This document shows positions 1 to 64,000 of a stretch of DNA of 64,000 nucleotides, piece after piece. The notes below the pieces were generated by a model. It worked only from the letters and a program-made list of their open reading frames with translations, searched no databases and was not told the origin of the DNA. Position numbers and translations under genes: made by a program. The stretch covers positions 32,001-96,000 of IMG/VR virus record IMGVR_UViG_2974624810_000001. One strand, given 5' to 3'. The first letter of the stretch is position 1, and the number at the start of each line of letters is the position of its first letter. This DNA is from a virus. Its lineage: Duplodnaviria; Caudoviricetes.

Positions 1-90
1 ACGGTATTCCCAGTCTCATTCCGACTTCTTCCAGACCCAAGCTTCTCTGGTCAGGAATACGGTGTGATTAAGGACAGGAACATCGCCTAA
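1..90 (+). CDS. 3' end of probable major tail protein (partial)
   Basis: Frame 1 reads TVFPVSFRLLPDPSFSGQEYGVIKDRNIA*; followed by a terminator and the chaperone/tape-measure genes (siphovirus synteny). Confidence 0.6.
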   Translation, partial: TVFPVSFRLLPDPSFSGQEYGVIKDRNIA

Positions 91-109
91 TCCAATGACT
101 TTCAGCGTT

Positions 110-129
110 AGCCCCCGAAAGGGGGCTTT
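110..129 (+). terminator. Intrinsic terminator
   Basis: AGCCCCC-GAAA-GGGGGCT followed by TT. Confidence 0.8.
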
Positions 130-187
130 CGCATTTTGGATTATGATAAGCCGTTGATATAATCGAGTTAAACACATAGGAGGAAAT

Positions 188-532
188 GTGGCAACAAGCG
201 TATACACAATCGAGGAGATTGTGCTACAGGACGGTAATGAGGTGACACTCAAGCCGCTAAACATTAAGGGACTTCGAAAGTTCATGAAGAAGTTCAAGGA
301 ACTGGAGAATCTTAAGGATGACGACCAGGTAGTTGACTTCCTTATTGAAGTTGGTCAGCTATGTCTGTCATCTCTACACCCAGAGTATGCTGATACAGAC
401 AAGTATGAGGATGCTGTTGACATGCCAACAGTCCACAAGATTATTGAAATCTGTGGAGGGGTAAAGCTAAATGACCCGGAACTGATGGCCGCAGCGGCGG
501 CAGTGATGGAGCAGCAAGCTGGGACGAGCTGA
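188..532 (+). CDS. Tail assembly chaperone
   Basis: AGGAGG RBS; position between tail tube and tape measure genes. Confidence 0.8.
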   Translation: MATSVYTIEEIVLQDGNEVTLKPLNIKGLRKFMKKFKELENLKDDDQVVDFLIEVGQLCLSSLHPEYADTDKYEDAVDMPTVHKIIEICGGVKLNDPELMAAAAAVMEQQAGTS

Positions 533-561
533 ATCTAGTTCAGCTTGAAGCAGAGCTTTTT

Positions 562-831
562 ATGCTAGGCATTTGGAAGAACTTTGAAGAGATGGAAGAA
601 AATCTCACGATTGCAGAACTGGAAAGACTTCTCGAAGCAAAGCGAGACCAGGATTTTGCAAACAAGAAATTCGCGGCAGCACTGAAGGGCATTGACCTTG
701 ATGAGCCAGGCGATAAGGAAACACCAACCTTCGAAGACATCAAGCGCAGAGCACAGGCCAAGGCCAAGGGAGTTTCAGCAGAGAGTCTGGAATTCGCTGA
801 AATTGGAATTGGTATAGAAGGAGATGACTGA
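562..831 (+). CDS. Tail assembly chaperone, second (-1 frame) segment
   Basis: -1 frame open from 475, overlapping the upstream ORF; typical G/GT arrangement. Confidence 0.7.
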   Translation: MLGIWKNFEEMEENLTIAELERLLEAKRDQDFANKKFAAALKGIDLDEPGDKETPTFEDIKRRAQAKAKGVSAESLEFAEIGIGIEGDD

Positions 832-923
832 CAATAGAGAATATTAATATCCGCTTTACAGCTACAGCGGACTTCCGTGGGGCAGCTCGTGAAATCGAGG
901 CCATTAATGCACAGCTTGCAGCA

Positions 924-3900
924 ATGCAGGCTAATCTCGCACGCGGAATGACACCTGCTGCACTAGCTACAAATCAGGCGGCATTCAGGAATCAGGTTCG
1001 CAGTCTCGGTAGCATGACTACCGAGACTATGCGTGTTGCTTCTGCGTCTGAAATGTACACTAAGGCGCTGCTAAAGGAGGATGTTACTCTTCGTCAGGCT
1101 CTAAGGAACCGACAGACATTCAATCAGGTTCTTAGAGAACAGTACCAGCTAAGTAGAGCTGCCTCAATGCAGTGGAGTACCAACAACCGAGGTGGCTCTA
1201 CTATGGACCTTATCGTGCCTAGAGACGCCCCAGCGCGCCTAGGTAATTTGCGTCAAACGATGGCAGCCGTTCGTGCCCAGACCATTTCTATGAATGTTGC
1301 TCTGGGCGAAATGGCCATCAAGATGGGTCTTGTCAGCCAGGTAGCGGCATCAGCCGGTGCCAACATGATTAAGTGGGGTAAGAACACTCAGTGGGCTGGT
1401 CGTCAGCTCATGGTTGGTTTGACTATGCCTGTTCTTGCGGCCGGTGCTGCAATGGGTAAGCTTGCATACGATGTCGAAAAGGAAATGACTCGTATCAACA
1501 AGGTTTACGACTTCTCTGCTACTCGTGATGAGAATGCTGCAAAGCATGCTCAGGAAACCGCATCACTTCGTGCAAATTCACTAAGAGCTGCACGTACTGC
1601 TGCGGAGCAGTATGGTGCCTCAATGACAGACACCCTGAAGGTAGAAGCAAATCTTGCTGCAACAGGTGAGCGAGGAAGCGACCTCATCGCAAAGACTACA
1701 GAGGTTATGCGTCTCGCAACTCTTGGTGAATTCGATTACCAGAAGGCTCTTGACGCTACCATTACATTGCAGTCTGTTTACAAGATGAGCGCTGACGAAC
1801 TCTCTGAGAGCTTCAACTACATGAACTCTGTCGAGAACGCAACCTCACTCTCAATTGAAGACTTCGCTCTGGCTATTCCAAAGGTAGCTGGACCTATGAA
1901 CCAGCTTGGAGGCTCCCTCCAGGATGTTGGTACCCTATTGACAGCTATGCGTTCACGTGGTATTCAGGCTGTTGAGGGTGCTAACGCAATTAAGTCTTCA
2001 TTCACCCGAGTCCTCAATGCAACTGGCCCGGCAAAGAAGATGTTCGAGGTCTATACTCACCAGACCCTTGAAGACCTTATCCAGAAGACAAAGGGTGAGG
2101 TAATTCCTACCTTCATGGAGCTGTACAAGGCTACAGCAAACCTAGAGCCACTTCAGCGTCAGAGAATCTTTTCAAAGCTATTTGGTACCCAGCAGAACAC
2201 CCGACTACAGGCAATCACCGATGAAATGGCCAACCTGAACGACGAAACAACTCAGGTAGGTAAGGCATACGCAATTGCTAAGCAGGAGGGCTCTGAATGG
2301 GCTGCTAGTGCTGACCGAGAGATGGACGCATTGCAGAAGTCTGCTTCTGGTCGTTTGAAGATTGCTATTGAGTCATTGAAGGTTGAGCTGGCAGAAGCTG
2401 GTAAGCCGTTCCTTGACATTGCCGGATACATCGTAAGAGGTGTTAGTGCAATCGTCAAGGCATTCAACGACCTTCCAGGACCAGTCAAGTCATTCGCATC
2501 TATTGTGATTATCGCTGGTGCTATTGCTGGTCCAGTCATTATGCTTATTGGTTTGTTCGCCAACCTGGCAGGACAGGCAGTAAAGATGGGCGCAGGTCTT
2601 CTTGGACTCGTATTCCGATTCCGTGCGCTCCTTCCAGAACAGGTTGCATCCCGTCTTGCCTCAATGCAGCAGACTGCGGCAATGCAGACTCAGCAGGGTC
2701 AGACTCAGGCTCTTATCGCAACGGTAAATGAGCTTACCGCAGCTCTAGGCAGAGCAACCGCAGCACAGCAAGGATTGACTCAGGCACAGAGGACAGGACA
2801 GGCGACATCAGGAATTCGACCTGGTGTAGTTTCTGGTGCTCCCCTTCCACCTCAGACAGCCCCAACCCCAACCATAACCGGACCAATTACAATGACCGGT
2901 GCGGGATATCGTGATGCCGCTGGACGTGCCCTTACTCAGCAGGAAGTAAGAAATTGGCAGGCAGCTCAGGCAGCCTCTGCAAGCATTAACAATAACTCTG
3001 CTGCAACACGTCGTAATTGGCAGCAAATGGGAAGCAGTTTCCAGAACCTTGCTCTAGGTGCAGCAATCGTTGGAACCATGGCAACTGAATCTGGCTCAAT
3101 GGCAAACAACATCGCTCAGATGATGATTCCTCTAGCCCTCTTCGGACCAATGCTTATTGGCCCGGTAGTAAGATTCGCTGGAGCTATTAGAACAATTGCT
3201 ATGCCTGCCCTCACAGCCCTAGGAACAGCAGCTTCTTCAGTATTCGGCAGCATCGCAACCAGAGGACGTACAGCAATGGGAGCAGTTCGTACTTCCATTG
3301 GTGGAGCAGTTGCGGCAATGGGTGGACTAAGCGCGGTAATGGGAACAGTACTTGCTGTAGCCCTTGCAATTGGTGCTGCATGGTATATCATCAACAAGAA
3401 TGTAGCAGCTTCTCGAAAGGAACAGGAAAACATCGAGAAGTCTTCTGAGGCATGGGCAAAGACTCTTGGATTCACCTACACAGAACAGCAGAAGATTGTT
3501 GCTCAGGGAACTGAGAATGTTTCTTCTCTAAATGACAAGATGAATGAATTCAAGAAGAACAACAAGGACGCCTATGCGGACATTCAGAAGTTCTACGACG
3601 CAGATGAAGCAGAGAAGTGGGGCCGTGCAATTGAAGAGGGTGTAAAGGTTCGTCTTCACGGAGGAACCGTAAACGCGGCACAGGAAGCCGTCCGTACCTC
3701 TCTTGCAATCATGGGTCAGCGCTACTCAAATGCCGAGTTCAAGTATAAGCTAAAGGCGCAGATTGACTTCGACGATGTTTCTCAGGTTATCGAGAAGCGT
3801 CTACGTGATGCTGCCACAGACATGCGCGATGCAACCAACCTGAAGTTTGACCAGTCTAAGTCTGAGTCCTTCGGTCGATTCTTCGCGAACCCAGGTACCA

Positions 3901-6900
3901 TTCAGCAAAAGGCCGGTGAGGCAATGAAGGCCAACGCTAAGGACCTTTGGGACATCTATGACAATACTCAGGAAGCAGAGAAGAGAAAGGTATTCGATAA
4001 GATTGCCGATTCTGTAAACTCTGAATCCGTACGCCTCTTTGAAACCTACAAGAAGAAGTACTCCAAGGAATTCAAGGAGATGGGTATTGAGACCTTCAAG
4101 GATTGGACTGACTATCTCAACAAGGACCAGAACATCGAATCTGGTGTCGCTGACATCGCCCTCGGTGAAAAGCTAGGTCTTACCGACACGGAAATTCACA
4201 AGGTCCAGCGAGCTGGTGACGCAGTAAAGGGATTCTCAAAGGAATTCGCTGACATGCAGGGCATTCCAAAGGGTAAGGCTGGCGTTAACTTCAACGACCT
4301 CACCAGTGAGCTTCCAGAGCTTCAGAAGGTAAAGCAGGAACTCATTTCTGTAAAGCAGGCAGAGGATGGATATTACTCCATGCTTCGTGAGCGTGCGCGT
4401 GCAGGAGTAGAGACTTCAGAAGAAGACAAGCTGGCTATTCTTAACATGCAGCGTAGAGCGGCTGGTCTGGAAGAGGTAATTCGTCTTGAAGATATGTTCA
4501 AGACCTCCATCGACAAGAGCACTGATTCACTCAGTGAAAATATGAATGAGTGGGCAGCCAGTGCTGACAACATTGACGACTTTATCGGTGCATACAAGGG
4601 CGTAATGTCAAATACTCGTGACGAAGCCATGGCACAGGCTGAAGAATTGCTTAACCAGCAGATGCAGGGCGAGATTGACGGAATCAACGCTCGCTCCGAA
4701 GCGCGCTCAAAGGCTCTGGACGCAGCACAGGAAAAGGCTGATGACCGATTCGATGCCCGACAGGAAGCAACAGAAAAGCGTTTCGAGGCAAAGCAGGAGG
4801 CTCTTGACAAGAAGTTCGAGGCAAAGCAGAAGGCATTCGAGAAGAAGTGGGATAACATCATGGAGAACCACGACAAGAAGTGGGAAAACCGTACTGATGC
4901 TATCAACAAGGCTTACGATGCCAAGGTCAAGAAGATTGATGATGCAATCAAGGCTGAACAGAATGCTGAGCAGAAGCGTCAGGAAATCTTTGAGAAGGAA
5001 AAGTCTCGAATTCAGAGAATGGCCTCTCTTGCAAATCAGCAGATTGACTTCAACATGGCCATCAATTCTGGTAACCTTGATGAGGCCGCAAAGATTGGTA
5101 ACAACATTCAGGCCGACCTTGATAACTGGGCAACCGAAGATGCTGCTGCCGCAAGCCAGACAGCTTCCGAAAAGAAGATTAGTGGTCTTGAAAACCAGAA
5201 GACAACTGTTGAGGCAGAAAGAGACCGTCGCCTAAAGGTGATTCAGCAGCTCGAAGAAGCTGAGAAGAAGCAGCTAGAGGCACGTAAGGAGCGTGAGCAG
5301 GAAGCTCTTAACGCTCAGCGTGATGCTGCCAACAAGGCTTTGCAGGTTTCTCGCGAAACGGCAATGAAGCGAATTCAGATTGAGCGAGAGGCTTACAACA
5401 AGAGCATTCAGATTCAGCGTGAGGCTTTGCAGAAGGAGACGCAGGACAAGATTAAGGCGACTCAGCGCAAGTACGAGGCTGCGAAGAAGGCTATTGAGCA
5501 GGAGCTTGCAACGTTGAAGGCATTTGTTCCACGCAACAAGAAGGAACTCGATGACCAAATCAAGAAGATTGAAGAGGCTTACAAGAAGTACGGTGTAAAC
5601 CTAAAGGGCAAGGGCAACGACTGGTCCAAGTACATCAAGGACAGCCTTAACAAGAACATCAAGGTTGCAGCCGAAGACCTGAAGAACAAGATTGCTTGGG
5701 ACAAGATTGCAAAGGATGTCGCAAGCGAAATCTCCGAGGGTGCATTCGGTCTGACAATTGGACAGTTCTCCGATTGGGTTTCAACTGGTAAGCTTCCTAA
5801 GTCTGGCCTGAACGAGAAGTCTGGAAAGAACAAGTCTCTGGACTCTCACCACGAGGGTGGTCTTATCGGTGGAAAGGCCGGTGGCTCTGGACGTACTGGA
5901 TACTCTGGTGGACGTGCTCACTCCGAAATGGATATTCGTGCCAAGAAGGGCGAATTCATGATGAAGAACAAGGCCGTAGACAAGTACGGTACTGACTTCA
6001 TGGAAAACATCAACTCTGGAAACTTCGAACCAGGAATTGGTGGTTTCGGAGATTCAATGGGCCTTGCCGGTCTTCTTGGTGCTGGTATGGCTGGAATGAT
6101 GCAGGCCATGATTCAGGAAGGAATTCAGCTTGGTGCAAATCAGGCAATGATGTTCGGAATCGATGGAACTGCAATTCCAGGCGCGGCCGGTATGTATGGT
6201 GGAGTCAACCTATCTGCTGAGCAGCTAAAGAATGCTGCAACCATTATTGGTGTCGGTAAGGGAATGGGTGCTAACAACACCGACCTCATCGTATCCATTA
6301 TGACTGCTATGCAGGAGTCCACTCTAAGGAACCTCAACTATGGTGACCGTGACTCTCTTGGTCTATTCCAGCAGCGTCCTTCTCAGGGTTGGGGTACTCC
6401 AGAGCAGATTCTGAATCCTTCATATGCAGCACGTAAGTTCTTCGAGCACTTGCTTGCAATGAAGGGAAGAGGAAAGCTAAGTCTTGCTGGTCAGGCTCAG
6501 GCAGTTCAGCGTTCTGCATATCCAAGTGCTTATGCAAAGTGGGAGCAGATGGCACGTGGTGTTGTTGCTGCAACCACATTCCAGGCTCTTACTGGAAATG
6601 GTGGATTCAGACGACCAATCAATGCATCTGTATCTCGACCATATGCACAGCACAGCAATCTTCCACGAGCTACCGACTTTGCCGCTCCAACTGGAACACC
6701 AGTCGTATCAGCAATGAACGGTTTCGTTCAGACTTCCGCAGACCTTCACGGTAACGGAAATGGCGGCTATCGCTCATACGGTCGATACGTTGTTGTTGGA
6801 AATGGAATGGACAGAACCCTCTATGCTCACCTTTCAAAGAGAAGCGTAGGCGTTGGTCAGAATGTTCGTGCAGGACAGCTTATTGGTTACTCTGGTAACA

Positions 6901-7238
6901 CAGGTAATTCAACTGGTCCTCACCTCCACTTCGAAACATGGCGCGGTGGTCAGACAGTCCCACCAGGTGTCTTTGGTATCCCTGGTCTTGCAGTAGGTGG
7001 AAAGATTAAGTATGACAACACCATTGCAAACCTTCACAAGAATGAGGCAGTTCTAACAGCTCCACTTACAGCAAAGCTTGAGAGTGGAATTGACAAGATT
7101 GACTCAGGAAGCGGTAACACGTACAATTTCACTATCAATGCTGAAGGTATCAATACTGAGATTGATTTTGAAAAGGTTGTTACCAGAGCACTCGACAAGA
7201 TTGAGAGCAAGAAGGGAAGGAGTAGGGTCGTCAGGTAA
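924..7238 (+). CDS. Tape measure protein with C-terminal lytic-transglycosylase-like and M23 peptidase domains
   Basis: 2104 aa, Ala-rich helical; MTAMQES..GDRDSLGLFQQRPSQGWG motif; YAHLS..GNTGNSTGPHLHFE M23 motif; frame is open upstream to 828. Confidence 0.95.
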   Translation: MQANLARGMTPAALATNQAAFRNQVRSLGSMTTETMRVASASEMYTKALLKEDVTLRQALRNRQTFNQVLREQYQLSRAASMQWSTNNRGGSTMDLIVPRDAPARLGNLRQTMAAVRAQTISMNVALGEMAIKMGLVSQVAASAGANMIKWGKNTQWAGRQLMVGLTMPVLAAGAAMGKLAYDVEKEMTRINKVYDFSATRDENAAKHAQETASLRANSLRAARTAAEQYGASMTDTLKVEANLAATGERGSDLIAKTTEVMRLATLGEFDYQKALDATITLQSVYKMSADELSESFNYMNSVENATSLSIEDFALAIPKVAGPMNQLGGSLQDVGTLLTAMRSRGIQAVEGANAIKSSFTRVLNATGPAKKMFEVYTHQTLEDLIQKTKGEVIPTFMELYKATANLEPLQRQRIFSKLFGTQQNTRLQAITDEMANLNDETTQVGKAYAIAKQEGSEWAASADREMDALQKSASGRLKIAIESLKVELAEAGKPFLDIAGYIVRGVSAIVKAFNDLPGPVKSFASIVIIAGAIAGPVIMLIGLFANLAGQAVKMGAGLLGLVFRFRALLPEQVASRLASMQQTAAMQTQQGQTQALIATVNELTAALGRATAAQQGLTQAQRTGQATSGIRPGVVSGAPLPPQTAPTPTITGPITMTGAGYRDAAGRALTQQEVRNWQAAQAASASINNNSAATRRNWQQMGSSFQNLALGAAIVGTMATESGSMANNIAQMMIPLALFGPMLIGPVVRFAGAIRTIAMPALTALGTAASSVFGSIATRGRTAMGAVRTSIGGAVAAMGGLSAVMGTVLAVALAIGAAWYIINKNVAASRKEQENIEKSSEAWAKTLGFTYTEQQKIVAQGTENVSSLNDKMNEFKKNNKDAYADIQKFYDADEAEKWGRAIEEGVKVRLHGGTVNAAQEAVRTSLAIMGQRYSNAEFKYKLKAQIDFDDVSQVIEKRLRDAATDMRDATNLKFDQSKSESFGRFFANPGTIQQKAGEAMKANAKDLWDIYDNTQEAEKRKVFDKIADSVNSESVRLFETYKKKYSKEFKEMGIETFKDWTDYLNKDQNIESGVADIALGEKLGLTDTEIHKVQRAGDAVKGFSKEFADMQGIPKGKAGVNFNDLTSELPELQKVKQELISVKQAEDGYYSMLRERARAGVETSEEDKLAILNMQRRAAGLEEVIRLEDMFKTSIDKSTDSLSENMNEWAASADNIDDFIGAYKGVMSNTRDEAMAQAEELLNQQMQGEIDGINARSEARSKALDAAQEKADDRFDARQEATEKRFEAKQEALDKKFEAKQKAFEKKWDNIMENHDKKWENRTDAINKAYDAKVKKIDDAIKAEQNAEQKRQEIFEKEKSRIQRMASLANQQIDFNMAINSGNLDEAAKIGNNIQADLDNWATEDAAAASQTASEKKISGLENQKTTVEAERDRRLKVIQQLEEAEKKQLEARKEREQEALNAQRDAANKALQVSRETAMKRIQIEREAYNKSIQIQREALQKETQDKIKATQRKYEAAKKAIEQELATLKAFVPRNKKELDDQIKKIEEAYKKYGVNLKGKGNDWSKYIKDSLNKNIKVAAEDLKNKIAWDKIAKDVASEISEGAFGLTIGQFSDWVSTGKLPKSGLNEKSGKNKSLDSHHEGGLIGGKAGGSGRTGYSGGRAHSEMDIRAKKGEFMMKNKAVDKYGTDFMENINSGNFEPGIGGFGDSMGLAGLLGAGMAGMMQAMIQEGIQLGANQAMMFGIDGTAIPGAAGMYGGVNLSAEQLKNAATIIGVGKGMGANNTDLIVSIMTAMQESTLRNLNYGDRDSLGLFQQRPSQGWGTPEQILNPSYAARKFFEHLLAMKGRGKLSLAGQAQAVQRSAYPSAYAKWEQMARGVVAATTFQALTGNGGFRRPINASVSRPYAQHSNLPRATDFAAPTGTPVVSAMNGFVQTSADLHGNGNGGYRSYGRYVVVGNGMDRTLYAHLSKRSVGVGQNVRAGQLIGYSGNTGNSTGPHLHFETWRGGQTVPPGVFGIPGLAVGGKIKYDNTIANLHKNEAVLTAPLTAKLESGIDKIDSGSGNTYNFTINAEGINTEIDFEKVVTRALDKIESKKGRSRVVR

Positions 7239-7639
7239 TGCCTATGACATTTGTAAAGCCTCGTCTAATGCGATGGAACGGAAACGCCATCACTGACCAC
7301 AATCGTGGTGAGCTGTCTATGGACGTAGAGCGAATTGAAAAGAAGCAGCGCATGGTAAACGGTACGATGCGAAAGTACATTGTCGCAGACAAGCGTACCT
7401 TCAGTGTGCAGTGGCAGAATCTACCGCATTCCTCCTCCTATACGGTAGACGGTTTCTGGGGTGCGCGTCAAATGGAAGATTTCTATGACGCCACCCCAGG
7501 AGCCTTCACATTGGAGCTAACGTATGGAGATGGAACTGTGGAAACATTCCAGGTCATGTTTTCAGACTTCAACATGAACCTGAGCAAGCGAGGTCATTTT
7601 GACTTCCATGAAGTCTCAATATCAATGGAACAAGTATAA
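7238..7639 (+). CDS. Minor tail protein (distal-tail-like)
   Basis: Translationally coupled to tape measure gene. Confidence 0.7.
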   Translation: MPMTFVKPRLMRWNGNAITDHNRGELSMDVERIEKKQRMVNGTMRKYIVADKRTFSVQWQNLPHSSSYTVDGFWGARQMEDFYDATPGAFTLELTYGDGTVETFQVMFSDFNMNLSKRGHFDFHEVSISMEQV

Positions 7640-10600
7640 TGCAGACAACGACTTTTGAGGTTAACAAGCTACTTAAGGAGGGGTACGCCGTCAAGGCCGT
7701 ACCTCAGCTTATTGCTGAGTGGAATCAGAATCGTTATGCCGGAATTCAAACTGTTGATAGCACTCCAGCAGAATATGACGAAGGTGACCCAGAGTACTAC
7801 CCAATCGAATCCATTGCCGACCCACTTCGTCCTTCAAAGAAGGGCATTGTCAAGGCACGTGCAAGCGTAGAAGGTATTGTCTCCGAGTACACAGACAGGC
7901 CCGGTGGAATTAGGTATTACATCTCTGGTCTAGATGACCCATATAAGTATTGGACATCTCCAGTAGCCAGCTCCCTGATTGGTGGAGTAAACGGATTCTC
8001 AAAGACTGTTCGTCCTTACATTGTCTATCAGACAGCTTGCTGGACCAACAAGCTGTATTTCCTATTTGAAACGTCTGCTGCTTGGCCAGTCGATTACGAT
8101 ATTGACATCACAACCGATGGCACCACATGGACGACTGTTTCAGGGGACATCATTCCTAATTCTGATGGTCGTGTAACTGTTTACCGTCAGGCCAATGGAA
8201 CGTGGGGAACCACTGTATATCGAAACAATCCAATGCTCATCAAGGGCATTCGTCTCAAGATTAACACCATCTCCTCTTTGGGCAAGTACCTGGAGCTAAT
8301 TGAGATGTCTGCACGTCTTGAGCAGGATTTGACTGACACTTTGATTTCAAGTGACTCCCAATTCGATATGGGAACTCCTTCCTTTATCACGCCTCTGGGA
8401 GCAGCGTCCTCAAATACTGCCAGCATTCAGCTATCCAATATCGATGGACGATACAACAACACGAATGATTCCTCTCTTTTCTATGGAATCATCGACAAGA
8501 ATGTGAAGTTCACCTATCAGATTGGATATGACACGACGCCGGTAGGCGGAAGTGGCATGGTCTATGTTACTGAATACACTATGTATGCAGACAACTGGTC
8601 TGGACAGGGTGAAGAGATTGCAACGGTATCCATGAAGGATGCCTCAAAGTTCTTGCAGGAAATCAAGCCTCCGAAGATGTTCTTTGAGAACATGACTATT
8701 GGTCGAATCGTTTGGCAGCTCTGTGACATCATGGGATTCAGTGACTACAAGTACGAGAAGATTGACGACGACAAGGCGACAGTCATTCCGTACTTCTGGA
8801 CTGACGGTGAGAAGACTCTTTGGGAAATCTTCAGCAGTCTTGCTGTGACGACTCAGAGTGCAATCTACTTTGACGAATTCGGAATTTTGCAGATTCTCAC
8901 CAGAGACAAGGCATACAATCTGGGCAATCCGATTGCCTGGCAGCTTGATGGTGTGGTCAATGGAACGAAGCTTCCAGACATTGTAGACCTTTCAACCAAG
9001 TACGATTACGAAGCAAACAATGTAACTGTCAGATATGCAAAGACTTCAATGTCAGAAACAAAGCAGGGCAGTCGTACTCCAGTAATGGATATCGTTTGGC
9101 AGCCAGAAGGCGATGTTGTTCTGCGTTCAAGTCAGCTTCGAGAATCAATGACTGATAGCCAGATGTTCATCAGAATGACCGGCAGCGAAGCAGCGGTTTG
9201 GCCTTACTCAGGAATCATTGAGTGTGAGGGTGAACTGATGCGTTACGATGCAAAGGGATACTGGTACTACAACAAGTCAAAGGTATTGACCTTCAAGGCA
9301 ATTAAGTCTTCCGATGAGAAGAAGCAGATTGACGAGGAGCTTTCAGACCCAGAACTGAGATTCAAGAATTACTTCTCAGGATGGTTCCGTATCACTGAAC
9401 GAGGTCTTTGGAATACATATCCTGCTGTCCACAAGGACGATGCATCTGGATATGGAGTAAAGGTTGCCAGTTATAACGGAGGCTACAAGACCTGGAGGGG
9501 TGGCTTTGTCCACAACAAGGACCAGTCAACCATCAGCCTGAAGGCCACCAAGAACACCAACATCAATACATGTTATGTCGCCTCACGAGGTAGCACTCCA
9601 GATAAAAGCATTTGGTACGTGGGCACTCGTCTGCGTTTCAGGGACTCTGGATACAACAACGGTATGGCAGGCATTGCTTTCAATCTGGGAGACAAGGACA
9701 AGGGCTACTACCTTGAGATTTGTCGAACTGACAGGCTTCCTGGTGGTCGAAAGTACCAGAATGAAATCAACTTCTATGTTCGTAGAAGCAATGGAAAGCT
9801 GGAGAGATTTGGTCCGGACAAGGGTAAGGGTGTAGCCATGGCTATCTCCAAGAATACCTGGTACGACATCGATATTGCTATCCGAATGGAGAATGGTGTT
9901 TATGGAGACCCAGGCGCTCTTGTCGGTCACGTAATCCAGGTCAGCATCAATGGACAGAACAAGATGACCTTTACAATTCCTGTCTCAAAGAAGGAGCCAT
10001 TGACTGGTCGATTCGGCTGTTTCACTCGTGGATTCACCCATGCAGACTTCGAATACCTCTACGGAAATGGTACTACAGAAGACCTGCACATTGACAAGAC
10101 GGGTTTCTTCGACAGAATTCGAGGCGGAATTGTAAGTAGTCAGGCATACACAGAATGGCTATACAAGTGGCACTTCACCAGTCACATTGTGAAGAAGAGA
10201 AAGAAGTATCTATGGGCACGATATGCTCAGAGATTCTTTGACGACTTCGGACCAATCTGTCACGAGGTAAGAGAATTTGATGTGAAGTTTGACAAGTATC
10301 CAGCGGTCCATTCAAATATCTACTTCTCAAACACCACTCAGATTGTCTGTCCAGAATACTCGGCCGACCCATTTGGAGCTAAGTTCATTCTGACCAATGC
10401 CTATCGCAGCAATGCAATTGTCAACGGTGAGGACACGCTCACATATGGAGCTGACAATCCAGTCGAACAGAAGCTCATGATTTATGGTCGAACGGTCACA
10501 AAGGAAGATGAGAAGACAATCATCTCCAAGAACGACAATGCAATTCGTCGTCGTGGTCAGGTGGACACAGAAATTCAGCCGGAATGGATTCAGTCCGAAA

Positions 10601-10836
10601 GCGGAGCACAGGCTCTAGCAGACTGGATTACTCATCACTGGGCTGAAGGATGCGATGAGGTGGATGCTGAAATCTTTGGAAACCCATTGATTCAGCTTGG
10701 AGACATCGTATCAGTCAACTATCCACAGAAGGATTACGACCCGGTAACACATAGGTATTTCGTAGTAAGTGTAGGTCGTGGATATGACCAAGGATACGCC
10801 AACACGAAGCTTACTCTGCGTCGAGTCAAGGCATAA
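7639..10836 (+). CDS. Minor tail protein (hub/central tip)
   Basis: 1065 aa; C-terminal GNPLIQLGDIVSV motif typical of tail hub proteins; synteny. Confidence 0.8.
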   Translation: MQTTTFEVNKLLKEGYAVKAVPQLIAEWNQNRYAGIQTVDSTPAEYDEGDPEYYPIESIADPLRPSKKGIVKARASVEGIVSEYTDRPGGIRYYISGLDDPYKYWTSPVASSLIGGVNGFSKTVRPYIVYQTACWTNKLYFLFETSAAWPVDYDIDITTDGTTWTTVSGDIIPNSDGRVTVYRQANGTWGTTVYRNNPMLIKGIRLKINTISSLGKYLELIEMSARLEQDLTDTLISSDSQFDMGTPSFITPLGAASSNTASIQLSNIDGRYNNTNDSSLFYGIIDKNVKFTYQIGYDTTPVGGSGMVYVTEYTMYADNWSGQGEEIATVSMKDASKFLQEIKPPKMFFENMTIGRIVWQLCDIMGFSDYKYEKIDDDKATVIPYFWTDGEKTLWEIFSSLAVTTQSAIYFDEFGILQILTRDKAYNLGNPIAWQLDGVVNGTKLPDIVDLSTKYDYEANNVTVRYAKTSMSETKQGSRTPVMDIVWQPEGDVVLRSSQLRESMTDSQMFIRMTGSEAAVWPYSGIIECEGELMRYDAKGYWYYNKSKVLTFKAIKSSDEKKQIDEELSDPELRFKNYFSGWFRITERGLWNTYPAVHKDDASGYGVKVASYNGGYKTWRGGFVHNKDQSTISLKATKNTNINTCYVASRGSTPDKSIWYVGTRLRFRDSGYNNGMAGIAFNLGDKDKGYYLEICRTDRLPGGRKYQNEINFYVRRSNGKLERFGPDKGKGVAMAISKNTWYDIDIAIRMENGVYGDPGALVGHVIQVSINGQNKMTFTIPVSKKEPLTGRFGCFTRGFTHADFEYLYGNGTTEDLHIDKTGFFDRIRGGIVSSQAYTEWLYKWHFTSHIVKKRKKYLWARYAQRFFDDFGPICHEVREFDVKFDKYPAVHSNIYFSNTTQIVCPEYSADPFGAKFILTNAYRSNAIVNGEDTLTYGADNPVEQKLMIYGRTVTKEDEKTIISKNDNAIRRRGQVDTEIQPEWIQSESGAQALADWITHHWAEGCDEVDAEIFGNPLIQLGDIVSVNYPQKDYDPVTHRYFVVSVGRGYDQGYANTKLTLRRVKA

Positions 10837-10872
10837 TTTTGCTTTGAGTAATGGCTCAGATATAATTACCTC

Positions 10873-11238
10873 ATGAGCATTAACAGCAATCAAATCATCA
10901 AGAAGCCTGATGTCGTCATCGACCCCAATTTCTTTCTTCCACCTGGGGTCGTTGATGCTCGTTACCCAAACGAGATTGAAGTCACCACTGAAGAAGTTAC
11001 GGATGTCGTAGACACAGACGACATTCTTGACGTTGAAGATGATGACGTAATTCTGGATGAACCAGAAGAGACCGGTGAAGATAATGACCCGGTAACTCTA
11101 TATCCTCCTGACACAGCAATTGTCGTCAGTCAGACGATTCGATTTGATGGCACAGGAAAGCAGGTAGTTGATGTGGTTCTGGAAGTGCCAGATGTAGACG
11201 AATCAATTCAGGTAGACGTTAGGATGACAAAGGCATGA
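10873..11238 (+). CDS. Acidic protein, probably tail-associated
   Basis: ORF in tail module; TATAAT 6 nt upstream of ATG. Confidence 0.65.
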   Translation: MSINSNQIIKKPDVVIDPNFFLPPGVVDARYPNEIEVTTEEVTDVVDTDDILDVEDDDVILDEPEETGEDNDPVTLYPPDTAIVVSQTIRFDGTGKQVVDVVLEVPDVDESIQVDVRMTKA

Positions 11239-12032
11239 TAACTACTCAGGGAAAGTCAGTAATCTTCAGATACCTAGCAGGTAACCTCCCTCGCATTGCG
11301 GAGTCAATTGCTCTCGGAATCGGTTCAACCGCCGAGAACGTAAATGACACCACATTGGTTTTCGAGGCAGACAGGGTGCCTGTTTCTTTGGTTTCTGCTG
11401 ATATTCTGAACGACAAGATTATCTTCAAGGGAACAATTCCACAAGAATACGTCGGCACCATCTATGAGGTTGGCCTGTGGTATGGAACTCCTCCACAGAC
11501 TTCTGGTGGCAGCACAATCATTGTCTCTTTCGATTCCGAAACAGAAGACTGGATTCCTGCCACGTGGAATACAGCGATTGCAAGAATTGGTACTGACGCC
11601 CTGCAAGTTGCTGGTGGAAGCAGCTCAACTCTGTCAGACATCGCCCTTGACCTGTCTGTCTATTCTGACGCAGACTTTATGTCATTGGCCTACAATGCTG
11701 ATGCAGCAATCAACAACATCGTCATCAGATTCAGCACAGACGCAACGAATTACTACGAATACAGCTTTGCCGCTGCTACAGGCTACGAAGTAAAGACAAT
11801 GGGTAAGACGGCATTCACAGCCACTGGAGCACCAGACTGGAGCAACGTCACTTCAATCACTGTTTCAGCGACCGGCACAGGTAATGTAGTTTTTGATGGC
11901 ATTAGAGCAGAAGACGCCGATACCATCAGCACCGACTATGCTCTTGTAGCAAGGTCAGTCCTCTCAACTCCAAAGGCAAAGACTGCGGATACTGAGATGG
12001 ACATTGAGTACGCATTGGAAATCACTATATGA
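11235..12032 (+). CDS. Minor tail protein
   Basis: MITTQG..IALGIG N-terminus like fibre-collar proteins; beta-rich. Confidence 0.7.
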   Translation: MITTQGKSVIFRYLAGNLPRIAESIALGIGSTAENVNDTTLVFEADRVPVSLVSADILNDKIIFKGTIPQEYVGTIYEVGLWYGTPPQTSGGSTIIVSFDSETEDWIPATWNTAIARIGTDALQVAGGSSSTLSDIALDLSVYSDADFMSLAYNADAAINNIVIRFSTDATNYYEYSFAAATGYEVKTMGKTAFTATGAPDWSNVTSITVSATGTGNVVFDGIRAEDADTISTDYALVARSVLSTPKAKTADTEMDIEYALEITI

Positions 12033-15000
12033 GAATTCTTCTAAGAGACCTGACACCAGGTACCGACTATAACATTCAGCTACGTGCGAATGATGGAACA
12101 AACGTCTCCGACTGGAGCCGCATCTTTCCGCTCACAACAATTCAGGACACGCTAGCTCCAGCAGCCCCAACGGGGCTTACTTGGGTTGTCAATAGAACTG
12201 CTTTCTCTGCAAAGTGGGATGCAGTTACCCAGAATGCAGATGCCAGCCCACTCGAAGACTTCTCCCACTACCTTGTCAAGATTCAAATTCCTGGTGGTTC
12301 ATACGTAACCATCAAAACTACAAATACATTCTACGACCTGGCATTCGAGACGAACAAGGCTCTGTTCGGAACCCCACAAGCAAGCCTTGAATGCACCGTT
12401 TATGCAGTTGACCTGACTGGAAATGTATCTGTTCCTTCAACGACCCTTACTGCTACAAACCCACCACCACCTGACCCAACTGGAGTAGTTGCGGCCGGTA
12501 TTGTGGGTGGCGTTAGCATGCGTTGGGATGTACAGGTAATCGATGACCTTGCAGCTTATGACGTATACATGAGCACATCAGGTTCAGGATTCACCCCAAC
12601 GACCGCAAACAGAATTTATAGCGGTACTGGAAATACAGTCGTATATGACAGTAGCTCTCTAGGCGTCGTGCATTACTTCAAGATTCGCTCTCGTGACGTA
12701 TTCGATAGCATTTCAAATTACGTCACTGTTTCAGCGACCCCAATTTCACCAACTGACGTTGACACAACTCCACCAGGTGTTCCTACAGGTCTCACAGCAT
12801 CAATGGATGTCGACACAAATGATTCTGCATTTGCAGTGGCTACTGTGTCCTGGACTGCTCCATCTGATACTGACCTTGCTGGATATGTCGTTCGTTACAA
12901 GCAGAATGCTGATGCAGGATATGACTATGTCAATGTGCCTGTTGGAACGACCTCAATCATCATTGGTGGTCTGACTGTAGGTGTTCAGTACAACTTTGGT
13001 GTGCAGTCTTATGACCGAAGCACCAATAGAAGCGCCTACACCACAAACGTAAACGCGACGGCAGCCAATACGGCTCCGTCTACTCCTGCTGCCCCAACTG
13101 CATCTGTCAATACATTGCAGATTCAGGTAAACCACGCATTGCAGAAGGCAACCTCTGGTCGCCTGGAAGCAGATGTTAGCTACCTTGAAGTACACCTGGG
13201 AACGACCTCTACGTTCACTGCAAGCGACTCCACAATGATTGGACAATTGCAGGTGGAGCCTGGTAGCACATTCGTTTCTGAAATTTTCCCAGTAGCCGTC
13301 ACAGACTCTACTCAGGCCCGTTGGGTTCGAGTCATTGCTGTTGACCGTGGAGGACTCAAGTCTTCTGCATCAGCCGTAGCTGCTGTGACTGTCGGTCTCA
13401 TTTCTGACACGAACATCGCCAATGCCACTATTACCTCAGCCAAGATTAACAATCTCGATGCAAACAAGATTACGGCCGGTACTGGTATTATCAATGCTTT
13501 GCTCATCAAGAACTCATTGACTGTCGACACTGGCGGTACCATCAAGAGCACTAATTACGCAGCAGGCTCAGCAGGATATCAGCTATCCAACAACACCCTT
13601 GAAATCAATGGTGGTACGATTCGTGCGGCTGCTCTGCTATTGCAGGACGCTCCAAATATTCTTCTTCCTCAGTACGCTGACTTTGAATTCCAGTCAACTT
13701 GGTACACAGGAAAGACAACCACCTTCAATGACGGTGGTACAACAACATGGGCAATTGCAACCGCTCCTGAAGTAACTCCTAAGTTCGGTACTCAGTGCCT
13801 CAAGCACACTTGGACTGGTGGAGGAACATTCTCACGAGTTTATCAGTCATCAACCTTCACGGATTACAACACAGTATGTGAACCAAATACGGATTACATT
13901 GCCTCTGTTTGGGTGCTGAATCTTACGGGCTCTGGAGACAAGGGTGTCGGCTTCGCTGTAAAGCTTGCTGACGGTACATTCTTGCAGCCTGGTGGAACTC
14001 CAACGGTTACTGCAAACAGTACGTGGACTCGTATTTCCGGAACGTTCAATACCGGAAACAACACCAGCTTCCTCACCTACATGAGCCTCTACAATACAGG
14101 AAGCGTATACTTCGATGGGTTGCAGGTTGAGCGAAAGCTAACAAGCTCAACGACTCCTTCTCCATGGAGAGCACCAAGCACCACCTCTATTGATGGTGGA
14201 ATTATCCGTACTGGTGAAATTCGCTCTACCGCTCTGGCAAATGGTCTATCTGGTCAGCCAGCATGGTCAATTAACTTGACTGGTGGAGCGCAATTTGGTG
14301 ACGCTACAGTTCGAGGACGTATTGTCGTTGGTGACCCGAGCAACCCATCTGCTGATGGTGTAAACAGCCGAATTCATTCATCCAACTATGTGGCCGGTAC
14401 CACAGGATGGATTATTCGTAATGACGGTTATGCCGAGTTCCGTAATCTTGCTGTCAACTCAATCAAGGTAACCGCTCTTGACGCGCCTATGCAGAATAAC
14501 ACATACGCAAAGCTGTTCGACTATATGCAGGATGGCTCCCTATGGCTTACAAGCGGCTCTGTTTTGCAGAAGACCGACCCAGGTGCTTATTCTGCTGAAT
14601 CTCTGTTCGAGTTCACAGGTTCTGGCCTGGTTTTGAGAAACGCGACCGGTGTTACGAAGGTTGCTTACGACCCAACCATTCTGTACCGTATCTCAGCACG
14701 TATCCGTGCGTATGCTGTAGCTACCCTGAACGCTAACCCAGGCTTTGAAACAAACACGACTGGATGGTTCGCCTATGGTACAAACAGCATTACCAGAGAC
14801 ACCACCAAGCAGTTCACTGGAACTGCTTCTGTTCGATGGGACCAGGTTGGTGCCTCAAATGGTGTCTATGGAATGGGTACCGTTGTCAACGTAAAGCCAG
14901 GATACACCTACACATTCTCAGCTCGAATGCTTCCAAACAGCACCGTCATCCGAGACAATCTCAAGATGAACATTGTCTGGAAGGATGCTGCCAATGCAAC

Positions 15001-18000
15001 AATCAGTACAACCTTCAATGACATGCCACCTCCAGTAGATGCGAATGGTACTGTGATTCCTATTGACGGAACTACATGGTCACAATTCTCTTCTACTGGT
15101 ACTGCACCTGCTGGCGCTGTAACCGCCAGCTTTGAAATTCAGGCCGGTATTTCAGGTAGCCCTGTTGCTGGTATTCAAGGATGGTTTGATGATGTAACTA
15201 TCACCACTCCACCTAGAATCAAGGTGGGTCTATTCGGATTCGACAACAGCAATAACATCATTGACTGGGATTACGTTGATGACGCAACTACACCTACAAA
15301 GAAGCACCCAATGCCAACTGACTACAGTCTTCTTTCTGGATATGCAGCCAATCAGTACATGATGGTTCAAAACAATTCAGAAGTGCAGATTGCGACCGGT
15401 AGCTCAGCGACAACTGCTGACTGGATTACCGTAACTGGTTATGTTCGTGGTCGTGGTGGTTCTGGAAGCACTGGTACGTATGGTACTCAGGGCGAGCATC
15501 AGGACGCCTATAGCCCAGCGTCATTGAACCAGTCCGTTCGTTATCTTGTTCCTTATGTTGAATGGGATATTGCAACAGGTTCAGTGGCTCAGCTTGACCA
15601 GTTCTCCATTGAGGCATATGAAAATGGTGCTCCACAGAAGGTTGCAACACAAGGTGGGGATGGTCAGAAGGCTGTCTCTGTAGAAAGCATTCAGGGTTCA
15701 ATCTTTGACCACGCAATTAGATTCTACAGTGGTGAAGCAGACGAGCAGTATCCTGGAATGATTGGTCACGTCATGGACGGTGACTGGAACGATGCTTCTC
15801 ATATCAGAATTGCTCCACCTCTCATCAACAAGAGTTCCGATTACGGAAGTGTATTCATTGGTGTTTACGACCGTAATCCAAACTACATCTACGACGCCAC
15901 ATTCGAAGATGGCATTACTGGATGGACTGGAATGGCGAACACTACGCTTTCTCAGGAGACAACTGTTGGTAGAGAAGATACGAACTCATTGAAGATTCTG
16001 GCAACTGGTACGATTTCAAGCCCGGCAACCACAGAGCTTCTTGGTAAGTACTCAGTATCAACTCTTACAAACCAAGAACTCATTGGTAAGCAGGTAACTG
16101 TTACTGGTTATGCAATGATGGGAACTGCGACCGGTAGAAATGTGCGCCTTGTTGTCAAGTTCCTTGACGAAGCTGGAGCAATGATTAATGGATACTTCAT
16201 CGAAAAGGCAGTAACCAATGCTGCTTGGGTGGACTTCTCATTCATCTCTCCAATCGTCATTCCTGACACATGCTACACCGTTGAATTCTCATTCTCATGG
16301 TTCAATGGAGCAACTGGTGACATTGTTTACGTTGACGACGTCCAGCTTGAAATGGGTACAAGAACAGATTTCCGTACGGCATCTGCGAGCAGGGTTGTTC
16401 TTCAGTCTGATGTTGTTCGAAGCAATGGAAGCATCATCATTTCAAGGTCTGACCTTGACTTGCCAGACAATGTCTGGGGCTCAACTTCAGGTGGACGCAG
16501 AGATACACCATTCTATCCTAGTCTGATTCTTCAGTCTGAAGGTGGAACTGGTGGATTCCGTTATGTCAACTACACAGACTCTGCTGGTAACCGAGCATCT
16601 ACTCAGTTTACAAACTTCTCACCGGCTGGTGCAGAAGAGGCTGCATTCCGTATCTATGGAATGAATGATGCTTCATTCCCAGGTAGAATTGCCATCACGA
16701 ATGCTACCGGTCAGTTTGTTGCGTCTTCTTATGCTAATGCAGACGAAGATATGACGACAGCTCGTAACCTTCGTGTCTACGGCCACCTTGACGTTGAAGG
16801 AAGTCCTCCTTGGGCCGCAGCGACATTGCTTAATGGTACAACCGCTGTTTCAGGTGCATTCACTCCTTCATATGTCTTGAACAACGGTACAACATATCTT
16901 CGTGGTGCTGTAGCAGGATGGACCAAGGGTTCTGCTACTCCAATCATGACTCTTCCATCAGGACTAAGACCATCAAAGACTGTATACCTGTCAACAGTTT
17001 CATATACAACTACTTCCGACGCTCAGGCAACGGTATTGGTTGTAAACTCTGCTGGTAACGTTTATGTATACTCTGCGGTGGCCACAAAGACCAACGTAAT
17101 GCTAGACGGTCTGTCATTCTCTGTTGCTCCAGACACATATGTCACTCCTCCTAGTGGTGATACGACTGCGCCTGGAACTCCAACTGGATTCAAGATTACA
17201 CCACTATCCTCAAGTACCACAACTGGTACTTATCGTCTGAACTGGACTAACCCTTCAGCATCAGACACGGCTGGTGTAAAGGTCATCTGGAGAAGCGACA
17301 GATATCCTACTGTAACGATTGCGGCTTCTGGCACTAAGACTCTTACCACAGATGGTAAAATCATTACTGTAACAGGCGGTGCAAGCGCTGCAAAGCAGTA
17401 CGACCACTCAGGTCTACCAGTGAACAAGACCATTTACTACCGAGTCGTTTCCTACGATACAAGCGGAAACCACTCAACATATGTGTCAGCCTCACGATAC
17501 TTGCTAGCATCTCCAGTCACAGTTACTGCCAATTCCTCTGACTCATACCGTCTTGGATATGGTGGTATGTGGAGAAACGACGGTGACGAAGTTTACCAGG
17601 GTGACTGGACCGGAAATGACAATCACCGAGGAATGTATTTCTATGGAACCAAGATTTACGATGCACTGAATGCGGGCGGCGTTGTAAGAACTCCTACAAA
17701 GGCAACTATTTACCTCAAGAGACTAAGCACCTCTCATGGTAACAACACTGGAGTAGGAATTAATCTGAGAGGCCATATCTACCAGACTAAGCCATCTGGT
17801 GACCCTGTTGGTGGTATGACAAATGAAGGTTCTGATGGAGATGATATTGTATTCCTATCAAGAGGAGAGGCGGCAACAGTAACAATTCCATCAAGTTGGT
17901 ATAACAATATTGTGGATTCAACTGCTGCAAACCGAATCGAAGGCTTCGGTGTTTACGGTAGCACATCCAGTGACTACGCAGTTATGTATGGAACCAGTTC

Positions 18001-18043
18001 AGGTTCTTCTTATGGAAAGATTACGCTCTACCACAAGGGCTGA
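12029..18043 (+). CDS. Tail fibre / receptor-binding protein with FN3 and carbohydrate-binding-like domains
   Basis: 2004 aa; DTxxPxxPTG FN3 starts; three N..FE..xW...xDxxQxE CBM4/9-like modules. Confidence 0.85.
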   Translation: MRILLRDLTPGTDYNIQLRANDGTNVSDWSRIFPLTTIQDTLAPAAPTGLTWVVNRTAFSAKWDAVTQNADASPLEDFSHYLVKIQIPGGSYVTIKTTNTFYDLAFETNKALFGTPQASLECTVYAVDLTGNVSVPSTTLTATNPPPPDPTGVVAAGIVGGVSMRWDVQVIDDLAAYDVYMSTSGSGFTPTTANRIYSGTGNTVVYDSSSLGVVHYFKIRSRDVFDSISNYVTVSATPISPTDVDTTPPGVPTGLTASMDVDTNDSAFAVATVSWTAPSDTDLAGYVVRYKQNADAGYDYVNVPVGTTSIIIGGLTVGVQYNFGVQSYDRSTNRSAYTTNVNATAANTAPSTPAAPTASVNTLQIQVNHALQKATSGRLEADVSYLEVHLGTTSTFTASDSTMIGQLQVEPGSTFVSEIFPVAVTDSTQARWVRVIAVDRGGLKSSASAVAAVTVGLISDTNIANATITSAKINNLDANKITAGTGIINALLIKNSLTVDTGGTIKSTNYAAGSAGYQLSNNTLEINGGTIRAAALLLQDAPNILLPQYADFEFQSTWYTGKTTTFNDGGTTTWAIATAPEVTPKFGTQCLKHTWTGGGTFSRVYQSSTFTDYNTVCEPNTDYIASVWVLNLTGSGDKGVGFAVKLADGTFLQPGGTPTVTANSTWTRISGTFNTGNNTSFLTYMSLYNTGSVYFDGLQVERKLTSSTTPSPWRAPSTTSIDGGIIRTGEIRSTALANGLSGQPAWSINLTGGAQFGDATVRGRIVVGDPSNPSADGVNSRIHSSNYVAGTTGWIIRNDGYAEFRNLAVNSIKVTALDAPMQNNTYAKLFDYMQDGSLWLTSGSVLQKTDPGAYSAESLFEFTGSGLVLRNATGVTKVAYDPTILYRISARIRAYAVATLNANPGFETNTTGWFAYGTNSITRDTTKQFTGTASVRWDQVGASNGVYGMGTVVNVKPGYTYTFSARMLPNSTVIRDNLKMNIVWKDAANATISTTFNDMPPPVDANGTVIPIDGTTWSQFSSTGTAPAGAVTASFEIQAGISGSPVAGIQGWFDDVTITTPPRIKVGLFGFDNSNNIIDWDYVDDATTPTKKHPMPTDYSLLSGYAANQYMMVQNNSEVQIATGSSATTADWITVTGYVRGRGGSGSTGTYGTQGEHQDAYSPASLNQSVRYLVPYVEWDIATGSVAQLDQFSIEAYENGAPQKVATQGGDGQKAVSVESIQGSIFDHAIRFYSGEADEQYPGMIGHVMDGDWNDASHIRIAPPLINKSSDYGSVFIGVYDRNPNYIYDATFEDGITGWTGMANTTLSQETTVGREDTNSLKILATGTISSPATTELLGKYSVSTLTNQELIGKQVTVTGYAMMGTATGRNVRLVVKFLDEAGAMINGYFIEKAVTNAAWVDFSFISPIVIPDTCYTVEFSFSWFNGATGDIVYVDDVQLEMGTRTDFRTASASRVVLQSDVVRSNGSIIISRSDLDLPDNVWGSTSGGRRDTPFYPSLILQSEGGTGGFRYVNYTDSAGNRASTQFTNFSPAGAEEAAFRIYGMNDASFPGRIAITNATGQFVASSYANADEDMTTARNLRVYGHLDVEGSPPWAAATLLNGTTAVSGAFTPSYVLNNGTTYLRGAVAGWTKGSATPIMTLPSGLRPSKTVYLSTVSYTTTSDAQATVLVVNSAGNVYVYSAVATKTNVMLDGLSFSVAPDTYVTPPSGDTTAPGTPTGFKITPLSSSTTTGTYRLNWTNPSASDTAGVKVIWRSDRYPTVTIAASGTKTLTTDGKIITVTGGASAAKQYDHSGLPVNKTIYYRVVSYDTSGNHSTYVSASRYLLASPVTVTANSSDSYRLGYGGMWRNDGDEVYQGDWTGNDNHRGMYFYGTKIYDALNAGGVVRTPTKATIYLKRLSTSHGNNTGVGINLRGHIYQTKPSGDPVGGMTNEGSDGDDIVFLSRGEAATVTIPSSWYNNIVDSTAANRIEGFGVYGSTSSDYAVMYGTSSGSSYGKITLYHKG

Positions 18044-18051
18044 CCTTGAGC

Positions 18052-18080
18052 TTGACAGGTCAGCCTCGGTAGGCTAGAGT
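18052..18080 (+). promoter_or_regulatory. Housekeeping-sigma promoter
   Basis: TTGACA-N17-TAGAGT. Confidence 0.75.
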
Positions 18081-18118
18081 AAGATTACACTAGAGAAAAG
18101 AAAGAGAAATATAAATAA

Positions 18119-18349
18119 ATGAATCACAAAGATACTCTAAAAGTAATGGCTCTTAGAGAAAGAATAGCTGAACTTACTGCTGGATATGAAGACAAGATTG
18201 CAGACATTCGTGCCGACTTCACCCTTGCAGTAGAAGAACTTCAAGGGCAGGTAAAGAGGCTCGAAGACGAAAGTCAGCTTCTCAAGGATGCCAACGCTAG
18301 CTATCTTGAAAGGCTTGAAGGCAATGTGGTGGCGACGGAAGAAGGCTAA
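18119..18349 (+). CDS. Coiled-coil hypothetical protein
   Basis: ORF downstream of promoter. Confidence 0.65.
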   Translation: MNHKDTLKVMALRERIAELTAGYEDKIADIRADFTLAVEELQGQVKRLEDESQLLKDANASYLERLEGNVVATEEG

Positions 18350-18770
18350 GCCACTGCCTCCAGTACCCACAGTCCCTGTAGAATATCCTACGGGGACTTG
18401 CGTACAGACGGAGAAGGGAGTGTTCTTCATCAAGGGCAAGTTCAGATTCAGAGTCACATCTGACAGAATCTTGTCTAGCTGGAGATACCCGTTCGTGATT
18501 CGCTCCTCAGAAGAGGCTTGCGCAAAGTATCAAGTGGGTGGTAAGCTCGGATTCCGCCAAGGAACTTTGGTTAAGGATATGTCCAATGGTAAAATATATC
18601 TGATATCAGAGAACCTTCGCAGACAAGTAGTTTCGCCAGATTTCTTTGATGTCATGCTATTCCCTCGTGATGCAGTGATTGAAGCATCTCCAGAGGAGAT
18701 AGCCCTACACAAGGAAGGAGCGAACATAACTTGGCAATCACCCCCTACAAGCCTACGAGCTGGTCAATAG
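18324..18770 (+). CDS. Hypothetical protein with two internal repeats
   Basis: GT.V....G..(F/Y).I repeated twice; start moved to ATG 18324. Confidence 0.65.
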   Translation: MWWRRKKAKPLPPVPTVPVEYPTGTCVQTEKGVFFIKGKFRFRVTSDRILSSWRYPFVIRSSEEACAKYQVGGKLGFRQGTLVKDMSNGKIYLISENLRRQVVSPDFFDVMLFPRDAVIEASPEEIALHKEGANITWQSPPTSLRAGQ

Positions 18771-19171
18771 GCGAGCAGATTACTCGTGAAAAGCTGAATC
18801 AGATGACTGCTAATGACCAGTGGATTTTTGAGAATCAGCCTAACGCATTCTACAATGCGCATGGAATCAAGAAGACATCTGGTCTGAAGATTATGGCTGG
18901 CTATGTTTACATCAAGGGCGGAAAGGCCCGGCACTATGAGAAGGCCGTTTATTTTGGTAACTTCTTCTCAGTAGGATGTAAGCCAGTCATTGTAACAGGG
19001 CAGGTCATTCAGAAGCAGTCTCGAATCCACTGTGTCATCAGAGGACTCACGGGAGAATACTGGCCAGACCACAGAGGCTTCACTGCTGTGGTAGACTCAG
19101 ACGAGCTTAGCTCAAAGAAGAACTATTTTCACTATGGCGTGAACGTTCAGTTCATTGCTGTTGGGTACTAA
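18731..19171 (+). CDS. Hypothetical protein (possible virion protein)
   Basis: AGGAAGGAG RBS, TTG start; W..GE.IT..KLN motif common in tail proteins. Confidence 0.65.
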   Translation: MAITPYKPTSWSIGEQITREKLNQMTANDQWIFENQPNAFYNAHGIKKTSGLKIMAGYVYIKGGKARHYEKAVYFGNFFSVGCKPVIVTGQVIQKQSRIHCVIRGLTGEYWPDHRGFTAVVDSDELSSKKNYFHYGVNVQFIAVGY

Positions 19172-19455
19172 TGTACAGACCTATCCGAAACTGGCATAAC
19201 CGAAAGCGAATGCTCTCATCCGAAGGATACGTGCTGGTTTTTGCACCAGAACACCCTAAGAGCTTCAATGGAGGTTGGTACTATGAACATCGGATGGTCT
19301 TCGAGGCCCGACTAGGCAGATTGCTCAACAGCGATGAAACTGTTCATCACATCGGTGTGAAGACTGACAATACTCGGAAGAACTTGTTTCTGTGTACGTG
19401 GGCAGAACATGAGCGACTGAATCGACAGGAGCACATGGCCTTGACACACCGTTAG
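19171..19455 (+). CDS. HNH endonuclease
   Basis: EHRMV..LGR.L...ETVHH...K.DN...NL. Confidence 0.85.
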   Translation: MYRPIRNWHNRKRMLSSEGYVLVFAPEHPKSFNGGWYYEHRMVFEARLGRLLNSDETVHHIGVKTDNTRKNLFLCTWAEHERLNRQEHMALTHR

Positions 19456-19498
19456 AGGCTGTGTTAGGCTCGTCAGTACGACAACGAAAGGAACAAGC

Positions 19499-20254
19499 AT
19501 GTCCGACATGACATGGCTGTTTGTGTCTGATGTTCATTTCCCGAATCATGACAGGCGTATGCTTGACTTGTGGTTTGAGGTGATGAAATATCTCAAGCCT
19601 GGTGCCGTTGACCTGCTTGGTGATATTGATGATGCAGATGGCACGGGCCGGTGGGCAGAAGGAACTTCACGAGAAGGATTCTCCCAGAACGACCCTGGTG
19701 TTACAGGTACACGAGACTTCCTTGCGGAGATTCATTCCAAGGCACCCAAGGCTGACAAGCACTTCTTCGATGGCAATCATGGTTGGCATCGTCATGTGAA
19801 GTGGCTGGACAAGAACAATCCTCAGTCTCTTGAAGACGGACTGTATACTCCAGAAAGCATCTATGGCGTGGCTGCGAATGGATTCGTATGGCACAATTAT
19901 CTGGAGCGGCCAACCAAGCGATACGGTGACATTTATGCTCACCATGGCGTCAGCATTTCTCAGTATTCTGCTGAGTCAGTGCGTAACGATGTCAAGAAGT
20001 TTGAGGTCTCTCTGATTCGTGGACACTCTCACCGACAGGGATACTACGCCCATACTGCTCCATTGGAAGACCGTACAGTTCGTGGCTGGGAAATCGGTCA
20101 CATGTGCGTCCCAACTGGACAGGATTATGACCTGTCACCAGACTGGCAGGCAGGATTTGCCTATGGTGTAGTCTCTGGAGACGAAGTCTTTATCGACCTC
20201 GTTCCTGTAATGAATTACCGATGCAATATCGGAACAAAGGTATTCAGCGGATAA
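19499..20254 (+). CDS. Metallophosphoesterase (calcineurin-like)
   Basis: SDVH, GDIDD, GNH, HG, GHSH motifs; own promoter 19441-19470. Confidence 0.85.
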   Translation: MSDMTWLFVSDVHFPNHDRRMLDLWFEVMKYLKPGAVDLLGDIDDADGTGRWAEGTSREGFSQNDPGVTGTRDFLAEIHSKAPKADKHFFDGNHGWHRHVKWLDKNNPQSLEDGLYTPESIYGVAANGFVWHNYLERPTKRYGDIYAHHGVSISQYSAESVRNDVKKFEVSLIRGHSHRQGYYAHTAPLEDRTVRGWEIGHMCVPTGQDYDLSPDWQAGFAYGVVSGDEVFIDLVPVMNYRCNIGTKVFSG

Positions 20255-20305
20255 AGATAAGACCTCCCATGCTATAATGAAAGAAAAAGCAAGGGAGGTT
20301 AAGTC

Positions 20306-20557
20306 TTGAGAACTAGCAAGTTCTGGAAGGATGCATTTGAAAGGGCAGTAAAGACATTTGCCCAGTCTGCTGTTGCTATCCTTGCCCTGTCCACAGGTCT
20401 TATTGATGTAAGCTGGATTGAAGCTGCATCTACTGCTGGACTGGCTGCACTGGTTTCTCTTCTAACATCCATCGGTTCTTCCGGTGTGGGTGATAAGGAG
20501 AGCGCATCCCTTGTTGTCGCAACAAAGGATGAGGTACCAACAGTTGACACATACTAA
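20306..20557 (+). CDS. Holin (r1t-like)
   Basis: FWKDAFERAVKTFAQ..A.L.SLLTSI signature; two TM segments. Confidence 0.85.
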   Translation: MRTSKFWKDAFERAVKTFAQSAVAILALSTGLIDVSWIEAASTAGLAALVSLLTSIGSSGVGDKESASLVVATKDEVPTVDTY

Positions 20558-20723
20558 GTGTGGTGGTCGAGTATTCATTGACAGAGTCTTTTCAGATAAG
20601 ACTCATCTAGAACTGGCATGCATTGAGTGCGGTGCCAGATGGATGCTTGACAAAGCCAAGAATAAGCTTGCCCAGTGGCTGGTTGCCAGAGAGAAGAATC
20701 ACTCTGCCCAGTTTGCTCGGTGA
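20544..20723 (+). CDS. Small zinc-ribbon protein
   Basis: HxxC..CxxC; probable TTG start after GAGG. Confidence 0.6.
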   Translation: MTHTKCGGRVFIDRVFSDKTHLELACIECGARWMLDKAKNKLAQWLVAREKNHSAQFAR

Positions 20724-20800
20724 AGGACAAGGATGCTATACTCGACATAGCGCTCCCCTGCGTACGCAAGTGCGCAGGGGACATTATTGTTTGGAGACCA

Positions 20801-21316
20801 ATGGGAAAAGAAAAGAAGCAGAAGGCAAAGCCTATGCGCAAATTCTTCTTTCTCGATGGCGTGCCTCACAAGAAACTGCAAATTAATCGTGGAGCAGACA
20901 CTCTGCTCGCATGGAACTTCATTGAGCACAAGAGAGTCCAATACGTTTGGTCTGTAGCAAAGAGAAATATGCAGAAAGCATTCTATGGCGCTGACGTTCA
21001 GAAAATGCTCGGCAGGCATAGAAACAGTCTTTATCTATACACCAAAGAAGGGCTCATCAGAAAGCCTTTCAGAACGTATACTCTTGATGGAGAGTCCCGA
21101 CCAGGAATCTATCTATGGTCTGAGAAGGATGTCCTTGACCTTCATGAGCTTCTTGTAGAAAGAGGCTATGGAGCAAAAAGAAAAGACGGCTTGCCTACAG
21201 CAACACGCCTTCCTTCCAGAACGGAGCTACTTGCCATGATGCGCAACGATGTGGTTCTATACACGAAGAACAAGAACGGCGACTTTACGCCGGTCTGGCA
21301 AGAGAATGATTGGTAG
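20801..21316 (+). CDS. HTH DNA-binding protein (MerR/excisionase-like)
   Basis: DVQKMLGRHRNSLY.Y.KEG.I..P pattern; start at ATG 20801 after GGAG. Confidence 0.65.
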   Translation: MGKEKKQKAKPMRKFFFLDGVPHKKLQINRGADTLLAWNFIEHKRVQYVWSVAKRNMQKAFYGADVQKMLGRHRNSLYLYTKEGLIRKPFRTYTLDGESRPGIYLWSEKDVLDLHELLVERGYGAKRKDGLPTATRLPSRTELLAMMRNDVVLYTKNKNGDFTPVWQENDW

Positions 21317-21322
21317 GTCTAC

Positions 21323-21619
21323 ATGGCCCAGGCAAAGTATACTCCTTTTGGAGATACACTAAATCCAGCTATTGCAATTATCCAGGCTGCAACCGCTCTG
21401 GATGTTGCAGCACGATTTGCTGTAGAAACCAAGGACCCTAGAGCACTCATTGATGTTGCTCGGTCCTGGGTTGAAATCAGTGGTCGGCTAGGGTACGATG
21501 ACGAAGAAGAGGACGACGCCACTGATGAGAAAGAGGAACGTCCTTCATTTTCAATTGGTTTCTCAGTGACAAGCGACATTGATGAGGAGGTAGAAAGTGT
21601 CACAGACAGTGAGTGCTGA
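21323..21619 (+). CDS. Hypothetical protein
   Basis: ORF in tightly packed operon. Confidence 0.65.
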   Translation: MAQAKYTPFGDTLNPAIAIIQAATALDVAARFAVETKDPRALIDVARSWVEISGRLGYDDEEEDDATDEKEERPSFSIGFSVTSDIDEEVESVTDSEC

Positions 21620-21794
21620 GATTGGATATACAAAGAATCTCGGCAACTTCCAGAGCGTCAAGGTGAGCGTAGGATTGCAGGATTACGTTCGCAATGGCGA
21701 GACTTTTGACGAGGCTTATGCAAGAATCTTCAAGAAGATTGAAGATAAGTTGGCTGAGAAGGTTGCTGAAGCAGTAGAGGCGCTTGGAGGGTAA
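21597..21794 (+). CDS. Hypothetical protein
   Basis: GAGGAGG RBS; YTKNLGNFQS.K motif seen in phage replication regions. Confidence 0.7.
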   Translation: MSQTVSAEIGYTKNLGNFQSVKVSVGLQDYVRNGETFDEAYARIFKKIEDKLAEKVAEAVEALGG

Positions 21795-22157
21795 GTGGCC
21801 AAGAAGAGGAGTCCAAGAGCTAAGGCATTCGAGCTGATTGGCGTATACAAAAAGCTCTATCGTGAGCGGTATCAGCGGAACCCTATGATTAACAGCAATG
21901 TTCTACAGTGGGGTTTCATGGCTGCTATCGATGACCTGGAGTACAGCAACGCAAGAAAGGCGCTCGAATACTTCTTCACTTGTGAGTCTCCTGGTCACGA
22001 CGTTCAAGTGTTCTTGAACAAGTACGATAAGCTTCATGACAACAGGCTCAAGACTGAAGAAGACCAACGAAAGCGAACAGAGCGTCTACGCAAGACGGCA
22101 GCTCTCGTAGCTGCAATGGAAAAGAAAAATGAGGAGGCAGTAAGTGGCGAGCACTGA
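21795..22157 (+). CDS. Hypothetical protein
   Basis: GGAGG RBS; precedes helicase. Confidence 0.65.
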   Translation: MAKKRSPRAKAFELIGVYKKLYRERYQRNPMINSNVLQWGFMAAIDDLEYSNARKALEYFFTCESPGHDVQVFLNKYDKLHDNRLKTEEDQRKRTERLRKTAALVAAMEKKNEEAVSGEH

Positions 22158-23364
22158 GGCAAAGCTCATCAATTCCATTTGCCGTTCAAAGCAAGTGGGG
22201 GCTCTACTTGCTGATAATGTCGATGACCTCTTTGTAGCACACAAGGACATCTGGATTGGGCTGCGTAAGTATTACATGCAGTTCAAGGCTATTCCAGATG
22301 TCTCTGTGCTTCAGGAGCGATATGCTCTGTTGGAGGAAATCGATGTTGGTGGCGAACCTGAGTTCTACCTAGACGAACTCAAGGGGGAATATCTTCGAAG
22401 CCGAATTGTCAGCATTATGGACAAGGCGGATACTGCTCTAGGTGCAGAGGCTCCAGCAAGGGTTCTTGCAAAGCTGTCCGCTGAGCTTGGCAAGCTCAAT
22501 CGATTCACCAACAATGTTCGTGACCTTGACCTGATGGATATCGAATCTGCTGAGAGGCATTTCGAGAAGGTCAGAGAACGGGCGGCAGCAAATGGTTCAC
22601 CTGGTATTCCTACTGGAATCAAGGCAATCGATGCTGCATATCCTACTGGTATGGCTCCTGGTCACCTCATCGTGGCTATTGGCTGGCCTGGTAAGGGTAA
22701 GACTTGGTTCACTTCTTATCTAGCCTGCAAGGCTTGGGAACGTGGATTCAAGCCTATGATTGTCAGCCTTGAGATGAGTCCTGAGAACATGCGTGACCGA
22801 ATCTATACTCTTATGGGTTCTGGTCTGTTCTCTGCAACGGACTTTGCTCGTGGTCAGGTCGACATTGACAATTTCCGTGCTTGGGGACAGAAGAAGCTGG
22901 CTAACAAGCCAGAATTCATCATCGTCTCTAATGAAGGTGTTGGCGATGTCACTCCTAACACTGTTCAGGCTAAGATTGAACAGCACCGTCCAGACCTGGT
23001 AATCTGTGACTATCACCAGCTATTCTCAAACAACAATCGAAGCAACTCTCCTGTAGAGCGTGCGATGGGTGTTTCACGAGAGTTCAAGCAGCTTGCAATC
23101 ACGAATAACATTCCTGTTATCGATATTACGGCTGCAACCGCTGATGATACGAACAGCACCAAGACTGCTCCGATGCTGAACCAGGTTGCCTGGTCAAAGG
23201 CTATCGAGTATGATGCTGACATGGCCTTTGCAGTTCACCGTGACCCTGACAGCGGCCTTATGCAGGTCATTTGCAGGAAGAATCGTCATGGCTCAGACTT
23301 CGAGTTTGAGATTGACGCAGACCTCGACAAGGGTGTCTGGAAGGAATCTTACGGCGGTTTCTGA
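22144..23364 (+). CDS. dnaB: DnaB-like replicative helicase
   Basis: GWPGKGKT Walker A, SLEM, DY.QL, IEYDAD, KNRHG. Confidence 0.95.
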   Translation: MASTEAKLINSICRSKQVGALLADNVDDLFVAHKDIWIGLRKYYMQFKAIPDVSVLQERYALLEEIDVGGEPEFYLDELKGEYLRSRIVSIMDKADTALGAEAPARVLAKLSAELGKLNRFTNNVRDLDLMDIESAERHFEKVRERAAANGSPGIPTGIKAIDAAYPTGMAPGHLIVAIGWPGKGKTWFTSYLACKAWERGFKPMIVSLEMSPENMRDRIYTLMGSGLFSATDFARGQVDIDNFRAWGQKKLANKPEFIIVSNEGVGDVTPNTVQAKIEQHRPDLVICDYHQLFSNNNRSNSPVERAMGVSREFKQLAITNNIPVIDITAATADDTNSTKTAPMLNQVAWSKAIEYDADMAFAVHRDPDSGLMQVICRKNRHGSDFEFEIDADLDKGVWKESYGGF

Positions 23365-23660
23365 TGCACAGCAATGTCAAAAGATTTCAGGTGGACGGCA
23401 TTATCAACGATGATGCTGATTTTCCACGGCTGAGAGCACACTACGAAGACTTGCTGATGAAGGAAATGCGCGGTAATGGATGGGTCCCAATACTTGATTT
23501 GGGTCCATACTTCTCAACTGAATATCGTCAAGACGGTTCGTACAACTTTGTGTCAACAGCATATGGAATATACGTTGGGAGGAGAAAATCTTGGGAAATT
23601 CACGGAATGATGGATGGGCGACCGGTATCCATGACTACACCGAAGAACAAATCGCAGTAG
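23364..23660 (+). CDS. Hypothetical protein
   Basis: Coupled ORF between helicase and primase. Confidence 0.65.
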   Translation: MHSNVKRFQVDGIINDDADFPRLRAHYEDLLMKEMRGNGWVPILDLGPYFSTEYRQDGSYNFVSTAYGIYVGRRKSWEIHGMMDGRPVSMTTPKNKSQ

Positions 23661-24655
23661 TCATTCAGGGTATTGGAGTAGAAGTAGATGGCGAAACGGG
23701 AAACGACTTTCTCTGCTATTGTCCATTCCACGGCAATACGGATACCCCAAGCTTTTCTGTTTCCAAGCGTAATGGTACCTACATCTGCTTCAACGCTGCC
23801 TGTGCAGAACAAGGAAATCTAACTGGTCTAGTTCAGCGAATGCGTAAGTGTAATATGATGGAGGCACTGCGATTCATCATGAAGCATAAGGAAACTCGCC
23901 ACATCTCACTTGCAGAGCGTCGTGAAAAGCGTACTGCTCGTGGTGGTGATTTCAACATCTTCCCTGATGAGCCATTCGAAAGAATGTACAATGACTTCTG
24001 GACTTATCCAGAGGCAGCGCGGTACATGGTTGAAGAAAGAGGATTTGAAGAGGAAACTCTTCATGACTTTAAGATTGGATACTCAGTCAAGAACGACATG
24101 GTGATTGTTCCAATGCACTCACCAGATGGGAAACATGTAGGTCTTATCGGTCGTTCCATTGAGGGCAAGAGGTTCAAGAATTCACCTGGCCTTCCAGTGA
24201 GCCGTACTCTCTGGAATCTGAATAGGGCAAAAGCGGCCGGTGATACAGTGGTCATCACAGAAGCATCATTCGACAGCATGAGAGTCCATCAGTCTGGTTA
24301 CCCTTGTACGGTAGCCCTACTAGGAGGACATCTAAGTCTTATGCATATCGAATTGCTCAATCGGTATTTCAATACTCTCATCATCATGACAGATTTTGAC
24401 GACAAGAGCCAGCATATCTCACCAGTGTGCAGGAAATGCCGTGGCAAGTGTGAAGGTCACAATCCTGGCAGGGACCTTGGTAAACTGATTGTGGATTCCT
24501 TTCCTCGCAAGCGAGTGCTTTGGGCTTCACATGGTTACAAGGAAGTTTATCCAGATGGAGCAAAGGACCCTGGGATGCTTTCCGATAAGGAAATCAAGAC
24601 ATGCGTCCAGAATGCTGTATCTAACTTTGAGTACAGGCGGTGGGGCTTGTACTAA
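23591..24655 (+). CDS. dnaG: DNA primase
   Basis: CPFH..DTPSF..CF..C zinc finger; TOPRIM E..FD and DFDD; KDP. Confidence 0.9.
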   Translation: MGNSRNDGWATGIHDYTEEQIAVVIQGIGVEVDGETGNDFLCYCPFHGNTDTPSFSVSKRNGTYICFNAACAEQGNLTGLVQRMRKCNMMEALRFIMKHKETRHISLAERREKRTARGGDFNIFPDEPFERMYNDFWTYPEAARYMVEERGFEEETLHDFKIGYSVKNDMVIVPMHSPDGKHVGLIGRSIEGKRFKNSPGLPVSRTLWNLNRAKAAGDTVVITEASFDSMRVHQSGYPCTVALLGGHLSLMHIELLNRYFNTLIIMTDFDDKSQHISPVCRKCRGKCEGHNPGRDLGKLIVDSFPRKRVLWASHGYKEVYPDGAKDPGMLSDKEIKTCVQNAVSNFEYRRWGLY

Positions 24656-24730
24656 CAAGCCCCTATCTGCTACAATAGACATTAGCAGGCTCCAGGTAGC
24701 CTCAAATTCATTCAGGAGATTATAAACTAA

Positions 24731-25498
24731 ATGGGAACTCTAAAGGGACTAGCGGCAATTCGTGCCTACACTGAGAAGCAGGCAGCGGCTGCAAAGGAGC
24801 GCGAGGAGCGTCTGAACGCACCAAAGGTTGAGTATCTTAACCTTTCAGATGGCCAGAGCGTCCGGGTCCGTTTCCTTCAGGAAATGGATGCCGAATCAGA
24901 GAACTACGATAAGACTCGTGGAACCGGTACTCTTGCCGTTGAGCACGTTGTCTTCGTAAAGTCTCTGCGTCGTATGTACCGTGCGACTTGTACAATTGAG
25001 GACGAGGGTCGCTGCTACGGCTGCGAGCGTGCTCGTGCTGGTGACAAGGAATTCGCACAGAAGCGAAACTACTACATCAACGCTCTCGTTGATTTCATGG
25101 ATGGCAATGAGCCAAAGACCATGATTGTTTCACGAGGCATGGGTTCAACCTTCTTCGCCCAGCTTTTCGAAGAGGCAGAGGACAATGGAACCCTTACGGA
25201 CACGAACTACAAGATTACTCGACGTGGTTCAGGTACCGACACCAAGTGGCTGCTTAAGCCTCTTAAGGATGAGGTTCTGAACGACAGCGAGGCTGTGGTT
25301 CACGACATCGACGACGAGAAGAACGGCATCATCAGGAGCTTCCCTTACGAGGCTACCAATGAGAAGGCTTCTCAGGAGCAGTACTTCAACGGTGAGACCT
25401 ACAATGACACAAAGAGCGAAGGCTCTGAGTCAGGCTCAACCGAAGATGCAAAGCCAAAGTCCAGTGGCGCAGGCTACAACATGGACGAGTCCTGGTAA
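24731..25498 (+). CDS. Single-stranded DNA-binding protein (gp32-like)
   Basis: VRFL, H..C..C..C, ITRRGSGTDTKW, acidic tail. Confidence 0.8.
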   Translation: MGTLKGLAAIRAYTEKQAAAAKEREERLNAPKVEYLNLSDGQSVRVRFLQEMDAESENYDKTRGTGTLAVEHVVFVKSLRRMYRATCTIEDEGRCYGCERARAGDKEFAQKRNYYINALVDFMDGNEPKTMIVSRGMGSTFFAQLFEEAEDNGTLTDTNYKITRRGSGTDTKWLLKPLKDEVLNDSEAVVHDIDDEKNGIIRSFPYEATNEKASQEQYFNGETYNDTKSEGSESGSTEDAKPKSSGAGYNMDESW

Positions 25499-25514
25499 TT
25501 CAGGCAAACAGGTT

Positions 25515-25538
25515 GCCCCGCTTCGGCGGGGCTTCTTG
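25515..25538 (+). terminator. Intrinsic terminator
   Basis: GCCCCGC-TTCG-GCGGGGC then TTCTT. Confidence 0.8.
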
Positions 25539-25591
25539 CGTCTCAAGGTCACATCTGATAGAGTGGACCTACAACAACAAGGAAGGTATCA

Positions 25592-28500
25592 ATGACTATT
25601 CAGCCAGTTGAACTTCACCTTCACGACCATTACTCCTCCATGGATGGAACCAATACTGCTGCTGAGTATATGGTTCGTGCCAAGGAATTGGGAATGACGC
25701 ACCTTGCCCAGACGAATCACGGTACCCTTGGTGGCCACCGCGAGTTTCAGCAAGCTGCGATGGATGCAGGTATTGTTCCAATTCTCGGTGTAGAGGCTTA
25801 CATCTCACCGACTGACCGTTTCGACAAGCGCTCAAAGGCGTCTCGTTCAGACGGCACAAATGCTTATAACCACCTTATCATCCTGGCTCAGGATGAGACT
25901 GGTCTACAGACTCTCAACCGAATCAACCGTGTCGCATGGACTGAGGGCTTTTACTCAAAGCCTCGTATCGATATGGAAGTGCTGGAGAATGACAATGAGG
26001 GTCTGATTGTTCTTTCTGGATGTCTCAATGGACTTATCTGCAAGGCAATCGAGGCCGGTAATCTTGAAGAGGCTATGGCTATTGCTGACCGATTCAAGGG
26101 TATCCTTGGTGACCGATTCTTCATTGAAGTTCAGGGGCACAACCCTAAGAGCATGAACGAGGCCCTGTTCAAGATTGCTGACGAAAAGGGAATTCTTCCT
26201 GTTGTCACATCTGACTGCCACTATGCTCGCAAGGAAGACCTGTGGATTCAGGAAGCCATGCTCATCCTGTCTACCAATCCAAAGAAGAACAAGGACGCTG
26301 AGCTTTCCAAGTCACAGAAGATGGAGATGCTTGAGCGGTTCAACTATCTGTATCCTGACCGTAAGATGACCTTTGAGAAGATTGAGATTTATCTTCACTC
26401 TGCTGAGGAACATCGTGCGGCATTCAAGGCGCAGGGATTTGACCGTGAGGACATTATCACCAATACCCATGTCGTAGCAGACATGGTCAGTAATTATCCA
26501 TTCCACCGTGGCCTTGACCTTCTTCCTCGTCCAAAGGATGGAAATCCTGATGACATTCTGGAAGAGAAGGCCCGGCAGGGGTTGGAGGACCGTGGCTTTG
26601 CAAGTGCCCCTAAGTATGTAGAACGACTTGAAGAAGAACTCGAAATCATCAAGTCAAAGGACTTCTCTACCTACTTCCTCATTGTTGAGGACATGATTTC
26701 ATGGGCCAAGTCTCAGGGAATCATGGTTGGTCCTGGTCGTGGTTCTGGTGCTGGTTCACTCGTGAACTATGCCCTTGGAATCACTGAGGTTGACCCAATT
26801 GTGGATAACCTGCTGTTCTTCCGATTCATCAACCCTGAGCGAAATGACTTCCCTGACATTGACACCGACTTCGAGGATGCTCGTCGTGGTGAGGTCAAGG
26901 AATACCTTCGCAAGAAGTATGGTCACGTTGGCTCCATTGCAACGTATGGCTACTTCAAGGACAAGGCGGTAATCAAGGACGCAGCGCGTGTATTCTGCAT
27001 TCCTGTGGGTGAGGTAAACCGAGCCCTCAAGTTTGTGGAAAAGTGGGAGCAGTTCCTTACTTCTCCTACGACTGAGGAGTTTCGTAAGAAGTATCCAGAG
27101 GTCATCAAGCTGGCAGAGCGCCTTCGTGGTCGTATCCGTCAGTCTGGCATGCACGCGGCCGGTGTGGTAATTGCGAATCAGCCTCTGGCCAACTTCGCAC
27201 CCATTGAAACTGCAAAGGACCCTAACGACGCCAATGGCCCTAGGATTCCTCTTGTAGCTATGGATATGGAGCAGGCAGCAGACCTTGGACTGGTAAAGCT
27301 TGACGCCCTTGGTTTGAAGGCTCTCAGCATTATCAAGGACACTCTTCGAATGATTGACGAGCGTCATGGTCGAAAGATTGACCTGAACACTCTTCCTCTG
27401 ACTGACAGCCGTGTGTACGCAATGCTTTCTGAAGGATACACCAAGGGTGTATTCCAGTGTGAAGCGACTGCCTACACAAAGCTGATTATCAAGATGGGTG
27501 GCGTCAAGAATTTCGATGAGCTTGCCGCTTCTAACGCTCTTGTTCGTCCTGGTGCAATGAACACCATCGGTGCTGAATACATTGCACGTAAGAACGGAAA
27601 GTCTCCTGTGAAGTTTCACCACTTTGAGATGAAGCCATTCACCTCAGAAACCTATGGTGAGATTCTGTATCAGGAGCAGGTCATGCTTACCATGACAGAA
27701 TTGGCCGGAATGAAGATGGCCACTGCTGACAAGGTACGTAAGATTATCGGTAAGAAGAAGGATGCACGAGAGTTCGACCAGTACAGGGCTGAATTCCTTG
27801 AAGGTGCGAGTAAGAAGGTTCATCCTGCCGTTGCTGAAAAGCTGTGGCATGACTTCGAGGCTCACGCCGGATACTCCTTCAACAAGTCTCACGCTATTGC
27901 GTATAGCCGTCTGAGCTACTACACTGCATGGCTGAAGAAGCATTATCCTCTGGAGTTCATGTGCGCTACGCTCAGGAACGAAGGAGACAAGGATGCTCTT
28001 ACCGAGTATCTGATTGAAGCGAAGCGTATGGGAATCAGGATGCTGCTTCCTCACGTCAATGTCTCTGATGTCAACTTCGAAATCGAAGGCGATGCCATTC
28101 GATTCGGTCTGGCGAACATCAAGTTCATTCGTGAGCCTGGAGCGTTGCAGCTCATTGAGTACCGTCCATTTACCTCATATTCCGACCTTGAAGCTAAGGT
28201 CAAGGAAAAGGGCAATGGACTGTCTGCAAGGACACTCGGTGGACTTAACGCAATTGGCGCGGCAGCGTTTGAGGACCACCCTCGCACAGGAGAAGAACGA
28301 GAGAACTATTATGAGTACCTTCGCATCCCTGCCTTTGAGCTGAAGTTCATTCCGCCAAAGGTAAGGGCTCAGATGACTGACCTTGAAGATTACAAGGACA
28401 ATGGAGCTTTCTGTGTCCTTGCAATGGTCAAGGGAATCAAGCGAGGGGACGGATGGGCACGACTGGACTTGATTGATGAGACTGGCACCGCTGGTGTCTT

Positions 28501-28879
28501 TACGAATCCTGAAACTCCTATCGAGCCAGGCCAGATGTATGCTATCCTGGTATCTGACAACCGTGTGGCGCGATTCGCGACCATGGACGAACTGATTAAC
28601 AGGATTCCTAATGGCTTCGTGGACTATCTCTACGCAAGCGAGTACGGCGACATTCCTGACGGAATGTACAAGGTTCTTGCTTTCCAGAGGTACATTACGA
28701 AGGCAAAGAAGACCATGGCATACACGACCATTTGTGATTCTGAGAAGAATCTCTATCCGGTCATGGCCTTTCCTACCATGTTCCATAAGGCGTATGGTAA
28801 GTGCAAGGATGGTGCGGTAATTGATGCCATCCTCAAGCAGACTCAGGAAGGTAGCTGGTTCTACGACAATATCCTGTGA
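25592..28879 (+). CDS. dnaE: DNA polymerase III alpha subunit
   Basis: PHP HLH..YS..DG; GRGSGAGS; PDIDTD; HAAGV; YSFNKSH; no intein seen. Confidence 0.97.
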   Translation: MTIQPVELHLHDHYSSMDGTNTAAEYMVRAKELGMTHLAQTNHGTLGGHREFQQAAMDAGIVPILGVEAYISPTDRFDKRSKASRSDGTNAYNHLIILAQDETGLQTLNRINRVAWTEGFYSKPRIDMEVLENDNEGLIVLSGCLNGLICKAIEAGNLEEAMAIADRFKGILGDRFFIEVQGHNPKSMNEALFKIADEKGILPVVTSDCHYARKEDLWIQEAMLILSTNPKKNKDAELSKSQKMEMLERFNYLYPDRKMTFEKIEIYLHSAEEHRAAFKAQGFDREDIITNTHVVADMVSNYPFHRGLDLLPRPKDGNPDDILEEKARQGLEDRGFASAPKYVERLEEELEIIKSKDFSTYFLIVEDMISWAKSQGIMVGPGRGSGAGSLVNYALGITEVDPIVDNLLFFRFINPERNDFPDIDTDFEDARRGEVKEYLRKKYGHVGSIATYGYFKDKAVIKDAARVFCIPVGEVNRALKFVEKWEQFLTSPTTEEFRKKYPEVIKLAERLRGRIRQSGMHAAGVVIANQPLANFAPIETAKDPNDANGPRIPLVAMDMEQAADLGLVKLDALGLKALSIIKDTLRMIDERHGRKIDLNTLPLTDSRVYAMLSEGYTKGVFQCEATAYTKLIIKMGGVKNFDELAASNALVRPGAMNTIGAEYIARKNGKSPVKFHHFEMKPFTSETYGEILYQEQVMLTMTELAGMKMATADKVRKIIGKKKDAREFDQYRAEFLEGASKKVHPAVAEKLWHDFEAHAGYSFNKSHAIAYSRLSYYTAWLKKHYPLEFMCATLRNEGDKDALTEYLIEAKRMGIRMLLPHVNVSDVNFEIEGDAIRFGLANIKFIREPGALQLIEYRPFTSYSDLEAKVKEKGNGLSARTLGGLNAIGAAAFEDHPRTGEERENYYEYLRIPAFELKFIPPKVRAQMTDLEDYKDNGAFCVLAMVKGIKRGDGWARLDLIDETGTAGVFTNPETPIEPGQMYAILVSDNRVARFATMDELINRIPNGFVDYLYASEYGDIPDGMYKVLAFQRYITKAKKTMAYTTICDSEKNLYPVMAFPTMFHKAYGKCKDGAVIDAILKQTQEGSWFYDNIL

Positions 28880-28887
28880 GGAGGATA

Positions 28888-29067
28888 ATGGAAGAGGCAA
28901 TCAGGCCAGAAGACATTCTGCGCCTGTTGCTTATCGCTAACGGCCCTGTCACTATCTCTGCTGAGGAGATGGACAGGGCCCTACGTGATGCAACACAATA
29001 TCAAGTGGCTGTAAGCTACGAACCATTCAAAGAAGAATTCACAATACACCTGGAGAACAATGATTAA
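28888..29067 (+). CDS. Hypothetical protein
   Basis: GAGGAGG RBS. Confidence 0.6.
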   Translation: MEEAIRPEDILRLLLIANGPVTISAEEMDRALRDATQYQVAVSYEPFKEEFTIHLENND

Positions 29068-29434
29068 CGGACTTGAAAATCTTGGCAACGACCTGAGCAT
29101 TAACGACTATCAGCTCACTGCTAATGAGACTGCGATTTATCCTGACAACGGTGAGGCAAGCACGGCGGCAATCAATTACTGCGTTCTCGGCTTGGTCGGT
29201 GAGGCTGGTGAAATTGCTAATAGTTTCAAGAAAGCCATTCGTGACGAAGATGGAATTGTGACGGCAGAAAAGGTAAGGGAACTGGTCGCAGAGCTTGGAG
29301 ATGTTCTTTGGTATGCTGCCAATCTTGCCAGTGAGCTTGGCTACCCGCTTGAGCTAATCGCAAAGCAGAATCTACAGAAGCTCAAGTCTCGTCAGGCGCG
29401 AGGTGTAATTGCAGGCAGTGGCGACAACCGCTGA
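29060..29434 (+). CDS. MazG-like nucleotide pyrophosphohydrolase
   Basis: GLVGEAGE..ELGDVLWY..N..KL..R..GSGDNR. Confidence 0.9.
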   Translation: MINGLENLGNDLSINDYQLTANETAIYPDNGEASTAAINYCVLGLVGEAGEIANSFKKAIRDEDGIVTAEKVRELVAELGDVLWYAANLASELGYPLELIAKQNLQKLKSRQARGVIAGSGDNR

Positions 29435-29453
29435 CGCCTGATATACTGAGCCT

Positions 29454-29687
29454 ATGGCAACAGAAGCATATTTCCTCCGTGGAGTCGAAGACGAACACCT
29501 ATTGGTATTCAGAGGCGATGATGCGGAGGAAATTTTGTTTATCATTGCGCGGTTGGCCGCCTGCCGCGATAAAAAAATAAAGGCAATGGCAAGAAAACTT
29601 GAAGAGGAATGGAACCAAAGAGAATATGGAAGAAATCGAAGAGGAGATTCTAGCGAAGCTAAGCCCAAAGGTTCTGGCAAGAGCTAA
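29454..29687 (+). CDS. Hypothetical protein
   Basis: TGATATACT 6 nt upstream of ATG (leaderless). Confidence 0.55.
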   Translation: MATEAYFLRGVEDEHLLVFRGDDAEEILFIIARLAACRDKKIKAMARKLEEEWNQREYGRNRRGDSSEAKPKGSGKS

Positions 29688-30633
29688 GATGGCCTCCGAA
29701 GTGCAGCTATACAGACAGCCTACTCCTAGTACTGGTCTGAATTCTGCATTGAGGGGCGGTATTGGTTATGGTCGTCAGACCCTCATTTGGGGAAGCAAGT
29801 CAGCGGGAAAGTCAACATTCTGTCTGGGAACACTAGGAATTGCACAGGCGGCCGGTAAGAGAGCGGCCTTCATTGATTCTGAGCAGTCCTTTGACCCAAT
29901 GTGGGCAGAAAGACTAGGTGTAGATACTAGAAAGCTTATCTACACTGACGTAAAGACAATCGAAGACATGGTGAGTGCAGGAGTGGAGTTTATGAAGGCT
30001 GGCGTAGATATCGTCACCGTCGACTCAATCTCAGCACTTCTTTCATCAGCCTACTTTGAGAAGGATAAGAAGGGTGATGAACTAAAGGAACTGTCTGGTA
30101 CAAAGCAGATTGGTTCTGAGGCACGTGAGCTGGCAAATGGCGTAAAGATGCTTAACTACGCCAACAAGCAGACTGCTCTGATTCTTATCTCTCAGGTACG
30201 TAACAAGATTACGACCTATGGAGCCATGCATCAGGCAACAGGTGGACATGCTGTAGACTTCTTCAGCAGCACAGTAGTGAAGCTGTGGAGTTCTGCACGA
30301 GAAGCCGACCAGATTACTGGTGAAATCTACAACGGTGACCTTGTACTAAAGGAGCCTATTGGCCGTGAAGTGACTTGGTCAATCGACAAGAATAAGCTAG
30401 GTCCGCCTAACAAGACTGGGCGATACAATCTGTTCTACGATGGAGATTTCATCGGCATTGACAATATTGGTGAGGCAGCCGTTCTAGGTGTAGCACTAGG
30501 TATTGTTGAAAAGAAGGGAGCCTGGCATTACTACGGTGACCTCAAGGTTCAGGGTTCAGACAACTTCGCCATTGAGCTGAGGGCTAATCCTGAATTGGCA
30601 GAAAAGCTGGTGAAGGAGGTTGAGGCAGCATGA
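29626..30633 (+). CDS. recA: RecA-like recombinase
   Basis: GSKSAGKST, FIDSE, VDSI.AL, ISQVR, GG.A..F, KNK. Confidence 0.92.
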   Translation: MEEIEEEILAKLSPKVLARAKMASEVQLYRQPTPSTGLNSALRGGIGYGRQTLIWGSKSAGKSTFCLGTLGIAQAAGKRAAFIDSEQSFDPMWAERLGVDTRKLIYTDVKTIEDMVSAGVEFMKAGVDIVTVDSISALLSSAYFEKDKKGDELKELSGTKQIGSEARELANGVKMLNYANKQTALILISQVRNKITTYGAMHQATGGHAVDFFSSTVVKLWSSAREADQITGEIYNGDLVLKEPIGREVTWSIDKNKLGPPNKTGRYNLFYDGDFIGIDNIGEAAVLGVALGIVEKKGAWHYYGDLKVQGSDNFAIELRANPELAEKLVKEVEAA

Positions 30634-30830
30634 AAAACCCATTCCTACAGCCACCAAAGAAGCCTGTGGATGAGGCTCCGAGAGGAGTCCTCATCGATGG
30701 CACCTTTGCATGCATGACATGTGACGAAATGTGTGATGAGGCAGAGTATTTCCCAGTAGACAAGATTCTTGTCTGGGTATGCACTCAGGAGCACAGGTCA
30801 GCTATTGAGAACTTTTCACTGGGGGTGTAA
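30630..30830 (+). CDS. Small Cys-rich protein
   Basis: GGAGG upstream; CxxC..C..H. Confidence 0.6.
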   Translation: MKNPFLQPPKKPVDEAPRGVLIDGTFACMTCDEMCDEAEYFPVDKILVWVCTQEHRSAIENFSLGV

Positions 30831-31144
30831 TGACTGAACTTAACGAAATCAAGAGAGATGGAGCCAAGCCTCAGAAGAATTCCGGGCGTGGCCAATTCCA
30901 AAAGGGTGACGCCACCCTCGGCCCCTTCTGTTATGACATCAAGGAGTTTGCTAAGTCATTTAGCGTCTCCATCGCTGTCTGGGGCAAGATTTGCACAGAC
31001 GCCTTCAGGTCTGGTAACATGATTCCTGCGCTCAAGTTGGTTCTGGGCACAGGCGACAAGAAGACTCGTGTCTGGGTAATCGGAGACGAGATGTTCAAGG
31101 AAATGCTGGAAGCATGGGAGGAAAAGTATGGCGAAGCTAGTTAG
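30830..31144 (+). CDS. PD-(D/E)xK nuclease, Holliday-junction-resolvase-like
   Basis: NSGRG...KGD....DIK..KSF pattern. Confidence 0.6.
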   Translation: MTELNEIKRDGAKPQKNSGRGQFQKGDATLGPFCYDIKEFAKSFSVSIAVWGKICTDAFRSGNMIPALKLVLGTGDKKTRVWVIGDEMFKEMLEAWEEKYGEAS

Positions 31145-31286
31145 GGTTGAGTTTATTCGCAGCCCCAAGGATGGTCAGTGGATGGCCTTTGAGAAGTTCG
31201 AAGATGGCAATGAGCAGGGTGGCCGCCGAACCCGAGAAGACATGGAGGCAATTTTCGCAGATATGTTCCGGAGCGAAGATGAGTGA
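31128..31286 (+). CDS. Small hypothetical protein (52 aa, not in ORF track)
   Basis: GGGAGG RBS; fills gap with coupled overlaps. Confidence 0.55.
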   Translation: MAKLVRVEFIRSPKDGQWMAFEKFEDGNEQGGRRTREDMEAIFADMFRSEDE

Positions 31287-31614
31287 CCTCACCCCTCTTG
31301 AGCACATTTCCAAGATTGGTGAATTCCAGGAACTGCATGATTTCATGAAGGACCCTGAGCTGGATGAGGCAATGGCCATTATGGTTCAGCTCATGGTAAA
31401 TCCCAATCTGAAGCCGGAAACAAATCAGCGACTCATTGTTCAGCTACAGGCTTACGCTGCCAAGTTCAGTATGCTTGCTGCTACCTATAGCACAATCAAG
31501 AAGGCTCCTGCTGGCAGCCCGAACAACTTCAAAAAGAATATCTACTACACAACAGCAGAGTCCATCGACAAGTTGGTACAGGCATTGAAGTACACTTTCA
31601 AACTGCCTTACTGA
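31279..31614 (+). CDS. Hypothetical protein
   Basis: Start at ATG 31279 after GGAG. Confidence 0.65.
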   Translation: MSDLTPLEHISKIGEFQELHDFMKDPELDEAMAIMVQLMVNPNLKPETNQRLIVQLQAYAAKFSMLAATYSTIKKAPAGSPNNFKKNIYYTTAESIDKLVQALKYTFKLPY

Positions 31615-31658
31615 TGTGATACAATAATAATCACTAAGAGAAACGGAATTCAACAACA

Positions 31659-32432
31659 ATGTCTGATGGACTACTAAAGATTGCTCGCCTGGGAAGCAGA
31701 GCAGACTTCGATATCAAGAAGCTGGTAACAGTTCTTGAGGAAGCCTATGTAAATTCCCGGCAGAAGGAAAGATATTCCAAGAAGGTTTCATTCAGTCCGT
31801 CCTCTCTTGGCTATGGTGCCGGTACCTGTCCTAGGTACTGGTATCTGGCTTTTGAGGGCGGAACATTTGTCGATACCTTCGATGGACTAAGTGTCGCCAA
31901 TATGGCAAACGGAACAGCAGCACATACACGCATTGAAAAGCTATTTGGCGATGCGGGAGTGCTAGAAGAGGCAGAAAAGGAAATCACCTATCAGAATCCC
32001 CCAATCAGGGGATTCGTTGATGTTATCGTAGATTTTGAAGGACGAAAGATTGTTGGTGAGTTCAAGACGACTCGCCAGGAATCATATATCCATCGTGAGG
32101 CTAATGGAACAGCCATTGATTATCACAAGGTTCAGGTGCTCATCTATATGCGAGTGCTCGGCCTGAATGATGGATTTGTCCTGTACGAGAACAAGAACAC
32201 TCAGGAGCTTTTCCTTGTACCCATTACAATGAACGAAGCGAATTCAGAATACACCGACTACCTGTTTGAATGGATGCGTGAAGTTCGTAAGCTTTGGGAA
32301 GACAAGACTCTGCCTACCCGACCATTTACAAAGAAGAGTAAGGCGTGCAAGTCATGCGCGCTATTCAATGTGTGTTGGAACGAATCTCCAGAAGGCGACA
32401 TTACTAAGGCACCATTGGAGGTGAAGAAGTAA
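31659..32432 (+). CDS. Cas4-family exonuclease
   Basis: CPR..Y, G...H, G.VD, EFKT, Q..IY, CxxC....C. Confidence 0.85.
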   Translation: MSDGLLKIARLGSRADFDIKKLVTVLEEAYVNSRQKERYSKKVSFSPSSLGYGAGTCPRYWYLAFEGGTFVDTFDGLSVANMANGTAAHTRIEKLFGDAGVLEEAEKEITYQNPPIRGFVDVIVDFEGRKIVGEFKTTRQESYIHREANGTAIDYHKVQVLIYMRVLGLNDGFVLYENKNTQELFLVPITMNEANSEYTDYLFEWMREVRKLWEDKTLPTRPFTKKSKACKSCALFNVCWNESPEGDITKAPLEVKK

Positions 32433-32714
32433 TTGATTTGCGCCTATGGAGAATGCGGTAACATGTTTGAGCCCAAGACTCATAATCAGAAGTTTTGCAG
32501 CTCAGCATGTTGCCGTAAGGCGACCAACGCAAGAATCATGGAGAAGTATTACGCTCGCAGAGCACGTCAAAAAGGAATTGCTAGAACGTGCTCTCACTGC
32601 CCTACAGTGCTCTCCAGATACAACAGCTCAGACAAGTGTGAGGGCTGTAAAGCGGAGCAGCGCCGGAAGGAACGAGTGCAACTATTGGAGTTGATTGACA
32701 GTGTCTCTGTCTGA
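32433..32714 (+). CDS. Zinc-finger protein
   Basis: C..C..QKFCS..C and two further CxxC. Confidence 0.65.
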   Translation: MICAYGECGNMFEPKTHNQKFCSSACCRKATNARIMEKYYARRARQKGIARTCSHCPTVLSRYNSSDKCEGCKAEQRRKERVQLLELIDSVSV

Positions 32715-33267
32715 TATTCATAAGACAAAGGCTCAGAGAGTCATGGGAATTGACTGCTCAACCAAATCCATAGCATTCACCATTTTTGATGGAGAGAACT
32801 TCCTGAAGTGTGGAGAAGTTTTCTTCCACGGAGCAACAGTTTTTGAAAGAGTGCATGATGCGAACGTAAAGACTTTGGCACTCTTCGAAAACTTCTCTCC
32901 TGACTTTGTTGCAATTGAAGCAGCCATTATGGTTCGAAGCACATCAGTCGCTATCAAGATGGCGTATGTGTTTGGTGCCGTGATTGCTGCTCTCTTGAAA
33001 AAGGGAGCGACAGTAATTGAAGTACCGCCTATTTCATGGCAGTCATTCATCGGCAACAAGAATCTTACACTGGCAGAAAAGAATGCTATAAAGAAGGAAT
33101 TTCCTGGCAAGTCTGCAAGCTGGTATCAGAACAAGGGCAGGCAAATCAGGAAGCAGCGAACCATTGACTTTGCCAAGGATAAATTTGGCATTGAGCTTGA
33201 AAGCGATAACGTAGCAGACTCACTTGGTATTGCCTGGTGGGCTGTGCAGAACAAAACTAGGAGATGA
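32695..33267 (+). CDS. RuvC-like resolvase
   Basis: MGIDCS, VAIE, DNVADSLGIA. Confidence 0.85.
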   Translation: MTVSLSDIHKTKAQRVMGIDCSTKSIAFTIFDGENFLKCGEVFFHGATVFERVHDANVKTLALFENFSPDFVAIEAAIMVRSTSVAIKMAYVFGAVIAALLKKGATVIEVPPISWQSFIGNKNLTLAEKNAIKKEFPGKSASWYQNKGRQIRKQRTIDFAKDKFGIELESDNVADSLGIAWWAVQNKTRR

Positions 33268-33731
33268 GCATGATTGTAGCGGGAACAGGTCACAGAGATT
33301 TGAGGGACCGCGACTGGATTGCCTCCAAAACTGAAAAGGCCCTCATAGATATGGGGGCCTGTTTGGTTTATGTGGGTATGGCGTCAGGCTTCGACCTGCT
33401 ATTGGCTAAAACAGCATGGGGTCTTCGTATCCCATTCATTGCTGTAAAGCCGTGGGCAGGCCACACGCCTCGTGTAGCAGACCAATACGACTACAACCGA
33501 GCGTTGCAGTTGGCTGACGACGTGGTTGACGTTCTTCCCAACAAGGAGTATCCTGGCGCATGGGCATACCAGCGCAGAAACGAATATATGGTTGACAATT
33601 CTGATGCTGTTCTGGCTCTGTTGGAGGCCGGTAAGAATAGCGGTGGCACCTTCAATTGCTTGAAGTATGCTTCGGGCAAGAAGCCAATGAGAATCATTGA
33701 CCCATTGATGAAGGAGGTGCGAGATGTCTAA
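33264..33731 (+). CDS. SLOG-family protein (YspA/DprA-like)
   Basis: GTGHR, GMA.G.D, RNEYMVD, GGT.NC. Confidence 0.8.
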   Translation: MSMIVAGTGHRDLRDRDWIASKTEKALIDMGACLVYVGMASGFDLLLAKTAWGLRIPFIAVKPWAGHTPRVADQYDYNRALQLADDVVDVLPNKEYPGAWAYQRRNEYMVDNSDAVLALLEAGKNSGGTFNCLKYASGKKPMRIIDPLMKEVRDV

Positions 33732-33876
33732 CAGCCTCTACAAAAGCAAGGCATGGCTTCAGTCAAGGTACAGAACCAAGACTGCTGCACAAATAGCTGA
33801 GGAGTGTGGTGTGTCAGAAATGACCATCACACGTTACCTTGAGCTATACAAAATTAAAAGGAGGAAGAGTAGGTGA
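33724..33876 (+). CDS. Small HTH protein (50 aa, not in ORF track)
   Basis: AAGGAGG RBS; AAQIAEECGVSEMTITRYL. Confidence 0.7.
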   Translation: MSNSLYKSKAWLQSRYRTKTAAQIAEECGVSEMTITRYLELYKIKRRKSR

Positions 33877-34643
33877 AGTATTCCTCACGTGAAGACGTGG
33901 AGAAAATCGGTAGAGCTGGTGCTGCATTCGAAGAGGATGAGTACGGAACTCGATTCAGAATGCTAAGCAGCTTCTGGATGTATGCCGAAGATGATGATGA
34001 GGCAATGACTCCTCACTTCAGGAATGGTCTTTGTTACTGGGAAAGCTGGGTAACTAAGTATATCAGTGAAAGGGTTCCAGTAGGTTCCTATTTCGTTGAT
34101 GTCGGCTCTAACATTGGATATTACTCACTATGGGCGGCAGCCCATGGATGTAACGTCATTGCCTACGAGCCAAACAAGCATCTTGTACAGATGGTGGAGA
34201 ATTCAGCCAAGGCCAACGGCTACTACATAGAGGTATTCCCCTGGGCACTTTCTGACAAAAATGGCAAGATGAATTTGTATGTTCCAGAACATCACTCAGG
34301 AGCAGGCAGCCTGCATCACAAGCTGGGCAAGAAGACAGCGGTTCAGGTTCAGAAGTTCGATGATTCTTATCAGTTCGAGCCTGGTGACGATGTTTATATG
34401 AAGATTGATGCTGAAGGAGCAGAGCCATTCATTTGGGCCGGAATGCAGAAGTCATGGGAAACATACAACATGGTCATCTTCATGGAATGGTCCAATGCTC
34501 GCTACTCTGACGCATTTGGTAAGCGTCTAGTTGACGCGGCCAAGGTCAGTCTGATAGAGTACGATGGAACAGCCAGAGAACTGACCGAGCAGGATTTGCT
34601 TGGCATCAGCGATGTAAGAATGATTGTAGTGGAGCGTAAGTGA
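33873..34643 (+). CDS. FkbM-family SAM methyltransferase
   Basis: VDVGSNIGYYS, AYEPN, KIDAEGAE. Confidence 0.88.
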   Translation: MKYSSREDVEKIGRAGAAFEEDEYGTRFRMLSSFWMYAEDDDEAMTPHFRNGLCYWESWVTKYISERVPVGSYFVDVGSNIGYYSLWAAAHGCNVIAYEPNKHLVQMVENSAKANGYYIEVFPWALSDKNGKMNLYVPEHHSGAGSLHHKLGKKTAVQVQKFDDSYQFEPGDDVYMKIDAEGAEPFIWAGMQKSWETYNMVIFMEWSNARYSDAFGKRLVDAAKVSLIEYDGTARELTEQDLLGISDVRMIVVERK

Positions 34644-35260
34644 TTAAGATTGGCATGATGGGCGCTCACGGAACAGGCAAGACTTCGATGGCGGAGGCTA
34701 TGGTAAATAGCCCCGCCTTCAGTCTGTTTAGAACTGTTCCATCAACGGCCCGGCAGATAAAGGCATACGGCTATCCAATCAATAGAGAAGCCACAGAACT
34801 AAGTCAGATACTCGTACCTCTCTTGCGTATAGTAGATGAGGCAGAGGCATTCACCGATAAGCACAATCGCCTCTACAAGCAGGGAATCATTTCGGACCGT
34901 ACGCTGGTCGACTCCCTTGCTTACACCATGTACCAGAATGCAAATGTCTGGGAAGGTGGAGACCTTGTTGAGCATGTCACCTTCAGACTGACACAGATGT
35001 ACATGCAGACTTATGGGGCACTTCTATACTTCCCAATCTACTGGGATAATGTAGATGATGGAGTACGAGACCCTGACGAACAATACCGTCGAGAAATCGA
35101 TAACAACATAAAGACGATTCTTGAACTGCTAGGGATTGAGTATTTGACGGTTCCTAATGTTTCTCCAGAAATGAGAGTTTCTTGGCTGGCAGGCAAGTTC
35201 CAAGAATTCGATGAAGACGCAGCACGTTACTGGATGGAAGTTTTCCAGAACATGCTATAA
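34640..35260 (+). CDS. P-loop kinase (NadR/AAA_28 or dNMP-kinase-like)
   Basis: GAHGTGKT, SDRT.VD..AY, DDGVR. Confidence 0.8.
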   Translation: MIKIGMMGAHGTGKTSMAEAMVNSPAFSLFRTVPSTARQIKAYGYPINREATELSQILVPLLRIVDEAEAFTDKHNRLYKQGIISDRTLVDSLAYTMYQNANVWEGGDLVEHVTFRLTQMYMQTYGALLYFPIYWDNVDDGVRDPDEQYRREIDNNIKTILELLGIEYLTVPNVSPEMRVSWLAGKFQEFDEDAARYWMEVFQNML

Positions 35261-35284
35261 TTATCTTGAAAGTGAGGAGATACT

Positions 35285-35605
35285 ATGGGAACACCGACTA
35301 GACGACGCTCTAAGGAAAAGAATCCAGATAGCTGGTGGCAAGGAGCGTATGCCGGAATCCCACACATCATCGCTTCATACGAATTTGAAATTGATGGGGA
35401 TACAGTGCTCCCAAAGGCTCTCATCAAGTTCAAGAATACGCGAGGCTCTTACAAGTTCCGATGTGTGGCAACCAATACAAGGACAGGCAAAACCTGGATT
35501 GACTGCATCAATGCAGACACAGGTGAATGGAAGTCTTTCTATGTGGAGAAGCTAAAGGGACTGGTAAAGCCAAGGCGTCCACGTAGAAGGAGAAAGGTTG
35601 CCTAA
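35285..35605 (+). CDS. Basic hypothetical protein
   Basis: GAGGAG RBS; TGCTATAAT upstream. Confidence 0.65.
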   Translation: MGTPTRRRSKEKNPDSWWQGAYAGIPHIIASYEFEIDGDTVLPKALIKFKNTRGSYKFRCVATNTRTGKTWIDCINADTGEWKSFYVEKLKGLVKPRRPRRRRKVA

Positions 35606-36125
35606 AGAACTAGATACGCTTGACCGAATCGACCAAATGAATTCGGTTGTAGCAGCTCATCTTAAGGGCGACAACGCAACAGTAATTGCCCGGAATACGG
35701 GGATGAAGCGTGCCCAAGTACTCGAATATATAGATGAGTGGAAGGCACTGGCAGCCAACAATAAAACAATTCAGGCTCGGGCCTCTGAAGCCCTTACGAG
35801 CATGGATGAGCATTACTCTATGATTATCAGAGAACTCTGGGGAGTCCTAGAGGAAGCTGATATGAACAACGACCTCAAGACGAAAACGTCAGTCCTCAAG
35901 AACCTTGCTGACATTGAAGGAAAGCGCGTTGACCTTCTTCAGAAGGCTGGCCTGCTGGACAATCAGCAAATCGGTGATGAAGTCGTTGAGATGGAGCGAA
36001 AGCATGAGATATTGATTGGCATTCTCCGTGAGGTGACCTCCGAATGTTCTCACTGTAAGGTTGAGGTAGCACGCAGGCTCTCAAGAGTAACAGATAAGAC
36101 TGAAACGATTGTCGTTCCAAATTGA
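35598..36125 (+). CDS. Probable terminase small subunit
   Basis: N-terminal HTH plus helical region, directly before large terminase. Confidence 0.55.
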   Translation: MPKELDTLDRIDQMNSVVAAHLKGDNATVIARNTGMKRAQVLEYIDEWKALAANNKTIQARASEALTSMDEHYSMIIRELWGVLEEADMNNDLKTKTSVLKNLADIEGKRVDLLQKAGLLDNQQIGDEVVEMERKHEILIGILREVTSECSHCKVEVARRLSRVTDKTETIVVPN

Positions 36126-36170
36126 TTAAATCCCTTCATGATATACTTTTATCAATGAAGGGATTTAGTT

Positions 36171-37991
36171 TTGTCAGTTGATTTTGCCGAATTCTTCAAT
36201 GCGTTGTCAGACGATGACTTTGAAGAAATCCCGGTAGATATTGAGGTCTTCGTGCAGAGCGAAGACTATCTAGGCATGCCTCATTTGTCTGAGTATCAAT
36301 ACCAGCTTATTAGAGCATCAAGCCAGATTTACAAGCACAGTACTCTGCATAATCTATATGATGCTGAGAAGGCTGAGCGCAGATGGAAAGAAACATGTAA
36401 CGAGGTCATTGCCTGTTTGGGTAAGGGTAGCGGTAAGGACTTCACGTCCACCATCGCCTGTGCCTACATTGTTTATTTGCTTCTGTGTCTCAGGAATCCA
36501 GCGAAGTATTTTGGTAAGCCTGTAGGTGACAGCATTGACATTCTGAACATTGCTATCAACGCAGCGCAGGCCAACAACGTCTTCTTCAAGGGTTTCAAGA
36601 GCCGAATCGAAGGCTCCCCATGGTTTGTAGGAAAGTTCACGACGAAGGCTGGCCATATCGCTTTCGACAAAAACATTAACGTCTACTCAGGCCACTCAGA
36701 GCGAGAGGCTTGGGAGGGTTATAATCTCATCTATTGCGTTCTTGACGAGATTTCCGGTTTTGCGCTAGACTCCACATCTGGTAACGAACAGGCCAAGACC
36801 GCTGATGCTGTCTATAAGATGTATAGAGCATCTGTTGACTCTCGATTCCCTAACGAAGGAAAGGTAGTTCTGCTATCATTCCCTCGATTCAAGAATGACT
36901 TTATCTCTCAGAGATATGACGCGGTAGTTGCAGAAAAGGAAATCGTAGAACGTAATCACACCTTTAAGCTAGACCCTGACCTTCCAGATGAAATTGAGGA
37001 AAACAAGTTCTCAATCCGCTGGGAAGAGGACCACATTATTTCTTACAATGTGCCTCGTGTCTATGCCTTGAAGCGTCCTACGTGGGAAGTCAATCCAACT
37101 CGTAAGATTGAAGACTTCACTACGGCGTTCTTTACTGACCCAATTGATGCATTGTCTCGATTTGCCTGTATGCCACCTGACGCTATTGACGCGTTCTTCA
37201 AGGACAGGGAGAAGGTTGAAGCAGTCTTTGTCAGACCTAACGGTGTTGATGAAGATGGTGCATATCGTGCAGACTTTACACCGAAGGAAGGCGTGCGCTA
37301 CTATGTACACGTAGACCTTGCGCAGAAGCACGACCACTGTGCTGTAGCACTTGCGCATGTTGAAAAGTTTGTACAGAAAAAGATTGGTGGTCAGCTTAAT
37401 GAGGTGCTTCCTTATGTAGTCGTTGATGCTGTCCGATGGTGGACACCAAAGCCCGGCAAGGATATTGACTTTGCCGATGTACGAGAGTACATTACAGGAT
37501 TGAAGCGCAGAGGTTTTGACCTTAAGCTAGTAACCTTTGACCGATGGAACTCCAATGACCAAATCAAGTACCTTCGAGGTGCTGGAATCAGTTCGGAAGT
37601 TCTGTCTGTAGCAAAGAAACACTACGAAGACTTGAGCTGGGTAATCTATGACCAAAGAATAATAGGTCCAGACATCCCATTGCTCAGGAAGGAATTGCTT
37701 CAGTTGCGTATCATGCCAAATGACAAAATTGACCACCCTAGAACGGGGTCAAAGGACTTGGCAGACGCAACGTGTGGAGCAGTTCACAATGCAATCACAT
37801 ATACACCACGTGATGATTTTGGTACCATTGAGGTACAGACGTACGAGTCTATCCGACGTGCAGAGATTGAAGCGCGGCAAGAGGAGCTTGACAGTGTACG
37901 AGAACGTGATAATGTGATTGAAGCGCCAAGGGAGAAGCGTGTGATGCCAGATGAGCTTCACGAATATCTCACCAAGCTAGAAATCATATGA
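36171..37991 (+). CDS. Terminase large subunit
   Basis: GKGSGKD Walker A, VLDE Walker B, VDLA, KIDHP..GSKDLADA. Confidence 0.93.
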   Translation: MSVDFAEFFNALSDDDFEEIPVDIEVFVQSEDYLGMPHLSEYQYQLIRASSQIYKHSTLHNLYDAEKAERRWKETCNEVIACLGKGSGKDFTSTIACAYIVYLLLCLRNPAKYFGKPVGDSIDILNIAINAAQANNVFFKGFKSRIEGSPWFVGKFTTKAGHIAFDKNINVYSGHSEREAWEGYNLIYCVLDEISGFALDSTSGNEQAKTADAVYKMYRASVDSRFPNEGKVVLLSFPRFKNDFISQRYDAVVAEKEIVERNHTFKLDPDLPDEIEENKFSIRWEEDHIISYNVPRVYALKRPTWEVNPTRKIEDFTTAFFTDPIDALSRFACMPPDAIDAFFKDREKVEAVFVRPNGVDEDGAYRADFTPKEGVRYYVHVDLAQKHDHCAVALAHVEKFVQKKIGGQLNEVLPYVVVDAVRWWTPKPGKDIDFADVREYITGLKRRGFDLKLVTFDRWNSNDQIKYLRGAGISSEVLSVAKKHYEDLSWVIYDQRIIGPDIPLLRKELLQLRIMPNDKIDHPRTGSKDLADATCGAVHNAITYTPRDDFGTIEVQTYESIRRAEIEARQEELDSVRERDNVIEAPREKRVMPDELHEYLTKLEII

Positions 37992-38004
37992 CCGGAGGTA
38001 TGCC

Positions 38005-38541
38005 ATGCCTGATTTACAGCGTAAGCCGAAGGGAATCTCACGAGCTGAGATTTCTCAGATATTGGCTGACCGCGACGGCTACATATGTCAATTCCCAGGC
38101 TGTGACCTTCCATTCACGAAGGATAACGGACCTACCATCGACCACTGGATTCCTTTGAGCGGTGGAGGTACATGGGACATGGCTAACTTGAAGCTGATGC
38201 ACCGAAAGTGTAACTCTGCCAAGGGCAATCACATGCCACTTGACGACAGTACACTTCCTGTGATACCAAAGAAGGAGCGAGTCAGCCGCGCACTCAAGCG
38301 CAGCGAACGACCGGAAGTCTGTGAGAGATGTCAGTCTGGTAGACTTCTCGGCCCAGAGGAAGAGTGTGACCAATGTGGTAGCGGTCCAATGCCGCCACGT
38401 TACCCTCAGTGGGCTAAGATGAAGCCAAACGACTGTACTCACGAAGGCATCTGGTGGTGTTGGTGCTGCATGAGTGGTGTGGTTGACAGAGTGCCAGCCA
38501 GTAAGATAGTGTTTGATGGAGGAGAGCCGGGGATAGACTAG
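38005..38541 (+). CDS. HNH endonuclease
   Basis: RDG..C...C, TIDHWIPLS.GG....NL...H..CN..K. Confidence 0.88.
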   Translation: MPDLQRKPKGISRAEISQILADRDGYICQFPGCDLPFTKDNGPTIDHWIPLSGGGTWDMANLKLMHRKCNSAKGNHMPLDDSTLPVIPKKERVSRALKRSERPEVCERCQSGRLLGPEEECDQCGSGPMPPRYPQWAKMKPNDCTHEGIWWCWCCMSGVVDRVPASKIVFDGGEPGID

Positions 38542-38566
38542 TCCCCGGCACGATAAAGGAGTCAGA

Positions 38567-38818
38567 ATGCGTTACGAGGGCATTATTGAAGAGTATGAAA
38601 ACCTTCGTGAAAAGTGTTACAGAGCCATCAAGCGTGGCGACAGAAAGTTGCTCGGTAGTGATTATTGGCTTCGGGCAGCGATTCAGGAAACTGATATACA
38701 GATGATTGTTCACGCCAACGGTATCGAGTGCTATGGCTCTTGTTATACCATGCAGACGATGGATACTGAACACTTCAGCATTCTGATTCCTCTCTCAGAA
38801 TTGGAGAGTAATGACTGA
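38567..38818 (+). CDS. Hypothetical protein
   Basis: AAGGAG RBS. Confidence 0.6.
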   Translation: MRYEGIIEEYENLREKCYRAIKRGDRKLLGSDYWLRAAIQETDIQMIVHANGIECYGSCYTMQTMDTEHFSILIPLSELESND

Positions 38819-39416
38819 CGTAGATATTGTCCTTATCGTTGACCGCTCTGGTAGCATGATGCGAATTAAGGAAGAGGCAGAAGGAGCCCTCAACACGTTC
38901 CTTGACGAACAGCTAAGTGTTGAAGGTGATGTTTTTGTCACCTACGTGCAGTTTGATGACAGGTATGAGACCAAGTTTGAGAAGGTTGGTCTTGCCAATG
39001 CGGTTGGTACAGTAAGTATCGAGCCTCGTGGCATGACCGCCCTTCTTGACGCAATCGGTAAGACCGTAGTAAACTATGTACCACAGACCGAGAAGACAAT
39101 CTATGTCGTCATGACAGATGGCCTGGAGAATGCTTCACAGGAGTGGACCGTAGAGACGGTCAATCAGCTCATCACTGAATCAAAGCAGCACGGTGACGAA
39201 TTCGTTTATCTTGGTGCCAATCAAGACGCCATCGCAGTAGGCTCTAAGCTAGGAATCCCTGTGGCTTCCAGCCTGACCTTTGCTGCGGACAAGGCAGGAC
39301 TTGACGCGGTGTCAAGGAGTATGACAAGCTATGTAACAGCTACTCGTTCAGGTCTTGCCTACGAGTTCACTGACGAAGACCGTAAGAACGCAACGGGCTT
39401 GACAGACAGCGAGTGA
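38811..39416 (+). CDS. vWA-domain protein
   Basis: MIDAS DRSGSM, GMTALLDAIG, TDG.ENAS. Confidence 0.88.
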   Translation: MTDVDIVLIVDRSGSMMRIKEEAEGALNTFLDEQLSVEGDVFVTYVQFDDRYETKFEKVGLANAVGTVSIEPRGMTALLDAIGKTVVNYVPQTEKTIYVVMTDGLENASQEWTVETVNQLITESKQHGDEFVYLGANQDAIAVGSKLGIPVASSLTFAADKAGLDAVSRSMTSYVTATRSGLAYEFTDEDRKNATGLTDSE

Positions 39417-39427
39417 GCTGCTAAAGT
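39399..39427 (+). promoter_or_regulatory. Promoter for Y-like RNA 1 and first tRNA block
   Basis: TTGACA-N17-TAAAGT; predicted start about 39434. Confidence 0.75.
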
Positions 39428-39433
39428 AGTAAA

Positions 39434-39520
39434 TGTGGGTCGAAAGAGAGTTGGTTATCTTTCAAACAATGGTGAATACGCTCCGATAGGGGCTCTCCGA
39501 TTCTCGCCCTTATATCCACA
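39434..39520 (+). ncRNA. Y-RNA-like RNA 1 (minimal)
   Basis: TGTGGGT/ATCCACA terminal stem, GTCGAAAG motif, GAGAGTTGG/CCGATTCTC stem; homologous to 41008 and 47897. Confidence 0.7.
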
Positions 39521-39524
39521 CAAT

Positions 39525-39595
39525 GCATCGGTGGTGTAGTGGTAACACGCTGTCCTTCCAAGTCAGAATTGCGGGTTCGATTCCCGCTCGGTGCT
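39525..39595 (+). tRNA. tRNA-Gly(TCC)
   Basis: Cloverleaf; loop CTTCCAA; U73. Confidence 0.9.
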
Positions 39596-39729
39596 CCGAA
39601 GACCTGGATTCGCCTCTGCTGACTTTTGTCAGCACGCTACCAGCAAAATATAGTCCGGACTATATTTTGGCCTCTGGCCCGGAGGTGTTAAGAGAGTGAC
39701 AGGCTCTTTAACTGTCAGGGCAACACCAT

Positions 39730-39801
39730 TCCCCTTTGGTGTAACCGGCAACACAACAGACTCTGAATCTGTAGTTCCTAGTTCGAATCTAGGTTGGGGA
39801 G
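39730..39801 (+). tRNA. tRNA-Gln(CTG)
   Basis: ACAGA-CTCTGAA-TCTGT; two acceptor mismatches. Confidence 0.85.
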
Positions 39802-40008
39802 CTGGTCCGACTTTACGATATCGGCGGAAATAACGGAATCGGAACTCACATAATAACCATGGTAAAAGTGAGGAATGAGGAAGGGAAATAAGCGGGAAGC
39901 GATGGGTAAAACCTCCTCGGACCGACAACTTGAAGGTGGGCTGGTTGCATACTAGTTAGCGTAATCGAACCTCCAGCATTAACGTTGGCGTACTAACACC
40001 TTCAACAT

Positions 40009-40079
40009 ATGTCCTAAGTGTTACGGAAGCACGGAAGGCTCCAACCCTTCAGGCGTGGGTTCGACTCCTACAGGACATG
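40009..40079 (+). tRNA. tRNA-Trp(CCA)
   Basis: GAAGG-CTCCAAC-CCTTC; ATGTCCT/AGGACAT acceptor. Confidence 0.88.
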
Positions 40080-40094
40080 CAATTAATATAAAAT

Positions 40095-40124
40095 AGCCCC
40101 GGCCTAAATTAAAAGGCCGGGGCT
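40095..40124. terminator. Strong hairpin, possible terminator
   Basis: AGCCCCGGCCT / AGGCCGGGGCT inverted repeat with A-rich flanks. Confidence 0.55.
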
Positions 40125-40144
40125 GAAAACTTTAAGGAGGGAAA

Positions 40145-40654
40145 GTGGGATATTACACAGACTTCAGACTGAGTGTTGAAGGCTCTGGCCCGGTGTATGA
40201 TAAGCTCATGGCTGAGAAGGACAACGTAACCATCTCTCGTGGAGACTACGATTGGAACTTCGGCCGGTGGGTAAGCGAGAACTACACCGAAAACGCAAAG
40301 TGGTACGACTGGGAAGACGACATGAAGTCATTCTCTCGTGAATGGCCAAACGTGCTGTTCATCCTTGAGGGAAGTGGCGAGGAGCCAGGTGACATGTGGA
40401 AGGCATGGTTCAGAAATGGTGCCATGCGCAAGATTGAAGCCAAGATTGTCTTCGAGACCATTGACCCTGAGCTTGACAAGTACCTCCCATACGACTACGA
40501 TTTGGAGAAGAGGTTGGCCAAGAAGTACGTGGATGACCTCAAGGCGCGCAAGCAGGCCCTTGAAGCGGAGCTACTAAGGCTTCAGTCCACGCTTGACAGC
40601 CACACAGCAGATGATGTAAGCTTCAATAAGACGGTCAGCAAGGACAACCGCTGA
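40145..40654 (+). CDS. Hypothetical protein
   Basis: AAGGAGG RBS; MGYYT..KWY..F.LEG.GEE..D.W pattern. Confidence 0.75.
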   Translation: MGYYTDFRLSVEGSGPVYDKLMAEKDNVTISRGDYDWNFGRWVSENYTENAKWYDWEDDMKSFSREWPNVLFILEGSGEEPGDMWKAWFRNGAMRKIEAKIVFETIDPELDKYLPYDYDLEKRLAKKYVDDLKARKQALEAELLRLQSTLDSHTADDVSFNKTVSKDNR

Positions 40655-40662
40655 ACACGAGG

Positions 40663-40691
40663 TTGACACCAACTAGAGCATCTGCTAAGAT
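40663..40691 (+). promoter_or_regulatory. Promoter
   Basis: TTGACA-N17-TAAGAT. Confidence 0.75.
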
Positions 40692-40722
40692 TAAGTACAA
40701 CGCAGCAAGCGATTGCTGCTAT

Positions 40723-40794
40723 CAGGCACGGGGAAGATGGTAATCCGTTGGCTTTGGAAGCCTAAGAAACTCGGTTCGATTCCGAGGTGCCTGA
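40723..40794 (+). tRNA. tRNA-Pro(TGG), divergent copy
   Basis: CAGGCAC/GTGCCTG-A; loop TTTGGAA. Confidence 0.8.
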
Positions 40795-40929
40795 CCGAAT
40801 GCAGTTCCTAGGGACTGCACGTCCTGCGAGGGTGAGTGAGGGAGCGCCTGAATCTTGCGAGGTTCGGGACCGAGTTCGAGGCTCGGCACACTGCGTACTG
40901 GGGCTGATACGATAACTCAGCAAATACTT

Positions 40930-41004
40930 CGGGATATAGCTCAGCTTGGTCAGAGCGCTGCATTTGGGATGCAGAAGTCGCTGGTTCGAATCCAGTTATC
41001 CCGA
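40930..41004 (+). tRNA. tRNA-Pro(TGG)
   Basis: CTGCA-TTTGGGA-TGCAG; canonical. Confidence 0.93.
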
Positions 41005-41007
41005 CAA

Positions 41008-41157
41008 TTTGGGTCGAAAGAGATACGGTTATCTTACAATGGATAATAGGTTCGATTCCTATCGGTGCTGTAACATGCGCTGTGTAAGGTCATCCGAGAT
41101 GTGCGTGGTAGGATGGCATTGGGACTACGCTCTCTCCGTTCTCATCACTTACCTAAA
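41008..41157 (+). ncRNA. Y-RNA-like RNA 2 (YrlA-type, tRNA-mimic domain)
   Basis: TTTGGGT/ACCTAAA stem, GTCGAAAG, then T-arm ATAGG-TTCGATT-CCTAT, closed acceptor-like hairpin, D-like arm with TGGTA. Confidence 0.8.
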
Positions 41158-41166
41158 GGACTTATT

Positions 41167-41688
41167 ATGACGGTACTTCTTAGGACAATCCATGGAAGTC
41201 ACTTGTACGGACTCGCTCATAAGGGTTCAGATAAGGACATCTATGAAGTAATCGCTACGAAGCGCACCGCTCGTAAGCGAAACATTAAGCAAACCATCGT
41301 GAATGGAGTTGACAAAACGGTTGTAGACCTGTCAACATTCATGCATATGGTTGACGAATGCGTACCTCAAGCACTTGAAGCACTATGGACGCCGGTAGCT
41401 GAAGTTGATAGACTTCACGAATTCCGGACACAATATCGAGTGAATCGTGCCAAGATGAAGGAAGTATACATTCGAACTGCTCTGAACTTTGCCAAACACG
41501 ATGACGTAAAGCGTAAGCGACATGCAATTCGCTTGCTTCTGAATCTTGGTGCAGCATTGGAATACGGGAAGTTCAATCCCCGACTGTCCAATATGGATAA
41601 GTTCATTCTCCGCTCATCACTCGGAGAATCTGGAGCATATGAGGACGTCTTCCTTGGCGTTCTTGATGAAGTACAAAAGTGGGTCTGA
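41167..41688 (+). CDS. Pol-beta-superfamily nucleotidyltransferase (RlaP-like)
   Basis: HGSHLYGL...SDKD; AAGGA RBS before ATG 41167. Confidence 0.8.
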   Translation: MTVLLRTIHGSHLYGLAHKGSDKDIYEVIATKRTARKRNIKQTIVNGVDKTVVDLSTFMHMVDECVPQALEALWTPVAEVDRLHEFRTQYRVNRAKMKEVYIRTALNFAKHDDVKRKRHAIRLLLNLGAALEYGKFNPRLSNMDKFILRSSLGESGAYEDVFLGVLDEVQKWV

Positions 41689-41702
41689 AAGGCTCACGCC
41701 AC

Positions 41703-41779
41703 TGGGGCGTATACCCTCTGTCTGATAAACAGTTGAAAGGTTAAGTGGTCACATGTGGGTTCAACTCCCACCGTCCCAA
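41703..41779 (+). tRNA. Non-canonical tRNA-Ile(GAT), relocated D-loop
   Basis: Acceptor, anticodon and T arms intact; no D hairpin; AGTGGT lies 3' of the anticodon arm. Confidence 0.75.
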
Positions 41780-41819
41780 CTGGTCTCAATGGTGAGACAC
41801 TGACAACACAACTAATACT

Positions 41820-43637
41820 ATGGTAGATTTCGACAAGAGACATTCCAAGGAACTTGTGAAACGCCCTGACACAGACCTGGAGATTTCCAGGTCTTTTCGG
41901 TCTTCCGGTCAGGGTGTATTTTCGCATGTCCGGAAGGGTGTCAAAATAACGAGTAAGGCCATTCTGGATTGGGTCTATCTGAATGACTATAAGGAAGAGA
42001 TTGCCAAGGCTAGAAGTGATGGCAATCTGGAAAAGGCCCGGAAGCTGAAGATAGAGCAGGAAAAGCGTAGTGAACCAAGACGTAAAAGGTTCTACTCCAT
42101 CCTTGCTGTAGTTATTGCAATAATGGGATGGGCTTACGTCACCTGGAAGATAGTTCCATTGATTGTCATTGGTGTCGCCGTCCTTGTTGCCATGTGGTTC
42201 GTAGGCAGTGGCATGAAGCCTCAGAATCTGGCCTCTGTCATTGCTGGAAAAGGTGATGAAGTCGATGACCCTATGGAGCCTTTTCCAATTGCCGACGCTC
42301 GAAACAGAGACGAGGCTCAGGAGTGCTTGAGACGAGCACTGCTTGCTGAGGGAATCACTCCCAGAGTTATCTTGGAGCCAGTTCGTTACAATTGGGGTTG
42401 GGAAATCCCGGTAGTTCTGAGAAAGGGTACTCCTGATGATGTAATGGCTAAGGCTAAGAAGATGGAGACACTACTAAGACTTCCTAGTGATGGAATGCTA
42501 GTAGCTGCTACTCGATTCCGGGCCGAAGTTGTCATCAGACTTATGCAGACTGACCCATTTGCTGATATGCCTCCAGACCAAAGAGCAGAGCCTTTGTCTC
42601 GTTCTATTAAGAACAAGTACAAGATTGCTCAGCGAATGGATGGTCAGCACATTGAAATCTCCTTGCTTAGAAATCACGCAGTTGTTATTGCTGCTCCTGG
42701 TGGCGGTAAGTCAATGTTCATGCGTAAGCTGGCAGACATCACCACTAGCTGTAGAGACTGTGTAACCTGGGACATTGACCCTGGCGGCAATGGACTCGAA
42801 GTTTTCGGAGGAGCTATCGCAAGGCGCGGTAGGACCGAAGAGGAAATTGAAGAAATGCTAACCGAGGCTTTGGAATACACGAAGATTCGTGCAAAGAAGC
42901 TGACGAAGCTGGGAATGGGTGACAACTGGCAGCCAAGCAAGGACCATCCTGCCCTCATTATCTTCATTGATGAGTTCATTCAGCTAAACAAGAAGTGCAA
43001 GGATTTGGCCATTCAGATTATTCGCAATGGTCGTAAGGCTGCTATTACCGTTGTTTTGGCTGCACAGCAGGCTACAAAGGACACTCTTGGCGCTGCTATT
43101 GCAGATGCAGTGTCTATCAAGGTAATGTTTGCTTCTCGTCATGCTGACGTACCTCTCGTGTTCGGTGAGGGCATGTTGTCACAGGGCTGGAGACCTGATA
43201 GACTGCATCCAGCTTCAGGTGAAGACGTGGAAGACGCTGGTAAGTGCTACATTTTGGGCGGTGGCTCAAGAGAGCCTTACCTGTACAAGGTCTATCCAAT
43301 AGAACCAGATGAAGCCATTGAGATGGGTGATGAGCGTGAAGCAGAGGGCATGCCCGAACTTGACACAGACACCTACCTTGATGTTACAGTGACAGACACA
43401 ACAGACAAGCTCATGTTCGAACACGTGCTTGACATCTTTGAGAACTTTGACGAGCATGACTGGCTACCAGCCAGCATCTTGGTCAAGGAACTCAAGGGTT
43501 ATGGCCACACCTTGACAGCTCGTCAGTTGCATGAGATTCTGGGAGACACCGGCAGAGAAAGCCGTATTTGGGATGGTTCCAAGTACAAGGTTGCTGGTTA
43601 CTTCCGTAGAAACATCGAGAAGCAATTGGAGAAGTAG
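41820..43637 (+). CDS. FtsK/TraB-like membrane DNA translocase
   Basis: Two TM helices, AAPGGGKS, DIDP, IFIDEF, GRKAAIT...AAQ, C-terminal wHTH-like domain ending in GY. Confidence 0.85.
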   Translation: MVDFDKRHSKELVKRPDTDLEISRSFRSSGQGVFSHVRKGVKITSKAILDWVYLNDYKEEIAKARSDGNLEKARKLKIEQEKRSEPRRKRFYSILAVVIAIMGWAYVTWKIVPLIVIGVAVLVAMWFVGSGMKPQNLASVIAGKGDEVDDPMEPFPIADARNRDEAQECLRRALLAEGITPRVILEPVRYNWGWEIPVVLRKGTPDDVMAKAKKMETLLRLPSDGMLVAATRFRAEVVIRLMQTDPFADMPPDQRAEPLSRSIKNKYKIAQRMDGQHIEISLLRNHAVVIAAPGGGKSMFMRKLADITTSCRDCVTWDIDPGGNGLEVFGGAIARRGRTEEEIEEMLTEALEYTKIRAKKLTKLGMGDNWQPSKDHPALIIFIDEFIQLNKKCKDLAIQIIRNGRKAAITVVLAAQQATKDTLGAAIADAVSIKVMFASRHADVPLVFGEGMLSQGWRPDRLHPASGEDVEDAGKCYILGGGSREPYLYKVYPIEPDEAIEMGDEREAEGMPELDTDTYLDVTVTDTTDKLMFEHVLDIFENFDEHDWLPASILVKELKGYGHTLTARQLHEILGDTGRESRIWDGSKYKVAGYFRRNIEKQLEK

Positions 43638-43638
43638 A

Positions 43639-43854
43639 ATGTGGACAGCAGGAGTCATCCTGTATATCGCAGTCTGCGCCTACCTTTGTAAGAAGAAGGG
43701 TTGGCAGATTCATTACATTGCCTGGGGTATGGTGGGTGGTCTCATTCTTGCGACCATCGTTCCTTCCCTTCCGGCGCAGACGAAGACAACAATGGAGAAT
43801 GCTGCTCAGGCAGTCGTTTCAATCTTCGAAAGTTCAGGCATCGGGCAGGGTTGA
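43639..43854 (+). CDS. Small membrane protein
   Basis: GGAG RBS; two hydrophobic segments; starts 1 nt after translocase. Confidence 0.65.
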   Translation: MWTAGVILYIAVCAYLCKKKGWQIHYIAWGMVGGLILATIVPSLPAQTKTTMENAAQAVVSIFESSGIGQG

Positions 43855-43879
43855 CAGCAGCTTTGCCCAGATGTAAGAT
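43851..43879 (+). promoter_or_regulatory. Promoter
   Basis: TTGACA-N17-TAAGAT. Confidence 0.75.
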
Positions 43880-43912
43880 GTACTTAAACCTAGTCCTTGT
43901 GGGACTAGAGGA

Positions 43913-43985
43913 GCGCCTGTAGCATAACGGTCGATGCATCTGTCTTATAAGCAGACGATAGGGGGTTCAATTCCCTCCAGGCGTA
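43913..43985 (+). tRNA. tRNA-Ile(TAT)
   Basis: TCTGT-CTTATAA-GCAGA; A73. Confidence 0.85.
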
Positions 43986-44013
43986 CTTTGTAACTACTAG
44001 AGCAGGGGGAATA

Positions 44014-44175
44014 ATGGCACTCTCTTTGTCTGATGGCACTCGTGTAGAAATTACTCGTGGTGACCACAAGGGAAAGAAGGGCACTGTTCGCATGCAGGGC
44101 AAGAACAAGGTTGTCATTCTTGACAACGCTGTTGTGCTCATGGGTGTGAGTGATTCAAACACCAAGAGGTTGTAA
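44014..44175 (+). CDS. Small KOW-motif protein (not in ORF track)
   Basis: GTRVEITRGDHKGKKGTV. Confidence 0.6.
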   Translation: MALSLSDGTRVEITRGDHKGKKGTVRMQGKNKVVILDNAVVLMGVSDSNTKRL

Positions 44176-44357
44176 TGAAATGCAAGAAATGCGGGGAAAC
44201 TAAGAAGGAAGTGCGCATTGCTCCCATCGTAGGCGACCCGCTATGTCAGAAGTGCTGGAACGACGTGCAAACTGATATGCGTCGAAAAGGTGCTACTGGC
44301 AAAATAGATTACGAAGAGTACGTCCGTGTACAATATCCAAGATGGCTGAGGAGCTAA
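44175..44357 (+). CDS. Small zinc-finger protein
   Basis: CxxC..CxxC; GAGG RBS. Confidence 0.6.
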   Translation: MKCKKCGETKKEVRIAPIVGDPLCQKCWNDVQTDMRRKGATGKIDYEEYVRVQYPRWLRS

Positions 44358-44358
44358 A

Positions 44359-44538
44359 ATGGAAAACAAGGACAAGCTTGAGTTCGGCACCAAGGTCACC
44401 ATTTTCGGTGAGCACGCAACCGTATGGGACCTCTGCGAAAATAACACAAGCGTAATCAAGGTTCTCATGAAGAATGGCCGATTCGCTGGTGATGTTCTCA
44501 TTGCTGTTCTCGGCAAGGTAAAGCTGGGTTGGCGATAA
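44359..44538 (+). CDS. Small hypothetical protein (not in ORF track)
   Basis: GAGGAG RBS; 59 aa. Confidence 0.55.
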   Translation: MENKDKLEFGTKVTIFGEHATVWDLCENNTSVIKVLMKNGRFAGDVLIAVLGKVKLGWR

Positions 44539-44552
44539 TTCGTCAGCTCATT

Positions 44553-44637
44553 GGAAAGTAAGCGATTGGCTAGCAGGCATCTTGGAACGGTGCTAAGGGT
44601 GTTACAGCCCGGCTGGGTTCGATTCCCAGGCTTTCCG
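44553..44637 (+). tRNA. tRNA-Ser(GGA)
   Basis: GCATC-TTGGAAC-GGTGC; long variable arm; G73. Confidence 0.82.
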
Positions 44638-44650
44638 CAGGAGGTGTGAT

Positions 44651-44869
44651 ATGATTATCTGTGGGGACACAGTTAAAGTTAAGCACGGCCGTCCCAACGT
44701 GGACCCTGATTACTACGGCAAGCGTGGTAGGGTTCATAAGCGTACTCGAATGCTCGGTGTTCTAGGAGCAGGACAGTATGAAATTATGTTCTTCGACAGG
44801 TCTCTCAATCATCCAATCATGGGTGTTATGGGTGGCTTCAATGAAGAAGACCTGGAAGTTGAACGATGA
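44651..44869 (+). CDS. Small SH3/KOW-like protein
   Basis: AGGAGG RBS; GDTVKV..YGKRGRV..F.EEDLE. Confidence 0.65.
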   Translation: MIICGDTVKVKHGRPNVDPDYYGKRGRVHKRTRMLGVLGAGQYEIMFFDRSLNHPIMGVMGGFNEEDLEVER

Positions 44870-44878
44870 CTTCCTTAT

Positions 44879-44964
44879 GGAAATGTTAACGTTGGCAGCG
44901 TGGAAGGCTCTTGAAAAGCCTACGCCGGTGAAACGGCGCGTCGGTTCGAATCCGACCATTTCCG
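44879..44964 (+). tRNA. tRNA-Ser(TGA)
   Basis: AGGCT-CTTGAAA-AGCCT; long variable arm; G73. Confidence 0.85.
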
Positions 44965-44981
44965 CTTAAAGAAGGAGAGTA

Positions 44982-45410
44982 ATGTCACTAACTGGTGAAG
45001 CAAAGCGCGAATACCAGCGTAAGTGGGTTGCTGACAGGAGAGCCGCTGGGATAGAATATCTCGGTGGCTCTTGTCGTATATGTGGAGCTACTGAGAATCT
45101 AAACGTGGACCACAAGGACGCATCCACAAAAGTTGACCACAGAATATGGTCTTGGGCCTGGGACAGAGCGCTTAAGGAATTGGACAAGTGTCAACTTCTC
45201 TGTGAGAAGCATCATAGGGAAAAGACAAAGGCCAATGGCGAAACAAATCTTGGCGAAAAGAACGGGCAGGCAAAGCTGACTGTTAACATTGTTAAGCAAA
45301 TCAGAGAAGAGTTTGCCAAGGGCGATATCACAAAGGCGGCTTTGGCGAGAAAATATCGAGTGGACGAAAAGGCTATTAGAGACCTTCTCGCCGGAAGAAC
45401 TTGGAAATGA
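44982..45410 (+). CDS. HNH endonuclease with C-terminal HTH
   Basis: LGG.CxxCG..L.VDH.D..KCQLLC..HH; GEKNG.AKLT..LARKY.V. Confidence 0.85.
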   Translation: MSLTGEAKREYQRKWVADRRAAGIEYLGGSCRICGATENLNVDHKDASTKVDHRIWSWAWDRALKELDKCQLLCEKHHREKTKANGETNLGEKNGQAKLTVNIVKQIREEFAKGDITKAALARKYRVDEKAIRDLLAGRTWK

Positions 45411-45559
45411 TGAGTAAAGGAAAGAAGCAAAAGGACTGTTACCATGTCAACGTAAGAAAGATTTACGGTGACGAAATCATAGCTTCTGGCTGGAAGAGAG
45501 CCTACTGCTATGATTGTAAAAGATACCTACCGGAACTACCTCCAGAGAGGAAAAAGTAA

Positions 45560-45748
45560 ATGGCCAAGGATTTTCCAAAGGGGAACAACAAGAAGGACTT
45601 CATCGAGTTCCTTGAAAAGAACAAGATTGAGTTTTGGTGCTCCATCTGCAACACCGAAAATCCTCGCAAGTGTCAGTGCTGGACAGACATTCAGCGTTGG
45701 GAGCAGGTAGAGCTGTGGCAGGGTGAGGAAAGGCGCAAGAAAAAGTGA
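45560..45748 (+). CDS. Small Cys-rich protein
   Basis: GAGG RBS. Confidence 0.55.
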   Translation: MAKDFPKGNNKKDFIEFLEKNKIEFWCSICNTENPRKCQCWTDIQRWEQVELWQGEERRKKK

Positions 45749-46137
45749 GCGCTGTTCTTCTAGGTGTGCTGATGCACTTCATTGGTGACTATCTCATTCA
45801 GACAGACTGGATGGCACAACTGAAGACAAAACGCTGGGCACCAGCAATTGTCCACGGTGTCACATACGGTGTCCCGTTTGTCTTTGTCACGATGTCACCG
45901 ATAGCTTTGGCTGTCATCATTGTCACTCACATTGTCATCGACCATTATCGCCTGGCACGACATGTCGTCTGGGCAAAGAATCAGCTCGCCCCCAAGGAAT
46001 GGCGTTATTCATGGGCTGAGGGAAACCTCACTGGATATCGCAATGACGCACCGCCTTGGCTGACAACTTGGCTGATGATTATTGCGGACAACACAATCCA
46101 CATTGTCATCAACACTCTGGCCATCCTCTATCTATGA
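45745..46137 (+). CDS. Membrane protein (DUF3307-like)
   Basis: HFIGDY..QT.WMA..K, H...Y, H..ID, DN..H. Confidence 0.8.
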   Translation: MSAVLLGVLMHFIGDYLIQTDWMAQLKTKRWAPAIVHGVTYGVPFVFVTMSPIALAVIIVTHIVIDHYRLARHVVWAKNQLAPKEWRYSWAEGNLTGYRNDAPPWLTTWLMIIADNTIHIVINTLAILYL

Positions 46138-46145
46138 GGATGGCT

Positions 46146-46245
46146 TTTGTCATTCCCAGGACACTTTGTCATCTGTCCAGTGACACGTCCTGGGACATGA
46201 GGACATGTCCAGTGACATTCATGTGACATGTCCCAGGGCTGTCCT
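46146..46245. repeat. GACA/TGTC repeat locus
   Basis: 12 GACA/TGTC cores in 100 nt; TGTCCAGTGACA at 46174 and 46206. Confidence 0.85.
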
Positions 46246-46511
46246 CGAAATTTGAAAAATGGCGGGCGGCTCCGTATTCGCATCTCGTTTGTTCATTTGC
46301 GAGAGGGCGGCCCGGCGGCCCAGAAGGCGGAACTATGTCTTAAGAACCAGATGCAAGGAAGGGACCTAATGAGGTTCAAGGAGGGAGTTGACAGGATTCT
46401 AGAAGAGGTGCTAAGGTGTAGTTACACTAGAAAATATAAAGAAAAAGATGTTGAAAAACATCTAGAACCGATTAGAAATAGGTTCTAAATAATATAGAAT
46501 AAGATAAGGAT

Positions 46512-46799
46512 ATGAGACTCTTTGAACTTCATAGAGACGTAGATTCATCTGGCGTCTCTGGAACAGGAGTGGTAGCTCAGGGTGTAGAGTTTGACAGTGG
46601 TCAGTGTGCTATGACATGGTTGACCGAGTGGAACTCAGTAGCAGTCTATCCAGACATCACCACCCTTGAAGCAATCCATGGACACAACGGCAACACTCGT
46701 GTAGTCTATGTAGAAGGCCCAGTAACCGAGAGGCATGTCATTGTAGCTGGTAAGAAGGTTCCAGTCCGCACAGTTGACAGGTTCTCCGACAACCGCTAA
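46512..46799 (+). CDS. Hypothetical protein
   Basis: AAGGA RBS; F.L.R..D.SGVSGTG.VA.G..F..HGH.G.T motif. Confidence 0.75.
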   Translation: MRLFELHRDVDSSGVSGTGVVAQGVEFDSGQCAMTWLTEWNSVAVYPDITTLEAIHGHNGNTRVVYVEGPVTERHVIVAGKKVPVRTVDRFSDNR

Positions 46800-46880
46800 A
46801 GTAGAACATAGAGCAGGTCGGCAAGCAGGTAAGTGAGGAACACAGGAGCTTGAGCCACAACCCCTCCACCTAGCTCTCTT

Positions 46881-46956
46881 GCGTCTGTAGTATAGTCTGG
46901 TCCAATGCACCTGATTGTCAATCAGGAAATCGCGGGTTCAAATCCCGTCAGGCGCG
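46881..46956 (+). tRNA. tRNA-Asp(GTC)
   Basis: CCTGA-TTGTCAA-TCAGG; G73; promoter 46774-46802. Confidence 0.92.
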
Positions 46957-46985
46957 CACTAAAGTATAATCAACCGTGAGGAATC

Positions 46986-47156
46986 ATGAAGAGTAACTGG
47001 AAGTATTCCGCCCATTACAAATCTCCAAGCGGTGGCAAGGCTTCAATTACAAGTCAGGTCAAAGCCAACACCTTTGATGAAGCTTACGAACAAGTTCGTG
47101 ACCAGCTTAAGCATCAGAGCTTTGAGCTTGTTGGCATGGAATTGAGGAAGATGTAA
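46986..47156 (+). CDS. Small hypothetical protein (not in ORF track)
   Basis: GAGGA RBS; 56 aa. Confidence 0.55.
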   Translation: MKSNWKYSAHYKSPSGGKASITSQVKANTFDEAYEQVRDQLKHQSFELVGMELRKM

Positions 47157-47328
47157 TGGCAATCAGATTTTGTCCAAGCTGCATGCAAAATGTAGTGACA
47201 GAACCAACAGGTCCAAAATGCTCTCACTGTGGTGGGAACACGAAGCCTGTTGACAATAAGCTTCCGAAGCCGGAAGAGATTTTGAAGAAGTACACTTTCC
47301 GTAAGCCAAAACACAGAAAGCCTTAAAT

Positions 47329-47574
47329 ATGGCTGATAAGCTATGGCTCGTAGAGGGTCATTATACGAAGAACGGCACGAAGGAAACATTCGATAATGTT
47401 TTCTCTGCCTCTAACAAGTCCGGCGCTGAGAAGGCTGCAAAGAAGGATTTTGACAGCTATGTAAGTGCTGGATATGAGAAGAACGCAAAGTTCGGCAAGC
47501 TGACTGTTACTAAGGTCAGCGAGTGGACAGAGAAGGACCGCAAGGCATTTCTCAAGAAGAAGGGCATCAAGTAA
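47329..47574 (+). CDS. Hypothetical protein
   Basis: Similar to next ORF. Confidence 0.65.
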   Translation: MADKLWLVEGHYTKNGTKETFDNVFSASNKSGAEKAAKKDFDSYVSAGYEKNAKFGKLTVTKVSEWTEKDRKAFLKKKGIK

Positions 47575-47801
47575 TGTCAGTCATTGGCAAGAAGCCAAAC
47601 TGGACTGTTATAGGTAAGCTTGATGTGACATATCCAGGTCAGAAGAAGAAGACCGAAGAGTTCTGCAACTCATTTGTTGCGAAGAACAAGGCTGATGCAA
47701 TCAAGCAGGCTCAGAAGCTGTTTGATGAGATGAAGGATGACATCCCTGGTGTCACTTATGCCAATCTTCGCGCTCTGAAGGCAGAGCCTAGCGGTTGGTG
47801 A
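47574..47801 (+). CDS. Hypothetical protein
   Basis: TAATG coupling; similar to previous ORF. Confidence 0.65.
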   Translation: MSVIGKKPNWTVIGKLDVTYPGQKKKTEEFCNSFVAKNKADAIKQAQKLFDEMKDDIPGVTYANLRALKAEPSGW

Positions 47802-47821
47802 ACAGGGCCCGAAAGGGCTAT

Positions 47822-47892
47822 CCCGGCATAGTGTAGTGGAAACACGATACGTTGTCAGCGTATTATCGAGGGTTCAATTCCCTCTGTCGGGA
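47822..47892 (+). tRNA. tRNA with Asp(GTC) anticodon, atypical acceptor
   Basis: ATACG-TTGTCAG-CGTAT; C1:G72, A73. Confidence 0.8.
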
Positions 47893-47896
47893 CAAA

Positions 47897-48009
47897 GTGG
47901 GTCGAACGAGATATCGGTTATCTAAATTCCCTTGAAATGAATAAAGGCAGGTTCGAATCCTGCATCGCCCAAGGAACGGGCAATCTCCGATTCTCAACAA
48001 TATATCCAC
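47897..48009 (+). ncRNA. Y-RNA-like RNA 3
   Basis: GTGGGT/ATCCAC, GTCGAACG, T-arm GCAGG-TTCGAAT-CCTGC, GCCC/GGGC hairpin; 760 nt upstream of Ro60. Confidence 0.78.
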
Positions 48010-48014
48010 CAAAT

Positions 48015-48338
48015 ATGAATACAGAACAAAGAATTGCACGGTTCAAGGAACTGTGGAAGGAAAACACATATTTTGAGGATGCGCTAGGCTGGCTTCAAGA
48101 TGGAATTCCTGAAGGCGAATTCAAGCCTAAGTGGGTAGATACCATTGAAGAGGGCACAAGCCGATGGATGGTTCACATTCTTGAAGTAGTAGAGATTGAC
48201 GAAGGCGTGTACGTTGGTGTACGCTGGGAGCGAGGTAAGACAGAAATACAAGAGAACTTGTATGAAGATGACGATGTCTACCTACTTGAGCGTACAGAAG
48301 TGACCATAGTCGATTGGAAGGACAAGAAGACACTGTGA
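48015..48338 (+). CDS. Hypothetical protein
   Basis: Start moved to ATG 48015, downstream of the RNA. Confidence 0.65.
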   Translation: MNTEQRIARFKELWKENTYFEDALGWLQDGIPEGEFKPKWVDTIEEGTSRWMVHILEVVEIDEGVYVGVRWERGKTEIQENLYEDDDVYLLERTEVTIVDWKDKKTL

Positions 48339-48751
48339 AGAACTGGCTTGGACATGATATTGTCGTAGGAGCCGTTGTTTTTCGAGGCGGTCGTCAAGGA
48401 GACAGCTCCTCATTCCGTGTCGGGGTAGTTGATGACCTTGATACTTCCAAGGACCGAGAAGCGCGAGTAGACTGGAAGTTTGAAGCAGGTTGGCGAACCA
48501 TTTGGTTTGGTGAATCTGCTTGGGAGCGTGACAAGCGAAACTATCGTGTTCGTGGTCCGCACAAGTCCACTACTCAGCGCACTCGCTACGAAATCAATGA
48601 CCTTGTGCGACTTGAGGATGGTCTGATAGACTATCTGACACAACGAGATAAGCTGTGCACTGCTGCACAGCACTATGGAATCCTTCGAGAGGATTTCAAG
48701 CGATTCGAAGAAGACTTTAATGCAGGGAGAGTCCCTGAAATTATGCCTTAG
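48335..48751 (+). CDS. Hypothetical protein
   Basis: GTGA overlap with previous stop. Confidence 0.65.
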   Translation: MKNWLGHDIVVGAVVFRGGRQGDSSSFRVGVVDDLDTSKDREARVDWKFEAGWRTIWFGESAWERDKRNYRVRGPHKSTTQRTRYEINDLVRLEDGLIDYLTQRDKLCTAAQHYGILREDFKRFEEDFNAGRVPEIMP

Positions 48752-48768
48752 AAAGGGCCGGTAACAAA

Positions 48769-50421
48769 ATGTCAAACGCACTTAACAACGCTGCTAAGGG
48801 TCTCAACAAGACTGTTCAGACTCAGCGTGCTCGCCAGGACCAGGTACAGAACAACGCTGGAGGATTCGTCTTCCAGGTATCTGACCAGGCCAGGCTTGAG
48901 CGATTCCTTATTCTGGGTGTCGATGGTGGCACCTATTACGTCAAGGAAGTCGACCACGCCGAAAAGAGCGTAAGCTTCCTGAGCAAGATGATTGAGAAGG
49001 ACGAGGCGAGTGTGCTTCGTACCATTGTGGACGTGTCTGTCAATGGTCGTGCATATCGTCAGACTCCAGCTCTGTTCGCTCTCGCCATGCTGATTGCCAA
49101 CGGCAACAACAAGCAGGCTGTGAAGGCTGAGTTCAACAAGGTTGTTCGTACTGGTACCCACCTTTACGAAGTCCTGAACTTCCTGACTTCACTTGAGGTT
49201 GGATGGGGTCGTGCCAAGCGAGAGATTATTGCTTCTTGGTTTGACCGAGATGCTGACAAGCTGGCTTACCAGGCGGTCAAGTACCGTCAGCGTAGGTTCG
49301 GTGAGCAGTCTTGGACTCTCCGAGATGTAATGCGTCTTTCTCACCCACGCAATGTGAACACATCCGTTGCTGATTTTGTCCTGGGCAAGCCTCACGACGC
49401 TATCGATGACCTTCGGGCCATTGAGGGCTTCAAGAAGATGCAGCAGGCCAAGACTGTTGACGAGGTTCACGCTGTTCTCCGTGAGTACGAGATGCTTCCA
49501 TGGGAGACAATCCCAACTCAGTTCCACAAGGACGTGAGTGTGTGGAAGCGAATCTTCGCTAACGGTCAGCTTCGTGGTCAGGCTCTAGTCCGAAACATCA
49601 CTCGCCTAGCGAAGATTGGTGCTTTCAAGGACATGCGTTTCGCTGCTGCGTATGCAGGACAGCTCACGAATCAGGAGATGATTAGGCAGACTCGTCTGCA
49701 CCCAATCAACTTCTTGAACGCGGTTGTTGTGTACACCGAAGGCCAGATGAAGACCGTAAGGGACCGTTATGGCTGGGAGCGTGAGGAGCGTGTTCGTGGC
49801 TGGGAAGTCGAGAGTGTTATCGTGGATGCCCTCAATGAGGGATTCCACCTGGCATTCAAGACTGTGGAGCCAGCAGGTAAGCGAACGATGCTTGCTATTG
49901 ACGTATCAGGTTCTATGAGTGCAAAGGCTAGTGGTCTCGACCTTAGCTGCGCTCAGGTCTCTGGTGCAATGGCAATGACCATCGCTCGTACCGAGCCAGC
50001 TCACATCATCCGTGGTTTTACTGCGGGTAGTGGATACGGTTGGGGTCGTGCAAACGGTCTAACCGACCTTGGTATCAGTGCTCGTACAGACCTTGCTACG
50101 GCAATGCGTAATGTACAGCGCCACAACTGGGGCGGTACGGATTGTAGCCTTCCAATTCGTTGGGCACAGGAGAACGGTGTAGATGTTGACACCTTTGTGG
50201 TTATCACTGATAACGACACATGGGCTGGTGACATTCACCCATTCCAGGCGCTCAAGGAGTACCGTAAGAAGACCGGAATCGACGCTCGCATGGCAGTTCT
50301 GGGAGTTCAGGCAACTGAGTTCACCATTGCTGACCCACGTGACCGTGGAATGATGGACTTCGTAGGATTTGACAGCAATGCACCTCGTGTGCTGGCTGAC
50401 TTCTCCGCTGGTCGTATCTGA
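48769..50421 (+). CDS. rsr: Ro60/Rsr TROVE-domain RNA-binding protein
   Basis: NNAGGFVF..RLERFLILG..GGTYY; YQAVKYRQR..RDVMRLSHP; DVSGSM vWA; GGTDCSLP; TIADP.D.GM.D.VGFD. Confidence 0.96.
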   Translation: MSNALNNAAKGLNKTVQTQRARQDQVQNNAGGFVFQVSDQARLERFLILGVDGGTYYVKEVDHAEKSVSFLSKMIEKDEASVLRTIVDVSVNGRAYRQTPALFALAMLIANGNNKQAVKAEFNKVVRTGTHLYEVLNFLTSLEVGWGRAKREIIASWFDRDADKLAYQAVKYRQRRFGEQSWTLRDVMRLSHPRNVNTSVADFVLGKPHDAIDDLRAIEGFKKMQQAKTVDEVHAVLREYEMLPWETIPTQFHKDVSVWKRIFANGQLRGQALVRNITRLAKIGAFKDMRFAAAYAGQLTNQEMIRQTRLHPINFLNAVVVYTEGQMKTVRDRYGWEREERVRGWEVESVIVDALNEGFHLAFKTVEPAGKRTMLAIDVSGSMSAKASGLDLSCAQVSGAMAMTIARTEPAHIIRGFTAGSGYGWGRANGLTDLGISARTDLATAMRNVQRHNWGGTDCSLPIRWAQENGVDVDTFVVITDNDTWAGDIHPFQALKEYRKKTGIDARMAVLGVQATEFTIADPRDRGMMDFVGFDSNAPRVLADFSAGRI

Positions 50422-50422
50422 C

Positions 50423-50446
50423 AAAAACCCCTCTTCGGAGGGGTTT
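50423..50446 (+). terminator. Intrinsic terminator
   Basis: AAACCCCTC-TTCG-GAGGGGTTT. Confidence 0.85.
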
Positions 50447-50643
50447 AGTCGTTTTATGGTACGATTAATAGATGATAAGTAAAGAAGAACGAAAAGAACT
50501 AAAGTTGGCGAGGTCAAAGGCAGAACTAGTAAGAACCGTGACCAGCATCTTCCAAATGATTATTGCTTCTGCCACTCTCATCATCCTGGTTTACGTCAAC
50601 TTCATGCGTTGACAGACGGCCCAGCAGGGTGTAGAGTCTGAAC

Positions 50644-51030
50644 ATGGACAAGGACGAACCAGGTGTAACGGTTCTCAGTCTATTGAGAATGCTGAATCGA
50701 AAACAGAAAATTCGGCCGGTAGTCGAGATGTCTACCTGTGGCCATTGTAAGACCAGGTACGATATCCATAAAGGACATATGTGTCCCATGATAAGGGACC
50801 TTTACACAAAGCTTGGAGACCTTATGAGTTACAAGTCAGAGACTTTCAGGCGTCAGGGTAACGGCCGAATGGCAGACGACATCAAGGCCCTTGCCAAGAA
50901 TTGCGACCTGAAGGTAAATCACTTCAGCGCAAGCGGCTGGCTCCTCAAGACCATTACCATTACGGTTTATGGCCACAAGGACGACATTGCTCGATTTGAA
51001 AGCCAGCTCCCTGCTGGAGTGCAGTCTTGA
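50644..51030 (+). CDS. Hypothetical protein
   Basis: Promoter TTGACA-N17-TAGAGT 50609-50637, ATG 6 nt later; alternative internal start 50824. Confidence 0.55.
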   Translation: MDKDEPGVTVLSLLRMLNRKQKIRPVVEMSTCGHCKTRYDIHKGHMCPMIRDLYTKLGDLMSYKSETFRRQGNGRMADDIKALAKNCDLKVNHFSASGWLLKTITITVYGHKDDIARFESQLPAGVQS

Positions 51031-51410
51031 GCAATAGTTTTTACCATGCACGTAGCTCTGCACGGAAGTGGGGAGGTGAGCCAGAAGATTACATCGCCAT
51101 TCACGAATGGATTGATGCATCCAAGGCTCACTTTGGCGACGCCCGGCACAGAGCGTTGCGTCATCACACAGAAGGTTGTTGGGAGGCTGAACGAGTATTC
51201 GGCCTTACCATCACAGTAAAGAAACAAAGGACAGGGGTAGAAGTACGCGTCCCTGTAAGAGAAATTGCTGAGCAGCATATCTTCGAAGACCTTGGATACA
51301 TTCCAAGTCTTGCAGACTGGCTCAAGAACATGGACCTAAAGCCATGGATGGGCGGCAAGGTGAAGACTGTTGTTTCTCGCACTGATGTATTGAAGGGAAA
51401 AGATGACTGA
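51027..51410 (+). CDS. His-rich conserved protein (DUF6915-like)
   Basis: HARSSARKWGG.PEDY..IH.W.D.SK..RHRALRHH..EQH..EDLG. Confidence 0.75.
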   Translation: MSNSFYHARSSARKWGGEPEDYIAIHEWIDASKAHFGDARHRALRHHTEGCWEAERVFGLTITVKKQRTGVEVRVPVREIAEQHIFEDLGYIPSLADWLKNMDLKPWMGGKVKTVVSRTDVLKGKDD

Positions 51411-51927
51411 CCTATATGGCCGAACCCTACGTGGTGAGCCACAAGATGATGACAGTTGGCCAGAGCAAGATGACACTCAATTGCTCATCGATGCTCTTGA
51501 CAGGGTTCTTGCGCTTGAGCATGTTGCCTCTGTACGATGGGAGCAGTACACACCAAGCTTCAATGACGGAGAGCCTTGCAAATTCAGCGTTCATCGTGTG
51601 GCTGTTCGTTTGGAGGGCTTCGAAGTTCCTGAAGATGGGTTTGAAACTTCCGAAGACCGGTGGTACGATGAGGATGAAGAGGTCTTCTTCGACCGTTATG
51701 AGCTATATGAGTTTGCACTAAACGAAGATGGCAGCAAGAACTACGATGAGACTGTCTATGAAATTCAGGGAATTCCTACCAAGGATATCGCTGATGCTCT
51801 AAAGGTCTTCAATGACATGCTTGACAGTGGTGCTCATTATGCTTGGCTCATGACATCATTTGGAGACCCGGCAGAAGTGACGGCTACATTTGATACATTC
51901 GATGTAGAACGTTGTGAGCACGAATAG
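51403..51927 (+). CDS. Acidic hypothetical protein
   Basis: W.QYTP.FNDGEPC.F motif. Confidence 0.7.
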   Translation: MTDLYGRTLRGEPQDDDSWPEQDDTQLLIDALDRVLALEHVASVRWEQYTPSFNDGEPCKFSVHRVAVRLEGFEVPEDGFETSEDRWYDEDEEVFFDRYELYEFALNEDGSKNYDETVYEIQGIPTKDIADALKVFNDMLDSGAHYAWLMTSFGDPAEVTATFDTFDVERCEHE

Positions 51928-52120
51928 GAGCTATATGTCTTTGAGCCATATTGATGCAGAGCGTATCCTTGACCTGATTTCTGGAACTATTGATGGTGGC
52001 TGGAATGATGGAATAGATGCGTTTGTTGGTGCATCAAATGATGGAGAATTTCTTCATGTCGAAGTTGAAGATGACGACGGCAACAAAAAGAAGTTCTACC
52101 TCAGCATAGAAGAAGCGTAG
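51914..52120 (+). CDS. Hypothetical protein
   Basis: ORF; AGGAG favours ATG at 51935. Confidence 0.55.
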   Translation: MSTNRSYMSLSHIDAERILDLISGTIDGGWNDGIDAFVGASNDGEFLHVEVEDDDGNKKKFYLSIEEA

Positions 52121-52177
52121 GCCAAAGCCTTTCATAATTGTTAGTCAGATATAATGATTATGAAAGGAGTGTGAATC

Positions 52178-52453
52178 ATGGCTTACTACCAGATTTCTCA
52201 GTTCTACTACAATTCTGAAACCAACAACATCGTGGTACAGTTTTCTCTAGTAGGAGAGCCACCAACAGAATACGAAACCAATGCTGGTGACCTCCCATAT
52301 GATGTCTTCGAGGCAGAAATCTTCCTTGATGCTGGTCAGAACAAGGTAGGACAGTACATCCCTGGCTCTGCTGATGGTACAATCCCATCACAGACACTTG
52401 GTCGTGACATCGGCCAGTCTCCAGAAGAGATTCCAGATGTCCCACTGCCATAG
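52178..52453 (+). CDS. Acidic hypothetical protein
   Basis: AAAGGAG RBS inside a hairpin arm; TATAAT upstream. Confidence 0.7.
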   Translation: MAYYQISQFYYNSETNNIVVQFSLVGEPPTEYETNAGDLPYDVFEAEIFLDAGQNKVGQYIPGSADGTIPSQTLGRDIGQSPEEIPDVPLP

Positions 52454-52529
52454 TTGACAGGCTGATGGACATCAGTTAGACTAGTAACACAGCGCAGGAC
52501 GGAGCGCTTACAACTTATAATCCGTTCAT

Positions 52530-52605
52530 GCTCCGGTGGTCTAGTTTGGTCTAGGATACTTGACTCTCAATCAAGAGGACACGGGTTCAAATCCCGTTCG
52601 GAGTA
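52530..52605 (+). tRNA. tRNA-Glu(CTC)
   Basis: CTTGA-CTCTCAA-TCAAG; promoter 52454-52482. Confidence 0.92.
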
Positions 52606-52652
52606 CTGGTTGACACAGTCGACCGTATTAGATACAGTAGAAACAACAGCAA

Positions 52653-52727
52653 GCCCCGTTAGTCTAGTGGCCTAGGATTCCAGACTTTCAATCTGCGAGA
52701 ACGTCGGTTCGAATCCGACACGGGGTA
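52653..52727 (+). tRNA. tRNA-Glu(TTC)
   Basis: CAGA-CTTTCAA-TCTG; promoter 52610-52638. Confidence 0.9.
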
Positions 52728-52806
52728 CGTTGAATAGTGGTCATGTCTGATGCGCATGTTAAATACTATCAAGACGTTACTAGTGCGTCTGAAAGTGCCA
52801 CTTTAT

Positions 52807-52879
52807 GCGGGTGTCGTCTAGCGGCTAAGGCCCCATCCTTACAAGATGGTCATCGGAGGTTCGAGTCCTCTCACCCGTA
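52807..52879 (+). tRNA. tRNA-Val(TAC)
   Basis: CCATC-CTTACAA-GATGG. Confidence 0.88.
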
Positions 52880-52966
52880 CGAGTCCCCGTCAGAGGCTAG
52901 AGGATGACGACCTACATTCTGACAGCAGTTGGGCACACCATAGTTAGGACAGCCACGAACTGCATT

Positions 52967-53043
52967 GGGTTTGATTGGTATGACGTTAGTGAAAGCCGAC
53001 AATGGACCGCTAACCGCAGAGGGTTCGAATCCCTCCAAATCCA
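52967..53043 (+). ncRNA. tmRNA-TLD-like mini RNA
   Basis: GGGTTTG/CAAATCC-A with G3:U70; stemless D region ending GAC; 7-bp helix; canonical T arm. Confidence 0.65.
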
Positions 53044-53155
53044 CGCTGGAAGGTGATGAGGTGAGAGAAAAGTTGGTCACTCAGTATCTCTGCTCATTAT
53101 GTAAGGTCTAACCAACTATCATACCGGGCTCGGAACCCGGCCCTTCCGTAGACTT

Positions 53156-53230
53156 GCGCCGTTGACGGGAACTGGCATACCTAGTTGACTTAGAATCAAC
53201 TGCTTGGGAGTTCGACTCTCCCACGGCGTA
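53156..53230 (+). tRNA. tRNA-Leu(TAG), short variable region
   Basis: GTTGA-CTTAGAA-TCAAC; 5-nt variable loop. Confidence 0.85.
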
Positions 53231-53400
53231 CTCCATAATTGTAAAGACAGGATGAGATTGTCTGACGAAGAGTGTCCAAAAGGCGGTAATCACGAGTGGA
53301 TGATATGGTCAGGAAAGTTCAGATGTCGAAAATGTGGAACAACAAGTAAGTAACAGTCTGCATAGGTTGTATTAGAAACTTCATGTGCTATGATTAGAAC

Positions 53401-53826
53401 ATGAAGCAATGCAATAAGTGTGGCGAGGTCAAAGAGCTTGATGACTTCGCATTCAGAAACAAGGCCAAGGGAACAAAGAGTCCTACATGCAAGCAATGTC
53501 AAAAGGACTATGCCAAGGCCAACTATCAAGAGAAAACGCAATACTATATAGATAAAGCTCGGCAGTCAAACAAGACTGCATCTGATAGGAACAAGCAATA
53601 TGTGATAGATTATCTCAAGTCTCATCCATGTGTGGACTGTGGCGAATCTGACATAGAAGTGCTACAATTTGACCATGTAGAAATGGTGAGAGGCAGAGGG
53701 AATCGTATAGCAAACTTCCGAACACATTCTCTTGATACACTAAAGAAAGAACTTGCTAAGTGTGAAGTAAGGTGTGGCAATTGTCACATTAGAAGAACAC
53801 GAAAGCAAATGGGATGGCTTCGCTAG
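53401..53826 (+). CDS. HNH endonuclease
   Basis: CxxC..CxxC; HPCVDCGESD..LQFDH..KCEVRC.NCH. Confidence 0.88.
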   Translation: MKQCNKCGEVKELDDFAFRNKAKGTKSPTCKQCQKDYAKANYQEKTQYYIDKARQSNKTASDRNKQYVIDYLKSHPCVDCGESDIEVLQFDHVEMVRGRGNRIANFRTHSLDTLKKELAKCEVRCGNCHIRRTRKQMGWLR

Positions 53827-53836
53827 TCATCTTTAT

Positions 53837-53918
53837 GCGCCTGTGGTGGAATTTAGGTAGACACGCTGGTCTTAGGAACCAGTTCTTCGGAGTGCAGGTT
53901 CAAGTCCTGTCAGGCGTA
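53837..53918 (+). tRNA. tRNA-Leu(TAG)
   Basis: CTGGT-CTTAGGA-ACCAG; variable arm. Confidence 0.92.
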
Positions 53919-53971
53919 CTTTGACTGTCATCCGGAGTCAGTCAAATGCATATCAGGTCGCCCCTGATATG

Positions 53972-54080
53972 AGGAACATAGTTTAATAGGTAAAACCGCG
54001 AAATGCAATGTCGAACGCAGCCTGAACGCTGCTAGTAGATAACAGAGTAGCAATTGTCGGTTCGAATCCGGCTGTTCCGC
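53972..54080 (+). ncRNA. tRNA-like RNA with anticodon arm replaced by a larger domain
   Basis: GGAACA/TGTTCC acceptor, D arm GTTT-AATAGGTA-AAAC, T arm GTCGG-TTCGAAT-CCGGC, about 55 nt between them. Confidence 0.6.
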
Positions 54081-54224
54081 TAGCCTGCGACGGTGATTCG
54101 ATATAAGTCGGCAAGGGAGTGTACAATCCCGACCCGCATTCGAGAAAGGTGCCTAGCTAGGTCCACCTATCAATAGGGTGAAAGTTTCTTGGTTGTTCTT
54201 CCTTATAATAAGAACCTCCCCAAT

Positions 54225-54296
54225 GGTCCTTTAGCTGAGATAGATTAGCGATAGCCTGAAAAGCTTTAGAGGTCGGTGCGATACCGTCAGGGACCA
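54225..54296 (+). tRNA. tRNA-Phe(GAA), atypical T loop
   Basis: AGC-CTGAAAA-GCT; T loop TGCGATA. Confidence 0.8.
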
Positions 54297-54302
54297 CTTT
54301 AA

Positions 54303-54373
54303 TCCGTAGTGGTGTAGTGGCAACACGTCACCTTGCCAAGGTGAAGTTGCGAGTTCGATTCTCGTCTACGGGA
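54303..54373 (+). tRNA. tRNA-Gly(GCC)
   Basis: TCACC-TTGCCAA-GGTGA; A73. Confidence 0.88.
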
Positions 54374-54378
54374 CTCTT

Positions 54379-54453
54379 GCCCCAGTATTGGCCCGGCCTT
54401 CTAAGCCAGAGGCGCATAACGGAAAGATGCAGGTTCGAATCCTGTCTGGGGTG
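54379..54453 (+). tRNA. Non-canonical tRNA-Arg(TCT), relocated D-loop
   Basis: GCCCCAG/CTGGGGT; GGC-CTTCTAA-GCC; TAACGGA before T arm. Confidence 0.7.
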
Positions 54454-54569
54454 CGTTATGAAAATGCTCGGTAGAAAAGTCTGGAGAGGCCAGACGTTCG
54501 AGGACTCTCCGCTTAAAAATAAAATTTGGAGGCGTCGTGAACGAAGAGAGTGGTACCGAGAATGGCGTA

Positions 54570-54728
54570 ATGACAGACCTGATGCTTCAAGGAATTCTTC
54601 AGATTGAAGAAGTAGAAGAGAATGGTGACATCCTCCTCTCCCTTGACTGGGATAGACTGTATGAATACGATTCAAATATCTACTACTATCTCAGAGAAGC
54701 TGAACTTAACGGTCAGATGATACAATGA
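54570..54728 (+). CDS. Small acidic protein
   Basis: ORF from ATG 54570. Confidence 0.5.
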   Translation: MTDLMLQGILQIEEVEENGDILLSLDWDRLYEYDSNIYYYLREAELNGQMIQ

Positions 54729-54732
54729 AGGC

Positions 54733-54888
54733 ATGAAGACATATACAATCGCAGTTAGCCTTCTATTGTCAGTGGAAGCTCCTGACCAATCAGACGCACT
54801 TGAAGCTGTCAAGGATACGTTTGGTGAAGGTGAAATCTGTGGGATAGACATCAAGGACATCGAGGTTGAAGTTGTCGATGAACTTTGA
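54733..54888 (+). CDS. Small hypothetical protein (not in ORF track)
   Basis: TGATACAAT 6 nt upstream of ATG; 51 aa. Confidence 0.55.
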   Translation: MKTYTIAVSLLLSVEAPDQSDALEAVKDTFGEGEICGIDIKDIEVEVVDEL

Positions 54889-55066
54889 TATGCTGTCTAA
54901 CGTACCAGGAGTTGAATTCTTCCTTAAGTGCACATTCTGCCCGGAAGAATCAGACGGTAACTTGACAGTTGAGCTTGAGCCTGGTATGTTTGTACCAATG
55001 CCGATATGTGAAGCATGTCTGGCAGAGCAGGCTAAGAACTTCAATATGATTGAAGGCCCGGCGTAA
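54878..55066 (+). CDS. Small zinc-finger protein
   Basis: CxxC..CxxC. Confidence 0.55.
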   Translation: MNFDMLSNVPGVEFFLKCTFCPEESDGNLTVELEPGMFVPMPICEACLAEQAKNFNMIEGPA

Positions 55067-55076
55067 ATGGGCCTAT

Positions 55077-55148
55077 GGGCGATTAGTGTTAATGGTAGCA
55101 CGTCTGTTTTGCAAGCAGATAGAGGGGGTTCGAGTCCCCCATTGTCCA
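55077..55148 (+). tRNA. tRNA-Ala(TGC)
   Basis: TCTGT-TTTGCAA-GCAGA; G3:U70. Confidence 0.9.
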
Positions 55149-55306
55149 CAACTCCTTTACAGGAGGTGGTAATATGACTGTAGAGAGAGCACTTGTAATT
55201 GCAATCTTGGTCATCCTAGTCGTATGGCTAGCAATTACGCTTCTGTAAAAGAACGTATGCCCCTGTCAGGTACTTAGGAGTAGGGGAGAATGTAAACCTG
55301 ACATAT

Positions 55307-55381
55307 GATTCGGTCGCACAGTCTGGCAGTGCAAAGGACTCTTAACCCTTGAGAACGTGGGTTCAAATCCCACCCGAATCA
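55307..55381 (+). tRNA. tRNA-Lys(CTT)
   Basis: Loop CTCTTAA; GATTCGG/CCGAATC-A. Confidence 0.88.
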
Positions 55382-55480
55382 CGTTGGGCAAGGAACGCAC
55401 ACCTGGCGAGGTGCCTTGCTCTGCTCTTTAAACCACCCTACTCCTTGTGAGTAGGGTTTTTTAATGCTACAATTGTTTTT

Positions 55481-56029
55481 ATGACTACACCAAAGAAGTA
55501 CACCCCAAGACCAGGTGACATTGGACTGACCCGAATCGGCGGCCTCACAGGCGTTCTGGTGGGCCTAGGACAATTCATCTTGAGGGATGCGAGTAGATAC
55601 ACCCATGTGTTTGTTGTTTTGGACAACGGCGAAGTCATCGAAGCGATGCCAGGTGGAGCAATCATCAGCCCACTGGACAAGTATGCTGGAACTACCAAGT
55701 ATGGCAGTCCACTGGCAGCTTACCTAGACATCAAGTTGACACAAGAGCAGCGAGACGCTATCGTAAGAGAGGCCCGGCAGCTAGAGGGAATCCCATACAG
55801 CTTCCTTGACTATGTTGCCTTGGCACTAGAACGATTTGGTTTTAGCTGGAAGTGGCTAGAGAACTATGTCGCTTCTACAAAGCACCTTATCTGTTCTCAG
55901 TTGGCCGATGAGGCATATCGTAGGGCTGGAGTCCACCTCTTTGAAGATGGTAGGCTTCCTCAGAAGGTAACCCCTGGCGACCTCACCTACGTAGGATTTG
56001 ACCAGAGGTACGATGAAGAAGTGCTCTGA
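55481..56029 (+). CDS. Permuted NlpC/P60 (YiiX/YaeF-like) amidase
   Basis: PGDIG, THVF, G.PYSF, ICSQL, VTPGDL. Confidence 0.85.
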   Translation: MTTPKKYTPRPGDIGLTRIGGLTGVLVGLGQFILRDASRYTHVFVVLDNGEVIEAMPGGAIISPLDKYAGTTKYGSPLAAYLDIKLTQEQRDAIVREARQLEGIPYSFLDYVALALERFGFSWKWLENYVASTKHLICSQLADEAYRRAGVHLFEDGRLPQKVTPGDLTYVGFDQRYDEEVL

Positions 56030-56061
56030 TTGTAAAGAGAGCGGAAGGGTAGAATCTTCAA

Positions 56062-56259
56062 GTGAGTACGATGAAGTGTCTGGGCTGTAACAAAGACAAG
56101 CCCAGAAGTGATTTTGGAACGACCGGCAATGCGAGGGTCTTGTGCTCACGCTGTCGTTCTGGTAGTGTAATACGTACAAGCAAGGGAAGCGGACACAAGA
56201 ATTCTAGCGGAAGCTGGATTGGTGACCTCTTCGATGCGATTGGAGACATCTTCTCTTGA
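56062..56259 (+). CDS. Small zinc-finger protein
   Basis: CxxC..CxxC; TAGAAT 6 nt before GTG. Confidence 0.55.
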   Translation: MSTMKCLGCNKDKPRSDFGTTGNARVLCSRCRSGSVIRTSKGSGHKNSSGSWIGDLFDAIGDIFS

Positions 56260-56534
56260 CAAGAACTCAACTGCTGGCTATCCTGGAAAGGAAGGCCAAG
56301 CTGGCAAAGAGAAAGATGTCAGAAGCAAATCAGCGTGACGACCGAGTTGAGACTCGTGCGTATGCTGTTGAGCTGACAGAGACAAATGCATTCATTCAAG
56401 CTCTTAAAAAGCTTAAGAGCCTAGACTAGGAGAGCAATGTATCTGTACTACAGGGCTAGAGAAATCCTGTCAGACATGATAAACTGGTATCAGAACAAGC
56501 TCAATGGTTTTTGAACAACGCCCGAAAGGGCTAT

Positions 56535-56611
56535 TCCCACGATACACCTGTGTGGCTCGGTGTAGCAGACTGTTAATCTGCCGGTCGCTGGTTCGACTCC
56601 AGCCGTGGGAG
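56535..56611 (+). tRNA. tRNA-Asn(GTT), 6-bp D stem
   Basis: GCAGA-CTGTTAA-TCTGC; TACACC/GGTGTA. Confidence 0.82.
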
Positions 56612-57143
56612 CTGGCCGCCAAAGCTAGGGGAGATAGCTACCTCTGGCAAGGATAAACCGGATGATAGGCTATGGTATTCTAGACAGGCTATAGTTGAAG
56701 ACAAGGTGGAAACCCAGAGGCAAACTGGGGCACGGCCAACCAATTGATGTGGTAGCTCAACTACAAGAGGTGAGTAGCAGTAATGACTGTGTCTGAGCTT
56801 ATTAAGGCATTGAGTGAGATGGACCAGAATGCGACTGTCGTCATGGTGGTTGATGTTCCAGGACCAGAGATTGACATCGACTTGGTAGAGGCTTCAAAGG
56901 GCTACTACTCAGGTGACGATGTGGTTGAACTGAGTTAAGCTTTACAACAGCACGTAGATTGTTCGTGTACCTTTGGTTTTACGGCTTTTTAAATCTTAGG
57001 AGCGGACATGAAGAAGGGTTTAGCGGCCCTACCCAATCAAGAGGAAGCCGTTGAGATTGGTCGTGCTACAGTAAAAGAGCGGATGTTGGGACCGCTTCAA
57101 GCAAGAGACGTCGCTCAAAGACGGAGTGCTGCATCCCTTCCTA

Positions 57144-57216
57144 TGGCCTATAGCTTAATCGGCAGAGCGGTTGGTTGTTACCCAATCTGGTGTAGGTTCG
57201 AATCCTGCTAGGTCAG
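57144..57216 (+). tRNA. tRNA-Asn(GTT)
   Basis: GTTGG-TTGTTAC-CCAAT; G73. Confidence 0.85.
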
Positions 57217-57382
57217 CTCGCACAGAGATTATATCAACGTGCTCTCGTAGAGTCCCAACTTAGGTTGGGACTTTCTGCGTTGAGGCCCGGTGGTGTTGAC
57301 AGGTCTCCTTACTTCCAGTAGAGTAGTAACAAGCAAGCAGCCACAAAGTATGCTATCCTATTCAAACAATAGGAGGCAAACA

Positions 57383-57550
57383 ATGAGGTTCGCTTTTGGA
57401 CTAAGACCAGGACATGTTACTAAGCATGGTACAGTCGTAGCAGTGCAGAAAACCTTCGATGGTAAGCACATGCAGTTGACACTAGCTGGTCGGTCAGATA
57501 ATGTAGTCATAAGCAAGTACACAATCGTCCGAACAACATTCTGGAGTTAA
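57383..57550 (+). CDS. Small hypothetical protein
   Basis: AGGAGG RBS; promoter 57296-57324. Confidence 0.6.
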   Translation: MRFAFGLRPGHVTKHGTVVAVQKTFDGKHMQLTLAGRSDNVVISKYTIVRTTFWS

Positions 57551-57551
57551 A

Positions 57552-57953
57552 GTGTCAGACGCCACTGAGGCTGAGGACAAGGCCGAAGAGGAAATCAGTG
57601 ACAGTCTTGATGACGGTCGTCCTATCAAGGAGATTGTCAAGGATGCGGCCAAGGCGTATGCTGTTGCCAAGGGTCGCAAGGCTTTCTTCGCTGCTGTAAA
57701 GCTGATGAAGGCCAAGGAAAAGGAAAAGGGCGGCGAGAAGAAGAACACGAAGGGCGTAAAGGCTATGCAGAAGAAGGCGTCTCAGCTTCGCGTTGGAGAC
57801 ATCACTTCTAATGGTGAAGTCCTCACCATTAGCAAGTCCCCTGTGGACCGCAAGCAGTTCGAAATCGTCTTCATGGGCCCTTCTGGTTCTGACCGTCAGG
57901 TTGTTGACCAGAACACCAAGTACGAAGTTGTTGAGCGTCGAAGCATCCGCTGA
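57552..57953 (+). CDS. Hypothetical protein
   Basis: GGAG RBS; C-terminal ASQLRVGD SH3-like part. Confidence 0.65.
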   Translation: MSDATEAEDKAEEEISDSLDDGRPIKEIVKDAAKAYAVAKGRKAFFAAVKLMKAKEKEKGGEKKNTKGVKAMQKKASQLRVGDITSNGEVLTISKSPVDRKQFEIVFMGPSGSDRQVVDQNTKYEVVERRSIR

Positions 57954-57972
57954 ACAACGGCCTTCGGGCCAA

Positions 57973-58044
57973 GTCCCTATAGTTTAGAGGATAGAACGTC
58001 ACTCTCCTAAAGTGAAGACGCAGGTTCGACTCCTGCTGGGGATA
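57973..58044 (+). tRNA. tRNA-Arg(CCT), canonical
   Basis: TCACT-CTCCTAA-AGTGA; D loop GGA (A20). Confidence 0.9.
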
Positions 58045-58045
58045 C

Positions 58046-58243
58046 ATGTTGAATGAAGACAGACAGCGAGTTTACCTGCGAGACAGGAAGACGTATACTC
58101 CGAAACAGGTAAGACGCCTTAACAAGAAATACTGGCAAGGAAAGTTCATCGATGATGACTACGCACCTTGTCCCAGTTGTGGTGGTCCATATGACCACAG
58201 CGAGGCGGCATGTCAAGGAGATTACGAAGAGAATTGGAGTTGA
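58046..58243 (+). CDS. Small hypothetical protein
   Basis: ORF between tRNA and promoter. Confidence 0.45.
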   Translation: MLNEDRQRVYLRDRKTYTPKQVRRLNKKYWQGKFIDDDYAPCPSCGGPYDHSEAACQGDYEENWS

Positions 58244-58282
58244 CGCGAAGCCCGGTAGGGTGTAGAGTAGTCAACAGAACAA

Positions 58283-58357
58283 GGGAGCGTAGCTCAGTCT
58301 GGTCGGAGCAATGCACTGATAATGCATCGGTCGCTGGTTCAAATCCAGCCGTTCCTA
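58283..58357 (+). tRNA. tRNA-Ile(GAT), canonical
   Basis: ATGCA-CTGATAA-TGCAT; promoter 58240-58268. Confidence 0.92.
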
Positions 58358-58361
58358 CTTC

Positions 58362-58433
58362 GGGGTCGTAGCATAACGGTAATGCACTTGTATGGCATAC
58401 AAGCGATTGTGGGTTCAAATCCCATCGACTCCA
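58362..58433 (+). tRNA. tRNA-Ala(GGC)
   Basis: CTTGT-ATGGCAT-ACAAG; G3:U70. Confidence 0.9.
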
Positions 58434-58602
58434 CGCAGTTTTATCAGTTTCTGGCCCAACATGAAACTGAACGAGGCAGGTTCTAGCAGACCTAATTGGG
58501 TGCAAGGTATAGCCCGTATACCCCTTGCAGCGTACAGACCACATGTGCTAGCATGGTACGTATACTAGAGAGTATGCGGCTGGTCCCCAATTACTCTCAC
58601 TT

Positions 58603-58675
58603 GCTCCGGTAGCTCAGTTGGCAGAGCAGGGGACTCTTAATCCTCGTGTCGCTGGTTCAAGTCCAGTTCGGAGTA
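58603..58675 (+). tRNA. tRNA-Lys(CTT)
   Basis: Loop CTCTTAA; canonical D and T arms. Confidence 0.92.
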
Positions 58676-58802
58676 CAAAGCAAGGTTGCAAACTTGCTCA
58701 ATCACATTGGGGTTCGATTCCCTCTGGTGAAACAATGTGGTGTAATTGAGAGGAAAAGGCGGAGGCACATAATAAAGCCTTGCTGTCTAGCCGCTCTCTT
58801 AT

Positions 58803-58877
58803 GGTCCAGTCGCACAGTCTGGTAGTGCAATTGACTTTTAATCTTTGTGGACGTGGGTTCGAATCCCACCTGGACCA
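58803..58877 (+). tRNA. tRNA-Lys(TTT)
   Basis: Loop CTTTTAA; weak anticodon stem; GGTCCAG/CTGGACC-A. Confidence 0.8.
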
Positions 58878-58930
58878 CTTCAAAGTCTTCGAAATTGGCT
58901 TAATAGTTCGAAGTCAATTACAATCAGAGT

Positions 58931-59365
58931 ATGAAGACATGCTATGATTGTAAGAAGGAAAAGCCATTCAGCGAGTTCGCCAAGAACAAGGCTCGTAAAG
59001 ATGGTCACAATGGACAGTGTAAGTCATGTAAGAACGCTTACACAAAGAAGCATTACAGTGATAACAAAGATTACTATGTAGGTAAGGCTCGCAAAAATGG
59101 TGAGTCCTATCGGGCGGCAGCTAGAGAGTTTCTGTGGGACTATCTAAGCAAGCATCCATGTATTGACTGTGGAGAGTCTGACCCGATAGTATTGGAACTA
59201 GACCACAGAAATGGTGTGACGAAGGTCAAAGGTCTTGGGCCAATGGCCAAGGATGGCTCGCTTGACAAGATGAGAGCAGAGCTACTAAAATGTGATGTGA
59301 GATGTTGCAACTGCCATCGACGCAGAACAGCAAAGCAATTTGGTTGGTGGCAGTTGCTTAAATAA
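58931..59365 (+). CDS. HNH endonuclease (paralog of 53401)
   Basis: HPCIDCGESD..LELDH..KCDVRC.NCH. Confidence 0.88.
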   Translation: MKTCYDCKKEKPFSEFAKNKARKDGHNGQCKSCKNAYTKKHYSDNKDYYVGKARKNGESYRAAAREFLWDYLSKHPCIDCGESDPIVLELDHRNGVTKVKGLGPMAKDGSLDKMRAELLKCDVRCCNCHRRRTAKQFGWWQLLK

Positions 59366-59366
59366 T

Positions 59367-59442
59367 GCCCTAGTATCCGCTCTGGCTTCGAACCAGTTGA
59401 AACGGTAATGGATACATGTAGGTTCGAATCCTATCTGGGGCA
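59367..59442 (+). tRNA. Non-canonical tRNA-Arg(TCG), relocated D-loop
   Basis: GCCCTAG/CTGGGGC; CTGG-CTTCGAA-CCAG; TAATGGA before T arm. Confidence 0.78.
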
Positions 59443-59644
59443 CTTGACATAGCCAAGATGGCATGTCATTGTTAAGGGCACAGCGGACAAGGCTTAGGCG
59501 GATGAAACAGGCCGGTGGGATGCGAGTGGCTGACCAGTCCTTGACACAAGCGGGGAACGTTGAGTATGCTAACCTCATAGAGGAACGACGACTAACAAGT
59601 TCCCCGCTTTTTAATAAACAACTATAGTAACTAGGAGTTACACA

Positions 59645-60310
59645 ATGGGTCTTTTCGGTAAGAAGGACAACAAGGGCACTACGTCTGACGGAGCATCTGC
59701 GACTCAGGCTGCGCCTGCGGTCTCTACCGGTAAGCTCAATCTGAGTAAGGGTGGCAGCTCTGCTTTCAGCCTGGAAAAGGGCACGCGAGTCACTGCTACT
59801 CTTGAGTGGGATGGCGGAAGTTCAGCCCGTCGTGCTCGTGGTGCGGACCTTGAGCTTTATGCTCTGTACGTCACTAAGGGCAAGGCAAACAAGATGCGCA
59901 AGGATGCTGGTGGCGCAGTCTATTGGAACAACCTGGCAGCAGATGGCATTCGTCATCTTGGTGACTCCCTTGTTCCTGGCAAGGAGACTGTTGTCATTGA
60001 GCGTACTGACAACATTGCGTACGTTCTCATCGTTGCCTACTCTGCTGTAAGCAACGGTCCTGGCTCCTTCAAGTCTTTCGGGGCTAAGGCTGTTGTCACT
60101 GATGGCAAGGGTCAGACTGTGACGGCTCCTCTGTATAACGACAATCACGGCAGCTACTGGGTAGCCATCGCGCTTGTTGATTTCACTGTAGAGGGACAGG
60201 TTGCCATCAAGCACGTTGAGGATTACTCTCGTGGTGGTGAGCGTCGTCCGGTTCTGTATTCTGACGGTTCTCACAAGATGGATGTTGGCCCGGTCGAGTT
60301 CAAGAGTTGA
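59645..60310 (+). CDS. TerD/TerZ-like stress-domain protein
   Basis: LNLSKG..L.W..ADLELYA..VYWNNL..GIRH.GD; AGGAG RBS; promoter 59541-59570. Confidence 0.7.
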   Translation: MGLFGKKDNKGTTSDGASATQAAPAVSTGKLNLSKGGSSAFSLEKGTRVTATLEWDGGSSARRARGADLELYALYVTKGKANKMRKDAGGAVYWNNLAADGIRHLGDSLVPGKETVVIERTDNIAYVLIVAYSAVSNGPGSFKSFGAKAVVTDGKGQTVTAPLYNDNHGSYWVAIALVDFTVEGQVAIKHVEDYSRGGERRPVLYSDGSHKMDVGPVEFKS

Positions 60311-60335
60311 CACACTCGACAGGATGATGTAGAGT
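60307..60335 (+). promoter_or_regulatory. Promoter for a non-coding structured region
   Basis: TTGACA-N17-TAGAGT. Confidence 0.75.
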
Positions 60336-60543
60336 AGTAAACATCAGGGAAACCCGCTCAAACTTGGCCTAAGAAGCCCGGTGGCGTTCAGGGAAGCGGG
60401 GATGTGTGGTAGAGTGAACGTACCCACACAAGGCCAAAGTAGAAAGTCCCCGAAATGGTCTTGACAAATTGCTGGGCAAGCGCTACAGTCGAAGAGGTGG
60501 AGCGAAAGCAGAGAAGCCAATGACTCGACCCAAAGCGCTATAT

Positions 60544-60615
60544 GGCAGTGTGGTGAAACGGCTATCACGTTCCCCTCATAAGGGAAAATCGAAGGTTCGA
60601 TTCCTTCCATTGCTA
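60544..60615 (+). tRNA. tRNA-Met(CAT), elongator-like (Ile2 not excluded)
   Basis: TTCCC-CTCATAA-GGGAA; promoter 60461-60489. Confidence 0.88.
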
Positions 60616-60617
60616 CT

Positions 60618-60689
60618 TGCAGGTTAGTGAAACGGTATCACGTAGGGCTCATAATCCTAAATTCCTGTTCGAATCAGGGCCTGCCCCCA
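60618..60689 (+). tRNA. tRNA-Met(CAT), initiator-like
   Basis: TAGGG-CTCATAA-TCCTA; 1:72 mismatch; appears 1 nt short at T/acceptor junction. Confidence 0.7.
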
Positions 60690-61078
60690 CGTAACACAAA
60701 CAATCAAGCGATACACAACAAGGAGAAATAACATGCCTGGTCCTCTTTCTACCCCGAACTCCTCCAAGCCGATGACTCAGAAGGAGCTTCGGGAGCGCGT
60801 TGAGAACCTGATGCGGGGTAAGGCTCCGCAGACTGGCAAGACTGCGAAGAAGCGCGGTCACTGACTTTCAAGGAGATTAAATGCACGGTAAGAGTGTAAA
60901 GTATCTCAACACAGCACACTCTGAATCAGAGCGTGATAGGATGGTCAAGGATTTTGAGAAGGCTCTGAAGAGGAACAAGCTGCCTGGTAGAATTGAGGCA
61001 GAGTTCCGAAGGGTCAAGTACACCCATCAGTGGGACATCTACCACATAGTAGATTGAAAAAAGGCCCTTTGGGGCTAT

Positions 61079-61160
61079 GCGTAAGCGGCGAAGTTGGAGA
61101 GACGCGGTGGTCTGTAAAACCATTCCTTCGGGTGAGTCAGTTCGAATCTGACCTTACGCA
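61079..61160 (+). tRNA. tRNA-Tyr(GTA)
   Basis: GTGGT-CTGTAAA-ACCAT; variable arm. Confidence 0.9.
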
Positions 61161-61216
61161 CGTACAGTATAATAGAAAGAAGAGGTTGTAGCAGCTCCTC
61201 TGGAAAAGCTGCCTAT

Positions 61217-61288
61217 GCATGTAAGCCAGGGATAAGCTAGGCGGGCCTGTAAAGCCCTACCTCGATGGTTCGAATCCGTCTACATGCA
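61217..61288 (+). tRNA. tRNA-Tyr(GTA), atypical, no long variable arm
   Basis: GCATGTA/TACATGC-A; GGGC-CTGTAAA-GCCC. Confidence 0.72.
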
Positions 61289-61387
61289 CCGGGGTCACAT
61301 CCTACCCCGAAGCTTACAGCTTGACTTTCTCTCTACAGGGCCCGTAGAATTAAGAGAAGCCAGGCCGAGGAGCAAAGGATGTCCTAT

Positions 61388-61462
61388 GGTGGCTGTATCA
61401 TAAAAGTAATGTACTAGGCTGTGAACCTAGGTAAGAGGGGGCGGTACCCTCCAGTCACCCCA
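61388..61462 (+). tRNA. tRNA-His(GTG), atypical T loop
   Basis: G-1:C73, encoded CCA; CTAGG-CTGTGAA-CCTAG; T loop GGCGGTA. Confidence 0.82.
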
Positions 61463-61485
61463 AGTAGGTTAACTCCTACAATCAT

Positions 61486-61561
61486 GGGGTTGGTAGCTCA
61501 ATTGGATTAGAGCGCTGCGTTGTGGTCGCAGTGGTTGAGGGTTCGAGTCCCTTCCTTCCCA
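61486..61561 (+). tRNA. tRNA-His(GTG)
   Basis: CTGCG-TTGTGGT-CGCAG; two acceptor mismatches; A73. Confidence 0.8.
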
Positions 61562-61743
61562 CTTGTTAGTCACCTGTGCTGCTAGGGATAATGGGCAGCC
61601 TCGCATAGGGTGCAAGGATTGCAGGAAACTCGGCGCGCAGAGACCAGCAATCTCGTAAAAAGCTATCCCGGAAACTTGGGTGGCTGTACGGCAAAAGGTC
61701 CGTATGGTGATATCTCTCCAAACTCCCTAAAGGTTTGGCGCAA

Positions 61744-61815
61744 GGGCATGTAGCTCAGTTGGTAGAGCGTCGGTGTGAAGTACCGAGTGCGAGGGTTCGA
61801 TTCCCTACTTGCCCA
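61744..61815 (+). tRNA. tRNA-Phe(GAA)
   Basis: TCGGT-GTGAAGT-ACCGA. Confidence 0.85.
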
Positions 61816-61816
61816 C

Positions 61817-62146
61817 ATGAATAGAATGAGAAAGGCAGCCAGTGTTGCTAGCCTTCTTCTCGTTCTTGTTGGATGCGGTAGCGATAACAAGGATAGTCTA
61901 ACAACTACAGACAAAGCGTATGTTAAAACGTTGAGAGAAGAAATCACTGGTGTCAAGGATATGAGCGACAATAAGCTAATCGCTCTGGCGCATGAAGCTT
62001 GTGCTGGTTCTGACAATGGTGATGAGTTCAATGAAACCGTTCGCAAAGTCAGTAGTTATGGCCTGACAGAAAGTGATTCTGCTTACCTTACAGGAGCTGC
62101 ATTCGCTGCGTATTGTCCAGATAATGTAAGTAAAATCGGAAGCTGA
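61817..62146 (+). CDS. Lipoprotein (DUF732-like)
   Basis: Signal peptide with LVGC lipobox; D..Y...L..AC..A.AAYCP. Confidence 0.75.
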   Translation: MNRMRKAASVASLLLVLVGCGSDNKDSLTTTDKAYVKTLREEITGVKDMSDNKLIALAHEACAGSDNGDEFNETVRKVSSYGLTESDSAYLTGAAFAAYCPDNVSKIGS

Positions 62147-62147
62147 C

Positions 62148-62387
62148 ATGATGCAAATAGACATTAGATACTCATTCGGAAACGGGCCCTACACAGTAGG
62201 TGGAGAGATTGATGAAGTTCCATTCGAGATGACATATCACGATGGAGAGGCATATCTCATCGTCTTGACTGACGACTTCGTTCTTCGAACATTCTGTGTC
62301 TACAGTCCAATGCATGGCAAGCTGGATAATCTGATGACAGGGCAGTTGATATTCAATTTGGCCCGGCAGCTTGACAGCGAAGCTTGA
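62148..62387 (+). CDS. Hypothetical protein
   Basis: ORF in operon. Confidence 0.55.
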   Translation: MMQIDIRYSFGNGPYTVGGEIDEVPFEMTYHDGEAYLIVLTDDFVLRTFCVYSPMHGKLDNLMTGQLIFNLARQLDSEA

Positions 62388-62406
62388 TTCCTGTAAGGTA
62401 GTTTAT

Positions 62407-62480
62407 GAGGTAGAAGCAACGGGTGTTGCCGACAGTCTGCAAAACTGTTCGTATTTGGAGTTCGACTCTCCTCTATCTCT
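62407..62480 (+). tRNA. tRNA-Cys(GCA)
   Basis: ACAGT-CTGCAAA-ACTGT; U73; promoter 62371-62399. Confidence 0.85.
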
Positions 62481-62496
62481 CTGGTACAATAGAAAT

Positions 62497-62571
62497 GCCT
62501 CGTTAGCTCATTTGGTGTAGAGCGACGCTCTTGTAAAGCGTAGGTGGTCGGTTCGAAACCGACACGAGGCT
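62497..62571 (+). tRNA. tRNA-Thr(TGT)
   Basis: ACGCT-CTTGTAA-AGCGT. Confidence 0.92.
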
Positions 62572-62664
62572 CAATGAGGAGTCATGCTGGGGAGAATGCA
62601 ACCGAACTAGCCTCTGGCAAATCAGGACGGTCTAGTAGCTAGTTGCAGGCGAACGGCCTTTAAT

Positions 62665-62737
62665 GCCTAGTTAGTGACAGTGGTAGAACATTTCCTTGGT
62701 ACGGAAAAGGTCGTGGGTTCGATTCCCACACTAGGCT
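62665..62737 (+). tRNA. tRNA-Thr(GGT)
   Basis: TTTCC-TTGGTAC-GGAAA. Confidence 0.9.
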
Positions 62738-62856
62738 CGTTATGAATACAATTAAGCTAAGGCTCAAGGCTTTGTTTCACAAGGCTAAGCCATATATCCC
62801 ACTAGCACTCGCTTGGTGGAAGTCACGCAAGAACAAGACTCGCTAAGAGTCTTCAT

Positions 62857-62933
62857 ACTCTCGTATACCCTCTGGCTACGAACCAGTTGAAAGGTTAAAG
62901 GACTACATGGAGGTTCGAATCCTCTCGGGAGTG
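62857..62933 (+). tRNA. Non-canonical tRNA-Arg(ACG), relocated D-loop
   Basis: ACTCTCG/CGGGAGT; CTGG-CTACGAA-CCAG; TAAAGGA before T arm. Confidence 0.78.
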
Positions 62934-62986
62934 CTGGCCCAAGTCAATATGGCTTGGGCCTTAATTCATGTTAGAGGTGATTTAAC

Positions 62987-63217
62987 ATGCACGAAATCGA
63001 CCGGTGGGAAGGTGAAGGTGGTTTGGTCTACGACCTAACACATAGAGAAAAGCTTATGACAATGCTTCGCCAAGCTGGTATTCGTTTTGAAGAAGACGCA
63101 TTTGGAGAGGAAGGAACAGACAACGATATCACTGTCTATCCGAGCAACGACGAGAGAGTCTATTTCTCCTTTACGCCGGATGGTTTTCTCAGTGGTATCA
63201 ATGTCTTTTACTCATGA
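62987..63217 (+). CDS. Hypothetical protein
   Basis: GAGGTG RBS. Confidence 0.6.
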   Translation: MHEIDRWEGEGGLVYDLTHREKLMTMLRQAGIRFEEDAFGEEGTDNDITVYPSNDERVYFSFTPDGFLSGINVFYS

Positions 63218-63771
63218 AAACATTTTACGACACTGAATTTCTAGAGACTGGACCAGACGAGCCTGTAAGGTTCATCAGTCTAGGCGCGGTACGTGAGGAT
63301 GGCGAGGAACTGTATCTCATCACCAACAACCTCTACGTTCTCCAGAGAGCAAACGAGAATGAGTGGATGAGGGAGAACGTCATCCGCCATTTGCCAGTTA
63401 AGCAGGCGGACGCTGGTGGCCTAGCATGGGATACTCAGCATGCTGACTATCATCGAGTCCTGCCCAACGAGGTGATTGCTGGACTATGGAGAGACTTCGT
63501 CATCGACTACACTCCTGAGTATGAGTTTGACAAGCCTGAGCTGTGGGCCTACTATGGAGCCTATGACCATGTGGTGGTCAGTCAGCTCTTTGGCCGTATG
63601 ATTGACTTGCCAGATGGCATGCCAATGTATACGATGGACATCAAGCAGCGTTGGGCACGAGAAGGAAAGCCTGTTCTGCCAGAGCAAGAAGCCAATGCTC
63701 ACAAGGCTATTGACGACGCCCGGTGGAACAAGGTAGCATATGAGTATCTGGACGAGCTAAGAGAGGCGTGA
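63214..63771 (+). CDS. DEDDh 3'-5' exoribonuclease (RNase AS/Rv2179c-like)
   Basis: FYDTEF, WAYYGAYDHV...QLFG.M..LP, H.A.DDARWN. Confidence 0.85.
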   Translation: MKTFYDTEFLETGPDEPVRFISLGAVREDGEELYLITNNLYVLQRANENEWMRENVIRHLPVKQADAGGLAWDTQHADYHRVLPNEVIAGLWRDFVIDYTPEYEFDKPELWAYYGAYDHVVVSQLFGRMIDLPDGMPMYTMDIKQRWAREGKPVLPEQEANAHKAIDDARWNKVAYEYLDELREA

Positions 63772-64000
63772 TGTGAAAGATTTTATATGCAAGTCCTGTG
63801 GTATGTTCACTAATGAAGTGGACCAAAACAAGGCCACTAAGCTTCATAGAGAAAGACGGCCTGACCACGCTCCCAACTTGATTACTTCTGGCCAATGGGT
63901 TAGGATGATAGAGAAGATGAAGTCATGAAGGATGAAATTCTGATTTGTGACAAGTGTGGCTTCATGGGGACTTCAAGTAAAAAGGAGTCTGAGGAGAAGC

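Follow-up and report, generated by a model that had tools for sequence, protein, structure and literature searches.

Trans-translation is the main ribosome-rescue and quality-control pathway in bacteria and a drug target. A tmRNA consisting only of the tRNA-like domain (TLD) is known from mycobacteriophage DS6A, whose ssrA (tmRNA Website tmID 11587; Hudson, Lau & Williams 2014, PMC4131195) lies at JN698994 28478-28560 and is of the kind termed ‘standard, no CDS’ (PMC11915505). Just nine sequences of this form are listed in the 2025 tmRNA database (PMC11915505), and DS6A was the only phage TLD-only tmRNA that we found in the searchable literature. Two functions have been proposed for the DS6A RNA, namely an SmpB decoy or a tag-less rescue molecule (PMC4131195, PMC11915505). 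Both papers cite work in E. coli (Mao 2009) in which tmRNA was strongly inhibited by a molecule reduced to the TLD, an effect that titration of SmpB might explain. According to the structural work reviewed in PMC3968760, a TLD fragment binds the ribosomal A site together with SmpB and EF-Tu, and helix H2, comparable to a long variable arm, extends outward along the 30S subunit and touches L11 upon accommodation.

The window, i.e., the whole 64,000-nt stretch of DNA that was analysed, is the segment from base 32001 to base 96000 of a phage genome that measures 131,976 bp and has direct terminal repeats. The closest relatives of this phage, among them Bmoc and Anedea, are the Streptomyces BE-cluster phages (Stanwilliamsviridae, Samistivirus). 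ARAGORN called 33 tRNAs in the array of this phage, with tRNA genes spanning window positions 39525-62738; they include two ordinary tRNA-Ala genes, at 55077 and 58362, as the original prediction had stated. The same prediction described, at 52967-53043, a sequence with an acceptor stem bearing G3.U70 and A73, a stemless D region, a 7-bp helix GTTAGTG/CGCTAAC, and a T arm GAGGG-TTCGAAT-CCCTC, and the DNA reads exactly so. The features of this element, the mini-tmRNA, are collected in Table 1. The gene order Val, element, Leu is preserved among relatives.

Table 1. Features of the mini-tmRNA gene and its surroundings (window coordinates; in element numbering, G1 = 52967).
Feature	Position	Strand	Evidence or remark
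Mini-tmRNA (TLD-only) gene, 77 nt to discriminator A73 (53043) plus encoded C74 (53044); CA unencoded	52967..53044	+	Family covariance model, 98.5 bits
Acceptor stem, 5' strand GGGTTTG; G1 G2 G3 invariant; partner 53036-53042	52967..52973	+	7 pairs
Stemless D-loop analogue AUUGGUA, 7 nt; GG invariant	52974..52980	+	No D stem
H2/P2a helix, 5' strand, element positions 15-25, GAC included; partner 53008-53018	52981..52991	+	All 11 pairs with double-sided changes
Cap: internal loop AAA(G), 3-bp hairpin CCG-ACAA-UGG, A(C)	52992..53007	+	Proposed stub of tmRNA helix P2b
H2/P2a helix, 3' strand, element positions 42-52, adjoining the T stem	53008..53018	+	Family alignment
T arm GAGGG / UUCGAAU / CCCUC	53019..53035	+	100% paired; both-side changes in 3 pairs
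Acceptor stem, 3' strand, and discriminator A73 (53043); U70 at 53040	53036..53043	+	Sequence, family alignment
tRNA-Val(tac), upstream neighbour	52807..52880	+	ARAGORN
tRNA-Leu(tag), downstream neighbour	53156..53231	+	ARAGORN
Promoter-like TTGACA-17-TACAGT, 5' of the tRNA-Glu/tRNA-Val/mini-tmRNA/tRNA-Leu run	52610..52638	+	Consensus match only
Second promoter-like site, TTGACA-17-TAGACT	52454-52482		Consensus match only

The acceptor stem pairs GGGTTTG with CAAATCC (element positions 1-7 with 70-76) and is separated by only 7 nt from the next helix; this D region, ATTGGTATGAC, has no stem. The 7-bp helix of the original prediction is present but extends to about 11 pairs (15-25 with 42-52); in the window copy, seven of these are Watson-Crick or wobble pairs, while A17.G50 and C18.C49 are mismatched. 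The T arm has 5 bp and a 7-nt loop of the GUUCGAAUC type, as expected of a tmRNA tRNA-like domain. The element has neither the D stem nor the 5-bp anticodon stem with a 7-nt loop of a canonical tRNA, and, at 77 nt, it has no mRNA-like domain, tag, or pseudoknots of a full-length tmRNA. Its 3' end, N73-C, is shared by all 33 phage tRNAs and the phage tmRNA, after which the sequences diverge. Since the full CCA is encoded by none of the 33 tRNA genes, the tmRNA, or the mini-tmRNA, all of them depend on a CCA-adding enzyme, and the end of the mini-tmRNA is consistent with common 3' processing followed by CCA completion. Single-sequence folding of the element is not significant (z = -1.7; 16 of 200 shuffles were equally good), so the evidence for it is comparative.

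The promoter-like sites of Table 1 both lie upstream of two tRNA-Glu genes and match the TTGACA-17-TA(G/C)A(C/G)T type of this phage; four such sites were observed against 1.2 expected by chance in a 1.1-kb stretch. No terminator-like site was found between them and the mini-tmRNA, and the predicted transcription context fits that of the tRNA array. A hairpin, GCAGTT...AACTGC, occupies window positions 52925-52963, immediately 5' of the mini-tmRNA. It is kept in Bmoc, Anedea, LilMartin, and MulchMansion, carries a compensatory double change in Daubenski (GCGATT...AATCGC), and is not shared by the remaining BE subgroups; it may serve in processing or as a spacer. Elsewhere in the array, Rfam tRNA matches of 29.5-44 bits that ARAGORN left uncalled occur at window positions 41703-41779, 53972-54080, 54225-54296, 54379-54453, 59367-59442, 61217-61288, and 61389-61459, one of them, of 109 nt, carrying a large insertion where an anticodon arm would be expected. 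These are further candidate non-canonical tRNA-like genes of the same array.

By BLAST, the element was found in about 80 Streptomyces BE-cluster phage records, annotated in none, and in most of them the match is exactly window 52966-53044. Alignments that include the flanks show that homology ends at G1 and at the C after A73, with unrelated flanks between subgroups. We aligned 23 distinct sequences to a covariance model built from the family and found both-side, compensatory changes in 17 of the 23 base pairs. Paired cells amount to 91.5%, as opposed to 36-53% when partners are slid by 1-3 columns, and none of 500 shuffles reached the observed pairing or covariation values. In the acceptor stem, pairs 4:69 and 5:68 change on both sides and 6:67 varies too; G3.U70 is present in 23/23 distinct sequences. 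With the family model, true members obtain 54-99 bits and no tRNA exceeds 34 bits, and exactly one copy is found per genome. These data bear on whether the element could be a decaying tRNA-Ala or tmRNA pseudogene, or an attP-type ssrA fragment, as might be suspected of a sequence that is unannotated everywhere and misses curated thresholds (ARAGORN does not call it, and no Rfam family matches it at the gathering score). Covariation, clean model scores, and a single copy per genome exclude a pseudogene. Compensatory changes affect all three helices, the borders are sharp, the spread among phages is wide, and both acceptor halves are present, unlike in an attP remnant. The covariation contradicts a decaying tRNA-Ala pseudogene, which the original prediction had named as the finding that would count against it, and we regard this explanation as barely credible. 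On comparative grounds, the element is a real gene, conserved and unannotated, rather than a decaying tRNA.

Coding readings of the locus fared poorly. Overlapping small ORFs, called mechanically, were rejected as genes since the flanks are unconserved and relatives annotate no CDS there. A mini-ORF of the form AAG CCG ACA AUG GAx xxx STOP was likewise discarded, with the stop present in 15/23 sequences and six independent lineages without it, as was the GCC (‘resume-like’) frame as a tag frame, which has almost no stops. Of the reading frames that cross the cap, all three were examined on the 23 sequences, and none keeps a stop throughout. Third positions in the hypothetical codons are no more variable than the first two, which argues for a constraint at the RNA level rather than on coding.

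In a permissive Rfam scan, the best match of the element was to the tmRNA model RF00023, which it matched end to end, with 306 central positions replaced by 14 nt, at 20.7 bits, outscoring the tRNA model. A whole-genome scan with RF00023 gave 29.2 bits for the element, 24.7 for a tRNA-Lys, and 23.6 for a tRNA-Ala; this score alone is undiscriminating, as ordinary tRNA-Ala and tRNA-Lys reach 23-35 bits, and the 20.7-29.2 bits of the element lie below the RF00023 gathering cut-off of 47 bits. The minis of BE relatives score higher (30.8-43 bits), as does DS6A (43.2 bits), and canonical minis in complete phage genomes of 111-175 kb give 80-nt matches of 48.9-65.5 bits, above the cut-off.

When IMG/VR and metagenomes were searched for exact matches to the apical 16-mer, distant copies came up in which nearly all stem positions have changed and the cap is identical, located in a 340-kb phage (G001), in 114-145-kb contigs, and in a provirus fragment; in 596 Gb of genome contigs, the same motif gave chance matches only, in about the expected number. 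Identical-cap metagenomic members (L360, L363, L364) carry GGnUUCGAC and, before the T stem, GGAC. In the window copy, AUGAC and CCGCA stand in place of the junction motifs UUCGAC (5') and GGAC (3'), and the D loop is 1 nt shorter, with AUGA for UUCGA. BE-phage copies have AUGA or AUAA for UUCGA and lack the 3' GGAC, while BE2 relatives carry GUGAC and GGAUA at the junctions. The full junction motifs are found in 54-59 of 90 family sequences, and a pattern fixing only these motifs and the T loop retrieved from IMG/VR at least dozens of RNAs of 76-83 nt built on the same plan. The mini-tmRNA is kept across Samistivirus, Karimacvirus, and unrelated large phages. The RF00023 score above that of the tRNA model, the motifs of the relatives, and the shared architecture with DS6A bear out the proposal of a tmRNA tRNA-like domain without an mRNA domain, and we consider it very probable that the element belongs to a large CDS-less, TLD-only mini-tmRNA family of phages. 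Judged by its junctions, the window copy is a divergent member. Its divergent D loop and junction put it below the Rfam threshold, which explains why it was never annotated; together with the low RF00023 score, they also make SmpB binding less certain for the BE copies than for canonical members.

In a provirus fragment (G004, 18165-18504; L339/L349), the mini-tmRNA adjoins two ordinary tRNA-Ala-like genes with the acceptor GGGGCTG...CAGCTCC. Two mini-tmRNAs of 96 nt (L539:11908-12003 and L557:11235-11330) have an H2 helix of 12-15 bp and may be intermediates between the full and minimal forms.

The ‘16-nt loop’ of the original prediction is correct in length, as 16 nt do separate the helix strands, but it is structured rather than open. 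Behind an A-rich internal loop sits a hairpin of three pairs (C30-G39, C31-G38, and G32.U37) closed by the tetraloop ACAA. All 23 distinct sequences of the subfamily agree in the first 15 nt of this cap and have A or C as its last nucleotide; since the distant identical-cap members came from a search for that very cap, its invariance holds for the subfamily, not the family. A DS6A-type sister group has a related cap, CCG-CA[CU]G-CGG, which is the form in most other phages, and comparison with this group and DS6A yields a common plan: an A-rich 5' side (AAA-G), a 3-bp tetraloop hairpin, and A-N. The hairpin is present in 82/90 family caps against a mean of about 34/90 for shuffled caps, many of the caps having been found by cap-based patterns, and its third pair is G-C, G.U, C-G, A-U, or U-A across the family. 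In the Rfam tmRNA consensus, a 3-nt bulge in the 5' strand and a 1-nt bulge in the 3' strand separate P2a from P2b, a layout matched by the 3-nt/1-nt asymmetric internal loop of the cap. Because of this match, the cap is best read as the beginning of P2b closed by a tetraloop, a homology that we infer from the bulge layout. Similarities of the cap to the resume-codon region and PK1 of the phage tmRNA are short and were made out by eye, and we place no reliance on them.

The cap also bears on whether the RNA might be an unusual decoding tRNA, be it rewired through the pairing TTGGT/GCCGA that the original prediction had offered as an alternative helix, provided with an expanded anticodon loop, or interrupted by a short intron. 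Although G11G12-C31C30 and Y13-G29 are pairable in all sequences, the two outer pairs of that helix fail in 14/23 and show no covariation, and C30 and C31 are taken up by the cap hairpin, in which the third pair shows covariation within the family. A 7-nt anticodon loop is absent, ARAGORN does not call the element, and the Rfam tRNA model scores below 20.7 bits. A decoding tRNA is therefore very improbable, and the alternative helix is not supported.

A search for a full tmRNA elsewhere in the genome, suggested by the original prediction, was rewarding. A 269-nt tmRNA is found at genome positions 96087-96355, 87 nt past the end of the window and about 11 kb downstream of the mini-tmRNA; it scores 106.8 bits on RF00023 and is assigned the tag AESNSAFALAA* by ARAGORN. 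All five BE1 and BE2 relatives tested (5/5) have both genes about 10-11 kb apart, with the full tmRNA at about 96-97 kb (91-96 bits, beside 30.8-43 bits for the mini) and tags ending in ...ALAA. The two also occur together in the 340-kb phage G001 and in G008. Four other complete or near-complete phages, as well as DS6A, have the mini without a full tmRNA, and its occurrence with and without this partner marks it as an independent module. Where the mini-tmRNA sits beside a tmRNA of the phage itself, it is difficult to see its role as confined to the shutdown of trans-translation, which complicates the pure ‘block trans-translation’ reading of the original prediction. In five phage records with the window-type cap, searched with positive controls, no SmpB gene was found, so any SmpB partner of the mini-tmRNA must be that of the host.

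The acceptor stem gives an indication of function. When the acceptor was left unconstrained, G1-C72, G2-C71, G3.U70, and A73 were present in 67/67 distinct members among the matches listed, while pairs 4:69, 5:68, and 6:67 differ freely among the same 67 members through compensatory changes, again among the matches listed. The alanine identity of the family thus appears to be under selection, and charging by AlaRS appears to matter. The invariant G3.U70 and A73 argue that the RNA is more than an uncharged protein sponge. A pure SmpB sponge would only titrate host SmpB and would need neither charging nor ribosome entry; it would suit phages that, having no SmpB gene, meet SmpB as a limiting host factor. 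Yet it would have no use for an alanine identity held constant among covarying neighbours, it would leave the retention of a full acceptor stem and a tRNA-type 3' end unexplained, and it would disable the phage's own tmRNA as well. We rate such a sponge as quite improbable.

The explanation toward which we lean, with some reserve, is that the mini-tmRNA is charged with alanine, depends on SmpB, encodes no tag, and competes at stalled ribosomes with the full-length tmRNA. The mini-tmRNA would be transcribed together with the neighbouring tRNAs, excised by tRNA processing enzymes, and completed to CCA. Host AlaRS would charge it with alanine through G3.U70 and A73, host SmpB would bind it, and EF-Tu would deliver the charged molecule to the empty A site of stalled ribosomes. 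There, it would compete with host and phage full tmRNAs for SmpB and for the ribosomes themselves and, having no resume codon or tag frame, would lower SsrA tagging. Two outcomes can be envisaged: the ribosome may be released, in a tag-less rescue that adds one alanine, or it may be blocked, in a dominant-negative inhibition. We infer each of these steps, from processing and charging through the binding of SmpB and entry into the ribosome to the lowered tagging. The geometry of H2 described above is compatible with a short capped stub that would permit ribosome entry and could not reach the decoding centre. Against competition speaks the fact that a simple competitor would inhibit the phage's own tmRNA too; where both coexist, a shift of balance from tagging to non-tagging, or differently timed expression, would fit. 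The strict conservation of the cap sequence in the subfamily is also unaccounted for by the competitor model.

There are two further readings. The mini-tmRNA could be a working rescue device that is charged with alanine, uses host SmpB, and accepts the nascent chain, so that release or drop-off would free the protein with one extra alanine and no tag. We think this unlikely; if it were true, the phage would possess two rescue channels, a tagging one through the full tmRNA and a non-tagging one through the mini, and the conserved cap would be a dedicated contact with the ribosome or a factor. Somewhat less likely still is a tRNA mimic acting outside trans-translation, for example a decoy or substrate of host defence nucleases that target tRNAs, an alanine donor to a non-ribosomal aminoacyl-transferase, or the partner of another phage RNA-binding protein that recognises the cap. 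The constancy of the cap, on stems that have diverged widely, suggests a specific ligand, the array holds other non-canonical tRNA-like RNAs, and phages with a full tmRNA of their own keep the mini. However, its layout (the D loop, the H2 stub, and the UUCGAC...GGAC of the relatives) is that of the SmpB-binding tmRNA domain, and no conserved neighbouring protein gene was seen, the neighbours being tRNAs. In bacterial Y RNA and YrlA-type mimics, a Ro-binding stem is formed by the termini and the tRNA-like module is internal; here, the termini pair as an acceptor stem ending in N73-C, and the permissive Rfam scan returned no Y-RNA or other family match. On balance, competition with full-length tmRNA remains our preferred explanation.

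The kind of element described here is already known from DS6A, and the decoy and tag-less rescue roles put forward in the original prediction are those commonly proposed for such RNAs. What is new is that a whole, well-sampled group of Streptomyces phages keeps a TLD-only gene alongside a full phage tmRNA, a pairing that is constant in the BE phages. To this, the present analysis adds evidence for selection on alanine identity from members whose acceptor was left unconstrained, the interpretation of the ‘16-nt loop’ as a stub of P2b, and the reason why standard tools miss the subfamily, with Rfam below the cut-off and ARAGORN silent. In infected Streptomyces, the mini-tmRNA probably interferes with the rescue of ribosomes and the tagging of proteins, or short-circuits them, and the BE-cluster phages, on S. 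griseus or S. lividans, offer a tractable system for studying how a phage retunes rescue and tagging in its host.

Among known systems, DS6A is the most similar. Its RNA is likewise about 80 nt long. The acceptor is of the form GGG...UCC-A and includes G3.U70 and A73, the D loop contains GG and has no stem, a short H2 helix adjoins the T arm, the cap follows the plan GAAA-N-CCG-tetraloop-YGG, and there are neither an ORF nor pseudoknots. In its acceptor and its first 21 nt, the DS6A RNA hardly differs from one member with the window-type cap (the L052/G004 provirus). In contrast to the window copy, whose cap has ACAA and whose junctions read AUGAC...CCGCA for UUCGAC...GGAC, DS6A retains UCGAC, closes its cap with a CACG tetraloop, and reaches 43.2 rather than 20.7-29.2 bits on RF00023. 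DS6A is also a 60-kb temperate phage whose sole RF00023 match is the mini itself, whereas the window phage has 132 kb, at least 33 tRNAs, and its own full tmRNA. Full-length tmRNAs (RF00023), including that of this phage, share with the mini the layout of the tRNA-like domain, the alanine identity, the N73-C end, and the first part of helix H2, asymmetric internal loop included, but the mini, at 77 nt as opposed to 269 nt for the phage tmRNA, lacks pseudoknots, a tag, and a resume codon followed by a stop in frame. The CDS-less tmRNAs of jakobid mitochondria and Mallomonadaceae plastids are similarly reduced to about the tRNA-like domain, down to some 65 bp in plastids (PMC3590771; PMC11915505); they differ in reflecting genome reduction of a resident rescue system, not an extra viral gene beside a host system. 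Finally, the engineered TLD fragments (Gutmann 2003; Bessho 2007; Neubauer 2012), as reviewed in PMC3968760, have the same acceptor, D loop, T arm, and looped H2 stub and suffice for SmpB binding and A-site entry. They are artificial and closed by arbitrary loops, whereas the natural family keeps a conserved cap.
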